NCBI GenBank assembly: GCA_025558095.1
Contig: JAIVFI010000001.1
Location: 434,001-498,000 of the forward strand
Direction of reading: 5' to 3'
DNA: 64,000 bases
Origin: Hyaloraphidium curvatum SAG 235-1
Lineage: Eukaryota; Fungi; Monoblepharomycota
Part shown: positions 1 to 64,000 of the stretch, one piece after another
Position numbering within the stretch: the stretch's first letter is position 1
Layout: each line of letters begins with the position of its first letter
Position numbers and translations under genes: made by a program
Notes under the pieces: generated by a model
Told to the model about the DNA's origin: nothing
The model's database searches: none
The model's input: only the letters and a program-made list of their open reading frames with translations

Positions 1-1138
1 GGTGTTCCCTGCAGCAGTACCTTGCCGACCTGCACGCCGTGCAGCCCAGCCAGGGCAGCGCACCGGGAGGCGGCCCCGCGAGGCAGAAGGAGCACAGCCG
101 CGCGGCGCGGAGGTACCTCCGCTCGATCGATGGCATGCATCCCGCCAGCCTGCCAAGCGCGCGCTGGCCGTCCGAGAGGGCGCGCTGCAGCGCGGCTTCC
201 TTGCTCATGGGCAGGCCGGGCAGGCCGGGTTGCAGCCCTGGGGACGTGCAGGCCGGCACGGCGAAGACGCCCACGGCGGCGACCACCGGGAACGCCCCCC
301 CGGGGTTCAGCTCCGTCGAGGGGTACGCCGCCTCCCGCGCCAGGAAATGCCAGCATTCCCCGCCGCAGTGGTAGCAGCGGAGGTCGCGCCGCCGCAGGAG
401 CTCGTCAACGCCCCAGATGTCCACCTGCTCCGATGAAGCTTCGAGGGCGAAGGACTCGACGGCGAGGGTCCCCGATCCGGCTTGCGCGGCGATTTCGTCC
501 GGAACGGCATGAACGAGCACGTAGTCCGACAGCGTTGCGGGGGCCGCGTCCGCCGAGGGACCCAGGTCGAGGAAGCGCACGAAGCAGAGCGCAATGGGGC
601 CGGGGCCGCGGGCGGTGACCTCGGCGGCAAAGAACCCGAGCGACGCGTCCTCGTCGTTGATCGTGAGCACGTCGTCGTTACATATCGCCGCCCTGTTCGC
701 GTGGTCGAGGGACGACGTGTCGAGCGGTGTCCCGTAGTCGCTTTTCTGGACGTCGAAGAACGCCTCGGCCTTTGCGGCGAACGCATCGCCGATGGCGCGC
801 TCGCAGTCCTCCCGCTGGCAGTCAGGCGCCGCCAGCGCCAGCACGACGTGCGGCGCGCCCTCCCCGGCGCCCCTGACGTCCAGCGCCAGGATCGCCGCCA
901 CGGCCCCGCAGCGCGCGCACGGCACGGCGGCGCCGCGGAGGGCGGCGGGCAGCTCGCACTCGAACGCGGCCGCCGCCACGGCGCGCGTCCACGCGGCGTC
1001 GCCTTCGGGCGCCGCGGGCACGAAGCGGTCCGCGGAGAACGCGAGCTCGTCGGCGGCCCCGCAAAGGTCCGCCATGCGCGAGAAGCACCGCATCGCAAGC
1101 AGCACGGTGCCGCTCGGCGGCAGCTCGGGCGCGGACAT
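1..1138 (-). CDS. MYND zinc-finger protein (paralog of 1799-3076); 3' end runs off the window
   Basis: ATG at 1138 gives MSAPELPPSGTV..., colinear with the neighbouring paralog (ELAFSADR, CQREDCERAIGDAF, GPIALCFVRFLDLGPSA). It ends in LCSFC...CTACRSARYCCREH at the window edge. Absent from the ORF track because there is no stop codon inside the window. Confidence 0.85.
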   Translation of the reverse strand, partial: MSAPELPPSGTVLLAMRCFSRMADLCGAADELAFSADRFVPAAPEGDAAWTRAVAAAAFECELPAALRGAAVPCARCGAVAAILALDVRGAGEGAPHVVLALAAPDCQREDCERAIGDAFAAKAEAFFDVQKSDYGTPLDTSSLDHANRAAICNDDVLTINDEDASLGFFAAEVTARGPGPIALCFVRFLDLGPSADAAPATLSDYVLVHAVPDEIAAQAGSGTLAVESFALEASSEQVDIWGVDELLRRRDLRCYHCGGECWHFLAREAAYPSTELNPGGAFPVVAAVGVFAVPACTSPGLQPGLPGLPMSKEAALQRALSDGQRALGRLAGCMPSIERRYLRAARLCSFCLAGPPPGALPWLGCTACRSARYCCREH

Positions 1139-1560
1139 GCTGCTCAGAATGTTTTGCTTTGGCGCGGCGGCGGATTGCGAGTCTAGCGGCAATGTGGCTG
1201 GGTGGCTGTGCTCGCCGAGAAGCCGCCGAGATCTTGCGATTTTGCGCAAACCACTCAAACCAGCGACTCGCTGCAGATGCCCGGAGCCCGCACGACGGCG
1301 AGCTTCCACAGGGGCCCCCCTCTAGACCGCATTCTCCCCCTCCGCGCCCCCACGCCCTACAGCTTTCGTCAGGATTCGGGTGTCAGCTTTCTCCGCTCAG
1401 TTTCCACCGCGACAGGCCGACTTGCACGCCAAAGCAGACCGGGTCGCTGCGGAAGCCCGCGGAAGCCCGGCGGAGGAATTCCGGCGCAGCTGCGCTCCCG
1501 CGTCTCCGTTCAACGGGCCGAACGCGATCCAGGTTGATGGCAGGGATTCGGTCGGCTCCA

Positions 1561-1748
1561 TGCACGGGCCGTACTCTTGCGGCGGGGTTGCGGAGGTGCT
1601 CGGGGGCGAGATCTGGGAGAAGTTGGCGCGGCGCGCCGTGATCGGCAACGGGGTCACGGGGTTCGTGCCGATGGTATTCTGCGGGACCGTGAAGTTGGCC
1701 GTGTGGACGGTGGACGGCATGCTCAGGGTCGTGGGCCTTCATCTTTAG
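1561..1748 (+). pseudogene. Orphan inverted copy of the FMO 3' end (parent at 8537-8725)
   Basis: HGPYSCGGVAEVLGGEIWEKLARRAVIGNGVTGFVPMVFCGTVKLAVWTVDGMLRVVGLHL* matches the FMO C-terminus QGPYAYGGAAEVMRGEIWETVTRRGVIGNVVMGFVPMVFYGTVNLAVWTVDSLLRVVGFHL*. No upstream FMO sequence is present. Confidence 0.9.
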
Positions 1749-1798
1749 GCTCTCGGCCCCTTGGCTCGCACTTCTCTGCCACAGAGGGACAGTGGGCA

Positions 1799-3076
1799 TC
1801 AGCTCTCTCCCATCATCCACCGCCTGAACCCTTCCCTGTCCCTCGGAGGCTCCGGCGCCTCGCCCCCGCATGCCGGCTTGTGCCTGTCCCAATCTCGTTC
1901 CTGGTGTTCCCTGCAGCAGTACTTTGCCGACCTGCACGCCGTACACCCCGGCCAAGGCTGCGATCCGGCCGGCGGGCCCGCGAGGCAGCCCGGGAACGCA
2001 CACAGCCCGGCGTCGCGGAGGTGCCGTTGTTCAATGAGCGGGATGCAGCCCGCTAGCTTGCCGAGCGCGCGCTGGCCATCCACGAGGGCACGCTGCAGGG
2101 CGGCTTCCTTGCCCTCCGGCAAATCAGGCAAGCCGGGTTGCAAATCGGGGGAGGCGCAGACGAACGCGGCAAAGACGCCGACGGCAGCGACCACCGGGAA
2201 GGCGCCCTCGGGGTGCAGCTCCCGCACGGGGTAGGCAGCCTGCCTGGAGAGAAAGTACTCACAGGCCCCGCCGCAGTGGTGGCACCGCAGATCGCGGTGC
2301 TGGAGGAGCTCGGCGACGCCCCAGCGGTCCACCTGCTTCGAGGCCGATTCCAGGGCGAAGGATTCGGTCGCGAGGGTGTCCGATCCCGCATGGGCGGCGA
2401 TTTCCTCCGGGACGGCCTGCACGAGCACGTAGTCCGACAGCGTGGTGCGAGATGCCTCGGCGGAAGGTCCAAGGTCCAAGAATCGGACGAAGCAGAGGGC
2501 AATGGGGCCCGGGCCGCCGGCGGTGATCTTGGCGGCAAAGACGCCGAACGACGAGGCGTCCGAGTCGCTGGTCGTGATCACGTCGTTGTCGCCCAGCGAC
2601 GCCAAGTGGGCCGCCCGGCTCGCATGGTCCAGGGACGAGACGTCGAAAGGTGGCATGCCGTCGGCGACCGGAACGTCGAAAAACGCCTGGGCCTTGGCCG
2701 CGAACGCATCGCCGATGGCGCGCTCGCAGTCTTCCCGCTGGCAGTTGGGCGCGGCAAGCGCCAAAATGGCGTGCAGAGGGCCGTCCTCGCCCTCGCCGAC
2801 GCGACGCGCCTGGAGCATCAAAAGCGACGCTGCCCGACCGCATCGCGCACACGGCATCAAATCGTCACGGAATTCGTCCGGCAGGTCGCATTCAAAGGCG
2901 TCCATCGCGACGGCCTGCATCCACGCGGCCTCGCCGGCGGGGCCGGAGTTGGCGGGCACGAGGCGGTCCGCCGAGAAGGCGAGCTCGTCGCCGCCGCCGC
3001 GCCGGCCCGCGATGCGCGAGTAGCCGCGTATGGCCAGTCGCACCGTGCCGCTCGGCGGCCGCTGGTGCGCAAACAT
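1799..3076 (-). CDS. MYND zinc-finger protein
   Basis: Single ORF with C-terminal CAFPGC...CTACRSAKYCCREHQERDWDRHKPAC (MYND). The start MFAHQRPPSGTV was chosen by alignment to the paralog. Confidence 0.85.
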   Translation of the reverse strand: MFAHQRPPSGTVRLAIRGYSRIAGRRGGGDELAFSADRLVPANSGPAGEAAWMQAVAMDAFECDLPDEFRDDLMPCARCGRAASLLMLQARRVGEGEDGPLHAILALAAPNCQREDCERAIGDAFAAKAQAFFDVPVADGMPPFDVSSLDHASRAAHLASLGDNDVITTSDSDASSFGVFAAKITAGGPGPIALCFVRFLDLGPSAEASRTTLSDYVLVQAVPEEIAAHAGSDTLATESFALESASKQVDRWGVAELLQHRDLRCHHCGGACEYFLSRQAAYPVRELHPEGAFPVVAAVGVFAAFVCASPDLQPGLPDLPEGKEAALQRALVDGQRALGKLAGCIPLIEQRHLRDAGLCAFPGCLAGPPAGSQPWPGCTACRSAKYCCREHQERDWDRHKPACGGEAPEPPRDREGFRRWMMGES

Positions 3077-3302
3077 GCTTCGGGGTGCGTTGTTGGTATT
3101 GGGTCCACGGGTCCCGACGATCTTCCGCCTGCCCTGCGAACACAGCAGGCCATTCTGCCTGTGTTCTATGGAGAAGTCGATGATTGGTAATGGAGACATG
3201 CTCAATGGCAAGGCCGTGACGAGAGGAAGCGCCGGGAGGCGATTTTGGCTTGGGTCGCACCCCGCGCCACGGGGTAGATCAGCTTACGCTACCACGGCCA
3301 AA

Positions 3303-4853
3303 TCACCCCAAGCACACGCTCTCGACCGTGACCTGCACCCCCAGGTTCCTCATCAGCCCGTACGCCGCGAACCCGACCGTCAGCACGGCCACCAGCAGCG
3401 CGCGCACGCTCCCGTAGCGCACCTCGAACCCCAGGAACGTGGCGCGCTCCGCGTCCGCGGCGGCGAACGCCTCGAGCGCCTCGGCGTGCGCGCGGATCCG
3501 GGGGGCATCTTCGGCATCGGTGAGCAGCGTGCGGAGCCGCGTGCGGGCGTCGGAGGAGGCGATCGAGGCGTCGCGAAGCTCCGCGTTGGAGGCGGCGACG
3601 GCGAGGAGCTCGGTGAAGAGGGTGAAGGTGCCGTAGAGGAGCCAGCACAGCGGCCAGAGCGGGATGCAGGCGCCCGTGGCGGCGTACACGAGGATGGAGA
3701 AGAGGGTGTAGGGGAAGATGATGAGGAAGGCGGTCAGGCGGAAGCCGGACTGGATGCCGAGGCGCCAGCGCGAGGAAAGGGCTTGGTAGAGGATCCGGTA
3801 GTCGGAGGTCCGGTGGGATGCGCCGTTGCTTGTTCCGGTCGGCGAGTGGGTTGGTGATGTCCTCCGTTCGGCGGCCGTCCGAAGTTGCCCCTCGCAGCGG
3901 AGCACGAGGTCGGCGAGTGCCAGGCGGAGGGCGCGGCGACGGAGACGGGACGTCAACATGAGCAGGGGTATGTTGGCGGGGATGAGGGAGATGATCTCGC
4001 CGTGGAAGTACGCCATCAAGATGAGGAACACGGTCCCGATCGCTGCCCACGCCGGCGAGGCCCAGAACGCGATCCCCAGGCTGACCATGGGCGTCCAAAC
4101 CGAGACAAACCATTGGAACAGTCCCAGCAGCAAGCGGAAGACTATCTCGAACGATCGATAGGCCACCGCTTTGTCCAGCAGCGATCCCCCACAAGACGGT
4201 CGAGAGCATGTGCACTGCTTGTCGTGATCCGCGTGCGCGACCAATTCCGACGCCCCGGCGACGACCAGATCGGCATAGAACGCGGCACCGGCGTAGCGCG
4301 CCGCCTGCTTGTCGGCGAGGAAGCGCGCCCGTGCGGCAAGGGCGACCTTGCCCGGGTCGCTGCCGCCCCAGTGTGGGAAGCTGCGGTGGCCGAAAAGCAG
4401 GCGTGACAGGCAGACGAGGCAATAGTAACCGGCGATGAGAGCCACGGAGACCGCCATCTGCTTTGTGGAATGCGTGGGGCCTCCAAACTGGAATACCGAG
4501 CAGGCGATTGCAATCAGTAGCGCGGCCGGGACGGCCGGGCGCCAGCTCATGTCGAGGTTGACGAACTGGAGCAGCAGCTGGGCGCGCAGCAGGCCGCGCA
4601 GCCGCGGGAATGGCTCCAGCGAACGGAGCACGGCGTCGGCCGACGGCGCAAAGGTCTCGGGGGCGCCGTCCGGCTTCGGCGGGAGCAGCGCGTCGGCGGC
4701 GTCGCCGATCCCGTCGGGAAAGAGCGCCTGCCACTCGGCCGCGCTGTACGGGAACTGTGCCGCGGCGGACGGCGTGGGCTCCACCTCGAGCGTCTCCCGC
4801 GGTGCTTGAGCATCGAGAACCCCCTCAACCGGGCCTTCGTGCCCGGGATGCAT
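3303..4853 (-). CDS. Seven-TM membrane protein, GRL/DUF3537 (7TMIC)-like candidate
   Basis: Intronless ORF from MHPGHEG with about seven hydrophobic segments. C-terminus RIRAHAEALEAF...RATFLGFEVRYGSVRALLVAVLTVGFAAYGLMRN. The gene call is well supported; the family call is tentative. Confidence 0.7.
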   Translation of the reverse strand: MHPGHEGPVEGVLDAQAPRETLEVEPTPSAAAQFPYSAAEWQALFPDGIGDAADALLPPKPDGAPETFAPSADAVLRSLEPFPRLRGLLRAQLLLQFVNLDMSWRPAVPAALLIAIACSVFQFGGPTHSTKQMAVSVALIAGYYCLVCLSRLLFGHRSFPHWGGSDPGKVALAARARFLADKQAARYAGAAFYADLVVAGASELVAHADHDKQCTCSRPSCGGSLLDKAVAYRSFEIVFRLLLGLFQWFVSVWTPMVSLGIAFWASPAWAAIGTVFLILMAYFHGEIISLIPANIPLLMLTSRLRRRALRLALADLVLRCEGQLRTAAERRTSPTHSPTGTSNGASHRTSDYRILYQALSSRWRLGIQSGFRLTAFLIIFPYTLFSILVYAATGACIPLWPLCWLLYGTFTLFTELLAVAASNAELRDASIASSDARTRLRTLLTDAEDAPRIRAHAEALEAFAAADAERATFLGFEVRYGSVRALLVAVLTVGFAAYGLMRNLGVQVTVESVCLG

Positions 4854-5393
4854 CGCCACGATCACCAGCAACGCGGTGCTCTTCGATTGAGGCGTTGCCG
4901 GCAACCTGCTTTGAGACGCGTGCCAGACGCGGGGAGGTCGCGGCTCCTGTGATGGTCGCGTCGCACGTTGCTTCTTCTTCGGGCGCCCAATCACCGCCCC
5001 ATAGCGCCGTTCAACGCGTCTCAGCCTTCGCTTCCCGCGATGGAGGGCGGCACGCCGCGCGGCGGCCACCGCGGGCGCGGGCGGCGCGGCGGGCGAGGCG
5101 GCGGCGGCGGCGGCGACTCGCTCGTCGTCACGACGTCGCTCGACGGGCAGCGGCAGCCGCGGCAGGTCACCGTGGCCGGCGGGAGGCGCGGGCGCGGGGC
5201 CGGCCAGCGCAGCGACTCGCCGCTCACCCCCCGGCTGGAGCAGCACGTCGAGTTCCGCGGTGGGCACCGCACGCACCCGTAGTCTGCCCCTTCTAACTCC
5301 ATCTGCATTCCGCCCATTTTACCTGCAATCTATCTATGATCTCCATCATTCCTTCCTCTCGATGGATGCCGCGATTCCCGCGATTTCGGCCGC

Positions 5394-8098
5394 ATGGGTT
5401 GCCCAGACACCAATTTCCAGCAGCCGCCGCAACAGCAGCAGCAGCAGGGCGGCCCGCGCCAGTCGGTCTTTGCGCGGCTGGGCCCGCGCCGCACCGACTC
5501 GGTCATGAGCGGCGGCGTCGACGACGGCCCGATGTCGCCCGACGGCCCGCTGCCCGACTCGAGGCGCAGGCGCCGCTCGCCCTCGCCCTACGGCGCCGGG
5601 GAGCCCGCGAAAAGGCCTCGCTACAGCCCGCCGCCCAACGATCGCTACGTGGAGCCGATGCAGGGTGGCATGGGAGGCGGCGGCGGCCGGATGCAGGGCA
5701 GGCGCTCGCCCTCTCTATCCAGCCTGCCTTCGGCCTACGACTCCGGCACCCCCATCTACCGCGGCCCCCCGGGCCCCAGCGTCGTGGACTCCCGGATGGA
5801 CGGCCGCCGCGGCCGCGAGTTTTCTCCGCGCCTGCACACCCCGCCCGGCCTGCCGCCGACCCCGATCGACGCCGGCCTGGGCCTGGACCTCCCCGAGGAC
5901 GACATGTACCGCATGCCCGCCCCGCGCGGGGGCGGCGGCCGGCAGCCGGACCGCTACAATGACTACGACCAGGACCGCGCGTGGGCGCAGCCCCAGCCGC
6001 GGTACGACGACCCGCGCGACTACGACCGCGGCATGCCGGCCGACCGCGGGATGCCTGCCGACCGCGGGCCGGACCGCGGGCGGCAGCAGGACCGCGGCCA
6101 CCCGCAGCCCAAGCAGCAGCCCATGCGGATCGACGTGGCCACCCTGCGGCAGCAGCGCCAGGCTTCCCCCGACCGCATGCCGGACCGCCGCGCGTCGCTG
6201 GACCGCGCCGAGTACCGCGACCCGGCCCCCCGACCGCGCTCGCCGTACGCCGAGCCCCGGGCCGCGGCGAGGCAGAGGGAGCCGCCACCGCTGCCGCCGC
6301 ACTGGATGGCGTACGACGACGAGAAGAGCGGGAACAAGTACTACCACAACCAGGTCACGGGCGAGACCACCTGGGACAGGCCCGCCGCGCCGGCGCCCGC
6401 GCCGTCGCCCAAGCGGCCGCCGCCGGTGCAGGACAGGGTGCCGGTGCACGACAGGATGCCGCAGGACAGGATGCCGCAGGACAGGCTGGACCGCATCCCC
6501 GAGCGCACGCCGGACCGCCTCCCCGAGCGGTTCCCCGACCGCGGGCAGGACCGGCTCTCGGACCGCCGACCGCAGAACAACGACCGCTTCGCCGAGCGCC
6601 CGTTCGACAGGCCGCAGGACCGCGGACCCGCGCGGCCGACGCAGCCCGCGGACCGGTACGACGCGCGGCAGCCGTACGATCCGCGCGACAGCCGCGGGGG
6701 ATACGACGCCCGGGGCCCCGCCGAGCCGGACCGGTACGAGCCCCGCCAGGCGGACCGGTACGAACCCCGCGGCGGGCAGTCCTACGATGCGCGGCCGGCG
6801 GGGTACGATCAGCCCCGAGGAGGGTACCAGGGCGACCGCGGGTACGACCGCGGCGGGCAGCAGGGGTACGGGTACGAGCCGCGGCCGGCCATCTCGCTGG
6901 CCGAGCTGCGTGCGGGCCACGACCATTACGTGGATACCGGGGAGGAGGGGGAGATCGTGGAGCGGCCGAGGAGGGGGGACGATGGACGGCAGCAGGCGGC
7001 GGTGAGGAGGGCACCGCTGCCGCCGCAGCAGGTGCCGAGCAACTGGAGGGTGGGAGGGCCGGCGACGCCCGTGACGCCGACCGTGGGGCGGGGGCAGCAG
7101 GCGCAGGGGCAGGGGCCGCAGCAGCAGCAAGGACAGGGCCGGTTCCAGGGCGGCCAGCCGCAGCAGCAACAGCAGCAGCAGGTGCGCGGGCAGAACCAGC
7201 AGCAGCAGGGCAGGCAGCGCGAGCGCGGCCAGGACGGGAGGGGCCAGCAGGCACAGGGACAGGGGCAGGGCCGGTTCCAGCAGCAACAACAGCAGCAGCG
7301 CGGCGACGGGCGCAACCAGCGGCGCGGCGCCAACAACCAGGTTCAGAAGCCCCGCGACGCCCGCGACGCCCGCGATGTTCGAGATGCCGAGATGCGCGCC
7401 GCGCAGGCTCAGCCCGCGGCCGACAAGGAGGCCGAGGTCGCGCAGGCCGCCGACGAGGCGACGGCCGAGGAGCCCGAGCAGCTCTACGACGAAGCCCTGG
7501 CCTCGCAGGACCCGCGCGAGCTGCTCAGCCAGATGCTCGCGGAGCAGGACCCCGCGCTGCGCCCGCCGACGCTGCGGCAGCGCCTTCGGGCGATGGCGCC
7601 GCTGCTTCCGCGCGGCTCGGCAGTGCTGCGCGCCATCAAGCGGATTGGCGTGCTCAGGGACGAGCAGAGGGGCGCCGAGCGGGTGATGGTGCTCGATGCG
7701 AACACGGAGTGGGACCTGCGCAGGCGGATCGCGGGGTCGAGGCGGCTCGGGAGGGTCGAGTTCACGGGCATGGTGGGTTGTCGTGCGTGCTTGCTTTGCT
7801 CGTTTTCCGCTGCTGACGAATGTGCCGGCGTCCGAAGTCCCCGGCCTGGTCGGTGCTGATCGAGGACGCCATCGAGCCGCCCAAGGTGCCGCCCGAGATC
7901 TCGGACGCGCTCAAGGAGGAGGTCCGCCGCGTGGTCGAGAGCGTGCCGGCGGGGTACTACGTCATGCCCGGGACCGGGTGGATCGCGCGCAGGCTGCACG
8001 CGCCGGCGGCGGCGGGCGGGGAGGCGATGGATGCCGAGCCGGAGCCGGCGGCGGAAGCGAGCGCGGAGGGACCGGTGGCGATGGAAGTGTCGGCGTGA
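5394..8098 (+). CDS. Low-complexity (RD/RG/Q-rich) protein with a WW domain
   Basis: WW motif LPPHWMAYDDEKSGNKYYHNQVTGETTWDRP at ~6290-6385; EEGEI motif; poly-Q tracts; intron at ~7773-7838 leading to the last exon SPAWSVLIEDAIEPP...MEVSA*. Confidence 0.8.
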
Positions 8099-8536
8099 TG
8101 AAATAGGGACCAGTGCGACCAAAGCCTGGTGTGGCTGGACCGCAATGCCCAATACCTTCCTTTGAAACTCTGGCCATATTGAGACTCATGTGAAAAGGTT
8201 AGTTACGTCGGGAGCGATACTCATGAGAGGCCTATCTGTCACGACTCAGTCCCATAGTGACGGATGTTCTCAGCCAGCTCCCGCGCCGCCCCACACAAAC
8301 CGTCGCGGAGCTTAAGCCACGATTGGAGGTTCTGAATGGCCTCGCTGCAGGCACGGATCGCGGGACCGTACTCCGCGTCCAGCCTCGAAAGGCGGTAGCT
8401 TTCAGCCGCGTTCGACTCCGGTACTCCTTTGGACGACGCCAAATTGCTGCTGAAGCCAGCAGGATCTTGACGCAATCATTGCGTGCGCAGGTTACGGTGG
8501 AGTAGACGCATTGCAGATTGTCGCCAAAATGACAGA

Positions 8537-10505
8537 CTACAAGTGAAATCCCACGACCCTGAGCAAGCTGTCCACCGTCCACACGGCCAGGTTCACGGTC
8601 CCGTAGAAGACCATCGGCACGAACCCCATGACCACGTTCCCGATCACCCCGCGCCGCGTCACCGTCTCCCAGATCTCGCCGCGCATCACCTCCGCCGCCC
8701 CGCCGTACGCGTACGGTCCCTGCAGCCGGAAGCACGTGTTGAACGAGGCCGCGAAGGCGTAGATCTTGAGCAGGTCCGGGTCGTCGCGGAACACCTTGGC
8801 GGGGGGGTACACCGACGGCGCGCCGCCGACGTCCTTGGCCAGGGCGTAGGCATAGGACGAGTGGTCGACTCCGTACTTGATCCGCTTCTCTTCCCGCCCG
8901 AGGAGATGCCAATGCGGGTGCTCTTCGCGCACGTCACCCGTATTGAGGTTCCCCAGGATCAGCTGGAGCCACCACTGCGCCTGCATCTCGGCCAGCGGCG
9001 GGATCGCGCCGACGTTGGGCCTCACGAACCCGATGAAGCCGATCGACTCGTGTCCCTCCTTCACGATGTCCTTCAGGTCCGCCTCGGCCGGCCGCGGCAG
9101 GTCCGGCGCGAGGAACCCGTACTCCTGCCTGTACCCCGTCGCGAGCACCACGATGTCAGGGCGGAAGGGGCCGGCCTCCCTGGCCATCTCCGCCTCGGGG
9201 GTGCCGTTGTCGATGAAGTGCACGGCGCCGTCCGCATCGACGCGGCTGATCCACGGGCGCAGGTGGATGACCTTGCCCCCGGTGTCGGGCTCGATCACAC
9301 GGGCGAAGCGCTCCCACCAGTAGTGCTTCTTGAAGCCGGTGTTGATGTAAGGAAGGCTCTTTGTCGATTTGTCTGGATCGCGAAAGGATGAGATTCCGAA
9401 CGAGCGAGGCAACGAAGATGCTCACTGAGGAAGTTGTACGCCCGCCCGATCCGCTTCGCGGGCGCGAACCACTGGTTGGCCCCGACGCCCGTGCCCGTGA
9501 GCACCGTGAGGAGGCCGCGGACAAAGACGTCCGAAAAGTGCCACCTGAAGCGCCTGTCCTTCAGGAACTGGTGCACGTACGCGGACTGGAGGGCGGCAGG
9601 CGCGGTCAGGTCCATCCTCGACAACTCGGACGGCGACCGACCTCGTGGAGGTTGGAAATCAGAGTATCGATGGGCAGCTCGGCGTCGAAGCGGTGCCCAA
9701 AGACCTCGAAATCGTTGAACCGCTTCGGAAAGGAAAGGAACCCGTTCCTGTGGCAGACCACGACCTCCTTTGCCGGCGCGTGCACGGCATCGTGGCCAAC
9801 GTCCGACGACGTCTCTCCAAGGCCGCAGATGAGGACGTTCTTCCCCGCGAGCACGGCCTTGCTCTTGTACGCCGACGAGTGGAGCACTTCGATCCCGTTT
9901 GCGGCAAAGTTCTCGAAGCCGGCGATGTCGGGGAAGTTTGGAATGACGTGCAGCCCGGAACACACGGCGACAAAGTCGCACTCGAGCGACTCCGTGCCCG
10001 TCCCGGGGGCTTCCGTGCCTCCGATGGCCTTGAAGCCCTCGCCCGCTGTGCCCGGGGCCGTGTGGGTCCAGGTGACGGTGTAGCGGGCCGGCTTCTCCAA
10101 GGTCCTGACGACCGAGACCACGCGCGAGTTGAAGGAGATGTGGGGCAGGACGCCAAAGTGCTGCGCGTAGTCCTTCAGGTAGCGGACGTAGTCCTCGAGC
10201 ATGACGTGGTCCCGCGACGAGCATGCCGGCGAGTAGTACTCGTCCGTGAGCCGGAGGTCAGAGAACGCTGCGTGGAAGCGAGCAGAGCTCAGGTCGGGCG
10301 GAAGTCGCGCCCCAGGCGCGGTGAACGTACCTGTTAGTTGTCGCGAAGACACGAGCTCCGAGCCCTCGTAGGCCCGCCAGCGGAAGGTCCCGCCCAGCTC
10401 GTCCTCGGCCTCGAGGACTTTGACCTCGAACCCGAGCTCCAGCGCATATTTCGCGGTCACGAGGCCTGCCGGTCCCGCGCCGACGATGGCGATTTTCTTG
10501 GCCAT
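8537..10505 (-). CDS. Flavin-containing monooxygenase (FMO)
   Basis: MAKKIAIVGAGPAG (FAD GxGxxG), LGGTF, FMO fingerprint FAANGIEVLHSSAYK, second Rossmann motif ICGLGETSSDV, and ATGY. Three short introns (~10270-10330, ~9590-9640, ~9380-9430). Confidence 0.92.
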
Positions 10506-10878
10506 CGGCGCGGTCGACGTCCTCGGCGGCGCGGGAATCGCGTCGCAAGGGGCGGAACAGGGGAAATCCGGGGGCAAAGACGCGGTAGGAGGGGCTTTTT
10601 CGGCGGGGACGAGGGCGGACGAGTTCGGGGCTCTCGAAGTGGCGTCGGCTCCCCGAAGCACAGCCTCACTCTCGGATGCTGCCCCGCTCCTAAAGCCAGC
10701 GCGCCAGCCTCAAGTTCGACAGACTTCACACAGCTGGTCTTGCGCTATCTGCGGCTCCCTCCATCCACTACGGCGCGTCGAGCTGGAACAGGGAGGACGA
10801 GGTCGGGTTCTGCAGGGATAACGTCGCGATCAAGATGTGATAACGAGGGAGGGTGACTAGAGCGGTGCCCCGTCTTCA

Positions 10879-13006
10879 ATGCTGTTTCTGGAATCCCTTT
10901 CCTCGCCGTCGGACCCAGTCAGTCACCGGGATGAGGGCGTCCGCGCGCTTGCCGAGGCGCTGAAGGACAACTCGGCGCTGAAGGCCCTGAACCTGTGCCA
11001 CAACGATTTCACGGAAGAGGGCGCCCGCGCGCTTGCCGAGGCGCTGAAGGGCAACTTGGCTCTGACGATCCTGAACCTGAGCGGCCTGGGCAGCTTCTGC
11101 ATCGGGGAAGAGGGCGCTCGCGCTCTCGCCGAGGCGGTGAAGGTCAACGCGACGCTCACGACCCTGGACCTGCGCAACACCTCCATCGAAGACGACGGCG
11201 CCCGCGCACTCGCCGAGGCGCTGAAAGGCAACTCGACGCTGGCAAGGCTGGACCTGGCCGATAACAAAGTCGGGAACGAGGGTGCTCGCGCGAACGGCGA
11301 GGCGCTGAGCGGAAATTCGGCGTTGGCGACGCTGGGGCTGCGCGACAACCGCACCGGAGACGAGGGTGCCTGCGCGCTCGCCGAGGCTCTGAGGAGGAAC
11401 TCGACGCTGACGACCCTGGAGCTGAGCGGCAACCGCATCGGCGACGAGGGCGCTGGCGCGCTCCTTTCCGCGCTCGAGTTCAACCCGTCCCTGACGAAGC
11501 TCGTCGTGAAGCTTCCAGACGATGAATTCAATCAAATCTCCAGCCCCCTTCGCAGGGCGATCGAGAAGGCGGTCAACGATCCGGGAAGGAAGGAGCGGGC
11601 GCTGCAGAAGCGGCGGGAGCTCGAGGCGGAGCGCACCTCGGCCGCCGAGCGCGCGCGGGCAGCCGAACGAGCGCGGGAGGCCGAGCGGGCGCGGGAAGCG
11701 GAGCGGGCGCGGGAAGCGGAGCGGCAGCGTGCAGCAGAGGCCGGGCGGCGGAGGATCGAAGCCCAATAGCAGGCCGCGCGGCAACGGCAGCGCGAAGCCG
11801 GCGAGGCAGAAGCCCGTAGGAGGCAGCAGATCGAGGATGACGCCCGGGCACGGCGGGAGCAGGAGGCGGAGCTGGCCCGTCGGATGGAACAACTGCGTCT
11901 GGGCGAGCAGGAACTGGAGCGCAAGAGGGTCGAGGTCGAGGAGATGGCCAAGCAGAAGACGAGATTCGCGGGCGACATCGGACATCACTTCGATCCCCGG
12001 CAAAGCAGCACCGGCGACCAAGACCCCGCACATACACCGCAGCTCCAACGAGATCCTCCCCAGCGACCTGCAAGAGGGAGCTCGCCTCGGCGCAGGCTCC
12101 TTTGGCGAAGTTTTTGAGGGGTTGTACCAGCGGCACACGCGGGACGCAATGAAGCTCGTCAAGATCGACGGGTCTCCGAAATCTCTTGAGCGGAAGAGGG
12201 CTGAGTTCGAGCAGGAGATGGCAGTCTGGGCCGCGATACCGTACCACGACAATGGTAAGCTGCATTGCGAGTAGGTGTCGCTCCTGCTGCTTCCTCACGT
12301 CGAACATGCAGTGCAACCTCTCATTGGATGGTGCAAGGAGCCGTTCTGCATGGTCACTCGCTTAATGGCCAATGGCACGGCCCGCGACTACCTCGCCAAG
12401 AAGGGCTGGCACCGCCCCGCTATCCTCGCCGTGCTCTTTGGCGTTGCACGCGGCATGAACCACCTCCATTCCCGGCCGACCCCAATCCTGCACTCGGACC
12501 TCAAGGGCGCTAACGTGCTCGTGGACGAGAACGGGACTGCCAAGGTGGCCGACTTCGGGCTGAGCAAGATCCGCCACGGGTCGACGGCCGGGCACACCAA
12601 CTTCGTCGGGGGGAACTCTGGTATACATGGCTCCGGAAGGCAGGTGGTGTCGGTGCCCCGGTACAACATCGCTGACAAATCCGTTACTGCAGTGTGGGCC
12701 AACCGTCGCGGCCGCGCCTCGGACGTGTACGCCTTCGGCATGATGATGTGGGAGTTCTGGTCCAAGGGCGACATGCCGCTGGAGGACGAGATGGAGGAAG
12801 AGGGCATCATGCTGCTGCATCTCGGGGAGTTGATCAAGAAGGACCCCGACTTCCGGCCAAAGCGCCCGGATCTGTGCCCCGACCAGGTATGGAGCTTGAT
12901 GCAGTGGTGCTGGGCGTTCGATCCTGCCGCGAGGCCTAACTTTGGGGAGGTCGCGGACGCGCTTAAGGTCATCATCGACCGCACGGACGTGGTGTTCATC
13001 AAGTAG
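10879..13006 (+). pseudogene. RI/NLRC3-type LRR + coiled coil + TKL-like protein kinase, disrupted
   Basis: 28-aa LRRs (GARALAEALKxNxTLxxLxLxxN), an E/R coiled coil, and kinase motifs GAGSFG, HSDLKGANVLV, DFG, DVYAFG. Lesions: in-frame TAG at 11767, a frameshift at ~11960-11990, and an extra G in the G6 run at 12608-12613 that shifts GGTLVYMAPE out of frame. Confidence 0.8.
11641..11725 (+). repeat. 18-bp tandem repeat encoding (AERARE)n
   Basis: About four units of gccgagcgggcgcgggaa-like sequence in the coiled-coil region. Confidence 0.75.
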
Positions 13007-13144
13007 ATTCAGCAATCATCATCGGGCGGGAACCGGCACGCGCGGCGGCAACCGCATGTACGTCCCATCCAAACGCGGGGAGCCCGGCGGAGCCCGGCTG
13101 CACACCGGCACCGCCCCCGCCCGCTCATCCCCGCCCCAGTAAGA

Positions 13145-13394
13145 CTAGAGCGAAGCGAGCCTCCCGAAGCACTCCCAGAACGCGTCCAGCTCCCCTTCTC
13201 CGCTCAATATGTGCCCTCCCTCCTCAAGCACCACCACTTCCTTCAGATCCCGCTGATCGAACCACGCCGCGGCCCTCGCCATGTGCCCCGGCAGCACGTT
13301 CTTGTCGTCCTTGGCGTAGAGCACCGAAACAGGGATCCCCCTCACCGTCTCATGCAACCCCGCCGCGTAATCCGATCCGTCCAGCAGTGCCAGC
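13145..13394 (-). pseudogene. Orphan C-terminal fragment of an alpha/beta-hydrolase
   Basis: LALLDGSDYAAGLHETVRGIPVSVLYAKDDKNVLPGH...VVLEEGGHIL carries the acid (D) and His motifs. There is no room for an N-terminus because the next gene ends at 13426. Confidence 0.6.
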
Positions 13395-13425
13395 TATTCC
13401 GCCGACTCCACCAGCCGCCTGCTGA

Positions 13426-15432
13426 TCACGCAACGTACATCATTGCAAGAAGCAGGCCGATGACGAGTGCCGGCAGAGCAAAGAGGGCGGCCGATCTCAA
13501 GGCCTTCGCCCCGGAAGGCCTCCCCGGGGCAATGGTGCTCACCGCCGCCGCGCTCGTCGCCGTTGCAACCACTGCCTCGCTCGACGTCGAGCAGTCCAGG
13601 TCCGGGGCTTGTTCTCCGCTGAGCACCCTGACCGCCCTGGCGCACCATCCGCCGGCCCGCTCCGGACACATCATTCCGTTGCTCACAATCGAAGGCGCCG
13701 GCTCCCCGGGCGCGAGCAAAGTGCAGTCGCGATCCGAGAACCATGAGCACCGGTCAGGATCCGGCCCGCGGCACTGCGCCACCCGCCCGGCTCCCCGCAC
13801 GGCAACGTAGTTCCCCTTGTCCGAACAGGAGCGCATGCAGGTCCAGTCAGCCAGCTGCGGTGTCGGATAGGGCCCCGGTGGCGCAGTTGTTTGGGTTAGA
13901 AGCGAGGCGTTCTCGTATCTCCACTCTGGCCGGAACGCGAGCCCGATCCTGACACACCAAGAGTCCCTACAGGGGCAGACGCAGCCATCGTCCCAGAAAT
14001 CCAAGAACTCTACCGTGTAGCAGACATGGCCTCCTGCGGCCGCGCTCGGCGCTGGTCCCACCGCGGTCTCCCCGAGGCACGGGCCCTGGCCTGCAACGCA
14101 AGAGTCGGGCCAAGGAACCTCGGTAGTGCAGCCTGCGTCCGCGTACGCGAAGCACCTATCGCCATCCGGGCCGGCACACTGGATGGAGTCCATCTTCTTA
14201 CCATAGAACGGCTCGTTAAAGTCGACGAGCCGGACCTTCATGTACGGGCTGCACTTGACTCCGACGCAGTGCCAATCCGATAGGGGCGTAGGTGGAGGAA
14301 AGGGGGTGGTCGTGGCTGTGGTAGTGGTTGACGTGCGGGTCGGGGTCACCGGAGCCGCCAGGCCCGGGCACTCGTAGTTCGGCGGGTTGCCGCGCAGCGC
14401 GGCGTCAGCGGCGAGCTTGCACCACCCCGAGTCCGTCTGGTCGCAGGTGGCGCCACTGGTGAGGCGACCTCCGTCCTCCTTGAACAGATACTCGAATGAA
14501 GGTTTTGGCTCGCCCGGGGCAAGGACGGAAAGAGCCAAGTCGGTGTACCAGGAGCAATGCGAGCTGTCTGGCCCGTGGCAGACGACCCTGTGCCCGGCAC
14601 GCCTGATCCGGAGGTAGTTCCCGTTGTCCTCGCAGGACCGTACGGTCATCCAGGGCCCGAAAAAGGTCACGTTGCTCGAGGTCTCCGTGACGTCCAAGCA
14701 CCCTTCGGGCTTCGCGGGCTTCAAGATGTAGCTGTACACCTCACCGCACCAGCTGTAACTCTCGTTCCAGCTAATGGTGCCGTTGGTGCTGACTGCGGAG
14801 CAGTTGGCACCCCCGCCTAAGACGGGGTCCCCATTCGTCGGATGTGTACAGAATGGATCCGAGAACAGGCTGCAGGTGCCGTTCACCGGTCCCTCGCAGC
14901 GGGCGCGGTAATGCAGCTCCGGATCGTAGGCTTTCTTGCCCGTCAAAGCGGAGGCCCTGATCCAAGCGCAGCCCAGGGACGGCGCCCGGACGCACGAGCC
15001 GGTGCCATTGTACCGGCCGCACGTGAAACCCCACGGCGAGGACCGGCGAGAGAGGCGGCGGGAAGAGTAGTACGATGCAGGGCCGCCATCGCACCAGCCG
15101 ATACATTGGGAGGCCTGGAAGTTGTTGTACCGCCCTTGGTCGACGGAGCGACAGACCAGAAAGCCGGTGGCGGGGTCGATGACCTCCCTGAGCGTGAGGC
15201 CGTAGGCCGCAGCGTTCGGTACGAGGGCAAATAGAGCAACAAAACCGATTGCGGCCGCGCCAAGGCGGAGCGCGGCGGCCGGGGAGAGGGGAATCGCGGC
15301 GGCCGGAGCCCGACGGAGGGCGGCGGTCTGGGCGCCGCGGAGGGTGCCCAGCCCGGGTCGAAAACGCCGGGGGCTCTGCGGCGATATTGTGCGAGCGTCT
15401 GCAGCGGTGTCCAATGGCGTCAGCGTCGCCAT
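13426..15432 (-). CDS. Secreted/surface protein with 3-4 Cys-rich repeats, Thr linker and hydrophobic C-terminal anchor
   Basis: Hydrophobic leader IGFVALFALVPNAAA; repeats of the form W..RSC.D.GNY..IR.AG..V.C.GPD...CSW..D..C..LAPGEP.PS...GWC; C-terminal ALFALPALVIGLLLAMMYVA (GPI/TM-like). Confidence 0.8.
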   Translation of the reverse strand: MATLTPLDTAADARTISPQSPRRFRPGLGTLRGAQTAALRRAPAAAIPLSPAAALRLGAAAIGFVALFALVPNAAAYGLTLREVIDPATGFLVCRSVDQGRYNNFQASQCIGWCDGGPASYYSSRRLSRRSSPWGFTCGRYNGTGSCVRAPSLGCAWIRASALTGKKAYDPELHYRARCEGPVNGTCSLFSDPFCTHPTNGDPVLGGGANCSAVSTNGTISWNESYSWCGEVYSYILKPAKPEGCLDVTETSSNVTFFGPWMTVRSCEDNGNYLRIRRAGHRVVCHGPDSSHCSWYTDLALSVLAPGEPKPSFEYLFKEDGGRLTSGATCDQTDSGWCKLAADAALRGNPPNYECPGLAAPVTPTRTSTTTTATTTPFPPPTPLSDWHCVGVKCSPYMKVRLVDFNEPFYGKKMDSIQCAGPDGDRCFAYADAGCTTEVPWPDSCVAGQGPCLGETAVGPAPSAAAGGHVCYTVEFLDFWDDGCVCPCRDSWCVRIGLAFRPEWRYENASLLTQTTAPPGPYPTPQLADWTCMRSCSDKGNYVAVRGAGRVAQCRGPDPDRCSWFSDRDCTLLAPGEPAPSIVSNGMMCPERAGGWCARAVRVLSGEQAPDLDCSTSSEAVVATATSAAAVSTIAPGRPSGAKALRSAALFALPALVIGLLLAMMYVA

Positions 15433-15489
15433 TCGATGTGAGGTTGTTCGTCGGAGTCACTCGTTCATGTGGCGCAGGCCAGGGATTCC

Positions 15490-15610
15490 GTCGGGCTGCC
15501 GAGGCGCACCGGGCACGTGCCGCCCCTGCTCTTGGATCTCCGCCGCTGTTGGGCCCTCGGGCCGGCCCTGTCTGCCTTGGGGTGCACTGTTTCAGCGCAC
15601 GCAGACAGGA
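15490..15610 (+). repeat. Dispersed non-coding repeat, copy 1 (family A)
   Basis: gtcgggctgccgaggcgcaccgg...ccctgctc...ttggggtgcactgtttcagcgcacgcaga aligns with 27406-27537. Confidence 0.65.
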
Positions 15611-15662
15611 GCGACCACACGGTGCGTCCCTGTCGACCATTCGGCGAGAATGCCAGTCAAGT

Positions 15663-15725
15663 GGGTGAGACAGCAATCTAATTGGAACAATCAAATGGGT
15701 GACAGAGCAATCTAATTGGAACAAT
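15663..15725. repeat. Short tandem duplication (~30 bp x2)
   Basis: gggtga...gcaatctaattggaacaat occurs twice in succession, just downstream of the helicase-PHD stop. Confidence 0.8.
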
Positions 15726-15737
15726 GACAAGCTTCTT

Positions 15738-18700
15738 CTAGCGGCAGGACCTCTTGTTCTTGGCGCACGAGCTGCACACAAAGTCGCCCTGCGAGGCATC
15801 GTGGCCCTCGGCGCAGCAGGCGGCATGCACGACGGTATCGCAGCGCATGCACTCGACAAAGTCGTCGGCGTCCCGGTCCAGCGCCTCCTCGCAGTCGCAG
15901 CGGATGCGCAGCCAGTTCGTGACGTTCCAGGCCAGGCCGATGCAGAGCTCGCTCTCGTCGCCCTCGTCGCGGAAGGCGATGGTGATCGGGGCGATCGGCA
16001 CGCCGGGGGCGCGGATTTCGCGCAGGCTGCGGAGCTCGACCAGGTCGGGGTACAGCCTCCTGCGCGCGATCTCCGTCAGGCGGTCGACCATGTCGTCAAA
16101 AACCTGGCGGGCCGTGTTGAAGACCTCGTCCTTGGTGTTCTTGTCGATGACCGCCACCAGGGCATCGGGGTCGATCTGCGCGGAGGAGGCGTCAGGTAGC
16201 TGTGTGCACGGTACCAAATCCGGCATACCTTGAAGCGCTCGCTGCTGGTGGCGGTGATCTTCTCCCAGAGGTCCTTGAAATCGACGTCGTCGGACGGTTC
16301 GTCCTCGAGGGAGCAGAACGCGGACTCGTAGTAGATGAAGCCGAGCATCTTGAGGAGCATGTCCCGCTCCCAAACCTCGAACTCGGGAAGCAAGGCGTCC
16401 TTGAAGGGCTTGAGCAGCTCCGGCCTCTTGATCGGCGACCACCCCAGGAGGCCGAGGTTCGCGCGGGCCTGGCGGAGCTTGGGGTACACGGCCTGCTCCG
16501 GGAACGGCCCGCGAGCGGCGCGCCCGATTGTGAGGTAGGGCGACTCGTCGAGGCGGCGCTTGATGCGCTTGGTCAGGTCCTCGTTGAACTCGAGGACCTC
16601 CTTGATGTACGCTGCGCAGGCGTCGTCCAAGGCTACCAGCACTGGCATGCGGCCGGGCAGGCCGCTCATGTGGTGGCCGGCGATGCGGCCGACCCCCTGG
16701 TAAACGTCGACCATGACCTTGCGCTTGAGCTGGACGATGTCGGACTTGGCCAAGAGGATCGTGGGCGCCAGGTCGTGCCAGAACGTCTTGAGAGTCAGCC
16801 CCTCCTTCATGAGCCTGTGGTGTAGGGCGGTCAGAATGAGTGTCTTGCGGCGAGTGGCACCCGGTTGAGGTCAACTTACTTGTCGCCGATGGTGACGACC
16901 AAGAGGTCCGAGATGTCGGCCCTCGCGGCCTCGAAGGCGGCGTAAATGATCGACAGCGCACCGCGCACGCGGTACAGCAGCCCCTTGGGGAGGCAGATCT
17001 CGTGCTCGTCGTCCGAAACGTGCCAGTCCGAGCCCATGCGTTCCGGGGTCATGGTCTTTTTGCTGAGGATCAGGAACTTCCCCTCGCGGTGCGGGTGGGG
17101 CACCCAGGTCCCGTTGTGGGGCTGGATGGCGCCGTACTTGTCGGGGTAGAGCCGCTTGAGCTCCTGCAGCTGGGCCGGGCTGATGAAGACATCCTGCTCG
17201 CCGGGCAGCAGGTAGCGGCCGACGATCGCAACCGCGGCCTTGTTCAGGAAGATGGACGGGCCGCGTGCGCCCAGGGAGGCGTAGCCCGTGAGGGCCACGA
17301 CGGGGCGCTCGGCCTCGAGGGTGTTGAAAGCAACAGAAAGGGCGAGGTCGTGGAGCTCGCTGTTGTTCTTGAAGCCGCCCAGCACGACGACGTGTTCGGG
17401 CTGCCCGGTCCGCACGGGGACCAAGGCATTCACGAAGTCAAGCACGATGCTCCTCTGCGGCGCGTCGGGCGAGATGTGCGACGTGTCCAGGCCGGCGATC
17501 CGCGTGCCGGCGTCCGCGAGCGAAACAATGGGGATGCGGTTCTCGGGCGAGACGCTCTCGGTGAGGCCAAAGTAGGTAGATTTGAGGTCCATGAAGATCA
17601 TCTGGGCCGACCTGTCGGAATTGCACACGACCGAAGGCGCGTGCGTGGCCGACACCTCGACGAACATCCCCACGGCGTCGATCAGCTGGGGGTTCAGGTT
17701 GAGGGCCAGGGTGCAGTCGAAGCCGTTGTGGAAGAGCCACTTGCTCGCCGCGGGCTGGAGGCAGTGGCGCAGCTGGTGGCTCTGGACCTTGAGGGCCTCC
17801 TCGATGCGGAGGCGGCAGTCGGGGGTCTTGTTGATGTTCTGGCTCTCGTCGACGAACATGACCACGTTGGCGCGGGCACCCTCGCGCCACACGCCGTAGT
17901 GCTCGACGATGGCGGGGAGGTCCTTCTCGATGGCGCTGCGCACGTTCTGCGCCGTGGCCAGGCGGCATCGTATGAGCGGGCGCAAGAAGGGGCGGTTGTT
18001 GCGCAGGCAGATGAGCTTGGAGGGAAAGTCCTCCCTCTCCTGGAGCGTCGAGAGCTCGAAGAGGTACTCGTCGACGTCGCACTGGATGTCGTTGGCCTTG
18101 ATGAAGGAGCGGATCTTGTCGTTGAAGGAGCGGAGCGAGTGCTGCATGTCGGAGTAGCTGGTGGCGTCGTTGCGGAGAAACATGTACGGGAACAGGCCGT
18201 GGCGGAAGAAAGACACATAGGCCAAGGCAATCATCTCGGCGGTCTTGCCCAGCTGGCACTGCCCGACGAGGTGCAGCATCGCACGCTCGTCCGGGTAGGA
18301 GAGCTGGCCGGCCTTGGAGTGCAGGAGGTTGGCGATGCACTCGTCGACGATCCTGTCCACGACGGCCTTCTTGAGGTTCCTGCGGTAGCGGTTGCGGGCG
18401 GCGTCGTATAGCTCCTGCGACGGGGGGCCGCCGAGGATGTCGCTGCCCTCGTCGCTGTCGTCCTTGATCTCGATGGGGTCCGTCGGCTGGCTGGCGCCCT
18501 CGTCGGCCGACGCCTGCGAGAAGGTCGCCCTGGTCGCCTGGATCGCGGCCAGGATGCGGTACGACTGCAGGCCCGAGCCAACGTCTGCGGCCAGGGGCAC
18601 TGCCAGATCGCCCGCGGCCAGGCTGCCGAGGAGCCAGGGGCCCGGGGGCAGCTCAAAGGCCGGGGCGCCCTTGAAGGCCTCGGCGCAGGCGCCAAAGAGC

Positions 18701-19118
18701 CCGGGGGCGCCGTCCGACAGGTCGGCGGCGATCAGGCCTTCGTTCTCGGCGGCAAAGTCGGCGAGCTTGGCGACGAGCGTGTCGATCTTGTCGGCGTCCC
18801 AGAAGACGGCGGCCTGGCGGAGCACCTGCGGAGGCAAGGTCAGCACGTTGCGGCTGCGGCACAAGGCAAGCCAGCTCACCTTGACGGCTTCGTTGACGCG
18901 CTGGGAATGCACCAGCAGCACGGGCTTGAGCATGCCGGCGGCGGCATCCGTCCCCACGAGCGCGGGCACGAAACCGGAGCCGAGCGCGGCCAGCGACTCG
19001 GGCGAGAGCGGCGCGGGTTTCATGCGGCCCTGGGGAGCCCATCAGCGCGATGCGGCGGCGCGGAAAATGCGGGGCATACCTGGACGGCGGCGGCGGAGGG
19101 GATGCCGGCGGCGGGCAT
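15738..19118 (-). CDS. Z1-type SF2 helicase/ATPase fused to a C-terminal PHD finger (~1070 aa, 4 exons)
   Basis: Exons 19118-19080, 19029-16880, 16814-16229 and 16175-15738 (GT-AG introns) form a continuous frame. Motifs: GQCQLGKT, MFVDESQ, VSAT, IGDKLMKEGLT, DVYQGVGRIAG. C-terminal C-x-C...CxxC-xxxx-H-xx-C...CxxC (IRCDCEE...ECMRCDTVVHAACC...FVCSSC). Confidence 0.8.
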
Positions 19119-19659
19119 GGTCGGTCGCTGCGGGGAGGGCGGGAGGGTCAGATCATGCCGACCACGGTCCGGGGCGGCCGGCGCGCACGGGAGCGCTCGG
19201 CGGCGAACCTACACGGCTGCTATCGGCGGCTGGGAGGGGCGGAACGCTAGCGGCGGCGGCGCAGCTGTTGTCCGAGTCCGAGTTGATAGCCTCTCAGAGG
19301 TCGGTCCCCGGCGTTTTGATCGATGATCGAAAGTCGAAGTCGACCACCGGCGGCGAGTCGGCCAACCAATCCAATCCAATCCAATCCCCCGCCCAGACGA
19401 CCAATCAGTTGCAGAGCTTGGAATCATCGGAATCGGCTATCCGTGGCGTTCATCGGGTCGCCAGATCGATCCCCTGGACAACGTCCATCAGGTTGCTTGT
19501 CCGGAAGGCACGCGAGGTTACTACCTTGGCCCGGATTGCTCCCGCCCGGATTGCTCCACATTCCTTGGCCGTGGGCTTCGCTAGCTGAGCAGAGGTCCAT
19601 CTTCCCAGTCCCTGCGTCCGGTTTCCGCTCGCGGGGACGGTCCATCCCAGGTCGTTCCG

Positions 19660-20010
19660 CCGCTCCGGGGCACTTTGGTCCCTCAGGTCACCCAGGTCGG
19701 CGGCCAGTCGTGCCCAAGAGCGCCAAAGTTCCGGCACGCCATGATTCGGCGCGTCCTCGGCGAGGCCGGCGCCTTCGACACGTCCGGCCGCCGCCTGGAT
19801 CACTCCGTGAACTGCCACTCCACCAAGCCGAGGGCCTCCACAAAAGACGGCACGCCACTCAGTGCGAGCTCAAAAGACCGCCAAGATCGCCGTGCCGCGT
19901 CGAACTTCCAGATCTCGGCCGTCGGGAGCACCGCGAGGGAGAAACGGCCGTGGCGACGGTGTACTCGGCGCGCTCCTGCGGCGGCGGAAGAGCTCCATGC
20001 GCCCCGTCCG
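19660..20010 (+). repeat. Degenerate dispersed repeat (family B); inverted counterpart at ~46990-47300
   Basis: Several colinear short blocks shared with the reverse complement of 46990-47300 (accaagccg..caaaagac.gca; cgaac.tccag..cgcgaggg.aga; ctc.gg.gc.ctttg). Confidence 0.35.
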
Positions 20011-20456
20011 CCGGTCCGTCGGCACCGAAAGGTAAGATGGCACAGGGTTCCGGGCGTGAATCGGGTTCTAGGTCCGATCGCGCGGGGGAAGGAGCGCCAC
20101 GCGGACTGCGTTACCACTTCGCGGTGACGAGAGGACGCAGCTCCCGGACTCGTCGATGGATTTGCTACGACTTTGCTGAGCAATTGCAAGATATTTCAGG
20201 ACGTGGAACAGCCCTGTACAGATGATGACCACTTATCAAGCGGGATGCGATCCGCACGAAGGTCGACCAGTCGGGCAGTCGGGTCGTAAGTGCAGACCTA
20301 GAACACCTCCGAAGTCCAAAGCTTGCCTGCCATAGCAGTGATCCGAACAAAGCTGGCTTTACTCTAGTCTCCATTCTCCATCGGACGCGAGCGGGGCGTT
20401 CGGCGTCGCTTTGTTTACGCTCTTCTCAGACCGCGGCGGCGACATTGCATTTCGCC

Positions 20457-21338
20457 ATGGCGACGCCGTGGTTCGCGTTCCTGGCCCTAGTCCCTCTACT
20501 GGTTCTCTTGCTATGGCAGGCTCCGGGGCGCGACCGGCCACTGGAGTCACAGGGACCGCGGGAGCCGCGCCTTCTTGTCTCGCTGACGACCACCGCGCGC
20601 CGGTTGCCGCACATCGGCCGGACGCTGGAATGCCTCGACGGGCAGACCGTGAAGCCCGAGCGAACAATTGTCTGGATTGCCGACAGCGGCACGGCGGCCG
20701 CGTCGGCCATGGCCCGCGCGCACCCGCGGATCGAGTTCCTGGCGGCGGAGGACGTCGGCCCCACGACCAAGCTGGCGCCCGCCCTGTCTTTGACCGCCCG
20801 CGACCCCCACAAGTCACGACTGTGGATCGTTACGGTCGACGACGACGTGGCGTACCCGAACCACACGCTGGAGCGCCTCCGCGGCGCCGCTGCCCGCGCG
20901 GAGAGAGCTGCGGCGTTGGGGCTGTCGGGGCTGCGGTTTGACTGGGCAGGCAGGGTGCTCGTGCTGACGGAGAACGGGAAAATGGCGGACATTCTGGAGG
21001 GGTTTGCGGGCGTGGCGTACCGGCGGGACGCGTTCGACGGCCCCGCGGGGACCGTCCCGCCGTTTGCCGAGTACCTCGGCGCGGCGGTCACCAACCCCGC
21101 CGCCCGCGCGAGCGACGACCTCGTGGTCTCGAACTACCTCGCCCTCCGCGGCGTCTCCCGCCGCGTCGTCTCCTTCCCCGACCTGTCGAAGCACACCCTG
21201 TTCGCCGAGGGCAGGGTGCTCCGCCTGGGCGAGGGCGACGACGCGCTGCACAAGGACGGGCGGTGGGGGTCGACGATGCTGCGGTACGTCGAGGCGGCAA
21301 GGTGGCTCAGGGCCAGGGGGTGGTGGGCGATGGACTGA
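20457..21338 (+). CDS. Type II membrane GT-A fold glycosyltransferase (GT2-like)
   Basis: N-terminal TM, VSLTTTARRL...LDGQTVKP, EDVGPTTKLAPAL, IVTVDDDVAYP (DxD), SDDLVVSNYL. Intronless. Confidence 0.75.
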   Translation: MATPWFAFLALVPLLVLLLWQAPGRDRPLESQGPREPRLLVSLTTTARRLPHIGRTLECLDGQTVKPERTIVWIADSGTAAASAMARAHPRIEFLAAEDVGPTTKLAPALSLTARDPHKSRLWIVTVDDDVAYPNHTLERLRGAAARAERAAALGLSGLRFDWAGRVLVLTENGKMADILEGFAGVAYRRDAFDGPAGTVPPFAEYLGAAVTNPAARASDDLVVSNYLALRGVSRRVVSFPDLSKHTLFAEGRVLRLGEGDDALHKDGRWGSTMLRYVEAARWLRARGWWAMD

Positions 21339-21429
21339 ACCCCTCGGCGCGGGAGGGGGCGGCAGGGGCGAGTGGAGGCACGGGCCCGACTTCTGAGCAC
21401 TCCACGTCAGCGGTGCACAACCCTCGTAA

Positions 21430-22050
21430 TCACAACCTCGGCCCGCGGTCTGCCAATTTCGCCAGGTCCACGCGCGAGAAAGTGGCCCGTGCCGTCGCCA
21501 CCGGCTTGGGCTCCGCCTTGCCCTCCACCTTCCACGAGATATAGTCATCCAGGGGCATCAGCGACGCCGACACGTCCACGTCCCTGGGTTTCTCCCCCGC
21601 GAGCAGCCCCCTAAGGCCCGGAATCTCTATCCGCACCGCAAAAATGCCCGGCACGCTCCCAGGCCTCCGGAACGAGACGTCCATCCTCTTGGTCACGTTT
21701 CCCTGTTGCGGATCGTCCCCGGCCAACGCGCCCGCGGCCCGCAGCGCGAAATCGATCCCGATGTCGAAGGCGAGGAAGGTCGCTGCGCCGTGTAGAAGCG
21801 CCGGCGTCTGCCCGCACATGCCGCCGCCGTAGTCGATGATCCACACGGCGTGCGGGTCGGGCGTGTGCAGAAGCGAGAAGAAGGCGCCGCCGGCGAGGCC
21901 GTCGCTGGAAGTGAGGCGCGATTCGAGGCTGCCGGGCAGGCGGAGCGCCGAGTACGCGTCGGAGGTGGAAAAGAGCTGCAGGCCGCGGGCATCGCGGAGC
22001 AGCAGGAGGAGGCGGGCGTCGAAACGCGTGGAAATCGCTTCGGGAGACAT
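21430..22050 (-). CDS. HotDog-fold thioesterase (PaaI/THEM4-like)
   Basis: LLHGAATFLAFD, TKRMDVSFRRP, VATARATF. Confidence 0.7.
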   Translation of the reverse strand: MSPEAISTRFDARLLLLLRDARGLQLFSTSDAYSALRLPGSLESRLTSSDGLAGGAFFSLLHTPDPHAVWIIDYGGGMCGQTPALLHGAATFLAFDIGIDFALRAAGALAGDDPQQGNVTKRMDVSFRRPGSVPGIFAVRIEIPGLRGLLAGEKPRDVDVSASLMPLDDYISWKVEGKAEPKPVATARATFSRVDLAKLADRGPRL

Positions 22051-22200
22051 CGCTGGTTTGGACGGATGTCGAGACGCGTGCAGGATCGACCCGTAAGATA
22101 GGCAACAAATAGTTGGAATTGCTGAAGCAGCAGACTACGGCGAAAGGCCACTACGGCGTCGCCCCAACTCGACCGGATCCCTGCCCGCGGCCAGCCCGGC

Positions 22201-22312
22201 CCAACCGTCCCCGCCTTGCGACCTGGCATCGCCCACTCGCCCACCAAGCCGCCTCCGCCCGCCGCAGCATCGCATCCGCCGCCGGGTACGCGACGACGGC
22301 GAATCGCAGATG
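22201..22312 (-). repeat. Direct-repeat copy of 26201-26305 (gene-tail fragment)
   Basis: Core gccgcctccgcccgccgcagcatcgcatccgccgccgggtacgc.acgacggcgaat is near-identical at both sites; it encodes FAVVAYPAADAMLRRAEAAW on the minus strand. Confidence 0.85.
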
Positions 22313-22711
22313 GAGCATGACATGGGATTCGAGAGCTCGAGCCTCCTCGCTCTGCCACTGCCCGGCCGCACCTATGCAAGGAATCAACCAGCTCAAGTCA
22401 TCTCTGAAGCAAACTCCAGTAGCCAAGAAGCAAGAAAAAGGTGCTGAGCATATCCCATTTCGTTTTGAATACCAAACTTGGGTACGCGGACGAGCAGCGA
22501 CTGCACCAGGTTCTCTGAAACTACCTTTCCAGGGAGACGGCCATGAGTAACTACGAAAGAAAGTGTCGATGTGTAGATGAAACGGATTGGGCCAAACTTA
22601 TCTGCCACTCAAAGCCTGGAAATGGAGAAGGAATGGTTCCGCGGAAGGGTCGGTCGGGGGCTGGGTATGGCGCAGCGTCAGGTGGTCAAGCACGTTCCCC
22701 CCCCTCCGGCG

Positions 22712-25700
22712 ATGGCCCGGTGGCGCCCCCTCCTCGCGGCCATCGTGCTGCTTCCCTTCTCGCTCGCCCAGTATGTCCCTGGCGAGCTGTGCTGCCCGGG
22801 GTGCGCCTACTCCAATGCCCTGAACTGCTGCTGCGACCCGTCGCGGCCGCTCACGGCGGTGACTTCCACGGCCGTCACGACCGCGGCCGTGACGTCGACG
22901 ACGACACTCGTCTCGACCGTGCGGAGTTTCACGTCGACGACGACGCGGACGGTGACGGTCGCGGGCGACACCGCCCTGCTCAGGCTCGGGATGCTCGTTA
23001 GCGAGGGCGTGAGAGTGCCGCTGCCCGGCTCGGACCCGCCGGACGCGGGTGGGACGTCTACGGATGATTTTCTGTCGTCGGGGCGGTTCGGCATCGCCGG
23101 GGACAGGCTGGGGGGAGCCCGGGCGCCACCGCTGGAACGGGCGGTGACCCGGGAACGGAACGCCCGCCCGATACCCCTCCTCCGCAGTGGTCGCTGAAGG
23201 AGCTGCGCATCGGCTCGCTCGAAAGGGACAGACTGGGGATGAAGCGCCGCACCCTGAACGTGACATCTCTCGGGGCGCTGGCCGAAGGACCCCCGCCCGC
23301 ATCTGCCGACGGCCCCCGGCTCCAGCGCAGGCACCTGTGCGTCGACTGCCCCGACGACTTGGTCCTCGGCGCCTACCGGATGTTCTACGGCCGCACGGGC
23401 CGGGCGCGGCAGTCGGGCAGCGACGCGGTGGCGTGCTGCCCGGGGCGATCGACGACCACTGTGACCTCGACCGTGGTGGTCTTGGACCTGGCGACGGCGA
23501 CGCGGACCACCACGCTCGCGGGCGTGCGGACCACCTTTGTCACGGTGGTCCGGACCGCGACGTCGCGGAGCAGGACGACGTCAGCCACCAGGACGACGTC
23601 GACCTCGCGCACGCTGAGGACGGTTACGCAGCCCAACGTCATCGTGGGTCGTCCCTCTGCTGTGGGAAACTGATTCACCCTCGATTACTAACGTCTGACG
23701 CCTCCCGGGTCGCTTTGTGACAGACCCAGGTGCTCGCCGGCCGCGCCTTCTTCGACGTCAACGAGGACGGCGTTTACGATCCCGAGGTCGACATCCCCTA
23801 CGCCAACCAGCCCCTCGCCTTCCTCACCGGCCCCTCCGACCCCCCAGCCGACGAGGCCGGCACGACATTGACCGACGCCGAGGGGCTGTTCTCCGCCAGC
23901 GTCGCGGTCGCCCCCGACGCGTTCGTGTCGATCGCGCCGGCGGGGGACACGGGGAAGCCGTTCATGACCCTACAGGCGGATGCCAACGGGGTGGTGCCTG
24001 ACGGTGACCAGATTGAGCTGCCGGTGCCCGTGACGACGGTGCGTCGATCGGAGGTTTAAGGCGTGCAGGCCGTCGTCAGCTTACGTGCCATGTTGTCCCG
24101 CAGACCACGACCCCGTTCACCGCCACCACCAGCCCCACTGCCTCCAGCACGCTGACGACGTCGCGCACATCTACGATCTCGCTGACGCAGAGCCCGACCG
24201 CCTCGGTTACCCGGACGGCCACCGCAACGACCGGCACAGGGTCGACCACCACCACCTTGACCTCCGTGACGACCTCGTCCAGCCGGACAACAACCTTCGC
24301 TTCGATCACAATCTCCTCAGGTCTCCCCGTCTTTGTTGCCTGCCCCAACCTGCCCGCCTCGCAGGATGGCCGCTGCGGCGCCGACCCGGGCACCCGCTGC
24401 ACCGCCAACATCTGCTGCAGCTCCTCTGGTTTCTGCGAGGACGACGGCGGGGACAGCGGCGCCGCGTGGTGCGGGACGGGTTGCCAGCGGGGTTACGGAA
24501 AATGCTGGGCCAACGTCACCGACACCGACGGCTTCTCGTGCCCGACCTACACGCGGACCACGTCCGCCACTCGCACCACGCTGACGGACCTCACGACCAC
24601 CTTTGCCTCCATCACCCTCTCCTCGGGCACGCCCGTGTTTGTCCCCTGCCCCAACTATCCCTCCTGGACCGCATTGCCTCCCGAAGGATCCTACTCCGGG
24701 GACATGTGCGGGCCCCTACAGGGAATGGCCTGCCCAACGAACCTCTGCTGTGGGTCCCCGCCCGATGCCGTTGCCGATCCCGTAATCCTGTGTCCCCGCA
24801 GGTGCACGCAACGGGGCATGTCAGAACGACGGCGGCCAGGACGGCGAGGGATGGTGCGGGTCCCTGTGCCAGCGCGGTTGGGGAAAATGCTGGGCCAACG
24901 TCACCGATCCCGAGAGGTACTCGTGCACCCCCTGGACGACGAGGACGACGACGTCCACGCAGACGACGACGTTCGCTTCCATCACCTTTTCGGTGGTCAC
25001 CCCGGGGTTCGGAATCCCCGTGTTTGTGCCCTGCCCGAACGTACCGGGCAACAACGGCACGTCGCGGTGCGGCGTGGGGTTCGGCGTCGCGTGCACGAAC
25101 GAACTTTGCTGCTCCTCCGGTGGGTGTTTCGGACTGGGAGAAGGGACCGACGGAACCACCGCTCACGGCCCGGTTTGCTTCCAGGCGGGTTTTGCCAGGA
25201 CGACGGCGGCAACAACGGCGCGGCATGGTGCGATGCTGGCTGCCAGCGCGGCTACGGCAAATGCTGGGCCAATGTGACCGACCCGGACAACTACCCGTGT
25301 CCGCTTTTCACGAAGACGAGGTCGACGACGACTTCGGAGACCAGGACGACCTCCATTACCACGACGCCCTTCGTCCCCATAACTACTTCAAGCGGGGTAC
25401 CTGTCTTCCTCCCCTGCCCGGACGTGCCGGTGAGCACCACAAACAAGTGCGGGGACAACTTGGTGAGTTCGGGGCCAGGCGTTGCGTTCGCCGGCCTGCT
25501 CACCTTTGTGGCTCGCATAGTACCAGCGTTGCCCGGACGGGCTCTGCTGCTCCTCGGCAAACAACTGTCAGAACGACGGCGGAGACAACGGTGCCGCGTG
25601 GTGCGGTGCCGGGTGCCAGCGCGGTTACGGCAAGTGCTGGGCAAACGTGTCCGACCCCGAGAACTTTGCGTGCCCGCAAATCGCCACCTACACCCAATGC

Positions 25701-25937
25701 CCGCGGCCTTTCTACATCTGCCTCACCTTCATTGCCTTCGTGCACGTCGAGAACGGGGCGACCATCCGCACCTGCGAGGCTTTCTGCGACCGCACCTCGG
25801 GCTGCAACTCTGCGACGCTCGAGAACGGGTGCTGGGCCGTCAATGCGTCCCAGTGTGCGCGGGCGGTCCCCAGCACCGGGAGCGGGCAGTCGTTCAAGGG
25901 GGACGGCTTCTGCTTGCCGTGCACCGCTGGCTGTTAG
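22712..25937 (+). CDS. Secreted multi-exon protein: Thr-rich region, SdrD-B-like domain and four CBM18 (hevein) chitin-binding modules
   Basis: Signal MARWRPLLAAIVLLPFSLA; AFFDVNEDGVYDPEVD..TDAEGLF; four RCG...C....CCS..G.C.DDGG..GA.WC..GCQ.GYGKCW units at ~24360, ~24700, ~25060 and ~25440, separated by Thr linkers and introns. Exact exon boundaries are approximate. Confidence 0.85.
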
Positions 25938-26152
25938 CTTTGACCACAATGCATGCACTTGGCTCGGTAATGTACCTCTGCGGGACCTGGGTCCGAGTTC
26001 ACAGCCCGCGGGAGTGCGAGGGGGGGTGCGACCGAAGGGCGGGGACCACCAACGACTGCTTCTACGGCAGCGTGAACGTCGTACAGATTCAGGAGCACAA
26101 AGGCAAGGAGCAGCAGAGTTGGCACCGGTCGCTGCGCCATCACCCGTCTATA

Positions 26153-26629
26153 TCACTCGTTGCAGTCGCCGCTCACTCCCCCTCCCGTCGCTCTACCTCT
26201 CCACCCGGTGGCCGGCTTGGGACCCGGCAGCGCCCGCCACGCCGCCTCCGCCCGCCGCAGCATCGCATCCGCCGCCGGGTACGCAACGACGGCGAATGCG
26301 CAGACATGCGGTGCGAAAGCAAAGTACCCCGGCGCGGTTGGGAGCTGCGACGGGTTGCGGGGGAAGTGCGCCGCGGTCCTGGGCAGCCGCGGGGCCAGAG
26401 GCTCCGCGAGCAGGCCCGAGACGTGGCTCGACGATCGGATCCAGCGGCTCAAGTGCCGCACGATGACGTAGGAGCCCGCGGCATGGGCGGCGAGCAACGT
26501 GCACGCCACGGCGAAGGCCTCGCGGCGGGAGGCGGGAGGAACGAAAGGTCCCAGGGCGGCGCCGAAGAGTCTGAAGGCGACGCACGCGCAGTCGAGGAAG
26601 AGCGCCGCGGCCAGGAACGCGGCGGCCAC
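26153..26629 (-). pseudogene. Hydrophobic ORF, probably the 3' part of a membrane-protein gene
   Basis: Coding-like hydrophobic frame with no ATG start and stops upstream; its tail is duplicated at 22201-22312. Confidence 0.4.
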
Positions 26630-27319
26630 CGGGCGGCCGCTGAAGCTCGTGGTGTGCTCAACAACTCTCTGCGCACGTGCTCAATAACTGCTCGCCTCGC
26701 CAATGTTCCTCCTGCTCTATGCGCTACTACTACATGTGCTCAATCTTTCGTGCGCCGCCTAGAGGTCCCGCCGCGCTCACTCGATGGTCCACGCTCGTCC
26801 GACCTGTTGCTCCTCCTAGCCTTGCGCCACGCTCTTTCGCGCATCCACACTCTCCGCCCGTCGGCTCCACTCCACTCGTCTGCCATCATCTACTAAGCTT
26901 GCTCCAGACCGCTATTCTCTCCCCCGGTGACGCTGACCGCCGCGAGACCAACGCCTCCCGGTCCCGCGGTCCCAGTTCCCCCGAGACCCCTTGCCGCTTG
27001 CACGTCAGGACCGCAATCTATCCCGAAAAGGCTATGCTCGACGTTATTTTTAGGCTTTGATCGATCTCGGGCATTTGCCCCGGACGCCGCGTCAGCCGAT
27101 CGCGGCCGCTCCCTCCCGCTCGCTGCCCCACACGCACATCCCTCCCGCCCTACAGCCCGCCAGCGCCGGCCCGCTCGCCGCCTTCAAGAACACGCCCGCG
27201 AGACCCGACCTCCAGGCCGCAGCGGCCCCGCCGACCCCCAACGCCCGTCAACAACCCCACTCACCTGTTTCCTCCTTTCCACTCCTTCCTCGTCGCCCTT
27301 CACCAACGCCGCGCCAACC

Positions 27320-28217
27320 ATGAACGACGGCAACGCTCAACAGGTCAGTACCCTCTCGCGTGGTCCGGGTCTGGGGTCTTGGTCTACGGGGTCGCCGCCG
27401 CCGAGGTCGGGCTGCCGAGGCGCGCCGGTACGTTCCCCTGCTCCTGGGAGTTTGCGGATCTCCCCCTAGTCGACGCCGGCGTAACGGCGTGGCACCGTCT
27501 GCTGTTGGGGCGGACTGTTTCAGCCCGCGCAGATCGGTTGGCGCACTGCATGATTCCCCATACCAACCCTCCTCCGACCGTAAAACGAACCTCCAGAATG
27601 AAGTCAGCCACGCAACAGGTAGCCCCGCACGTCGCACATGCGGAAGTAATCCCACTTCGTTGACCGCCTACGAGCCCGACCTACTACGACGGCACGGGCG
27701 TGGGTGTCTTGGCCGGCTCGCTCTCCCTCCCCGTGCCCTTGCTCACTCGCGCCCGCCCCTGCAGGCGAGGGTCTCGGCCAAACCGGCCCGCGAGAGCGAC
27801 CTCGAGACGGGCAGACACACCCGCTACGACAACCACCCGATCATGCTGAGCCCGCGTACCCCGGAGCGGAACCGCCGCGAGGAGCGCCGCAAACGCCACC
27901 AGCGTCACTGGAACGAGCAGCTGTTCTGGCCGCCCGACCTCCGGCCCGCGTTCTCGATCCGGCCTTCGCCGCTCCTCAAGCCGCGGCTCTTCATCCTCGG
28001 CTTAGGCGCCCCGCGCAAGTTGGGCCAGCACCCGCCTAAGAGCGCAAGGGTGAGCGCGACGGCGGCTACGCCATGGACGTGGACGGGGAGCTGGACCCGG
28101 CGGGCGTGGGGTAAGGGGTCCGTCAGGGGGATGGCGTCCGGGGGGCGGCGTGGTGCGAGGGGAGGGATCGGGCGAGGGCGGATCGGGAGGTGCCGCGAGC
28201 TGGGCAGGCGGCGATGA
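27320..28217 (+). CDS. Hypothetical spliced or decayed gene
   Basis: ATG...cag|gtcagt donor at ~27344, an intron-like segment at 27700-27764, and coding-like MLSPRTPERNRREERRKRHQRHWNEQLFWPP. No recognisable domain. Confidence 0.3.
27406..27537 (+). repeat. Dispersed non-coding repeat, copy 2 (family A)
   Basis: Aligns with 15490-15610 and partly with 28597-28722. Confidence 0.65.
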
Positions 28218-28596
28218 GACTCTTTGCGGCGCTTGCGGGGACAACTGGACCTCGGCGCTGACCGCTCGGTGGTGAGCGCGGGCTCGACGTCGACTACCTA
28301 GACGGAGGGCGGGATCGGACTCGTCGGCTTCTGCTTCATGGACGTCTGGGGCATCCTAGGCATCGCAGCGGCGGGACACTGACTGTAGCCACGCCAACCT
28401 GGCGCGACTGATCTCGGCTCCTCCGACATAGAACTCTGGCGGTCGACAACGTCGGCTGCCATCACTCTCGACTTCAACCAAGCAACGCCATCAACAACGA
28501 CTTTCGCCTGTACAGGCCGCGGGGAAACGCAGCGGTGTGCGAGGTCCGCCCGGGATCCGCTTCCGCCTGTCCCAATTCGGGGGCGCAAGCCTGAAC

Positions 28597-28722
28597 CCAT
28601 CATGGGAGTTTGGCAGACCTCCTGTTACTGGGCCTTTGTGCTCAGGAGGTAAAGCGTTGACCTCGAGCAACGCGGAACGTTCGCTGTTGGGGCGCGTTGT
28701 TTTCTTCGCGCGCGGACGTCGG
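28597..28722 (+). repeat. Dispersed repeat, degenerate copy 3 (family A)
   Basis: tgggagtttg.c.gA.ctcc and gctgttggggcg..tgttt...cgcgc.ga..tcgg are shared with 27445-27537. Confidence 0.45.
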
Positions 28723-28886
28723 CAACCTGCTTAGATCCAACTTATATCGACCGTGCGCCTCACAATAACGGAGGTAGATAGGCGTCCCCGATCGCCGCGG
28801 GAGTCCAACGGGCACGACGCCTCCGCGGTACGCGAGTTGGCACAGATGGTCAAACACTCGAGCCGGGAACTTCCGAAGTTCGTCAT

Positions 28887-28931
28887 GTTCGTCAGTCAGT
28901 CAGTCAAGGGCTGATTGACTGACTGACGAAC
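28887..28931. repeat. Inverted repeat/hairpin built from (GTCA)n
   Basis: gttcgtcagtcagtcagtca-agggc-tgattgactgactgacgaac forms a 20-bp stem with 1 mismatch. It is preceded by the small palindrome gaactt-ccg-aagttc. Confidence 0.85.
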
Positions 28932-29013
28932 TTCCAAAGCCAAAAGTAGCGGCGCAGGTCCGCGGCTTAGCACAGGAAGAGGACACTTTCGCAACGAGTC
29001 AGACCGTCGCAGA

Positions 29014-30069
29014 ATGGCGTTTCGAAGCCTTGCTGTCAGCGCTCTTGCACTCGTTGCCGTCGCAGTGGCCATCGCGGCCGCGGCCCCCGTCGACCCGAAC
29101 GCAACCGTGGCCAGCGCGGTCGCCGCACCCCGTGACCAGAACGTGACCGTAAGCTCCTCGATGCAACTTTACCGGTTGACGGAATTGACCCGACTCGGTG
29201 TGGGGCGGCACCACGCAGGCGTCCGTTGTCGTGCCGCGGGCGGCTTGCGGAACGAGCGCCGGCAACTTCTGGGCGTCCTGCAGCGGCGTCTCTCTTTCAT
29301 CCGGCGGCGTTCTCTCTGCCCAATGCCGCGGGTGCGACGGTAGAAGTCGCTCTACGTCCATCAATCTCAAGATGGTGGTGCGCAACACACAGGGGCAACT
29401 ATCGTTTCCTGGTACGGGGTTCACGTCGTCGTGCTACTCCATCAGGCTCTCGGGTATGTGTATACCATCGGGAACAGACGGACGGCCCCGCCGACGAACG
29501 CACGCCACCCCAGGGACGTACATGTCTTCCACGTGCAAAGACTCCAGCAGCAGGATCTACACCAGTTCCATCAACCTCAACACAATCATCACCAACTCTT
29601 GCGGCTCCCTTCGGGGCGTCACGGGCTGCACCGCATCCGGCACGAAGTCGTCTCCGACCTGCACCACCGGCCAAACCGGCGGCTTTGCTTACAGCTGTGA
29701 CAGTTTTCAGTTTTCAGCGGCGACCGGCGTACTTCGGGCCTATTGCCGCAAATGCAACGGATCGTATCAGTGGAGCTCGATCACCCTGAATTCGATCTTG
29801 AGCAACAAGCAGGGTCAGTTTTACTTCCCAGGGGCCAGCTTCCTTAACTCGTGCAGCCAAGTGACTCTTTCCGACAGTACGTATCGCTCGGTTTGGATCC
29901 CGCACCCACGTTTCTTACCGCCCATGCAGCAACGCTCAAAGGTACATGCAGGAATTCCGACGGTGCGGCGGTGAATACGATGGTGGGGCTGAATGCCCTC
30001 ATTGGGAATTCGTGCGGCAAACTCGTGGCTGCGTCTGGCTGTTCTCTGTCGGGCTATTCTCCTCCTTAG
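29014..30069 (+). CDS. Secreted tandem cyanovirin-N homology (CVNH) lectin, two domains
   Basis: Signal MAFRSLAVSALALVAVAVAIAAA; GNFWASC...LSAQC...STSINL...NTQGQL...FTSSC...SSINLN..ITNSCGSL, then a second domain GGFAYSC...NKQGQF...FLNSC...LIGNSCGKL. Three introns. Confidence 0.88.
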
Positions 30070-30519
30070 TGACGGTTTTGGTTTGGGCGCTCTCAATTTG
30101 GGCGGGGTTTTTATTGTCGGGACTTCTCATTTACACGCCTGCTGCCGGCAGGCAGCAGACGCGTGGTATGGTCTAAGAGGCCGCAATTGTCACTCGGTGA
30201 TCGTTGGAATTTATCTGAAACGACAAATTCACGTCTGCTTCATGCTCACTGACTCGGTGTCCGGGTGATTGTGAACGTGTGCTGCGTTCGGACAAGGACG
30301 AGCGTGGATGAGAGTGCGCCCGCCAGATGTAGCTCTAAGAATCCGCATAGACCACCCATCACCCAGACATTTCCCAGACGGATTCCCGGCCAGGTTGTGG
30401 CCCCGCCGTGTCCCCAGGCGGTGGCCGCGCCTGCGTCGTCAGTGATCGCCCTTGGCTTTTGTCGTGGGACCGCCCCGTCAGCCATCGCTCGCCCCCGAAG
30501 CCGAAGCGTAGCGCCCAAC

Positions 30520-31388
30520 ATGAACAGCGTTCTCTTCGAACCCGGCATCTTCGACGGCGACCGGACAATACGCCATCGCCAGCCGCGTGGCCGACGTTAC
30601 TTCCTTCGTTTTCGCGCCCGGCGCCCCCGCCGGCCCGAACAGCGCGCTAGCGGGGATCCTCCTGCCCTGGGAAAAGGAGCTGCTCGCGTCCCATCCCCGC
30701 GATTGCGCGATCTGCGGCGCCGGGTGGCTAGAGTCCTCGGCCCAGCCGACGGAGGACCTCGCGTAAGTTCTTCGTCGAGTCGAGGGCGTGCACGTCGGCA
30801 ATGGCCTCCAAGTTTGAGAATCCGGACGCGGTTCTTCTGGAACGGGCGCACGGGGTCGGGAAGATGCGCCTCGCCCAATGGTTCGTGCGCAAGGACCCCA
30901 ACGGCAAGCTCTCCCGGCTCGAAAGCCTGTTCGTGACGGACCTGGAGAACGCAACTTTCGATGGGGGCAAAACCGTCGTGTCGGGCCTGTACAAGGTGGA
31001 GGTGGAGCGTTCCGCAAGCGACCTTCGACCTCGCCCAGCAGCCCTTCGGACGTCGGGTGCGGGAGTGGCTCGCCAGGCTGCCCCTTCTGTGCCTGATCTG
31101 TGGCAAGCCGATTGGGAAATCTGGCCGGCATGCCGCGGCGGCGCATGCGTGCGGCAGGCACGGAAGCTCATGAAGAAGTTCTACGGAGAGCAGGACGAGG
31201 GCGGCTCCGGCTTGACCCGCGGATGCAGCCGCTGCGGGAAGCTCGGACAGAGCGTGACCGGCGGGCGCGGCGATGCGGAAGCCACGATCAGGCGCTGTGG
31301 GCGGTGCAAGTCCACGAGCTACTGCTCCGTCGAGTGCCAGGGAGCCGATTGGCCGTCGCACAAGGACAAGTGCAAGCCGAAGAACTAA
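30520..31388 (+). pseudogene. MYND zinc-finger protein; 5' part apparently frameshifted
   Basis: C-terminal CSRC...RCGRCKSTSYCSVECQGADWPSHKDKC. The upstream coding-like frames (MNSVLFEPGIFD / ATGQYAIASRV...CAICG / RKFFVESRAC) join only through +1 shifts at ~30557 and ~30761. Confidence 0.65.
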
Positions 31389-31607
31389 CAGGCCGCGTGA
31401 CCAGGTTCGCGGCTGTATTCGAAGCAAATCAGCACGAAGGTCCATCAAATTCCGATCCCTCTTTCGACCACATCATGACGTCCGGGCAGACCCGATCTCC
31501 GAGTCCGCACAATTACAAAATTCCATGTTGGTACGGTCCTGTTCCCCTTGATTCCAAAGGTGATTCCTCCAATGCTTTCCTGGTATTTCCCATCCACCAC
31601 GACCCGA

Positions 31608-34568
31608 TCACGCGCTCTTCAGCTTTGCGACCAGCTCCTTGGCCAGCCCTACGACCGCAGGCACGTCCACCACCGTGTCCGAGTAGATCCTGTACAGCCA
31701 CGACGGGTCGTAGCAGCACACGTGCGGCGCCACCCAGCGCAGCCCCTGAATGCGGCGGGCGTCGTCCTCGGGGAGGTGCGTCAGGCCACCCTTGCTCGGC
31801 GGCGCGCTCTCGGGCGGCACCGTGGCTTTTTCGTCGTGGTTCTCCCACGTTCCGTAGGCGAACCCGCGCAGCTCGGCCATGCGGCGGTACACGCGGTACT
31901 CGCTCGAGTTGACGCCGTACGGGAACATCTCCAGGATCGCCGCGCGTTCCGCCAGCATCGCCAGGCCGAGCATCGAACCGTGCATCCCCACGATCAGGTC
32001 CGCAGAACGGAGCAGCGCGACGAGCTCCCTGGGCCCGTGGGTCTCGAGGGCGACCGCCTCGACCGCGTGGTCGGGGAAGGCGTCGGCCAGGCCGGCGGCC
32101 AGCACGCGCTCGTTGAGGATCAGCCGGTCCGACCTGCGGGCAAAGAGGAGCACGCGGGGCTTCGCGGGCGGCGCGGGACCGGGGTCGGCGAGCACGCGGC
32201 GGGCGAGGAACTCGGCTGCGCGCGACGCGGCGGCGGCCTTGCGAGACAGGTCGGCCGAATCATCGTCCACGGGGCGCTGCGGTGCGTACAGGCCGTAGTC
32301 GTACCACACCGTGTCGCGGCGCAGGCCGACCACGGCGTCCTTCCAGACGTGCACCGATCCATCCGCCGCGGCCGCCCGGAGCGAAAAGTCGCGGGCCTTG
32401 AACGAGGATGCGAGTACGGCAAGGTCGTCCGTGCCGGCGGATGCGGGGGGCAACTTGCGCAGCCAGTATCGCTCCAGTGCCGTGCGGCCTGAAGGATCCT
32501 CGCGATGATCTGCGGCGACAAAGTCGACGCCGTGCAGGCCGGGTTCCTCGTCGCCGAACGCATCGGGAGAAAACTCGGCGACGGTGGCCAGCAGCGGAAG
32601 CACGTCATCGTGGAGCAGGTGAAAGACGTTGGAGGGAAGGAAGCGCGAGAAGAAGTGCGTGCGGCGGTCGTGCGAAACCACACTGCCGGTCGGCACGGTC
32701 TCTTCGACACCGACCACGAACTTGAAGTTGGCGTGTCCCGCGATCGATCCGGCGTCCGTCAGGTACAGCTGTTTCGGGAGCGCTGCGGCCTTGGGCGAGA
32801 CGAGGAAGAATCCGGCGTCCTTGCTATAGTACAGGTTCTCGATCTTGCACACGGGGTTCTTTCCGTCCGCGGCGTCGACGCAGTCGACCGTGGAGGTCCC
32901 CGAAAGCTCGTCGGTCTTGGGCGGAAACGCGGCGGCGAGGTCGCTCCTGGCCAGGCGCGGCGCAGGCGTAGCCACGGGGCGGATGTCGACCCTGAACGGG
33001 ATTCGAAGGTGAGCGCGGACGGATCGGGCGGGGCGGAGGACAACCCACGTTCCCATGGTCGCGACGATGCCCATGGTGGGAGCAGCGGCAAGAGTTTGAA
33101 AAGCGCCGATGGTAGGAAGGGCAGTGCCGAGCAAGCTGGCGCGGAAATCGATCGGCGCTGCGCGGGACGAGGCGGATGGGGCACCACTCACGTGCCCATG
33201 GGGTCCATGGAGGCCGCGCCCAGGGTGTGGTCGGCGCCGAGGGTTCGGGACGCGGCCAGGGTGTGATCGGCGGCGAGCGTGCGCGCGGCGCCCAAGGTGT
33301 GGGCCGCGCCCAGGGTTCGGACGGCGCCGAGGGTGTAATCTGCTCCGAGGGTCTGCACCGCGGCAAGCGTCCGAGCAGCTCCGAGCGGGGGCGCTGCACC
33401 CAGGGTCCGAGCAATACCGAGGGTCTGCGCGTCCCCGAGGGTCTCGAGAGCACCCAGGGTCAGAGCCGCACCCAGGTACGTGCGAGCGACGTCAAGGGTG
33501 GCTTCGGTGCTGGTGCGCGTGGAATCGATCAGTATCCTGCGGGAGCAAACGGGCCGCAAATCACCCACGCGCCGAAGGTCTGGGCCGCACCCAGGATTTG
33601 AGCCGCATCAAGGGTGTATGCCGCGCCAAGGGTGTGCTCCACGCCGAGGGTGTGAGCCGTGCCGAGCGTCCGATCTGCACCAAGTGTGTGCGCAGCGCCG
33701 AGGGTGTGATCCGCACCGAGGGTCCGAGCCGCACCGACGGTCAGGACCGCGCCGGGAGTTTGAGCCGCACCAAGCGTATAAGCCGCACCGACGGTACGAT
33801 CAGCACCCAGGGTGTGAGCCGGACCCAGGGTGCGAGCGACGCCAAGGGTGGCTTCGGCACTGGCGCGGCAATCGATCAGCAGTGGCGCGAACAAAGCACA
33901 TTGACGCCACCCACGCGCCCAGGGTGTGCACTGCGCCGAGGGTTTGAGCCGCGCCAATGGTCTCGGCAGCGCCCAGCGTGCGTGCCGCGCCGAGGGTGGC
34001 ACCGAGGGTGAAATCAGCACCGAGCGTGCAACCAGCGCTGCCGCGGCGAACGATCAGCGTCCCGCTCCGGCGGGAAAGAACGGGCGGAATTACATTCCCA
34101 CGGTGGCGTCGCTGCTGGCGAGATCGGACGCCGATTCGCCGTGAGGGGTAGGCGGCGTTGGTCACGGTCTGGCCGGCCGGGCGGGCCATGCACCTACCCC
34201 GTCGGCGTGGCCTTCAGCGTGCCGGCGAGTGTGCGGGCGATCTCCAGAGTGTGATCCCACGCAATGCCGCGGCCGGCCGTATCGCCGGAGGGGGGTTCCT
34301 GGGTGGCCGGCGGGCCGAGTTCGGCGGCGGCGGCGAAGCGGACTGCCGCGTGCGCGCCCGCCCGGGCGAGTGCGGCCTCCGCGGTGCCGTTGGCGACGAA
34401 ATAAGCATTCTTCCGCACGGTTTCCAGCGCCGCCGCCGCGCCGTCGGGCGCGCGGCCGAGGTGCGGCGCGCGCCACCCGGCCGCGGCGAGGTCCGAACCG
34501 CCGGGCGCCGCGCCGCGCCCAGCGAGGACAAAGGCGAGCGGGAGGAGGGCGAGCAGGCGGAGCGCCAT
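31608..34568 (-). CDS. POMGNT2-like GT61 glycosyltransferase with N-terminal signal and TLGAxx hexapeptide-repeat stalk (about 7 exons)
   Basis: Signal MALRLLALLPLAFVLA, repeat exons, then a catalytic exon with NVFHLLHDDVLPL, WYDYGLYAPQRP, RLILNE, GMHGSML, EMFPYGVN, GGLTHL and HVCCYDPSWLYRIYSDTVVD. Confidence 0.82.
33050..34030 (-). repeat. 18-bp coding minisatellite, (TLGAxx) x ~45, interrupted by related introns
   Basis: accct(c/g)gg(c/t)gc.g....-type units; the introns end in a shared c.gatcg...cgcg..cag sequence. Confidence 0.9.
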
Positions 34569-35092
34569 TCTGAGAGGTTGCCGCGGCGGATTCGGCGGGG
34601 GAAAAGGGCGGGAGGAAATGGCGCACGGGCCGGCGGGTCGTCAGCTGTCATCAGCATCGGCCGGCCGGCGTCAGCGCCGCTTTCCCGCCCGCACCTCCGA
34701 TCTCTCTTACGATACGAATCCGTCGGCCACGAAGGCAAGCCACGGACGAAGTTGGCGGAAGGGCGGAATCAATACATGGTCCGCGGAACAGAGGGCAGGA
34801 GATGGCGCCGGTCGTCGCCACATCGACCCTCCACGGAATTGCATTCAGGCGCCATCCTGCATTTACCGTTGGAGAACCCGTTCCCGCGGGGTCCTGGAAG
34901 GACGGCACCGCCTCCCTGGTCCTCTTTCCCCCGCCGTGCTAGCCTCCCATCCGGCCCCAGCAGAAGCGCGGTCCTCTGCCCTACGCATCCACGAATCCGC
35001 CATCGCAATGGACCGAGGGTCCGCTCACCCGCTCAGAGACGCAGCCCATTCTCTCTGTGTCCAACCACGAGTATCTACACGCGACTCCCGCC

Positions 35093-36996
35093 TCATCCTC
35101 GCCGCGTGACCGTGACCGTCCTCGCCGCCCTCGTCACCGTCACCGTCCGCACGGCCGTCCGCGCCGCCTTAGTCACCGTAACCGTCCGCACGGCTTTCAG
35201 CCTCGCCGGCGCCGACACCGTGACCGTTACGGTGGCGGTGGGATTGCACACGGCCGTGGTCGCGGGCGCCTTGGTCGTGGTCGGCGCGGGGGCCTTGGTC
35301 GTGGTCGGCGCGGGGGCCTTGCTCGTCGTCGGAGCTGGCGCCTTGGTCGTCGTAGGCGCGGGCGCCTTGGTCGTCGTCGCGCCCGCCGGCGCGAGGTTGA
35401 ACAGCAGGCACCACCGCAGCAGCACCCCCTTGTCCTGCGCCGCCTGGTCCGTCAGGGTGAGCCGCCAGGTGCCCTCGGCCGACGCCCCCGCGAACCCGGA
35501 CAGCGGCTGCGCGGGCTTGGCCGAGGCCGAGGGGGCGCACGCGAACGAGGACGCGGCCGAGTCGTCGAACACCGTGTCGTACCGCTGCGGCGTGGAGCAG
35601 CTCGCCGGGCGGGCAAACAGGCTCGCCGTGCGGGGGTTGCTAATGCGTTGGAGGGTCGCCGAGACGTCGTTGGGCCAGGTGTGGTTCCACGCGACCTGCA
35701 CGTCCAGGTCGGCGACGGTGCCGGCGCCGGCGGGCACGACGATGTCGGACGAGACGGTGCTGACGTCGGGGATCTCGGCGTTGGGGGTGGCGCAGAACGA
35801 GCCGGGGCGGACGGTGGTCGTCGTGCGCTGACGTTGGAGGGGGGATGTCAGCTGCTGCATTGCACGACGCGCATGCACGGTAAACGCACCGTCTGGGTGG
35901 TCTGGGACTTGGTCGACGTCCTGGACGCCGAGGTCGTCGTCGGGCCCTTTGTCGACGAGCTCCGCGTCGACGTCGTCCGCGTCGTCGAGGTCGTCTGCGT
36001 CGTGGTGGTCCCCACCACCGCGTACCCGCCGTTGGCCGCCACCTGCCCGTCGATCCACGCCGCCAGCGCGCTCACGCGGGAGTACACCCCCGCCGCGGTT
36101 GCGCACCCGTTGCCCCAGGAGGTGATCCCCACCTGCACAAACTGCCCGTTGACGGTCGCGAACAAGGGCCCCCCGGAGTCGCCCTGGCACGTGTCGCGGC
36201 CGTCCCCGCGCCCGGCGCACATTCCCGTCGCGTAGTCCGCCGAGCCGTCCGCGTACCCCGCGTTCCTGCACTCCGCGGGGGTGAGGTACGGCAGGTCCAC
36301 CTCGAGCAGCGAATCCGAGGTGGATCCGCCCGAGGAGGTCGTGCCGAAGCCGATGGCCTTGAGCGTGTCCCCCTGCGCGGGGAAGGACGCGTTGCGGTTC
36401 AGCTGCACGTAGGCGGGGCGGTAGGTCCCGTCGCCGGCGTTGGCGCCCGTGGGGGGGTTGAGGATGATGAGGGCGACGTCGTTGGCCATCGTGCCGGAGT
36501 TGTACTGCGGGTGCTGTATGACCGTTCGGCCTGCAAGATGGGTCAGCGCCCGGACAGGAGCGGCAGAAATGCCACACACCGGTGTAAACGATGTCCTGGG
36601 ACGTGTCCTGGCTGCGGCGCAGGCGGTACGTGACGGCGGTCCAGCTGGGGCCGGTGGTGCCGACGACGCAGTGCGCGGCGGTGAGGAGGATGTTCGGGGC
36701 GATCAGGCTGCCGCCGCAGCTGCGACGGGGGAGGCGTCAGCTGAGTTCTAGCAGTCCGCAGGAGCGACTCACAGGAAGGACGAGGTGATGACGGCGAAGA
36801 AGGGGTAGGAGGAAGGCGACGGCACCGCCGAGCCGCCGACGATGCGCTGCGGCCCCTCGCCGGGCCCGCCGCCGACGGCCACCGCCGCGTCGCGATCTGC
36901 AAACAGCTGCCGCGGGTACTGCCGCGGCGCCGCGGCCGCCGGGTGCGCGAGGGCGGCGGCCGCGAGGAGCACCGCCAGCGCCGCGAGGGCCGGCAT
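35093..36996 (-). CDS. Secreted trypsin-like (S1A) protease + proprotein-convertase P-domain + Thr/Pro repeats
   Basis: Signal MPALAALAVLLAAAALA, R|IVGG, CGGSLIAPNILLTAAHCV, NDVAL, DTCQGDSGGP, GITSWGNGCA. P-domain: IPD..TVSSDIVV...DLDVQVAWNHTWPND...FAGASAEGTWRLTLTDQAAQDKG.L.RWCL. (TTTKAPAP) x ~5. Three introns. Confidence 0.92.
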
Positions 36997-37708
36997 TCTG
37001 GGCGGCGGAGGGGCGGCGCGGGGCGAATCGCGCGTGCGGCTGGCCGGTCGTGTTGGAGAGGCCATGGATCTGTCTGGTGCGGCCGTCGGAGGGCCGCGTG
37101 AGCGTGGCATGGTGTGAGTGGCAATGAGTGACGGCGTCCTGGTCAGCGGCCGGGCGGCGTCAGGCCCAGGGGTTGCCGCAAACACAGCGATCCTCGAAAA
37201 TTGGATTGGTCATCGGGGCTGCCGCCGGTGGCGAACTCGGAATGCCGATCGGCTCGCAGGATCGTCCTCCGCGAATTCAGGGCGCAATTGGCCTTTTCGG
37301 TGCCCCAGGGTCGAGTGGAGTGTCTGCACTAGAGGCAATCGTTGCCAAGTCCAGATCCGCGTCACCGCGTTGCGAACCAGAGCTCCTAGCGCCGACAACA
37401 CATCCGTTCCAGCACTCTCCGCGACCGAGCAGTGTGCAAAGAAAATAGCTCATTTTCAGTTCGTTCCCCCGGCCGACGGCGGATCGAAGCTGTGCTGCCG
37501 CCGGATGCCGTCGGCGCGGGGAGTGGGTGGGTCCACGACCGCGCCGGTCGCGACAGCGACAGTGCACCGCCCTCACGCCGGTCCTTCTGCTGCGCAGTAC
37601 AGAGGAGGGCGGTGGGACCTGCATCTTGTACTCGGACGTACCAACTCATCACACTGCCGAACGCCAGCTTATCACTCCCTTAAGCTCACCGAAGCCCCAC
37701 CTCTCACG

Positions 37709-38298
37709 ATGGAGACCGTCAGGGTCTTCCTGAACCATTGGGACACCAGGCAGAATGCGTGGCATAGGCTTACCACGGACCTGGTCGTGCCCAGCGCCCC
37801 GGTGCAGGCCGCGATCGGCCTCGCCCGCGCGGGTTACGCGGAAGCCCTGGGCGAGGCGAGCCGTACAGGCTGTTCGAGGGCGAGAGCATCGCGTCCCTCG
37901 GGCTCCCGGAGTGCGCCAACTGCGGCGCCTTCGGCACCGTGAACCTCACGCGCGGGATCTTCGCCTTGCTTTCCGCGCCGCCGGAACCCGCGTCGGCCCC
38001 GCTTTTGCCGCCGCCGGTGACGCTGCATCACTACGTGGTGCCGCACTGCCAGCGCACGGCCGAATGCGGGCGCGTCGCTGAGGCGATGATCGAAGAGGCG
38101 GTTCGGAGGTCCAAGGAGGAAACCGACGCCTTCAACGCCATGAGCCGCAAGAGGTGCTACAAGTGCGGGAAGCTCGGAGACGACGACCCGGCAGGGTTGC
38201 AGAGGTGCTCTCGGTGCCGCAACGCGTTCTACTGCGGGCGGCGGTGCCAGCAAGACGACTGGTCGAGGCACAGGGCGGAGTGCAGGGAGGTTTCGTAG
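37709..38298 (+). pseudogene. MYND zinc-finger protein with an apparent frameshift
   Basis: C-terminal CYKCGK...RCSRCRNAFYCGRRCQQDDWSRHRAEC. The ATG-37709 frame and the MYND frame switch near 37855-37870 with no usable intron. Confidence 0.65.
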
Positions 38299-38475
38299 CG
38301 TAAACCTTGCGCACGGCAGACCTTGACGGCGGATCTTGAGGAGAGATGTGCTCACATGAACGCACCCGACCGTTCTTCCGGCACGGTGATGCCTTGTGTG
38401 TCTGGGACGAGCAGAGCAGAGTCCGAAACCTCGATTGAAAAAGCGCAAGGGTATTCCCGTCCCGCGTCCGACCGC

Positions 38476-39248
38476 CTACGAGTCCGCCGCCCACTCATTC
38501 TCCCTCCGGATCTGCTCCTCCTCCTCCGGGGTAAAGTCGTTCTCGATCTTCGCCCGGGTCGGGTCAGCCCCTTCCCTCCCTCCTCCGCGGCGAGACCACC
38601 CACGTTGAACATCTCCCTGATCTGCTCCGGCGTCTTGCCCTTGATCATGTTTGCCACGGTCTTGCAGCCGAGGTCGAGCAGAGGCTTGATGTCCATGTAG
38701 TTTGCGGCGAGGATGAGCTCGAAGAGCTGGTCGTTCTCGACCTTGACAAAGTCGGCGTCCCATTCCTGTTCGTGGGGCCAGGTGAGATGGTGGGTGGGGG
38801 CGGGAAGTGGGGGGAGGACCTCGATGTCGTCCGAGCGCTTCCGCGTGTCGTCGTTGTCGTCCTCGGCCGTCGGCAGGGGGTCGCCCTTGTGGTGCTCGCA
38901 GTACTCGATGACCTGATCCCATGAGCAACAGAAAGAGACGTCGGAAGGGTCCGACATGGGTCCCGGAACGCGTCGATGGAAATGCCGGGAATGAGCCCTT
39001 GCAGAGTGCCCAGCCCGCCCTCCCCACCTTCTTCAGGATGCTCCCCGACACGTTCGGCAGCGGGATCGGTGCGTCGCTCTCCCCCACGTCCTCGAGCATG
39101 TTCTTGAGCAGCACGCTCCGCTCGGCGACCTTTTCGAAGGACGCGGGCCGATGAGCGGTGAGGCGGCGATGGGGCCGCCAACGGGGCGCACCTCGCGCTC
39201 GACGGTGAAGGCGACCGAGTCGCTCGAGGTGAGCGTGATCGTCGGCAT
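38476..39248 (-). CDS. SKP1: S-phase kinase-associated protein 1 (SCF subunit)
   Basis: [98 protein letters not shown]. Four introns. Confidence 0.97.
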
Positions 39249-39407
39249 GACGGAGGGGCGGGGCCGGGGGAACGGGGTGGGGAGGTCGATTGAGATGAGG
39301 TTGAGACGCCAGCTACCCGAAAACTCCTAAGCAGCGTTCCACCGACGCCTCCATTGAAAGGGGCCGCCTTCCAGGCCGAATCTCCGGCTCCTGACCTCAG
39401 CTTACCT

Positions 39408-40638
39408 CTACAACGGTATTTCGCCGCTCCCGCTCGTGTCTTCCTCGTCCTCCTCCCCGGTGTAGCAATAATGCCTTAGTGGCGGAAGGTGAGAGGCGGA
39501 TCGGTTCGCCCGGGCGACCCACTCGGCGTCACGGAGGATGAATCGGCGTTCCTCTGGCGAGACAAACTTGGCCCACAGGTGCAGCTGCTCGAAGGCCGGC
39601 TCGGGCTCCCTTTCGGCGACCCAAATCTTGAACGACACGATGCCGATCCGCTGCCGCATGGGCGGTCTCGACGCGCGAGATCTGTCCTTTCGGAATTGTG
39701 TGGTAGCAAATCTGGATGCACAGCTCCCGCGCACGCGGGACGGCTGCGCAGAGCAGCGCGGTCGAGAAGAAGCCGATCTGGAGCCGGCCGATCGCGTTCT
39801 CCGTGCTGCAGATGGCGGTCCACAGCTCAGTGTCCGGCTTGTACCTCTCGAAATTTAGCGTCAGGTCACGCAGGTTGAGCAGGGAATGGCGGAAGAAGAT
39901 CGGAGCAAGGGACCGGGGGTTCCCGTACAGGGTGTCCACGGCCGACACGAGGCGGGGATGGTGCGACGCCATGCGAGCAAGAAACGCGGAATCCTGATCC
40001 GCGATGAATAGATCGAGTGAACGGAGATTCGGGCTGCGCTCGTCGATGGCTGGCAGCACGGCTCCAGGCAGGGAACACCCAGAAAGAAAGAAGTACAAGA
40101 CCTCAAGTGACGACGGGTAGACAAAGCCAGAGAGCCGCTCGCAAAGCTGCTGCTCTTCGAGGTGAAAACGCAGCTCCTTCAGATGCTGGAGCTCCCCGAC
40201 GGCTCCCGAAATGGCGTCCAGGGTCGCGATGGAGGGATCCACCAACTGAATTATCTGAACGCACGTTGCTGCCCGAAACCAAGCGACGACCGCCTCTGGC
40301 TCCACCCGGGCACGACTGAAACTCCAGCTGAACACGCGGAAATCACGTATCATGCTCGCAAGCACCGGGCTGTCCAGGACGCGGCGGAACGCCGGCAAAG
40401 AAGCCGCCGTCTCGTCAACGGAGTGCAGCAGGATCGGCATCGCTAGCTCATGGAACTCCTTCGAGGCAGCAGCACAACGTGCCAAAGCTTTCTTGTCCCT
40501 TTGAAGGCGCCAGAACACGTCCGTCCAGAGCTCGGGCGGGAGGCGGGGCGCGTCGGGCTCGGCCGTCGGGACGCTCTGGGGACGCGGAGCAACATCCGGC
40601 TCGGCGGAACCGCTCTCCGAGTCCGCAGGAGCGATCAT
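39408..40638 (-). CDS. F-box protein with LRR-like C-terminal region (possible frameshift at ~39660)
   Basis: PRLPPELWTDVFWRL...ALARCAAASKEFHELAMPILL, followed by LxxLxL repeats. The natural-looking C-terminus continues in the 39408-39734 frame. Confidence 0.75.
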
Positions 40639-41119
40639 TGCGCCGGAGAAGGGGAGCGTGTTCGGAAGGAAGCTCGATGGGCGAGTCGCGTTCGACTGAT
40701 GACATGTCGGAGTCTCCGACACTCGCCCAATCAATCGATCAATATTACCGAGTGACCCAGGAAGTGCCTACAGTAGCTTGGAACCTCTTTTGCGCTATCC
40801 AACTTTGCTCCGTGATGCTGCGTTTGAGTCCTTCTTTCCCCTGTCGATGCTTGCTCGATTGATGTCGCCGCTTCGGCCAAAATCTGGTGGTTCACCCTCT
40901 TCTCGTCGTCATTCAGAGGAAACGGCTGATCCAGTATCCACGTACTGGCTCCCAGGTCCCCCCAGCCCACGGCAAGACAGACGGTCGCGGCGAAAATCCG
41001 CCTCCTACAGAAATCCGCTAAGGTCTCCTGCACCGAACACCCCGGGCCGAATCCCGTCCATCGCGGCCTCTGTTGCTTAATTTGCGCCGGCAAATTGACA
41101 CGGTCGCACCGAGAACGCG

Positions 41120-42343
41120 ATGGAGGAGCAGCTGCACATCCGCACGCCGCTCGTCCGCAGCGCGTTCCTCAGCCGGCAGCTGGGCTGCACGGCGCTGCTC
41201 AAGCTGGAGAGCCTGCAGCCGCCCGGGTCGTTCAAGGCGCGCGGTGTCGGGCTCGTCTGCCGGCGGGCGTTCAACCGCGGGGCGAGGAACTTCGTCATCG
41301 CGTCGGGGGGCAACGCCGGGCTGGCGGCGGCGCACGCGGCGCACGTGCTGGGCGCCCGCTGCACCGTTGTCCTACCGGAGACGACTTCGGAAAAAGTGAA
41401 GAAGTTGCTGGAAGCGCGAGACGCCGAGGTCGTCGTGTTTGGTTCGGCGTGGGACCTCGCCGCCCAGCACGCAAAGGACCTCGCCGCCGCCGACCCCTCC
41501 GCCTTTCTGCTGCACCCGTTCGAGGGCGCAGACCTGTGGGAGGGTCATTCGTCGCTCGTGCTGGAGCTGGCCGACGACCTCCCCGCCCCGCCGACCGCGA
41601 TCGTCTGCTCCGTGGGAGGCGGCGGGCTGCTCGCCGGGATCCTGCTGGGCCTCTCGCGCGCCGGCAGGGGCTGGGACGCGGTGCCGGTGATCGCGGCAGA
41701 AACGGTGGGAGCGGACAGCTTCCGGCACGCGCTCTCGGTCGGCAGGGCCGCGCCGCTGCAGGGGGGCATCACCTCCGTCGCCACCTCCCTCGGGGCGATA
41801 ACCGCCTCGCAGGGCGCCGTGGACGCTGCCAGGGCGCACCCGGGCAAGGTCATCTCGGCCGCGGTATCCGACGCCGAAGCCGTCGCCGCGCTGGCCGCCT
41901 TTGCCGACGCGGAGCGGATGCTCGTCGAGCCGGCCTGCTCCGCGGGGCTCGCCCTCGCGCTGGGCGACCGCCGACTGAAGTCCCTGCTGCCCAATCTGGA
42001 CTCCACCTCGACCGTCGTCTTTGTCGTCTGCGGCGGCGCGGGCGTCGACCTCGCCGCCATCTCCAAGTGGACCGACCTCGTTGCCTCTTCCCCGCCACCG
42101 CCCATTCCCCCACCAATCACCGTCGGCGGCCGCCGGCCCACCACCGCCGCCCCCCCCGCGCCGCGCAAGGTCCCCACTATGAGCGTACACCAGGACGAGG
42201 GCGACGGCATCTTCATCTCCGCGGGGGGCGTCGTGATGGACATGTCGTCCAACAGGGACGTGAGCGGGGAGGGGGAGAAGCTGCTCGAGGGGGTGGAGAG
42301 GCTGGGGAGGAGGGTGATGGGGCTCAAAAGGGTGGATCCGTAG
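41120..42343 (+). CDS. PLP-dependent L-serine/threonine dehydratase (SDS/CHA1 family)
   Basis: LHIRTPL, KLESLQPPGSFKARG (PLP Lys), ASGGNAG, SVGGGGL, ITSVATSLG, LVEPAC. Confidence 0.92.
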   Translation: MEEQLHIRTPLVRSAFLSRQLGCTALLKLESLQPPGSFKARGVGLVCRRAFNRGARNFVIASGGNAGLAAAHAAHVLGARCTVVLPETTSEKVKKLLEARDAEVVVFGSAWDLAAQHAKDLAAADPSAFLLHPFEGADLWEGHSSLVLELADDLPAPPTAIVCSVGGGGLLAGILLGLSRAGRGWDAVPVIAAETVGADSFRHALSVGRAAPLQGGITSVATSLGAITASQGAVDAARAHPGKVISAAVSDAEAVAALAAFADAERMLVEPACSAGLALALGDRRLKSLLPNLDSTSTVVFVVCGGAGVDLAAISKWTDLVASSPPPPIPPPITVGGRRPTTAAPPAPRKVPTMSVHQDEGDGIFISAGGVVMDMSSNRDVSGEGEKLLEGVERLGRRVMGLKRVDP

Positions 42344-43229
42344 TCCTGTTGACGCTCGAGTCGTGGAATACAGCGGTCCGCTCCGGAACCTTGCTTCACA
42401 CGGCCCGCAAGCCCCTGCGGGGCTGTTGACGAGGGGCCGCAGGGCTTCGAATCCGCGGCAAATCATTCGTTGCGTCCATCGGATGCCTGGTCCGGGCGCG
42501 GAGACCCGCTGCATGAGGCGTACACGTCGGGGAACTTTCTGGTTCGACTCTTGCGCAGATGGGGCGGACAGCGGGCTTGCCGCAGGTCTTCCGTCCGATG
42601 TCACTTCGCCAGCTCGGACGGCTGCTTCCAATCGGCCGGTGCCGTTTCCCTTGCCTCGGATTCGTGGCGATGTTTCTGTCGGCAAACAGCTGTGTCGAGA
42701 GCGTTAAGTCGCCGTGGAGCGTTTCGCGAGGGAATGAACGACACCAAAGTGCCGCATATGACCCATTGATGTTACTAGATGTCTTCTTTTGCCAGTTGGA
42801 TCCGCTGCAATCGTCCTACAGGTCGGGGATCCCTACGGATCAAACTTTGCACAGATGCCGAGTGCAGCCGACTCGCCGCAGCCTCTGGGGCTGCTCATGT
42901 TTCGCACGGCTGACTAGCTGTTTCCAATCGGCCGTCGTGGGTTCTCTGCCTCTCGGTGGTTCTAGTCCTCGCACCTCCTTTTGCGAAGCCCGCGAGGTGC
43001 AGGGAACGGTCCGCCCAATCCAGCACGACCGATGCATATCCTTGGCGCGACGGCGTCCCGATCAAGGCTTCTCCCGACGTTGCAAAGATGGCCAATCTGC
43101 GGCACTCGTTGGGACGAGATTTGCCACAACTTTGCCGCGCGAGCCTCCGCAGCCCCGCCGCGAGTTTAGCCTGACGGCTCAAAACCACCACCCGGTGTCT
43201 CCTTGCCCTCCCACGCCCCCCGCTCTGCG

Positions 43230-45091
43230 ATGGAGGCGCACCCGCCGCCCGTCACCGACGCCGACGCCGCGGCGCCGGGACCGGGGCTGTCGCGGACGGC
43301 CAAGGTGCTGGCGGTGGTGTCGCTTTCTCTCGGAATCTTGCTCTTCTCGCTCGAGGCAACAGGTTCGTGAGCACCCTCCTGCAAAGAAACACCTCTCTGA
43401 AATGCCTTCTAGTCGTCTCGGTGGCGATCCCGGCCATCGTCAAGGACCTCGGCGGCGAGTCGCTGCTCGCGTGGATCGGCACCTCGTACATCCTCGCAGC
43501 GACGGCCGTCGGCCCGCTGTGGGGCAAATTCGGCGACATCTTCGGCCGCAAGAACCTGCTCATTTTCAACACCGTCGTGTTCATCCTCGCCTCGGTCATG
43601 TGCGCCCTCGCGCCCTCGATGGTCGTGCTCATCGTCGGCCGCGGGTTCCAGGGCGTCGGCGGCGGCGGGCTGCAGGCGCTGGTCTACGTGATGGTGTCCG
43701 AGGTCGTCACGCTCAGGGAGCGCGGCACCTACACCGCCATCATGGGCGCCATCGCTGGCGCGGGCGCCATGGTCGGCCCGCTCGTCGGCGGCGTGATCAC
43801 GGACAACTGGAGCTGGCGTGGCGCATTCTGGATCAATCTCCCAGTGGGAGCGCTCGCACTTGCCGGGTACTTCTTCCTCCTCCCGCGGACCGCCCGCCGT
43901 AAAGCCACCTGGCGCGAGACGCTCGCCCGGGTGGACTACGGCGGCGCCATCCTCTGCGTCGCCGGCGTCGTCGGCCTGCTCCTCGGACTCACGTGGGGCG
44001 TGACCGCCGGCTGGGTGTCGGCGCAGACCCTGGTGCCCCTAATTTTGGGCGCCATCATCGTGATCGCGTTCGTGCTCTACGAGTGGAAGGTGCCGAAGGA
44101 GCCCAGCGTGCCCATGCGGCTGTTTGCGTCCGTCAACATTTCGTGCACCTACGCGGCCAACTTCTTTGTCGGGTGGATGAGCATGTCGGGCGGCTACTAC
44201 TTGGTTGGTGCCGCGACGTCGCCGCCGGCACGCCCTTCAGACCCGCTGACCCTCGCCGCCCGCCAGCCGCTGTTTTTCCAGCTCGTCCTCGGCAATACCC
44301 CCACAGCCTCGGGCCTCAAGACCATCCCCTCCATCGCCGTACTCATCCCCGTCTCGATCGTCACCGGCATTGTCTCCTCCAAGACCGGCATCTACGTGCC
44401 CTTCCCCAAGGTCGGCCTGGCCATCGCCGCGGTCGGCGTCGGCCTCATGACCACCTGGAACGCCGGCACCCCCGTCGGCGAGCAGATCGGCTACCTCTGC
44501 ATCCAGGGCTTCGGCCTGGGGCTCAGCCTCTCGATGCTCATGCTCATCGTGCAGGCCAATCTGCCGCTGGCCGACATCGGCCCGGGCACGACCGTGATGA
44601 CATTCATGTCCTCGGTCGGCGGCGTGCTGGGGATCGGCGTGGGCGGCACCATCCTCGCCAACATCGTCGCGGGGCAGCTCTCCTCCGCCGCCATCGTCTC
44701 GGCGGCGGCGGCGCTGGGAATCGACCCGGCAGTGCTTGGCGAATGCGTGCAGGCGCAGGTCAACGGGCAGCCGCTGCAACCCTCGAGCACGGTGCCCGCG
44801 TCGGCGGTGCAGGCCGCCTCGTCGATGGTCGCGGCGGCGTACGAGGCCGCGCTCAGCAAGGTGTTTTTGTCGATGGCCGTGGCGACCTGCGCGGGGTGGG
44901 TCGCCGTTATGTTCATCCGGCACGTGCCCCTGCGGACGACGATGGACTCGACCGAGATCGTCGTGGACTCGGGGAAGGACACGGACCCCGAGGCGGCGGC
45001 AAAGGAGGGGGCCGGCGGGAAGGAGGGGGACGACGAGACGGTGGTGGGCGCGGAACAGGCGGGAGAGCACCAGAAGGAAGCGTTGAGATAG
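43230..45091 (+). CDS. MFS drug:H+ antiporter (DHA2, 14-TM type)
   Basis: WIGTSYIL...PLWGKFGDIFGRK, GRGFQGVGGGG, RERG.Y, GPLVGG.I..NWSWR..FWINLP. Introns at ~43363-43412 and ~44204-44266. Confidence 0.92.
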
Positions 45092-45419
45092 CCTTGGATC
45101 GATCGCGTTGTCCCGGGATGCGTACACCAGAGCAGAATTGATCGTTGCACAGCTTTGCGAAAACCGCCCGCTATCCTTTCGCACGGTCATCGCATGCCGA
45201 CGTTGCGCACGATCCGCAAAGGAACTTCGCTTCAAGATAAAGCCCAGTAGATGCAAGTTGCCCAAGTCACTGATGTGCAACTCCGACAAGTCATGAAAGG
45301 TCATTGAGTCAACGGCGGGATTTCGGGATCCAGGATGTCGCCATCTCCGTCCTCAAAAGCGCCACAAACATCGCATCCGCAGCCCAAATTCGGCCCTCCT
45401 GCACCCACATCGACCAGCG

Positions 45420-46707
45420 ATGGCCCCCTCTATCGACTCTGCTCCCGCGCCGCCGGCCCCCGCGGCCAAGCAGCCCGCCACGTGGCAGCTGTTCCCGAGT
45501 GTGCCTTTTGCAGCGCGCAAGAACGTCGCTGCCCCGCGATACCACGTCGCCAAGCACACCGTGTTGCCGCCCGTGTTGGCCTATGCGGGAATCACGGCAA
45601 CGGACCTGACCCGAAGCATCGGCACCGAGCTCACGGGCCTGAACCTTGTCGAAGTGACGCCCGACCAGGTGCGCGGACCCGTTCTCCCACGCTGGACCAC
45701 TTCCTGACGCATACACGCTCCCAAGGTCGAAGCCCTCAAGGTCCTGGTCGCCCAGCGCGGCGGGCTCTTCTTCCGCGGGCAGGACGACCTCGACCTTGAC
45801 GCGCAGCAGCGGCTCGGGCTCAAGTTCGGCCCGCTGCACCGGCATCCCAACGCCCGGGGGCCCGAGGGGTACCCCGACGTGCTACCCGTTAATGCGGGTC
45901 CTAACAGCACGATCGTGGCGGGGGATGCATGGCATTCGGACGTCTCGTGCGACAAGGTGCCGCCGGGGATCACGATCCTCAACATCCTTGAGAACCCCGA
46001 GACCGGGGCCGACAGTGCGTTGCCACGGAGCTACTGATGCGTGCGCGGAAGGCCTGATTTGTTTCTCCGCGATCGCAGCGCTCTGGGCTTCCGCCGAGGC
46101 CCTCTACGCCAAGCTCTCCCCCACCCTCCGCGGCTTCCTCGCCACCCTGACCGCCGTCCACGACTCCAAGCAGGCCGGCCTCGCATCCCGCTACGGCACC
46201 CTGCAGCGCGAGGAGGACCCCTCGTTCCCCGTCAGAGTCCACCCCGTCGTGCGCACCCACCCGACCACGGGCCAGCGCAGCCTCTACGTCAACCCGGGGG
46301 TTCACCACCCGCGTCGCCGAGCTCGAGCCCGCGGAGAGCAGGGCGCTGCTGCAGCTGCTGTTCGACCACGTGGCGTACTCCAGCGATTGCCAGGTTCGCT
46401 GGAAGTGGACGGACCGCAGCGTCGCCATCTGGGACAACAGGAACACGCTGCACGACGTCAGCTGGGACTACTTGTGGGTCTTATTCGGCCCGTCGGTCCC
46501 GGCATCCGTTTCATACGGCATCCATACAGCCCCTACTCGCGTAAAGGGTTCCGCGTCGCAGTGCTCTCCGAAGAGCCATTCTTCGACCCGTCGCGGGGTG
46601 AAGTGCGGGAAATCCTGGACGCCGAAGCGTATCTGGCCGAGGTCGGCAAGCCGAAAAAACTGCGGAACGGGGCAGCAAATGTCGAAATCAACGGGCAGGT
46701 CCGCTAG
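45420..46707 (+). CDS. TauD/TfdA alpha-ketoglutarate-dependent dioxygenase (one-base insertion at 46296-46300)
   Basis: LTRSIGTEL.G, LFFRGQD, WHSDVS, HPVVRTHP.TG..SLYVNPG|FTTRV, WDNRNTLH. Three introns; an extra G breaks the frame at VNPG-FT. Confidence 0.88.
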
Positions 46708-47352
46708 GGCGGTGGAAGCCCCGGAGATCGCCGTACCAGACAAAAGAAGCAATCTCATCCGACATTCCTCTGTACATTCCAGACTTATGGCTTCCTGAAC
46801 AACTCGTCGGTTAGATGTGCGTCTGAAGGTTATCGTTCGCGCCCACCCACGCTGGTCAAGCCAGGGCCAAAGATCCTCGAGAGTCCGATTTGGACGTGCG
46901 CCGATCCGTCGTCGCCGGCGCGGGGCCGAGCCGGCCGTCGAAGCACTGGCGTCCTGCCTGACCACCGCCCAATTGCACAGACGGCGGCCCGGTACGGGGC
47001 TCCATTCCGCCGGGTGGTTTGCCGCTCCGGGCGGTCGGATCGGGCGGGACGACAGCGTGCGCGGGCGGCGGGGTGAGGGTGGGTCCTTCCGGACACCAGC
47101 CGTCTGAACTAGCCGCCCGCTCTGCCCTCGCGTCGCCCCCTGGCAGGTTCGGGGACGAGGGAGGGGCGGAAAGATGGCGGTCTTTTGCTCTTCGGCTTGG
47201 TTTTGCGGGCATCATCGGTCGATCTGGCGGGCTGCAGCGTGGGCGGATTCCCGACCTCGGGGCCAGGCGGTTTTTTTTCTTCGGTCAAAGAGCTCCCGAG
47301 TGGTCGGCGGGCGGGGTCGATCTTTCCCCGTCTTCGTCATCACGGTTCGAGG

Positions 47353-49561
47353 ATGCGCGCCGCGGCGCTGCTCGCCCTGAGCGTCCTCGCGCTCGCCGCC
47401 GCCGCCACGGCCGACCGAGAGCCCCCGCCGGCGCGGCTGCCCGCGCTCCCCGGCAGCGGATCGCGCGCCGGCCGGCTGTTCGACCGGCGCCTCGCGCGTG
47501 GGCCGGCCGGCCCCGCGGCGCCCGCGGACGCGTCCGCCGACTTGGTGCCGGTGCGGGGCGCGCTCGCCACGCAGGTCGTCTTCTTCGGTGTCAACGGCTG
47601 CCCCGAGATCGGCTCCGGGATGGGCAACTTCTCCTTCAGGGTCCGCGCGCTCTTCCACCCCGGTTACTCCTGCGAGGAGGTCTTCCCCCCGCCGTTCGTC
47701 AGCGGCGAGTGCGACACCCTGTTCTCCGACCCCCGGTTCCCGGGCTCGTTCGTCACGGGGTGCGTCGACGGCGCAGAAGGCCTGCCCGTGTCGACCAACG
47801 GCGTCGTCGGATGGCACCTCGGACCCACCGTGCCCGAGGCCCTGATGCAGTGTGGGTGGCGCCGCCCCCGGCGCGGGACCGCGACTGACCGGGCCCGCAG
47901 ACAACCTGACCTATATCATGTACTACCTGGAGAGCTGCATTTGGCCCGTGCAATTCGCCCTCTCGAGCGAAATCACCTTCGTGGGTCCCGCCGCCGTTTT
48001 GCTCCCGCCCAACGGCCTCACCCGCGGCCGCCTCCCACCAAGTACACGCCCGAGGTGTGGGAAACCACGGCCAAGTCCCCCAAGCACTCGCCACTGTGCA
48101 CCAACAGCCCCGGCGATTCCATCTGCTTCGCCCAACCCTTCGATCCGGACTTCGCGGGCAGGGTCGAGACCTGCGGTGCCCTCGCGCTTGCCGACAACCT
48201 GATCACGCCGACGTCGACGGCGACGCCGGTGACCACCCAGGTGCGCCGGGTCCGGCGGCCGCCCGGCCGCCAGCTAACCTTCCGCCCCGCGGCAGACGCG
48301 CACCGCGGAGCCGACGCCGACGGGCAAGGTCATCATGTACCGGATCGAGTACGGGAGCACGTGGGATTGTCCCGACGTCGGTCGGTCCCCCGGCATGCCT
48401 GTGCCGCCGCTTGCTGATGCCGCGTCCCCAGAGTCCCTCTTCAACGGCACGGACGTTTCGGAAGTCGTCGGGTACACGGTCACGGACTCCCGCCGGGAGC
48501 TCTGCAGACTGGATGACGGCACGTCGGTGTTCAACACGACGGCCAGGATCTGCGTGTCGGAAAAGCCGTTCGAGACCATGGCCGCGATCGTGTGGTGCGA
48601 GGAGAAGGCGGACTTTCCCGTGAGCCCCGAGGGCGTAGCCGGCGATCCGTTCGGCGGGCCGATCCCGCAGAAGATCCTGGATCGTAGGATGTCCCGCGCC
48701 CGCCCCGCGCGTCGTGCAGGCTGACCTGCCCCCCGATCCGCAGATCCACTGGCTTACAGCGAGGTTCTCGCCGAGACAAACGGAGTGGCGGACTGCCCCC
48801 CTTCCGCCTTCACACCCGCGTCCGTCTACCTCTCCCTCGCGGTTTTCTTCCCGCGGAGCTACGCCGCCGGCTTTGCCACCCTGCTCGGCTTCCTCCCGGG
48901 CCAGGACCCCGCTCTATGCGGCACCCCCGACGCCTTCGGATGCACCGTCCGCCGCTCGACGAGCAAGCTGCAGGGCTGCGGCCCGTTGTGTGCGTGCACC
49001 CCGCCCGCGGCGCGCAGTCAGCCCCCCGCCCCGCTGACCCGCGCCGTCCCCGTGCAGCCCTGCACCAGAACCTGTTGCTCCCCCCCGGATCGCTCCAAAC
49101 CAGGACGGTAGGCTGTCCCCGCGCCCACCCGGTCGTCCGGAGAGCTGACCGCAACGGCGCCTACACCCCGCCAGGCCACGACGACCCGGACGAGCAGCGC
49201 GACGCCGACCACGGGCACCCCGACCGTGCCACCCTCCACGGACACAATCACCGTCACCGCCACGAGCGTCTCGACGACGACGGCCACCGCGGTTTCCACG
49301 TCCACGGTGTCGGTCGCGGGGACCACCGTCATCAGCACGGTTTCCGTGCCCACTACGGTCACCGTGCCCAGGACGCTCTTCTCCACCTCGACGCGGACGT
49401 CGACGTCCACCAGGACGCTCAGGCTGACCCGGACCCGCCTCGTCACGGTCGCCAGGACCACCGTCGTCAGGGTGGTCACGAAAAAGGTCACGGCGACCAG
49501 GATCGGGACCGTCAGGGTGACAGTCACCAGGACGGCCACGATCGCCAAGCGCCGGCGATGA
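47353..49561 (+). CDS. Secreted multi-exon Cys-containing protein with Thr/Val/Arg-rich basic tail
   Basis: Signal MRAAALLALSVLALAAAA; several Cys-containing exons separated by gt...ctgac...cag introns; final exon TVTVPRT...TRTRLVTVARTTVVRVVTKKVTATRIGTVRVTVTRTATIAKRRR*. Confidence 0.7.
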
Positions 49562-49802
49562 GGAGGGGCGGATGGAGGGAGGGGGACCGTGGACGGGCGG
49601 GGCATGCGTCGGAATGCGGGGGTACGTGCGCCGCCATTGGCGGCTCGCGCCCGCAAATTCTTTGGGAACCGAAGCCCGCAAGCATCAAGATCGTCGATCA
49701 TCCGGTTTTTTGGATTGCCAAGATTGCCAAGAGAACCAGGATCGCAAGACATACGAAAAGCATCCCAACCTGCAGCCATCCGCGGACCGTCGTTCCCGGT
49801 CG

Positions 49803-49885
49803 TCATTCCTCCCCGATCTCCCCGTCCTCCGCGGTGTCCACCTCCATCTCCGCCTCCCTCGCCGCCTCCTGCGCGGTGCCAACGG
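49803..49885 (-). pseudogene. Orphan acidic C-terminal coding tail
   Basis: GTAQEAAREAEMEVDTAEDGEIGEE* looks coding and directly abuts the TauD-tail copy. Confidence 0.35.
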
Positions 49886-50042
49886 GGGTTCCGCGGTGCT
49901 GTCCGAGGAGCCCTTCTTCGACCCGTCGAGGGGCGAGGCGAGGGAGATCGTGGATGCCGAAACATACCTGGCCGAGGTCGGCAAGCCGAGCAAGCTGCGG
50001 AATGGGGCCGTGGACGTGGGAATCAACGGGCAGGGTCAGTAG
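49886..50042 (+). pseudogene. Orphan copy of the TauD last exon (46546-46707)
   Basis: VLSEEPFFDPSRGEAREIVDAETYLAEVGKPSKLRNGAVDVGINGQGQ* versus VLSEEPFFDPSRGEVREILDAEAYLAEVGKPKKLRNGAANVEINGQVR*. Confidence 0.9.
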
Positions 50043-50256
50043 AGCATTGTCACCCTCGGTGCAATTGGAAGTCGCAAATCCACGACGGATCCCTATGTTT
50101 TCGATGCTGGGATGCCGTAGTGAGCGGTCGGGTCGGGGAAACAAGGAGACAGCGGCCCTCGCGCTTTTTCTGCGCGGGCGCGGCCGATCTCCGAATTTCC
50201 GGCATCCCGCACATACCTCCCCCCGGATCCCTGCACCCTCCGCGACTTTCCCAGAA

Positions 50257-52293
50257 ATGATCCTGCTAATCGCGGTCGCCGCGGCCGCGCTCGCTCTTGT
50301 CTACCTCGCATGGCGCTACCCTGACCGCGCCGCCTTCACCCCCGACATGCCGCGAGCGAAGCCGGCCCCGGGCGGCATCCCGATCTTCGGGCACGCGTTT
50401 TCGCTGCGCAAGTTCCTCCCCACCTTCCACGAGACCATTCTCGAGTGGTAAGAACGTCTTCTGCGGCAGGATGGCATGGGCTGACAACCCGGCCAGGGCG
50501 CAGAAGCACGGGGACGTCGTGCGGATGAGCGCCTGGGTGCCGGGGATCCTCCGGCAGGACGGCATCTGGACGTTCGACGTCAAAGACATCGAGCACGTGC
50601 TGCGGGACCCGTACTTGTTCGAGAAGGGCGAGTTCATGAGGACGAACCTGACCGAGCTGCTGGGACGGGGGATCTTCAACTCGGACGGGAACCACTGGTA
50701 CGTGGGCGGCCGCTGGCTCGACATGCACAGGAATCAGTCTAACGGGGGTGTGATCGCCGACAGGAAGGTCCAGCGCAAGGTCTCGGCCGTGCGTTTCCCG
50801 CTCTCCTTGTGCTCCGTACCTGTTGGCCCTGACTGCTCACCTTCGGCCCAGAACATCTTCAACGTCCGGGCATTCCGCGACGCCTATGTGCCCATCTTCG
50901 CCATTGACGCCACCCGCTTGCGCTCGCATCTTGAAGCCGTCGCTGCGCGGCTGGGTTCTTTCGTGGACGTGCAGGACCTGCTGCTGAGGTCTACCATGGA
51001 CAGCTTTGTGAAGCTGAGCATGTCGTACGACGTGGGGAACCTCGAGGGAATTGGCTCGTTCGACACCGAAGGCCGATACGTGGGGTTCCGTGGTGGCACG
51101 CCGACTCCACCATCTGACGTGCCCCCGGTCAACAGAAGCTGCACCACGTTCCCTTTTCCACAGCCCTCGACAATCTCAACGCCTTCTGCATCCGCCGCAC
51201 GGGAAACCCATTCTGGCCCGTGCTCGAGCGGCTCAACGGCGGGATCGAGCAGGTGCAGGCGTGGAGGTCGACCGTGGACGGGCTGACGGGGCAAATCGTG
51301 GCCGAAAAGAGGGCGAGGAGGGCGGGGGGGAAGATGCAGGGGGAGGGGAAGGATCTGCTCGACTGTGGGGCTCGGTGGCAGTGCTGGGATGTGCGCGGGC
51401 CTGACCGACGCGCGCAGTCTTCATGGACACGACGAACGAGGACGCCTCAGAGGTAACGGACGAGAAGCTCAAGGACATGGCGGGTTGACCAATCGCGGGC
51501 GACGTCGGTGGTTGTCTCATCGATCTCACCTCAGGTCCGGAACATGATCATCGCCGGACGCGACACGACGGCGCAGACGCTTTCCTGGGTCGCGTACCGC
51601 ATGAGCAGTGGGTCTCCGCTCTCCGCGTGACGCCGTTTGTGCTCATGCCGCCCCATACCAGTGCACCCGGAGGTCGCCGACCGCATGCGCGAGGAAATGG
51701 ACGCCGTGCTCGGGTCCGACAAGAACGCCCTCCCCTCGTACCAGGACATCCCCTCGCTCCGCTACACCCTTGCCGTCTTCCTCGAGACCCTTAGGCTGCA
51801 CAGCAACGTGCCCATGAACGTCAAGATCGCCACCGCCGACACCGTGCTGCCCGGCACCGGCACGCCCATCAAGGCGGGGCAACGCGTGCGGTTCAGCACG
51901 TTCGCGATGGGCAGGCTCGAGAGGGTGTGGGGGCCGGATGCGGGTGAGTTCAAGCCGGGGAGGTGGCTGGACGAGAAGGGGGGGTTGCGGAGGGAGGATT
52001 CGTTCAAGTTTGCGGCGTTCAACGCGGGGCCTCGTATTGTGGGTTCGAACTGCTCGCCTCGCAAACGCCCGTTGACGTCTTTGCCCCCTTGTTTCCAGTG
52101 CCTGGGGATGGACATGGCCAAACAGGAGGCGGTCGTGCTCATGTGTGCCCTGTTCCGGCGGTTCCGCCTGCGGGTAGTGCGCGAGGACGACCCGGAAAAG
52201 TGGGGGGACTACGAGGGGCGCAGGGGGAGGTACGATCTGCAGGCGACGTTGGCGGTGCGCAAGGCGCTGGATGTGGTGGTGGAAACTGTCTAG
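50257..52293 (+). CDS. Cytochrome P450 (fatty-acid omega-hydroxylase-like), copy 1
   Basis: N-terminal anchor, PGGIPIFG, LLGRGIFNSDG..WK.QRK, IIAGRDTTA, ETLR, EFKPGRW, FNAGPRI|CLG. Multiple introns. Confidence 0.93.
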
Positions 52294-52533
52294 GAGTGGG
52301 CCGGCCTGCAGTTGTTGCGCAGCAGCCGGAACTGATGGGATGGTGGTCGGACTCTGCAGCAACGAGTGCGCTTCCTTGAGTGCGATCGAATGTCGGCCGC
52401 ACGACGTCGGGCGATTGATGTCATGGAACGGCCGCCCGCGGTCGGCGGGTTCGGCGATCGGAATGTGCGCGGGCGGGCGGCTCGACTGTCCGCAACCACC
52501 CAACTTTCCCCGATCCCCTTGCCGCACCCCGCG

Positions 52534-54507
52534 ATGCTCCTCCTCGTCGCGGCCGCTCTGGGCGTCCTCTTTGTGGCGTACCTCGCGTGGCGGTACCCCG
52601 ACCGCGCGGCCTTCACGCCCGACATGCCCGACGCCAAGATGATGCCCGGCGGCGTGCCGATCTTCGGGCACGCGTTCGCGATGCGGAATTTCCTGCCCGT
52701 CTTCCACGAGATGGTTTTGGACCTGTGAGCACCGCGTTGGCCGGGATGCGCGGGGGCTGACCCGTCCCGAGGGCGCGGGAGCACGGGGACGTGCTGAGGA
52801 TGTCGGCGTGGGTGCCCGGCATCCTGGCGCAGGACGGCGTGTGGACGTTCGACGTCCGCGACATCGAGCACGTGCTGCGGGATCCTTATTTGTTTGAGAA
52901 GGGGGCGTTCATGAAGAAGAACCTGACGGAGCTGTTCGGGCGCGGGATCTTCATCTCCGACGGGAACCACTGGAAGGTCCAGCGCAAGATTTCGGCCGTG
53001 GGTTCCATGCTCGCCCTGGGCCGGCAGCTCCGAGACTCACCGCCCCTCCACGCAGAACATCTTCAACGTCCGCGCCTTCCGCGACGCCTACGTGCCCATC
53101 TTTGCTGCCGACGGCGCGCGGTTGCGGTCGCACCTTGCCGCCGTCGCCGCGCGCCCTGGGTCTTTCGTGGACGTGCAGGAGCTGCTGCTGCGGAGCACCA
53201 TGGACAGCTTCGTCAAGCTGAGCATGTCGTACGATGTGGGCAACCTGGAGGGGACGGGAACGTTCGATGCCGAGGGCCGCTACGTGGGTTGTCCGACGGC
53301 CGGCTCAGAATTCGCCTCATCGAGACCCGCTTCGGGGGAACAGAAACTCCACGACGTCCCCTTCTCCACCGCACTCGACAGCATCAACGCCTACTGCATC
53401 CGCCGCGCCGGAAACCCCCTCTGGCCGGTGCTGGAGCGGTTCAACGGCGGACACGAGAGGGTGCGGGCGTGGAGGGAGACGGTGGACGGGCTGACGGGGC
53501 GGATCGTGGAGGGGAAGAGGGCAAGGAGGGGGGCGGGAAAGGGAGAGGTGGGAAAGGGGGAGGGCGAGGGGAAGGATCTGCTCGATTGTGGGTCGCCGTG
53601 GGTGCGGATCGGAGTGAGGGCTGACCGACGCTGGCAGTCTTTATGGACACGGTGAACGACGACGGGTCCGAGGTCACGGACGAGCAGCTCAAGGACATGG
53701 TGGGCTTCGCTCTGCTCCTCGGCACGTCGCCATGCTGATGGGTTCCACTCCAGGTCCGAAACATGATCATCGCCGGGCGCGACACGACCGCGCAGACGCT
53801 TTCCTGGGTCGTCTACCGCATGAGCAGTGAGTCTTGCTTTCGCTGCTTTGCGGCATGCCCTCACACCCATATCAGTGCACCCGGAGGTCGCCGACCGCAT
53901 GCGCGAGGAAATGGACGCCGTGCTCGGGTCCGACAAGAACGCCCTCCCCTCGTACCAGGACATCCCCTCGCTCCGCTACACCCTTGCCGTCTTCCTCGAG
54001 ACCCTTAGGCTGCACAGCAACGTGCCCATGAACGTCAAGATCGCCACCGCCGACACCGTGCTGCCCGGCACCGGCACGCCCATCAAGGCGGGGCAACGCG
54101 TGCGGTTCAGCACGTTCGCGATGGGCAGGCTCGAGAGGGTGTGGGGGCCGGATGCGGGTGAGTTCAAGCCGGGGAGGTGGCTGGACGAGAAGGGGGGGTT
54201 GCGGAGGGAGGATTCGTTCAAGTTTGCGGCGTTCAACGCCGGGCCTCGTATTGTGGGTTCGAACTGCTCGCCTCGCAAACGGCCGTTGACGTCTTTGCCC
54301 CCTTGTTTCCAGTGCCTGGGGATGGACATGGCCAAACAAGAGGCGGTCGTGCTCATGTGTGCCCTGTTCCGGCGGTTCCGCCTGCGGGTAGTGCGCGAGG
54401 ACGACCCGGAAAAGTGGGGGGACTACGAGGGGCGCAGGGGGCGGTACGATCTGCAGGCGACGCTGGCGGTGCGCAAGGCGCTGGACGTGGAGGTCGATGC
54501 CATCTAG
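52534..54507 (+). CDS. Cytochrome P450, tandem copy 2
   Basis: Same motifs as copy 1; the 3' ~610 bp are nearly identical to copy 1. Confidence 0.93.
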
Positions 54508-54627
54508 TGTTGGGTTGGATGGTCGGAAATGGACCGCATTGGCCTCGATCGGCGGTCGTCTGTTTGGGAGGCTGATCGGAGCCGCCAACCGTCGGCGGGA
54601 CCGCGGCCCCCTGCGCGCCCGCCAAAC

Positions 54628-57600
54628 ATGCTCGGGTCCGCGGAGCCCGCGCCGCCGGCCGACCGTGCGGAAGAGCTCACGGGCGCGGCGCTCGAGGAGG
54701 CGCTGTTTGGCCCGTCCCTCTGCGGCCTCGTCGGAGAACCGCGCGCGGACGGCCCGTCGGAGCCCCGCAGAGAATGCGCGGATTCCGACCGTATCGCGTG
54801 TTTAGACCACATTGCGCACTTAAAGCAGACCGCGGAACTACCGGCGAATGAGCTCCTTAGCCCGACGGAGCAGCCTGAGCTGGTTGGGGACGCAAAATTG
54901 GCGGACGACGGTGCGGTTCAGGCGGGCAGGCCCGCCTCCCCAGCCGGGCAAGCCGAAGCGGGGTTGGACAACCTCCGGCAAGACGCACACGTAGTGGAAA
55001 TGCCGTTGACGCCGACGGACCTGGCCGAGGAGCTGGCCGGACAGGCCGAGCAGCCGTTCCAGGTCTTCGAGCTCGTGGAGGCCGAAGTCCCGCTGGAGCA
55101 CACCGAGGCCCACGAGCAGCAGGCCGAGTACGTCGAGCAGTTCCTGCAGGACGTCCAGCAGGCGCTGGAGGCCATGCATGCGGAGGAGATGACGGCCAGC
55201 TCGGCGGCCGAACTCGCCACGGAGGCACCGGCGGAGCAGGACGAACCCGGCGACCACGTCGAGGTCATGGACTTTGGGCACGTCGAGCTGCCTCGGGAGG
55301 ACTCACAGGCTGGACGGGTTCAGCACGTCGGGCAACATGTGGAGCTACAGGGGGCGGCGGAGATGGGGCATGGCGCGGGCGCCAGTTCGGTCGACAGATT
55401 CGAAGCCGACACCTCCTTGGCCCCCGCCCCGGTGGAGCAGATGGCCGCCCCCACCTTACCCGTGCTCCACCCCCGCACCGAAACCCGCATCTCCGCCGAG
55501 CTCGCCCTGGCCTTTGCCCTGGGCGCCGCCGTCCCCGGCGCGGCCCCCTGCCGCGGCCTCGTCGCGGTCGCCCCCGCCCTCCTCGCCCTCGGCGTGCCCT
55601 GGACCTCCGCAGTCGACGCCACCGCCGCGCTCGTCGACGCCACCGCCCCCGCGACCTTCGACGCCTTGCGCGACGGCCTCTTCGCCGACCCGGCCGAGAT
55701 GCACCGTCCCCTGCACATGCACGAGCCGGACCTCGTCCGCGCGACCGCAGAGCTCTTCGACGCGCCGCTGTGGCGACCCCCCGCCTTCTGCATTGCCGAC
55801 GTGCGCGCCACGGGTCACCCGCTCCCGGCAACTACGGTGCCCTTCCTCGCCGCGATCGTGCGCAGCATCGTGGGGCCGCCCGCGGTGCCGAACGACCTGT
55901 ATTCGAGCCTGGCGGCGTACGCGGGGGAGCACCTGGGGATGGTGCTGCCTATGGCCTCCGTGGAGCCGGGAGAGTCGAGGTCGGATGGCGCGGTCGGCGA
56001 GCCTGGCGGGGAGGCAATGGAGATCGTTGCCGGGCCTGCCCAGGACGCCGACTCGGGCGAGGGCCTCGACTTGGCCTTCCCTCCCCCTGCCGACGACAAC
56101 CTTGCTTTCGCCAGCGCCGCCCCTGCGCGCCTGCTTCCGCCCCTCCCGCTCCTCGCCCTCACCTCCGGCCCCTCCAGCTCCACCCCTCCCCCACTCTCCG
56201 CCACCCCGCCGCAGGACCCCCTCTCCCCCTCCCACCCCCGCTACCGCTCCGCCCGGCCGCGCCCCTCGGAACTCCTCGAGTCCGCCCCCCGCGCGCGGTA
56301 CGCCGACCTCATCCGCGAGGCCATACGGGCGTCGCCTTTGCGCGTGCTGGCGCTGCACGAGGTGTACGAGGCCGTGGGGGCGAAGGTCGCCGACCGGGGG
56401 CGGGACTGGAAGGTTCGTGTCGTCGCGCGTCCGCGGCGGCGCAGGGCGCTGACGTCCCCGCAGAAGAGCGTGCGTGACAACCTGGCGACGAAGCCCGGAT
56501 TCGTGCGCATCCCGGGACCGGACGGGCAGGACGTTCCCGGCGGATTCTGGGCCGTGAGGGGCGAGGAGGCCGCCGAGCGCGCGGCACCAGCCGTCCGCGC
56601 CCCCGTGGGCATGCATTCCAAGGGCGCCGGGAAGGAGCAGCGCAGCAGCGGGGGGGAGGTGCAGCAGCGGGTGCCCAGGAAGGAGCAGAGGCCCGCGGGG
56701 AAGGAGCAACGCCCTGCGAACGACACGGCGCAGCGGACCGCCGACTGCAAGCCTGTAACAAAGCCCGAGCGGCCAGCAGGAGAGGGGCAGCACGGCGGCA
56801 AGAAGGCGCAGCACGGCGCCAGGAAGGAGCAGCACGGCGCCAGGAAGGAGCAGCAAGACTCCCGCGCGGACCAGCTGCACGACCCGGAGAAGCGCCCGGC
56901 TGCTGCAACGGCTCAGGCGCCGTCTCCGGCCAAGAAGCGCCGCGTCATCGGGGAGGAGGAGGAGGGGACGGAGTCTTCCGGGGACGAGATGGCGGCCGCT
57001 GTGGGCTCCAAGGCTGCCGTTCGGCCTGCTCATGGCCTGGAGAATCGCAAGCCCGAGGCCAAGCGTGGTGGCGGCGGCGCGGCGGCACCCAAGCGCAAGG
57101 CCGCGGAGGCGCCGGCGCCGCAGCCTCGCCCGGCTCCGTTGATCCTGCGTCTGCCTTCCCTCGTGGGTGTCCAGGCGTCGGCGTCCGACACCCGATCTCC
57201 GATCGCCGTCGACACCCCGCTGCAAGTGCCCGGCCAACTTTGCTCGGCCCCGATCTCTGTGCCAGCCATCGGGTGGCCTGGCCCCGCAGCCCTTGCGTCG
57301 GCTCCTGCCCTTCTAATTGCCTCTCGTGCTCTGGATCTCGGCGCACCGGAAGATCGCGGTCCTGTGGGCGCCTTCTCGGCGGGACCGCTGGCCGGCCTGC
57401 ACCGCCGCGCCCCGCACCCAGCCCGAACCCCGATCGACGTCGTCGACCTGACGGACGAGCTGCGGAGCTCCTCGCCGCTCGCCTCCCCCGCTGCCTCCCC
57501 TCCCGCCTTCCCCCGCGCGGCGCGAATGTCGGGCACCCCGCCGGATCTCGGCCCCAGCGGCCCGCGGCGCCGCCCCTCCGCGCACCCCACGCCGCCGCCC

Positions 57601-57762
57601 GCCCCCGCCGCGGACCCGGAGATGGACAGGCTGAGGGCCGTCGCGGCTGACAAGAGCAGCATCGTTGCGTCGCTGCGGACCATGCTGTCGAAAGCCGAGG
57701 CGGCCGAGGCGGAGGCGGTGGATGCGTGCCTGCACAGGGCGCGGGAGGCGCGGGTCGGGTGA
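54628..57762 (+). CDS. Large low-complexity protein with a divergent forkhead (winged-helix) domain
   Basis: PRARYADLIREAIRASPLRVLALHEVYEAV...DWK|KSVRDNLATKPGFVRIP...GGFWAV at ~56287-56556 (in-frame intron 56413-56463); NLS-like PAKKRR. The start codon is uncertain. Confidence 0.78.
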   Translation: MLGSAEPAPPADRAEELTGAALEEALFGPSLCGLVGEPRADGPSEPRRECADSDRIACLDHIAHLKQTAELPANELLSPTEQPELVGDAKLADDGAVQAGRPASPAGQAEAGLDNLRQDAHVVEMPLTPTDLAEELAGQAEQPFQVFELVEAEVPLEHTEAHEQQAEYVEQFLQDVQQALEAMHAEEMTASSAAELATEAPAEQDEPGDHVEVMDFGHVELPREDSQAGRVQHVGQHVELQGAAEMGHGAGASSVDRFEADTSLAPAPVEQMAAPTLPVLHPRTETRISAELALAFALGAAVPGAAPCRGLVAVAPALLALGVPWTSAVDATAALVDATAPATFDALRDGLFADPAEMHRPLHMHEPDLVRATAELFDAPLWRPPAFCIADVRATGHPLPATTVPFLAAIVRSIVGPPAVPNDLYSSLAAYAGEHLGMVLPMASVEPGESRSDGAVGEPGGEAMEIVAGPAQDADSGEGLDLAFPPPADDNLAFASAAPARLLPPLPLLALTSGPSSSTPPPLSATPPQDPLSPSHPRYRSARPRPSELLESAPRARYADLIREAIRASPLRVLALHEVYEAVGAKVADRGRDWKVRVVARPRRRRALTSPQKSVRDNLATKPGFVRIPGPDGQDVPGGFWAVRGEEAAERAAPAVRAPVGMHSKGAGKEQRSSGGEVQQRVPRKEQRPAGKEQRPANDTAQRTADCKPVTKPERPAGEGQHGGKKAQHGARKEQHGARKEQQDSRADQLHDPEKRPAAATAQAPSPAKKRRVIGEEEEGTESSGDEMAAAVGSKAAVRPAHGLENRKPEAKRGGGGAAAPKRKAAEAPAPQPRPAPLILRLPSLVGVQASASDTRSPIAVDTPLQVPGQLCSAPISVPAIGWPGPAALASAPALLIASRALDLGAPEDRGPVGAFSAGPLAGLHRRAPHPARTPIDVVDLTDELRSSSPLASPAASPPAFPRAARMSGTPPDLGPSGPRRRPSAHPTPPPAPAADPEMDRLRAVAADKSSIVASLRTMLSKAEAAEAEAVDACLHRAREARVG

Positions 57763-58293
57763 TGCGATACCGGTATTGGAACGACGAGTTGTTGTTGCCG
57801 GAGTCCTGCCGTGGCCTTGGAATGTACAGTCGCGTTCGAGAGAGAGTGTTCCTAGACCCAGCGACACGGCCGACCGCCAACCGCATCTCAATCCGTAGTA
57901 TCGTATGCTCGACTCTACCCAGTGTTCGCCGTCGCGGTGCACATAAACATCTCCGGCGCCAGGCAAGGGCAGGACGTGCTCGTGATGCCGACAAGAATTC
58001 GGAGTGCATCAGGGTGCAGATCGTCATGGATGGGCCGCGGGACGGCGGGCTGCGGGGGAGGATCTGAGGACGCGCGGGCCGGGAGGCGAGGACAGATGAT
58101 TTGCGTTTGCTCGGGCCGTTGCGTGCCATCGTTCCTGGAGACACAGTTAGATGCTGAATATGGACCGTCGTACTGCTGTGGGAACACCATGCTCCCTCCG
58201 GCTAGCTAGAAGACGGAAAGTAGCGTTAGGGAACGCGGGGCGACATTCACCCGGCCGTCCCTCCGCGTCCCCGCCCCCCGCGCATCCCGCGCC

Positions 58294-59635
58294 ATGTCGG
58301 TCTCGGCGGCGACCGACGCCTCCTACGAGGAAGCCGAGCCGTTCGGCGTCGAGGGCATCGGCAGCCGTGGGCGCCCCGCCGGCGGACCGCGTCCCTTGCT
58401 GACCCGCGGACCGCCGACACTTCGTCCCTATCGCCCTCCGTTTAAAGCCTTCCGCGCCCGCGACTCGCTGCCGCACTCGGGCGAGCGCATCGTGCTGCTC
58501 GACTGGATCGGCACCTCGACGACCCACGACTTGTTCATCAACCTCGTTACCCAGACGGGCCAGATGTTCGGGCCCGTGCTGGCCAGCTTGGGCCTCGTGC
58601 CGGCACCAAGTGGGTCCATACGCCGCTATTTCCGCCAGATTGGCCCACAGTTACCCCCGCAGTGATCGTGACGCGGGATTATCGTGTCCAGCTCCACCCG
58701 GACCTGCTCACGGGGTCGGGGAGGATGGTTCCCGGGGTTGGGGACAAGGTGTGGGGCCGGATGCACCTGCTCGAGGTCAGGGGGGCGTACTTTCGGCTCG
58801 AGATCGAGTTTCGCGTGATCGCCGAGACGGACGAGCGGACGTGGGTGACCGGCCGCGGGGCGCGAGGGGGAGGTGTCGCTGACCGGGCGGCGGCACCGAC
58901 AGGCGCGCAGAGCGGGACCTCACGGGGGGCAGGGCCAACTGGGGACGGGGCGAGGAGCGGAGACCGGGGCTGCCCTTTGCGGGGGGTTGGATCGGCTTCG
59001 TGGGTCCCCCGCGGTCCCTCGGAAGCGCGTCTTCACTGACGCCTCCCTCCCGTGTCAGATGATGGTCGTCCGCGACCCCAAGACCCACCGGTTGCGCTCC
59101 GCTGACGCCGCGGCCTTCGACGCCGAAGACTGGCACCGCCGCGGGATCATCCGCCCCTCCATCCTCGCGCGCGATCCGGGTTACGCGTGGCTGCTCTCGG
59201 GAATCGACGGCGACGCCGACATCCCCGCCGAGGCGCCGCGCGCCGCGGACGGGTGGGAGGCGCTGCCGCCGTTCGAGTGGCGGAGCAGGTGGACGGACAA
59301 CGACTCCTTCGGACACACCAACGTTTCTCGGTGGACTTCCCCGTCGTCCGCTCCCCCTGGTTCGGGGTTTCTGACCCGCCGGCCCTGTCAGCCGCCCCCT
59401 CCCTTTCCTCGAGCTCTCCCGCGCCCTCATCCCCACGCACCGCGTCGCCGGCATCTACTTCGAATGCAAGACCGAGATCCTACCCGGCGTCTCCTCCCCC
59501 GTGTCGGCGATCTGGAACCCCGCCGAGGGCAGGGCGCGGTTCGTGCTGGACAACGGGAAGCCGAACAGGGCGGGGGCGTGGCTGGTGGAGAAGGGGAGGA
59601 TGAGGCTCAAGACGGCGGGAGGGGGGCCCGCGTGA
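58294..59635 (+). CDS. HotDog-fold acyl-thioesterase-like protein (spliced)
   Basis: IVTRDYRVQL, MMVVRDPKTHR, FEWRSRWTDNDSFGHTN (4HBT-like R..D.D..GH.N), IYFECKTEILPG...TGA at 59633. Three or more introns. Confidence 0.65.
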
Positions 59636-59802
59636 TGCGGTGGCTGGCACGGTTACTGGGCGGGGCGGGGGGCCGAACCGGGCCCTAGACGAGAGAGAGA
59701 CGGGCTAGACAAGACAGACAAGATGGAACGATTTATCTGATCCAAGCTTCTTTTGTTTAGGCTCCAGTGCCGCATCAATCCGTGGAATCGAGTGATCGTG
59801 AT

Positions 59803-61604
59803 TCACCTCGCCGCGATCTTCCCGGCGGCCGTGCCCGCGGCGATCGTCCGAGCGAGATCCACCCTCCTGACCGCCACCGCCTCCACCGCCGCCGGCACGT
59901 CCCCCAGGCTCAAAAACACCCTCCCCTCCGGCGCCTGCCCCTCGTCCGGCACCTCCAGCCTGCCATCCAGCGTGCCTTCCTCCCCGCGCGGCGCAGCCCC
60001 CGCCAGATCGACCCCTGCCTCCCTCGCTTCCCCCGCGTAGGAATCCGCCACCCCGCGCGCCATCAGCCCCCACGACCGCGCGAATGAGACCTGCGCCCAT
60101 GCGAGTCCTGACCCCGTGCTCGAGTCGGCGCGGGCGGGCAACCCCCTCTGCGGCGCGATGCGGACGGAGGCGAGGAGCGCCCTTCCGGCGGTGTAGGCGG
60201 GCACCATCACGGCCATGTGCATGAAGCCGGGATCCGCCCGCAGCAGCCCTCGCAGGAGGAGGGCGAACCTGTGGGCGCGCGCGGCGCAGGCGGAGGAGAA
60301 GCCCGCGGCCGCGAGCGCATGGATGCCGACGTCCTCGAGGGTGAGCGCGTACCGCAGGGCGGAGACGGCGTGCGCGGGGGAGGAAAAGGGCAGCGCGGGG
60401 GAGGACAGGAGGGCGGAGGGGTCGCCGCGGGAGAAGGAGGCGGCGAGGAAGGGGGGGAGGACGGAGGGGAGGACGTCGCTGGCGGTGGCGAGCTGCGCGA
60501 GCTGTTCCCTGCGCTCGGGGGTGGCGGGCTCGCGGGCGAGGCGGTTGAGATGGTGGCGGAGGTAATGTGCCGCAAAGTAAACGAGCATCGGCGAGCCCGC
60601 GCCGTTGAAGGCGGCGGCAACGAGCGCGCGCACGGTCGATGTGATGGCCGGCCACGTGGTGCCGCCAAACTCGACCGAGGCCCAGGGGTTCCCGGCTCCT
60701 CGTGCCGATTTGAGCGCGGAGAAAACCGCCTCGGGGTCGCGCGCGCCGAAGAAGGCCTCGGCGACCGGCAGAGGGTAACGATGGCGGTGGAAGTAGCTGC
60801 AAAACGCGGGCTTGCCGGAAAACCGCGCGTTGATGACGTCGACGGCCGACACGGGGATCCTGAGGCGAAGCACCATCTCGCGCTTGATCCACGCGGTGGC
60901 GTCGGGCGGGTCCTCTTCCGGCAGCGCGCGGAAAAGCGCGTCGGCCGACCTCGCGGCGGCGTGCATCAGCGGGTACGTGCGCACGGGGGCGTTGGCGCCC
61001 AGGAAGACGTTCACCAGGAGAATCAGGGATTGGGCCGCCTCGAGGTCATCCCCGCCGGGGCAAGCAGCAGCTCCTGCGCCCGCCGCGCGCACCACAGCGC
61101 GCCGGCCATCCGCTCCTTGATCGGCAGGCCGGGCATCGTGCGGATGCCGTTGGCGGCTATGCCGAATGCCAGGGCCATCGGTTGCGGGCTGTACACAAAC
61201 AGCTTCGGGCGGAAGGCGCGCTCGAACGCCGTCTGGCTCAGGAAGGGGAAGCTCGGATGCACGCTTTCCCAGAAGTGCGAGATCGCAGGCAGCAGGAAAT
61301 CCGCGGGCGGCGGGTCGGCGTGCGGCACCGCGCGCGCCACGGCGGGCGGCGGCCACCGCGCGTGCGGCCTGCCGGGGCCCGCGCCCGCCGCGTCCCACGA
61401 CGCGCTGCGGTCGCGTGAGAAGAGGAAGGGGCCCCCCGGCAGCGGCTCCGAGCGGCCGCGGTCCACCGGGGGCAGGTCGTCCACCGGGGGCAGGCCGGCC
61501 CCGTCCGTCTCCCCCTCGTCCCCGTCGGCGGGATCGGGCTGCCACCACTTTGCACGCAGCACGAGCTCGCTCCACGCCGCGCCCTGGGCGGGGGCCGCCA
61601 TCAT
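59803..61604 (-). CDS. Fungal-specific transcription-factor-domain protein (frameshift at ~61057-61060)
   Basis: LLPAISHFWESVHPSFPFLSQTAFE, then DLEAAQSLILL and WIKREMVLR (Fungal_trans-like). The two frames join if one C is added to the gccccg run. No Zn2Cys6 cluster seen. Confidence 0.65.
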
Positions 61605-62206
61605 GAACGGCGGTCAGGGGTATCCCTCGTCTGACGAAGTTTCCGCGAAGACCCGTCGACGCCCCGGCGGGAGAATCACGCGCTGACCGCGTCCCAATCA
61701 CCATGAGCAGAAATACCTGCGGAAATATGATTCCCGTCGCACTCATCCCTGCGAATTGGATGCGTCTTGTTCAGTTCAAGCCCAGTCCGGCACCCGCGGA
61801 CAAACGCCACGACGTGCGGAGGTAGTCTACTCTGGGCTCCACGTCGAAGGGTGTTGGCTTGCCACTTTTTCTGAGGCATGGGAGGATGCTTAGTGTCAAA
61901 CTCCCCTCCTCGTGGCGCCGCAAGGAATCCTGCTGCGAGGCTTCCGTTCCGATGAGGTGGCGTTCACTGCTCACGGCATTGGCGGAGGACCGGCCAGACG
62001 ACGACAACTCCAGACGAAGAGTCCGCCCTCGTAATTCTGCCGTCGGCCAATCGGGTAACTTCGTTGGGTCTTGCGATGCGCCCGTAAGCGACATTGTCGG
62101 CCGTGTTTGGATGGCGTCGCCGGCCCGAGTCCCGCGCCGGGCCGCCCAACTTCCGCCGCCCGCCACCGCGCCGCCTCCCTCCCCCGCCCCGCCCTCGCCC
62201 GGCGCG

Positions 62207-64000
62207 ATGTGGTCGCTCCACACGCTGTCCGACGCGATCGGGAAGGCGTTCGGCGTGCCGGGTGGGTGCGTCGTCCCGTTGCCCGCTTCCGCGCTGACGG
62301 CGCCACCTATCCCGCGGACGGTTATTCTCCGTGCTAACCTCCTATTGACCCGTTTTCAACCGCTCCTTGACCGTTTCCTAACCCTCGGCGAACCGGGTGC
62401 GATTCGGCACCCCCGGCTGGGCGTCCAGGCGACAATGTCCTGGGCCTCCTCGCCATCCTGCTGTCGTACGTCGAGGCCGGCATCTTCATGCTGCTGCCCG
62501 ACTCGGTGCCGGTCAAGTCGGCCTTCTCCGTAGCCGCCTCGTTCCTCGCAATGTGGCAGCTGTTCGACATCGAGGGCGCCGTGCACCTCATCTCGGCCGT
62601 CGCCTACACCTGGCTCATCTCGCGCTTCCTCGGCGGCCGCAACGGCGCCCTGCTCACCTTTGCCGCCGTCATGCTGCACCTGGCCTACAACCACCTGCAC
62701 CGCCAGGTGTTCGTCGGGCTGTCGGACTACCGCTCCTTCGACCACACGGCGCCCTTCATGGTCCTGGCCATCAAGCTCACCTCGTACGGCTTCTCGGTGT
62801 GGGACGGCACCCGCCCCGCCTCGGAGCTCACCCCGCACCAGGCGAAAAAGGCCATCAAGGACGTCCCCGACCTGCTCTCGTTCGCCGGCTACGCCTTCTT
62901 CTTTGGCGGCTTCCTCGCCGGCCCGGCCTTTGATTTCGCCGACTACCGCCTGTTCTGCGAGGGCCACCTCGCACCGGGCCCCATCCGTGGCGCGCTCTGG
63001 CCCACCCTGCGCTGCTTCGGCTACGGCATCGGCACCCTCGCGCTGTTCCTGCTCCTGGGCGACTACTCGTTCGAGGCCACGCGGACGGAGCGCTACGCCG
63101 CCCTGTCCCCCTGGGGACGGTACATGTTCCTCTCTGCGTGCGGGTTCCAGGCGCGGACCAAGTTCTACACCGCGTGGAAGCTCGCCGAGGGCGCCTGCGT
63201 GATGATCGGCCTGGGGTGGAACGGCGTGGAGGAGGTGGACGACGGCCGCGGGGGCAAGCGGAAAAAGGTCCGCTGGGACCGCGTGAGCAACGTGCACCCG
63301 AGCAAGATCGAGACGGCGACGAGCTGGAGCGTGCTGGTGCGCAACTGGAACATCAACACGCAGTCGTGGCTCGAGAACCACATCTACCGGCGGTGCACGA
63401 CGCCGGAGCTGAGGGGGTGGGGGATGCTGGCGACCTACGCCGTGTCGGCGTTCTGGCACGGGTTCTACCCGGGTTACTACCGTCCGTTCCGCGTGCCGGC
63501 GTCTTGCGTACTCGCTGACCCCTTGCGCCCCGCCCAGTCTTCTTCTTCTCGGCCGCCATCACCACCTCGGTCGCCGCCAACGTCCGCCGCGCCGTTCGCC
63601 CCTTCTTCCTCCCCCCATCCCCCTACGCCGGCCTCAAGCCCGCCTACGACCTCCTCACGTGGTTCGCCTCCCTCACCGTGCTCAACTACATGGCCGCGAG
63701 CTTCATGCTCCTCTCGTTGTCCGAGGCGCGGAGGGTGTGGGGTTCGGTCTACTTTGCGCCGCACGTGGCGATCGCCGCCGCGTATGCCTTCTTTGCGCTC
63801 GGGGGCGGGAGATGGCTGGCGGGGGTGCAGCGGAGGATGGGGATCGCGGCGGAGAAGCCCAAGAGGGCCACGACGGGGGACCTGCCAGCGCCGAGCAAGG
63901 GGGCTGCCGAGGCGGCGGACGTTGTTGCGGGGAAGGGTAACGGCGTCTCGGCGAACGGGGCCGCGGGAGTGGTGGGTGGACAGCGCGGCCCGCCGCGGCA
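62207..64000 (+). CDS. ALE1: MBOAT lysophospholipid acyltransferase; runs off the window
   Basis: DHTAPFMVLAIKLTS, FFGGFLAGP, KFYTAWKLAEGAC...GLG, RWDRVSNV, WNINTQSWL, SAFWHGFYPGYY. Confidence 0.88.

Follow-up and report, generated by a model that had tools for sequence, protein, structure and literature searches.

A transcribed gene of Hyaloraphidium curvatum encoding a superfamily 2 ATPase with affinity to prokaryotic Z1 motors and a C-terminal PHD-type finger

The analysed window, a stretch of 64,000 nucleotides of the Hyaloraphidium curvatum genome, contains a transcribed four-exon gene on the minus strand, of which the structure and the product of 1037 amino acids follow from the list of open reading frames and from transcript contigs (Table 1). 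All transcript evidence consists of contigs from one public run (X1). One RNA contig of 2652 nt spans 18516 to 15747 across the joints of introns 2 and 3, which places the exon with the PHD-type finger in the same RNA, and hence in the same gene, as the ATPase core, as had been assumed in the first-pass annotation. Upon reading of the sequence, the motifs that it named also proved to lie on the minus strand at the stated places, followed by a C4HC3 finger, and equally right was the observation that motif V (IGDKLMKEGLT) is formed only across the splice at 16879-16815; the latter is borne out both by the transcript contig and by the homologues, which are colinear and uninterrupted at the point where intron 2 splits the motif.

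The 5' part of the gene had to be revised. Three introns and a product of ~ 1070 amino acids had originally been proposed; the junctions at 16815-16879 and 16176-16228 are present in RNA contigs, but the one at 19079-19030 is not supported. The presumed first exon (19118-19080) is covered by the 2895-nt RNA contig of the upstream gene, which ends at 19085 and carries its own intron at 19128-19212, while the 5' RNA contig of the Z1-like gene stops at 19023, i.e. at the ATG; an in-frame TGA lies upstream of this ATG, at 19044-19042. As these nucleotides are the 3' end of that neighbouring gene, the proposed exon and its intron lose their basis. On the other hand, an in-frame intron of 54 nt (intron 1), which is spliced out in an RNA contig, had been missed. 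The gene model as corrected is of high confidence. In addition, the reading frame is far beyond chance, as its best homologue is found at E 5.7e-45, and exon 3 gives a profile match in its own genome at E 8.5e-10. The gene is present as a single copy in the 31.9-Mb genome (a second paralogue was ruled out by a genome-wide search), its GC content equals that of its surroundings, and the surrounding genes are ordinary fungal ones (MFS transporter, Forkhead, WW, GT61), with a Cys-rich protein and the upstream gene, both unrelated, directly adjacent.

Table 1 Features of the Z1-like gene and its upstream neighbour (positions within the window)
Feature	Position	Strand	Remarks
3' end of upstream gene	19085..19127	-	Outside the Z1-like gene; overlaps exon 1 of the first-pass annotation; 2895-nt RNA contig
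Corrected coding sequence	19023-18880, 18825-16880, 16814-16229, 16175-15738	-	1037 aa
Coding exon 1	18880..19023	-	48 codons, ATG 19023-19021; end of RNA contig at 19023, RNA joint 18880|18825
Intron 1	18826..18879	-	54 nt, GT..AG (GTGAGC...CTGAC...CAG), in frame; RNA joint skips 54 (cut +3)
Coding exon 2	16880..18825	-	N-terminal region, RecA1, most of RecA2 up to IGDK (first half of motif V)
Walker A GQCQLGKT	18264-18241	-	From sequence
Walker B MFVDESQ	17859-17839	-	From sequence
Motif III VSAT	17655-17644	-	From sequence
Motif V IGDK/LMKEGLT	16890-16880 + 16814-16793	-	From sequence, across the splice (LMKEGLT 16813-16793)
Intron 2	16815..16879	-	65 nt, GTAAGT..CTGAC..CAG, phase 2; RNA joint skips 65 (cut +1)
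Coding exon 3	16229..16814	-	Second half of motif V, motif VI, subsequent helices
Motif VI DVYQGVGRIAG	16708-16676	-	From sequence
Intron 3	16176..16228	-	53 nt, GTATGC..CTGAC..CAG, phase 0; RNA joint skips 53
Coding exon 4	15738..16175	-	145 codons + TAG; encodes the linker and the PHD-type finger at the C terminus; RNA contig covers 16175-15747
PHD-type C4HC3 zinc finger	15765..15899	-	C-x-C-x13-C-x2-C-x4-H-x2-C-x13-C-x2-C

The encoded protein consists of a non-conserved N-terminal region of ~ 200 amino acids, a motor with two RecA domains, a poorly conserved linker of ~ 250 amino acids and the PHD-type finger. All catalytic motifs are intact (GQCQLGKT, DE, SAT, IGDKLMKEGLT and QGVGR); the residue after motif VI is Arg in most relatives and His in the H. 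curvatum protein. Searches with the H. curvatum gene were done exon by exon. Scans of the exons with Pfam, NCBIfam and PADLOC gave no model above threshold, no helicase or Z1 match and no nuclease domain, and nothing was found in PDB sequence searches with exon 2 or with the family profile. As the single-sequence AlphaFold model of exon 2 was unusable (pLDDT 36), it was replaced by an AlphaFold2 model of a natural full-length relative (P0003, 31% identical to the H. curvatum protein) made with the family alignment, which has a pTM of 0.66, a core mostly above pLDDT 70, and the two-RecA fold of superfamily 2 (SF2). Foldseek returned 223 PDB matches to this model at E ≤ 1e-3, many with probability 1.0, and the best 50 of these 223 are all SF2 enzymes; VIA-align gave Z-scores of 10-13 over 320-370 residues for FANCM, DinG, RecG, INO80, EcoP15I Res and LlaBIII. 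With tandem RecA-like domains and motifs I, II, III, V and VI in place, the first-pass assignment of the core to the SF2 ATPases holds. The matches to solved structures do, however, form a flat list over all SF2 clades.

It is at the profile level that a closer affinity becomes visible. Aligned by hhalign, the family matches 11 Bacillota Z1 proteins with a probability of 96.3% (E 1.7e-9), colinear over 480 columns that include the GKT, DE, TAT and Y-x-G motifs, and a set of 26 Z1 proteins with 96.9% (E 1.5e-10), whereas a reversed-Z1 control gave 0%. In these alignments the motif V-VI block of exon 3 matches Z1 at 96-97%. When the halves are taken apart, RecA1 matches Z1 at 95.2% over 202 columns and RecA2 at 79-87% over 90 columns; among the other SF2 groups, the best probability was 92.6%, limited to 25 columns around Walker A, and that for RecA2 did not exceed 2.8%, so that in both halves the homology to Z1 is stronger than that to other SF2 proteins. 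The Walker A motif points the same way: the pattern xxxQxGK[ST] is present in 26/26 Z1 proteins and in 21/21 family members covering the region, versus 0/56 control ResIII/Helicase_C SF2 proteins, and GQCQLGKT has the Gln that replaces Gly in the GxxQxGKT by which the DEAD-Z1 Walker A is defined (PMC5861437). Clusters of PF10593 are also among the neighbours that the ESM Atlas gives for features and for structure, with a TM-score of 0.51 over 575 residues.

The Z1-type assignment of the first-pass annotation thus stands as far as nearness in both halves, the Q-type Walker A and the structural neighbours are concerned, but not as membership of Pfam Z1 (PF10593, cut-off 25 bits), which gave no match in the three exon translations, in the six-frame genome (E ≤ 10) or in 14 relatives (E ≤ 10). 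The intron that splits motif V in H. curvatum is no explanation for this, as relatives with an uninterrupted motif V lack the match as well. Searching five Z1-bearing bacterial genomes with the family HMM did not retrieve a Z1 gene, and HMM-to-sequence rankings showed no more than a weak enrichment of Z1, with other SF2 proteins partly interspersed. Motif VI, which had been counted as part of the Z1-like signature, has to be taken out of it: its spacing is the canonical QxxxR (Q-G-V-G-R here, Qxx[GSKN]R in the family) instead of the short QxxR of Z1 (QMGRWFG or QRARWFG), for which hhalign requires a one-residue gap. As to the H/H motif, which in DEAD-Z1 motors lies at the beginning of the helical insertion of RecA2, a relaxed hhalign alignment, of low confidence in this region, pairs the family's conserved His with the leading His of the Z1 block HxSMLIHxS and shows Tyr or Gly in family members at the position of the following one. 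We know of no solved structure of a Z1 motor. It seems very likely that the core combines an SF2 fold with a Z1-like affinity, and the profile comparisons support that the closest detectable relatives, for both halves, are the prokaryotic Z1-domain proteins. The motor is not a member of Pfam Z1; we regard it as a eukaryotic lineage that is distantly related, as a sister, to the DEAD-Z1 motors of prokaryotes.

The C-terminal finger had been described as C4HC3-like, and its eight Cys/His ligands, which have PHD spacing, are invariant in five family fingers. By itself the H. curvatum finger matches Pfam PHD (PF00628) at E 0.0017 but with 18.8 bits, below the cut-off of 24, and PDB entries only at E 0.05-1. 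The family finger profile, however, finds 168 PDB sequences at E ≤ 1, of which the 60 listed are all PHD-finger proteins, with PHF1 (E 1.9e-7) and SHPRH (E 2.1e-7) as the best matches. It is very likely that the finger is PHD-type. Whether such a finger would also read histones is another matter. The aromatic cage of H3K4me3 readers is absent from the H. curvatum finger, where the first Cys is preceded by Arg and the His by Val-Val, with Val where readers have Trp; the relative on L002 has the canonical F-W-Y-H. The motor could therefore be as described while the finger is a structural module, or one that binds a partner, DNA or RNA, and the substrate of the enzyme might be RNA or DNA outside chromatin. 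The residues just named fit such a role, as do the score under the Pfam cut-off, the additional match of one relative's finger to C1_1, the many relatives that are fingerless (including all three choanoflagellate-type sequences) and the many RNA helicases among the SF2 fold matches. Against this, many of the listed PDB matches are H3 readers (PHF2, PHF13, BPTF, TAF3, KDM5B), the acidic residues ahead of the third Cys are reminiscent of readers of unmodified H3, and the only characterised DEAD-Z1 motor travels on double-stranded DNA (PMC5861437). A finger that does not read histones is considered unlikely, and histone reading is its putative function.

An exhaustive search of 1.84 billion representatives yielded 27 relatives at E ≤ 1e-3, and the homologues of exon 2 range from E 5.7e-45 to 1e-10. 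Full-length relatives occur in Choanoeca perplexa, Rhodomonas abbreviata and on eukaryotic environmental contigs; the motifs are colinear among them and several carry the same C-terminal finger, which is kept in about six of about fifteen longer relatives. The combination of ATPase and finger is thus shared with relatives in other eukaryotes and did not arise locally in H. curvatum. The domestication of a prokaryotic or viral translocase with gain of introns, as put forward in the first-pass annotation, is a conjecture. A word-indexed homology search gave no match for exon 2 and only four family members for the family alignment, IMG/VR pattern scans (back-translated) and a JGI metagenome scan confirmed no relative, tblastn of one relative against plasmids was without match, and a PDB sequence search did not return a match for the N terminus of relative P0027 (a candidate 2OG-Fe(II) dioxygenase-like region). 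The family is very rare, previously undescribed and scattered among protists. A literature search found no description of such a protein, which agrees with the earlier statement that no described fungal protein combining a Z1-like ATPase with a PHD finger was known.

This extremely patchy distribution would also fit a viral source, i.e. the gene or the whole eukaryotic family could derive from giant viruses (NCLDV), with uncharacterised giant-virus SF2 proteins as its nearest kin and a role in virus-host conflict or as a domesticated viral replication or transcription factor rather than in the usual remodelling of chromatin. In fact, the best structural neighbours in the ESM Atlas are NCLDV-only clusters (TM 0.77 and 0.75 by the smaller partner), the top feature match is an NCLDV cluster as well, and the best Foldseek matches in BFVD are all uncharacterised proteins, from Heterosigma akashiwo virus 01 (E 2.5e-10), a Mimivirus relative, CeV-01B and Pyramimonas orientalis virus; furthermore, two environmental contigs hold dense, intron-poor pairs of paralogues. 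The viral models are only 10-12% identical, though, and therefore no closer than Z1, and no relative detectable by tblastn is encoded on IMG/VR viral contigs. The H. curvatum gene itself has three spliced introns, host-like GC, a single copy and ordinary fungal neighbours, and relatives on eukaryotic contigs adjoin NMT and histone genes. A giant-virus origin appears improbable, about as much so as a finger that does not read histones.

Even less weight can be given to the notion that the main product is shorter or the transcript non-functional, with the abundant RNA starting in exon 2 near 18516, so that most molecules would lack the N-terminal ~ 170 residues. It is prompted by the contig depth, which is 31 for 18516-15747 versus 2.5-3.7 for 18495-19023, but such depth, being a single value for each contig, is no measure of transcript starts or levels. 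Moreover, the 5' part, with its intron removed, is represented in the low-depth contigs, and translation from the following in-frame Met, only 7 residues ahead of Walker A, would drop the conserved helices that all relatives have in front of this motif. Finally, it is very improbable that the protein is a divergent SNF2/Rad54, DEAD/DEAH-box or Strawberry notch member with a merely generic SF2 likeness to Z1: INO80, SNF2h, CHD1/4, Rad54 and DEAH helicases do tie with restriction-type motors in Foldseek and VIA-align and a DEAD-box profile matches the family at 92.7% (hhalign), but this match is confined to RecA1 (or to Walker A when the halves are separate), RecA2 is matched by no non-Z1 group above 2.8%, and the Q-type Walker A is absent from the 56 control SF2 proteins. 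Membership of these three families, the outcome that the first-pass annotation had held against its own proposal, is largely refuted by the half-by-half hhalign and by Pfam scans, in which SNF2-rel_dom, DEAD, Helicase_C, AAA_34 and Helicase_C_4 were all absent at E ≤ 10 from the exons and the 14 relatives; ResIII appeared in one relative, at E 0.034.

With a Z1-like motor and a PHD-type finger as the preferred reading, the protein can be compared with known systems. The prototype of the DEAD-Z1 motors is the H subunit of the restriction endonuclease CglI, an ATP-driven translocase on double-stranded DNA (Toliusis et al. 2018, PMC5861437), whose ATPase requires Walker A and motif VI (PMC5861437). 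CglI H and NgoAVII N share with the H. curvatum protein the two RecA-like domains, GxxQxGKT, the DE of Walker B, motif III (TAT/SAT) followed by the Y-x-G motif, motif V ([IV]GxxLxxG[LV]T) and a motif VI of the form Q..R..G with a conserved helix, and it is this type that gave the best profile-profile match for both halves. Differences are the motif VI longer by one residue (QxxxR), the H/H motif that appears not to be conserved, and the long linker with PHD finger where the CglI-type C-terminal domain was not detected. A DEAD-Z1 motor acts with a partner nuclease and a methyltransferase that are encoded beside it, whereas the H. curvatum gene is solitary, intron-bearing and eukaryotic and lacks an adjacent nuclease or methyltransferase.

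The Pfam Z1 proteins of restriction-modification and MORC-type loci are of similar size (620-1020 aa), have the same order of a DEAD-like N-terminal domain followed by Z1, and share predicted-structure neighbours (TM 0.42-0.51 over 450-575 residues); identity is nevertheless ~ 13%, without a genome-scale HMMER match either way, and the present protein comes from a eukaryote and carries a PHD finger in addition. That architectural logic, an SF2 ATPase plus PHD, is found in CHD3/4/5 (Mi-2) and SHPRH (the latter also through the PHD match above), but their motors are SNF2-type (SNF2-rel_dom + Helicase_C), to which the H. curvatum protein has no match, and their PHD lies N-terminal to or inside the motor instead of at the extreme C terminus. 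The closest predicted structures, those of giant-virus SF2-like proteins (Heterosigma akashiwo virus 01 A0A1C9C5C9 and the NCLDV-only clusters), belong to shorter proteins (370-680 aa) without a sequence-level link or a reported finger.

Taken together, the protein probably represents a hitherto unreported eukaryotic form of the DEAD-Z1 motor, with a PHD finger attached, whereas function and origin are inferred. A chromatin-tethered DNA translocase is a tentative suggestion for the function, with a chance of being right somewhat short of even: the PHD finger would dock the protein on chromatin, probably on the histone H3 tail but probably not on H3K4me3, and the DEAD-Z1-like motor would hydrolyse ATP and thereby move along or reorganise duplex DNA. 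Because a nuclease domain is not detectable in the chain, cutting or silencing would need a partner. A far more speculative scenario, which has only a slim chance of being correct, is that a defence motor of the restriction type was inherited by eukaryotes and had its sequence-reading nuclease partner exchanged for a histone reader, so that the PHD finger would sense the chromatin state (e.g. unmarked or foreign DNA of giant viruses or transposons) and the translocase would track the DNA and recruit or activate an effector. If true, chromatin would here serve the discrimination of self from non-self much as methylation does elsewhere, in a system kept only by a handful of protists and a single early-diverging fungus.

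To our knowledge, DEAD-Z1 motors have so far been reported from restriction systems of prokaryotes alone, with a single enzyme (CglI) studied. The present data point to a eukaryotic sister lineage that is expressed and of which one subgroup is joined to a PHD finger, and hence to DNA motors directed at chromatin that would form a candidate class of their own, separate from the SNF2 family. The lineage may add a further case to the debate on prokaryotic conflict systems that are re-used in eukaryotic chromatin biology, as has been proposed for MORC, although its practical value is modest until activity is measured. Since the family is tiny (its 27 members being representative clusters) and unannotated, automated annotation would give the gene as 'hypothetical protein'.

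The RNA contigs of a public run, X1 (catalogued as 'RNA?' and stored in contig form), which contains 81% of the stretch's sampled words, align to 15600-19300 with four joints, and because every one of these has GT..AG ends on the minus strand, the contigs represent cDNA. In one of them (2652 nt, 18516 to 15747) precisely 16815-16879 (65 nt) and 16176-16228 (53 nt) are missing. These are the two short GT..AG linkers with CTGAC branch sites that separate three long minus-strand open frames located from 19023 to 15738. Since this contig spans both joints, a single RNA carries the ATPase core, the junction in motif V and also the PHD exon, so that the PHD exon does not belong to a separate gene and these two of the three introns proposed in the first-pass annotation are removed as drawn. 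Every motif quoted there was also found in place on inspection of the sequence (see table). The 5' end, by contrast, had to be redrawn: segment 18826-18879, which had been left unspliced, is absent from a second contig as an in-frame 54-nt intron, and the former exon 1 (19118-19080) is covered by a third contig (2895 nt) of the upstream minus-strand gene, which has its own intron at 19128-19212 (85 nt) and ends at 19085. As the second contig ends exactly at the ATG at 19023, 19024-19084 is left uncovered by the X1 contigs and contains an in-frame TGA (19044-19042), the coding sequence is taken to start at that ATG, giving 48 + 648 + 1 split codon + 195 + 145 = 1037 residues.

Positions of the coding sequence and of the main motifs of the gene
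Feature	Position	Strand	Basis
CDS	19023-18880, 18825-16880, 16814-16229, 16175-15738	minus	X1 RNA contigs and reading frames
Walker A GQCQLGKT	18264-18241	minus	
MFVDESQ	17859-17839	minus	
VSAT	17655-17644	minus	
IGDK-LMKEGLT	spans the 16879-16815 intron	minus	
DVYQGVGRIAG	16708-16676	minus	
C4HC3 finger	15899-15765	minus	

The main contig ends 7 nt short of the stop codon, the 3' end of the transcript lying beyond it. In the 5' 500 nt of the gene (18495-19023) the contigs have a depth of 2.5-3.7, compared with 31 at 15747-18516; transcription starting internally near 18516 could account for this, as could an artefact of assembly. Only ~60 nt separate the end of the upstream gene (~19085) from the start codon.

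Homology searches were performed exon by exon. The ATPase part matched no Pfam, NCBIfam or PADLOC model, a word-indexed search gave no match either, and when 1.84 billion representatives were searched exhaustively with phmmer, no more than 27 proteins reached E<=1e-3, with a top E value of 5.7e-45 and 35-38% identity. The named members of this family come from the transcriptomes of Choanoeca perplexa (a choanoflagellate) and Rhodomonas abbreviata (a cryptophyte), the remainder from metagenomes and Logan assemblies; two of the relatives' contigs are clearly eukaryotic, one carrying an intron-split N-myristoyltransferase gene and the second one a gene for a histone. Members of full length (720-1220 aa) align colinearly and have in common the motifs xxxQxGK[ST], DE[AS][QH], [VI][ST]AT, D-Y-x-G, [IV]GxxL[ILM][KR]EG[LVI]T and Qxx[GS]R[IL]xG. 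Motif V, which in the window is only created by splicing, runs unbroken in the full-length relatives and in the gene on environmental contig L002.

Because a single-sequence structure model of exon 2 was uninformative, the relative P0003 was folded instead, a natural intron-less protein that is 31% identical over exon 2 residues 204-713, using a 14-member alignment (pTM 0.66; core residues 20-660 mostly at pLDDT >70). Foldseek of this model against the PDB gave 223 matches at E<=1e-3, and all 50 listed are SF2 enzymes, including Pol theta/Hel308, DEAH, RIG-I, PriA, DinG and HsdR. VIA-align, which is independent of Foldseek, returned a flat top (Z 10-13) with FANCM, DinG, RecG, INO80, SNF2h, EcoP15I Res and LlaBIII. 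The predicted fold is that of a two-RecA SF2 motor, with no solved SF2 subfamily standing out as the closest. No structure of a DEAD-Z1 motor, the prokaryotic restriction motor type with H.CglI as prototype, has been solved beyond the C-terminal domain of H.CglI (PMC5861437).

The Z1-type assignment made earlier stands only in part. The Pfam Z1 model (PF10593) matched neither the exons, nor the six-frame genome, nor 14 relatives. Family profiles were then compared by hhalign with 26 bona fide Z1 genes, collected from 702 genomes of Bacillota and Actinomycetota, and, as controls, with 56 SF2 genes of other types (Helicase_C, ResIII) taken from five bacterial genomes.

Profile-profile (hhalign) comparisons of the family
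Comparison	Probability	E value	Extent
Family vs 11 Z1	96.3%	1.7e-9	95 columns, motif V to VI and following helix
Family vs 26 Z1	96.9%	1.5e-10	90 columns
Family vs Z1 at a relaxed threshold for the alignment	same match	same E	480 columns, colinear
RecA1 half vs Z1	95.2%	2.8e-8	202 columns
RecA2 half vs Z1	79-87%	1.6e-5 to 4.4e-6	90 columns
RecA1 half vs top-scoring SF2 group other than Z1 (DEAD-box-like)	92.6%	4.4e-7	25 columns, Walker A only
RecA2 half vs top-scoring SF2 group other than Z1	at most 2.8%		
Control: family vs Z1 alignment in reverse	0%		

Both halves of the motor thus show Z1-like affinity, and in the 480-column alignment Walker A, DE, TAT and the Y-x-G motif are each matched to their Z1 counterparts. 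A Gln-containing Walker A, unusual among SF1/SF2 enzymes according to Toliusis et al. (PMC5861437), is present in 26/26 Z1 proteins and in 21/21 family members covering the region, versus 0/56 controls. Independent support comes from the ESM Atlas, where the neighbours include PF10593 clusters (language-model features 0.90; predicted structure TM 0.51 over 575 residues), in agreement with hhalign. Against full Z1 membership count the canonical QxxxR spacing of motif VI (QxxR in Z1), the apparent lack of a conserved H/H motif of DEAD-Z1 and the marginal HMM-to-sequence scores between family and Z1. We conclude that the family lies outside Pfam Z1, as a distant sister to the DEAD-Z1 motors. The bacterial Z1 genes themselves, found in 14/351 sampled Bacillota and 10/351 sampled Actinomycetota genomes (loci L126-L139 and L205-L216), occur as a long form (870-1020 aa, QMGRWFG) and a short form (620-820 aa, QRARWFG or none), with three copies in one actinobacterial genome.

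The very best structural neighbours, in both the ESM Atlas and a viral structure library, are uncharacterised NCLDV proteins; A0A1C9C5C9, A0A1X9VNN5 and A0A0N9QIR2 are among the NCLDV proteins retrieved by structure. A viral link of the family, in either direction, is possible. These neighbours are only 10-12% identical, however, and pattern scans of IMG/VR confirmed no relative.

The last 45 residues read C-x-C-x13-C-x2-C-x4-H-x2-C-x13-C-x2-C. Taken alone, the window copy stays below the Pfam PHD cut-off of 24 (18.8 bits, E 0.0017), but P0003, P0007, P0026 and the L002 gene carry the same C-terminal finger with all eight ligands invariant (the Rhodomonas protein has a degenerate form), and a profile of the five intact fingers retrieved 168 PDB sequences at E<=1, of which the 60 listed are all PHD-finger proteins (best matches PHF1, 1.9e-7, and SHPRH, 2.1e-7). 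Judged by this profile the finger is of PHD type, as had been proposed. Its presence in several relatives makes it an old feature of one family subgroup rather than a fusion that arose locally. The window finger has no aromatic cage of the kind seen in H3K4me3 readers, whereas the L002 copy does. The acidic stretch before the third Cys aligns with KDM5B PHD1.

We rate the gene as a eukaryotic variant of the known DEAD-Z1 motor type; the full-text literature found on the Z1 domain, DEAD-Z1 or PF10593 is prokaryotic work only. Its Z1-like affinity and ATPase-finger architecture are solid, while its origin and a chromatin or defence function are hypotheses. The analysis establishes that the gene is expressed, that its catalytic motifs are intact, that its product has Z1-like affinity and, from a homology model, an SF2 fold, and that the same transcript encodes a PHD-type finger. 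By analogy with CglI biochemistry (PMC5861437), the motor would move along duplex DNA at the expense of ATP, about 1 ATP per bp in the case of CglI, and the finger, going by PHD biology, might tether it to a histone tail; the biological role might be in remodelling, silencing or defence. Neither the N-terminal 200 residues nor the 250-residue linker, both poorly conserved and modelled with low confidence, showed a detectable effector domain such as a nuclease or a methyltransferase.

Among the relatives, P0027 (1201 aa, JGI metagenome) has an N-terminal extension (residues ~230-420) in which the pattern H-x-D ... H ... R-x-S recalls 2OG-Fe(II) dioxygenases. The extension had no PDB sequence match, and the Pfam families listed for members include none of this kind; if real, it would tie the motor to nucleic-acid modification. 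The gene is single copy in the host genome (31.9 Mb, 55 contigs), whereas environmental contigs L003 and L170 carry neighbouring paralogue pairs: a divergent one at L003:707-6585 (946-aa and 889-aa genes), and at L170:9001-16348 (37.7% GC) two convergent genes, each consisting of a RecA1 ORF and a RecA2 ORF. Such pairs hint at heteromeric motors or local duplication.

The window's MFS ORF shares 96% identity with an NCBI protein of Hyaloraphidium curvatum. This host is an early-diverging fungus of chytrid-grade lineage (Monoblepharomycota), for which the label 'fungal' was correct. G+C is 62-75% throughout the window, the gene being no different from its surroundings, and neighbouring genes encode WW, Forkhead, zf-MYND, GT61 and MFS/TRI12 domains. 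Right after the stop codon, at 15660-15735, a ~30-nt unit (TTGTTCCAATTAGATTGCT...CACCCA.TTGA) occurs twice in direct orientation, the copies being nearly identical and spaced ~36 nt apart; the RNA contig ends before them. The downstream neighbour (13426-15432, minus) is an intron-less, Cys-rich ORF of 668 aa with internally repeated Cys/Trp modules, a hydrophobic N-terminal segment and a hydrophobic C-terminal tail; it has no Pfam match and resembles a repeat protein that is secreted or anchored. Further away, an MFS/DHA2 (TRI12-like) transporter ORF (43367-45088, plus) has as its nearest non-self matches three H. curvatum paralogues, followed by Basidiobolus and many actinobacterial EmrB/QacA proteins (33-37% identity), and possibly belongs to an old bacterial-type efflux family that expanded in H. 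curvatum.
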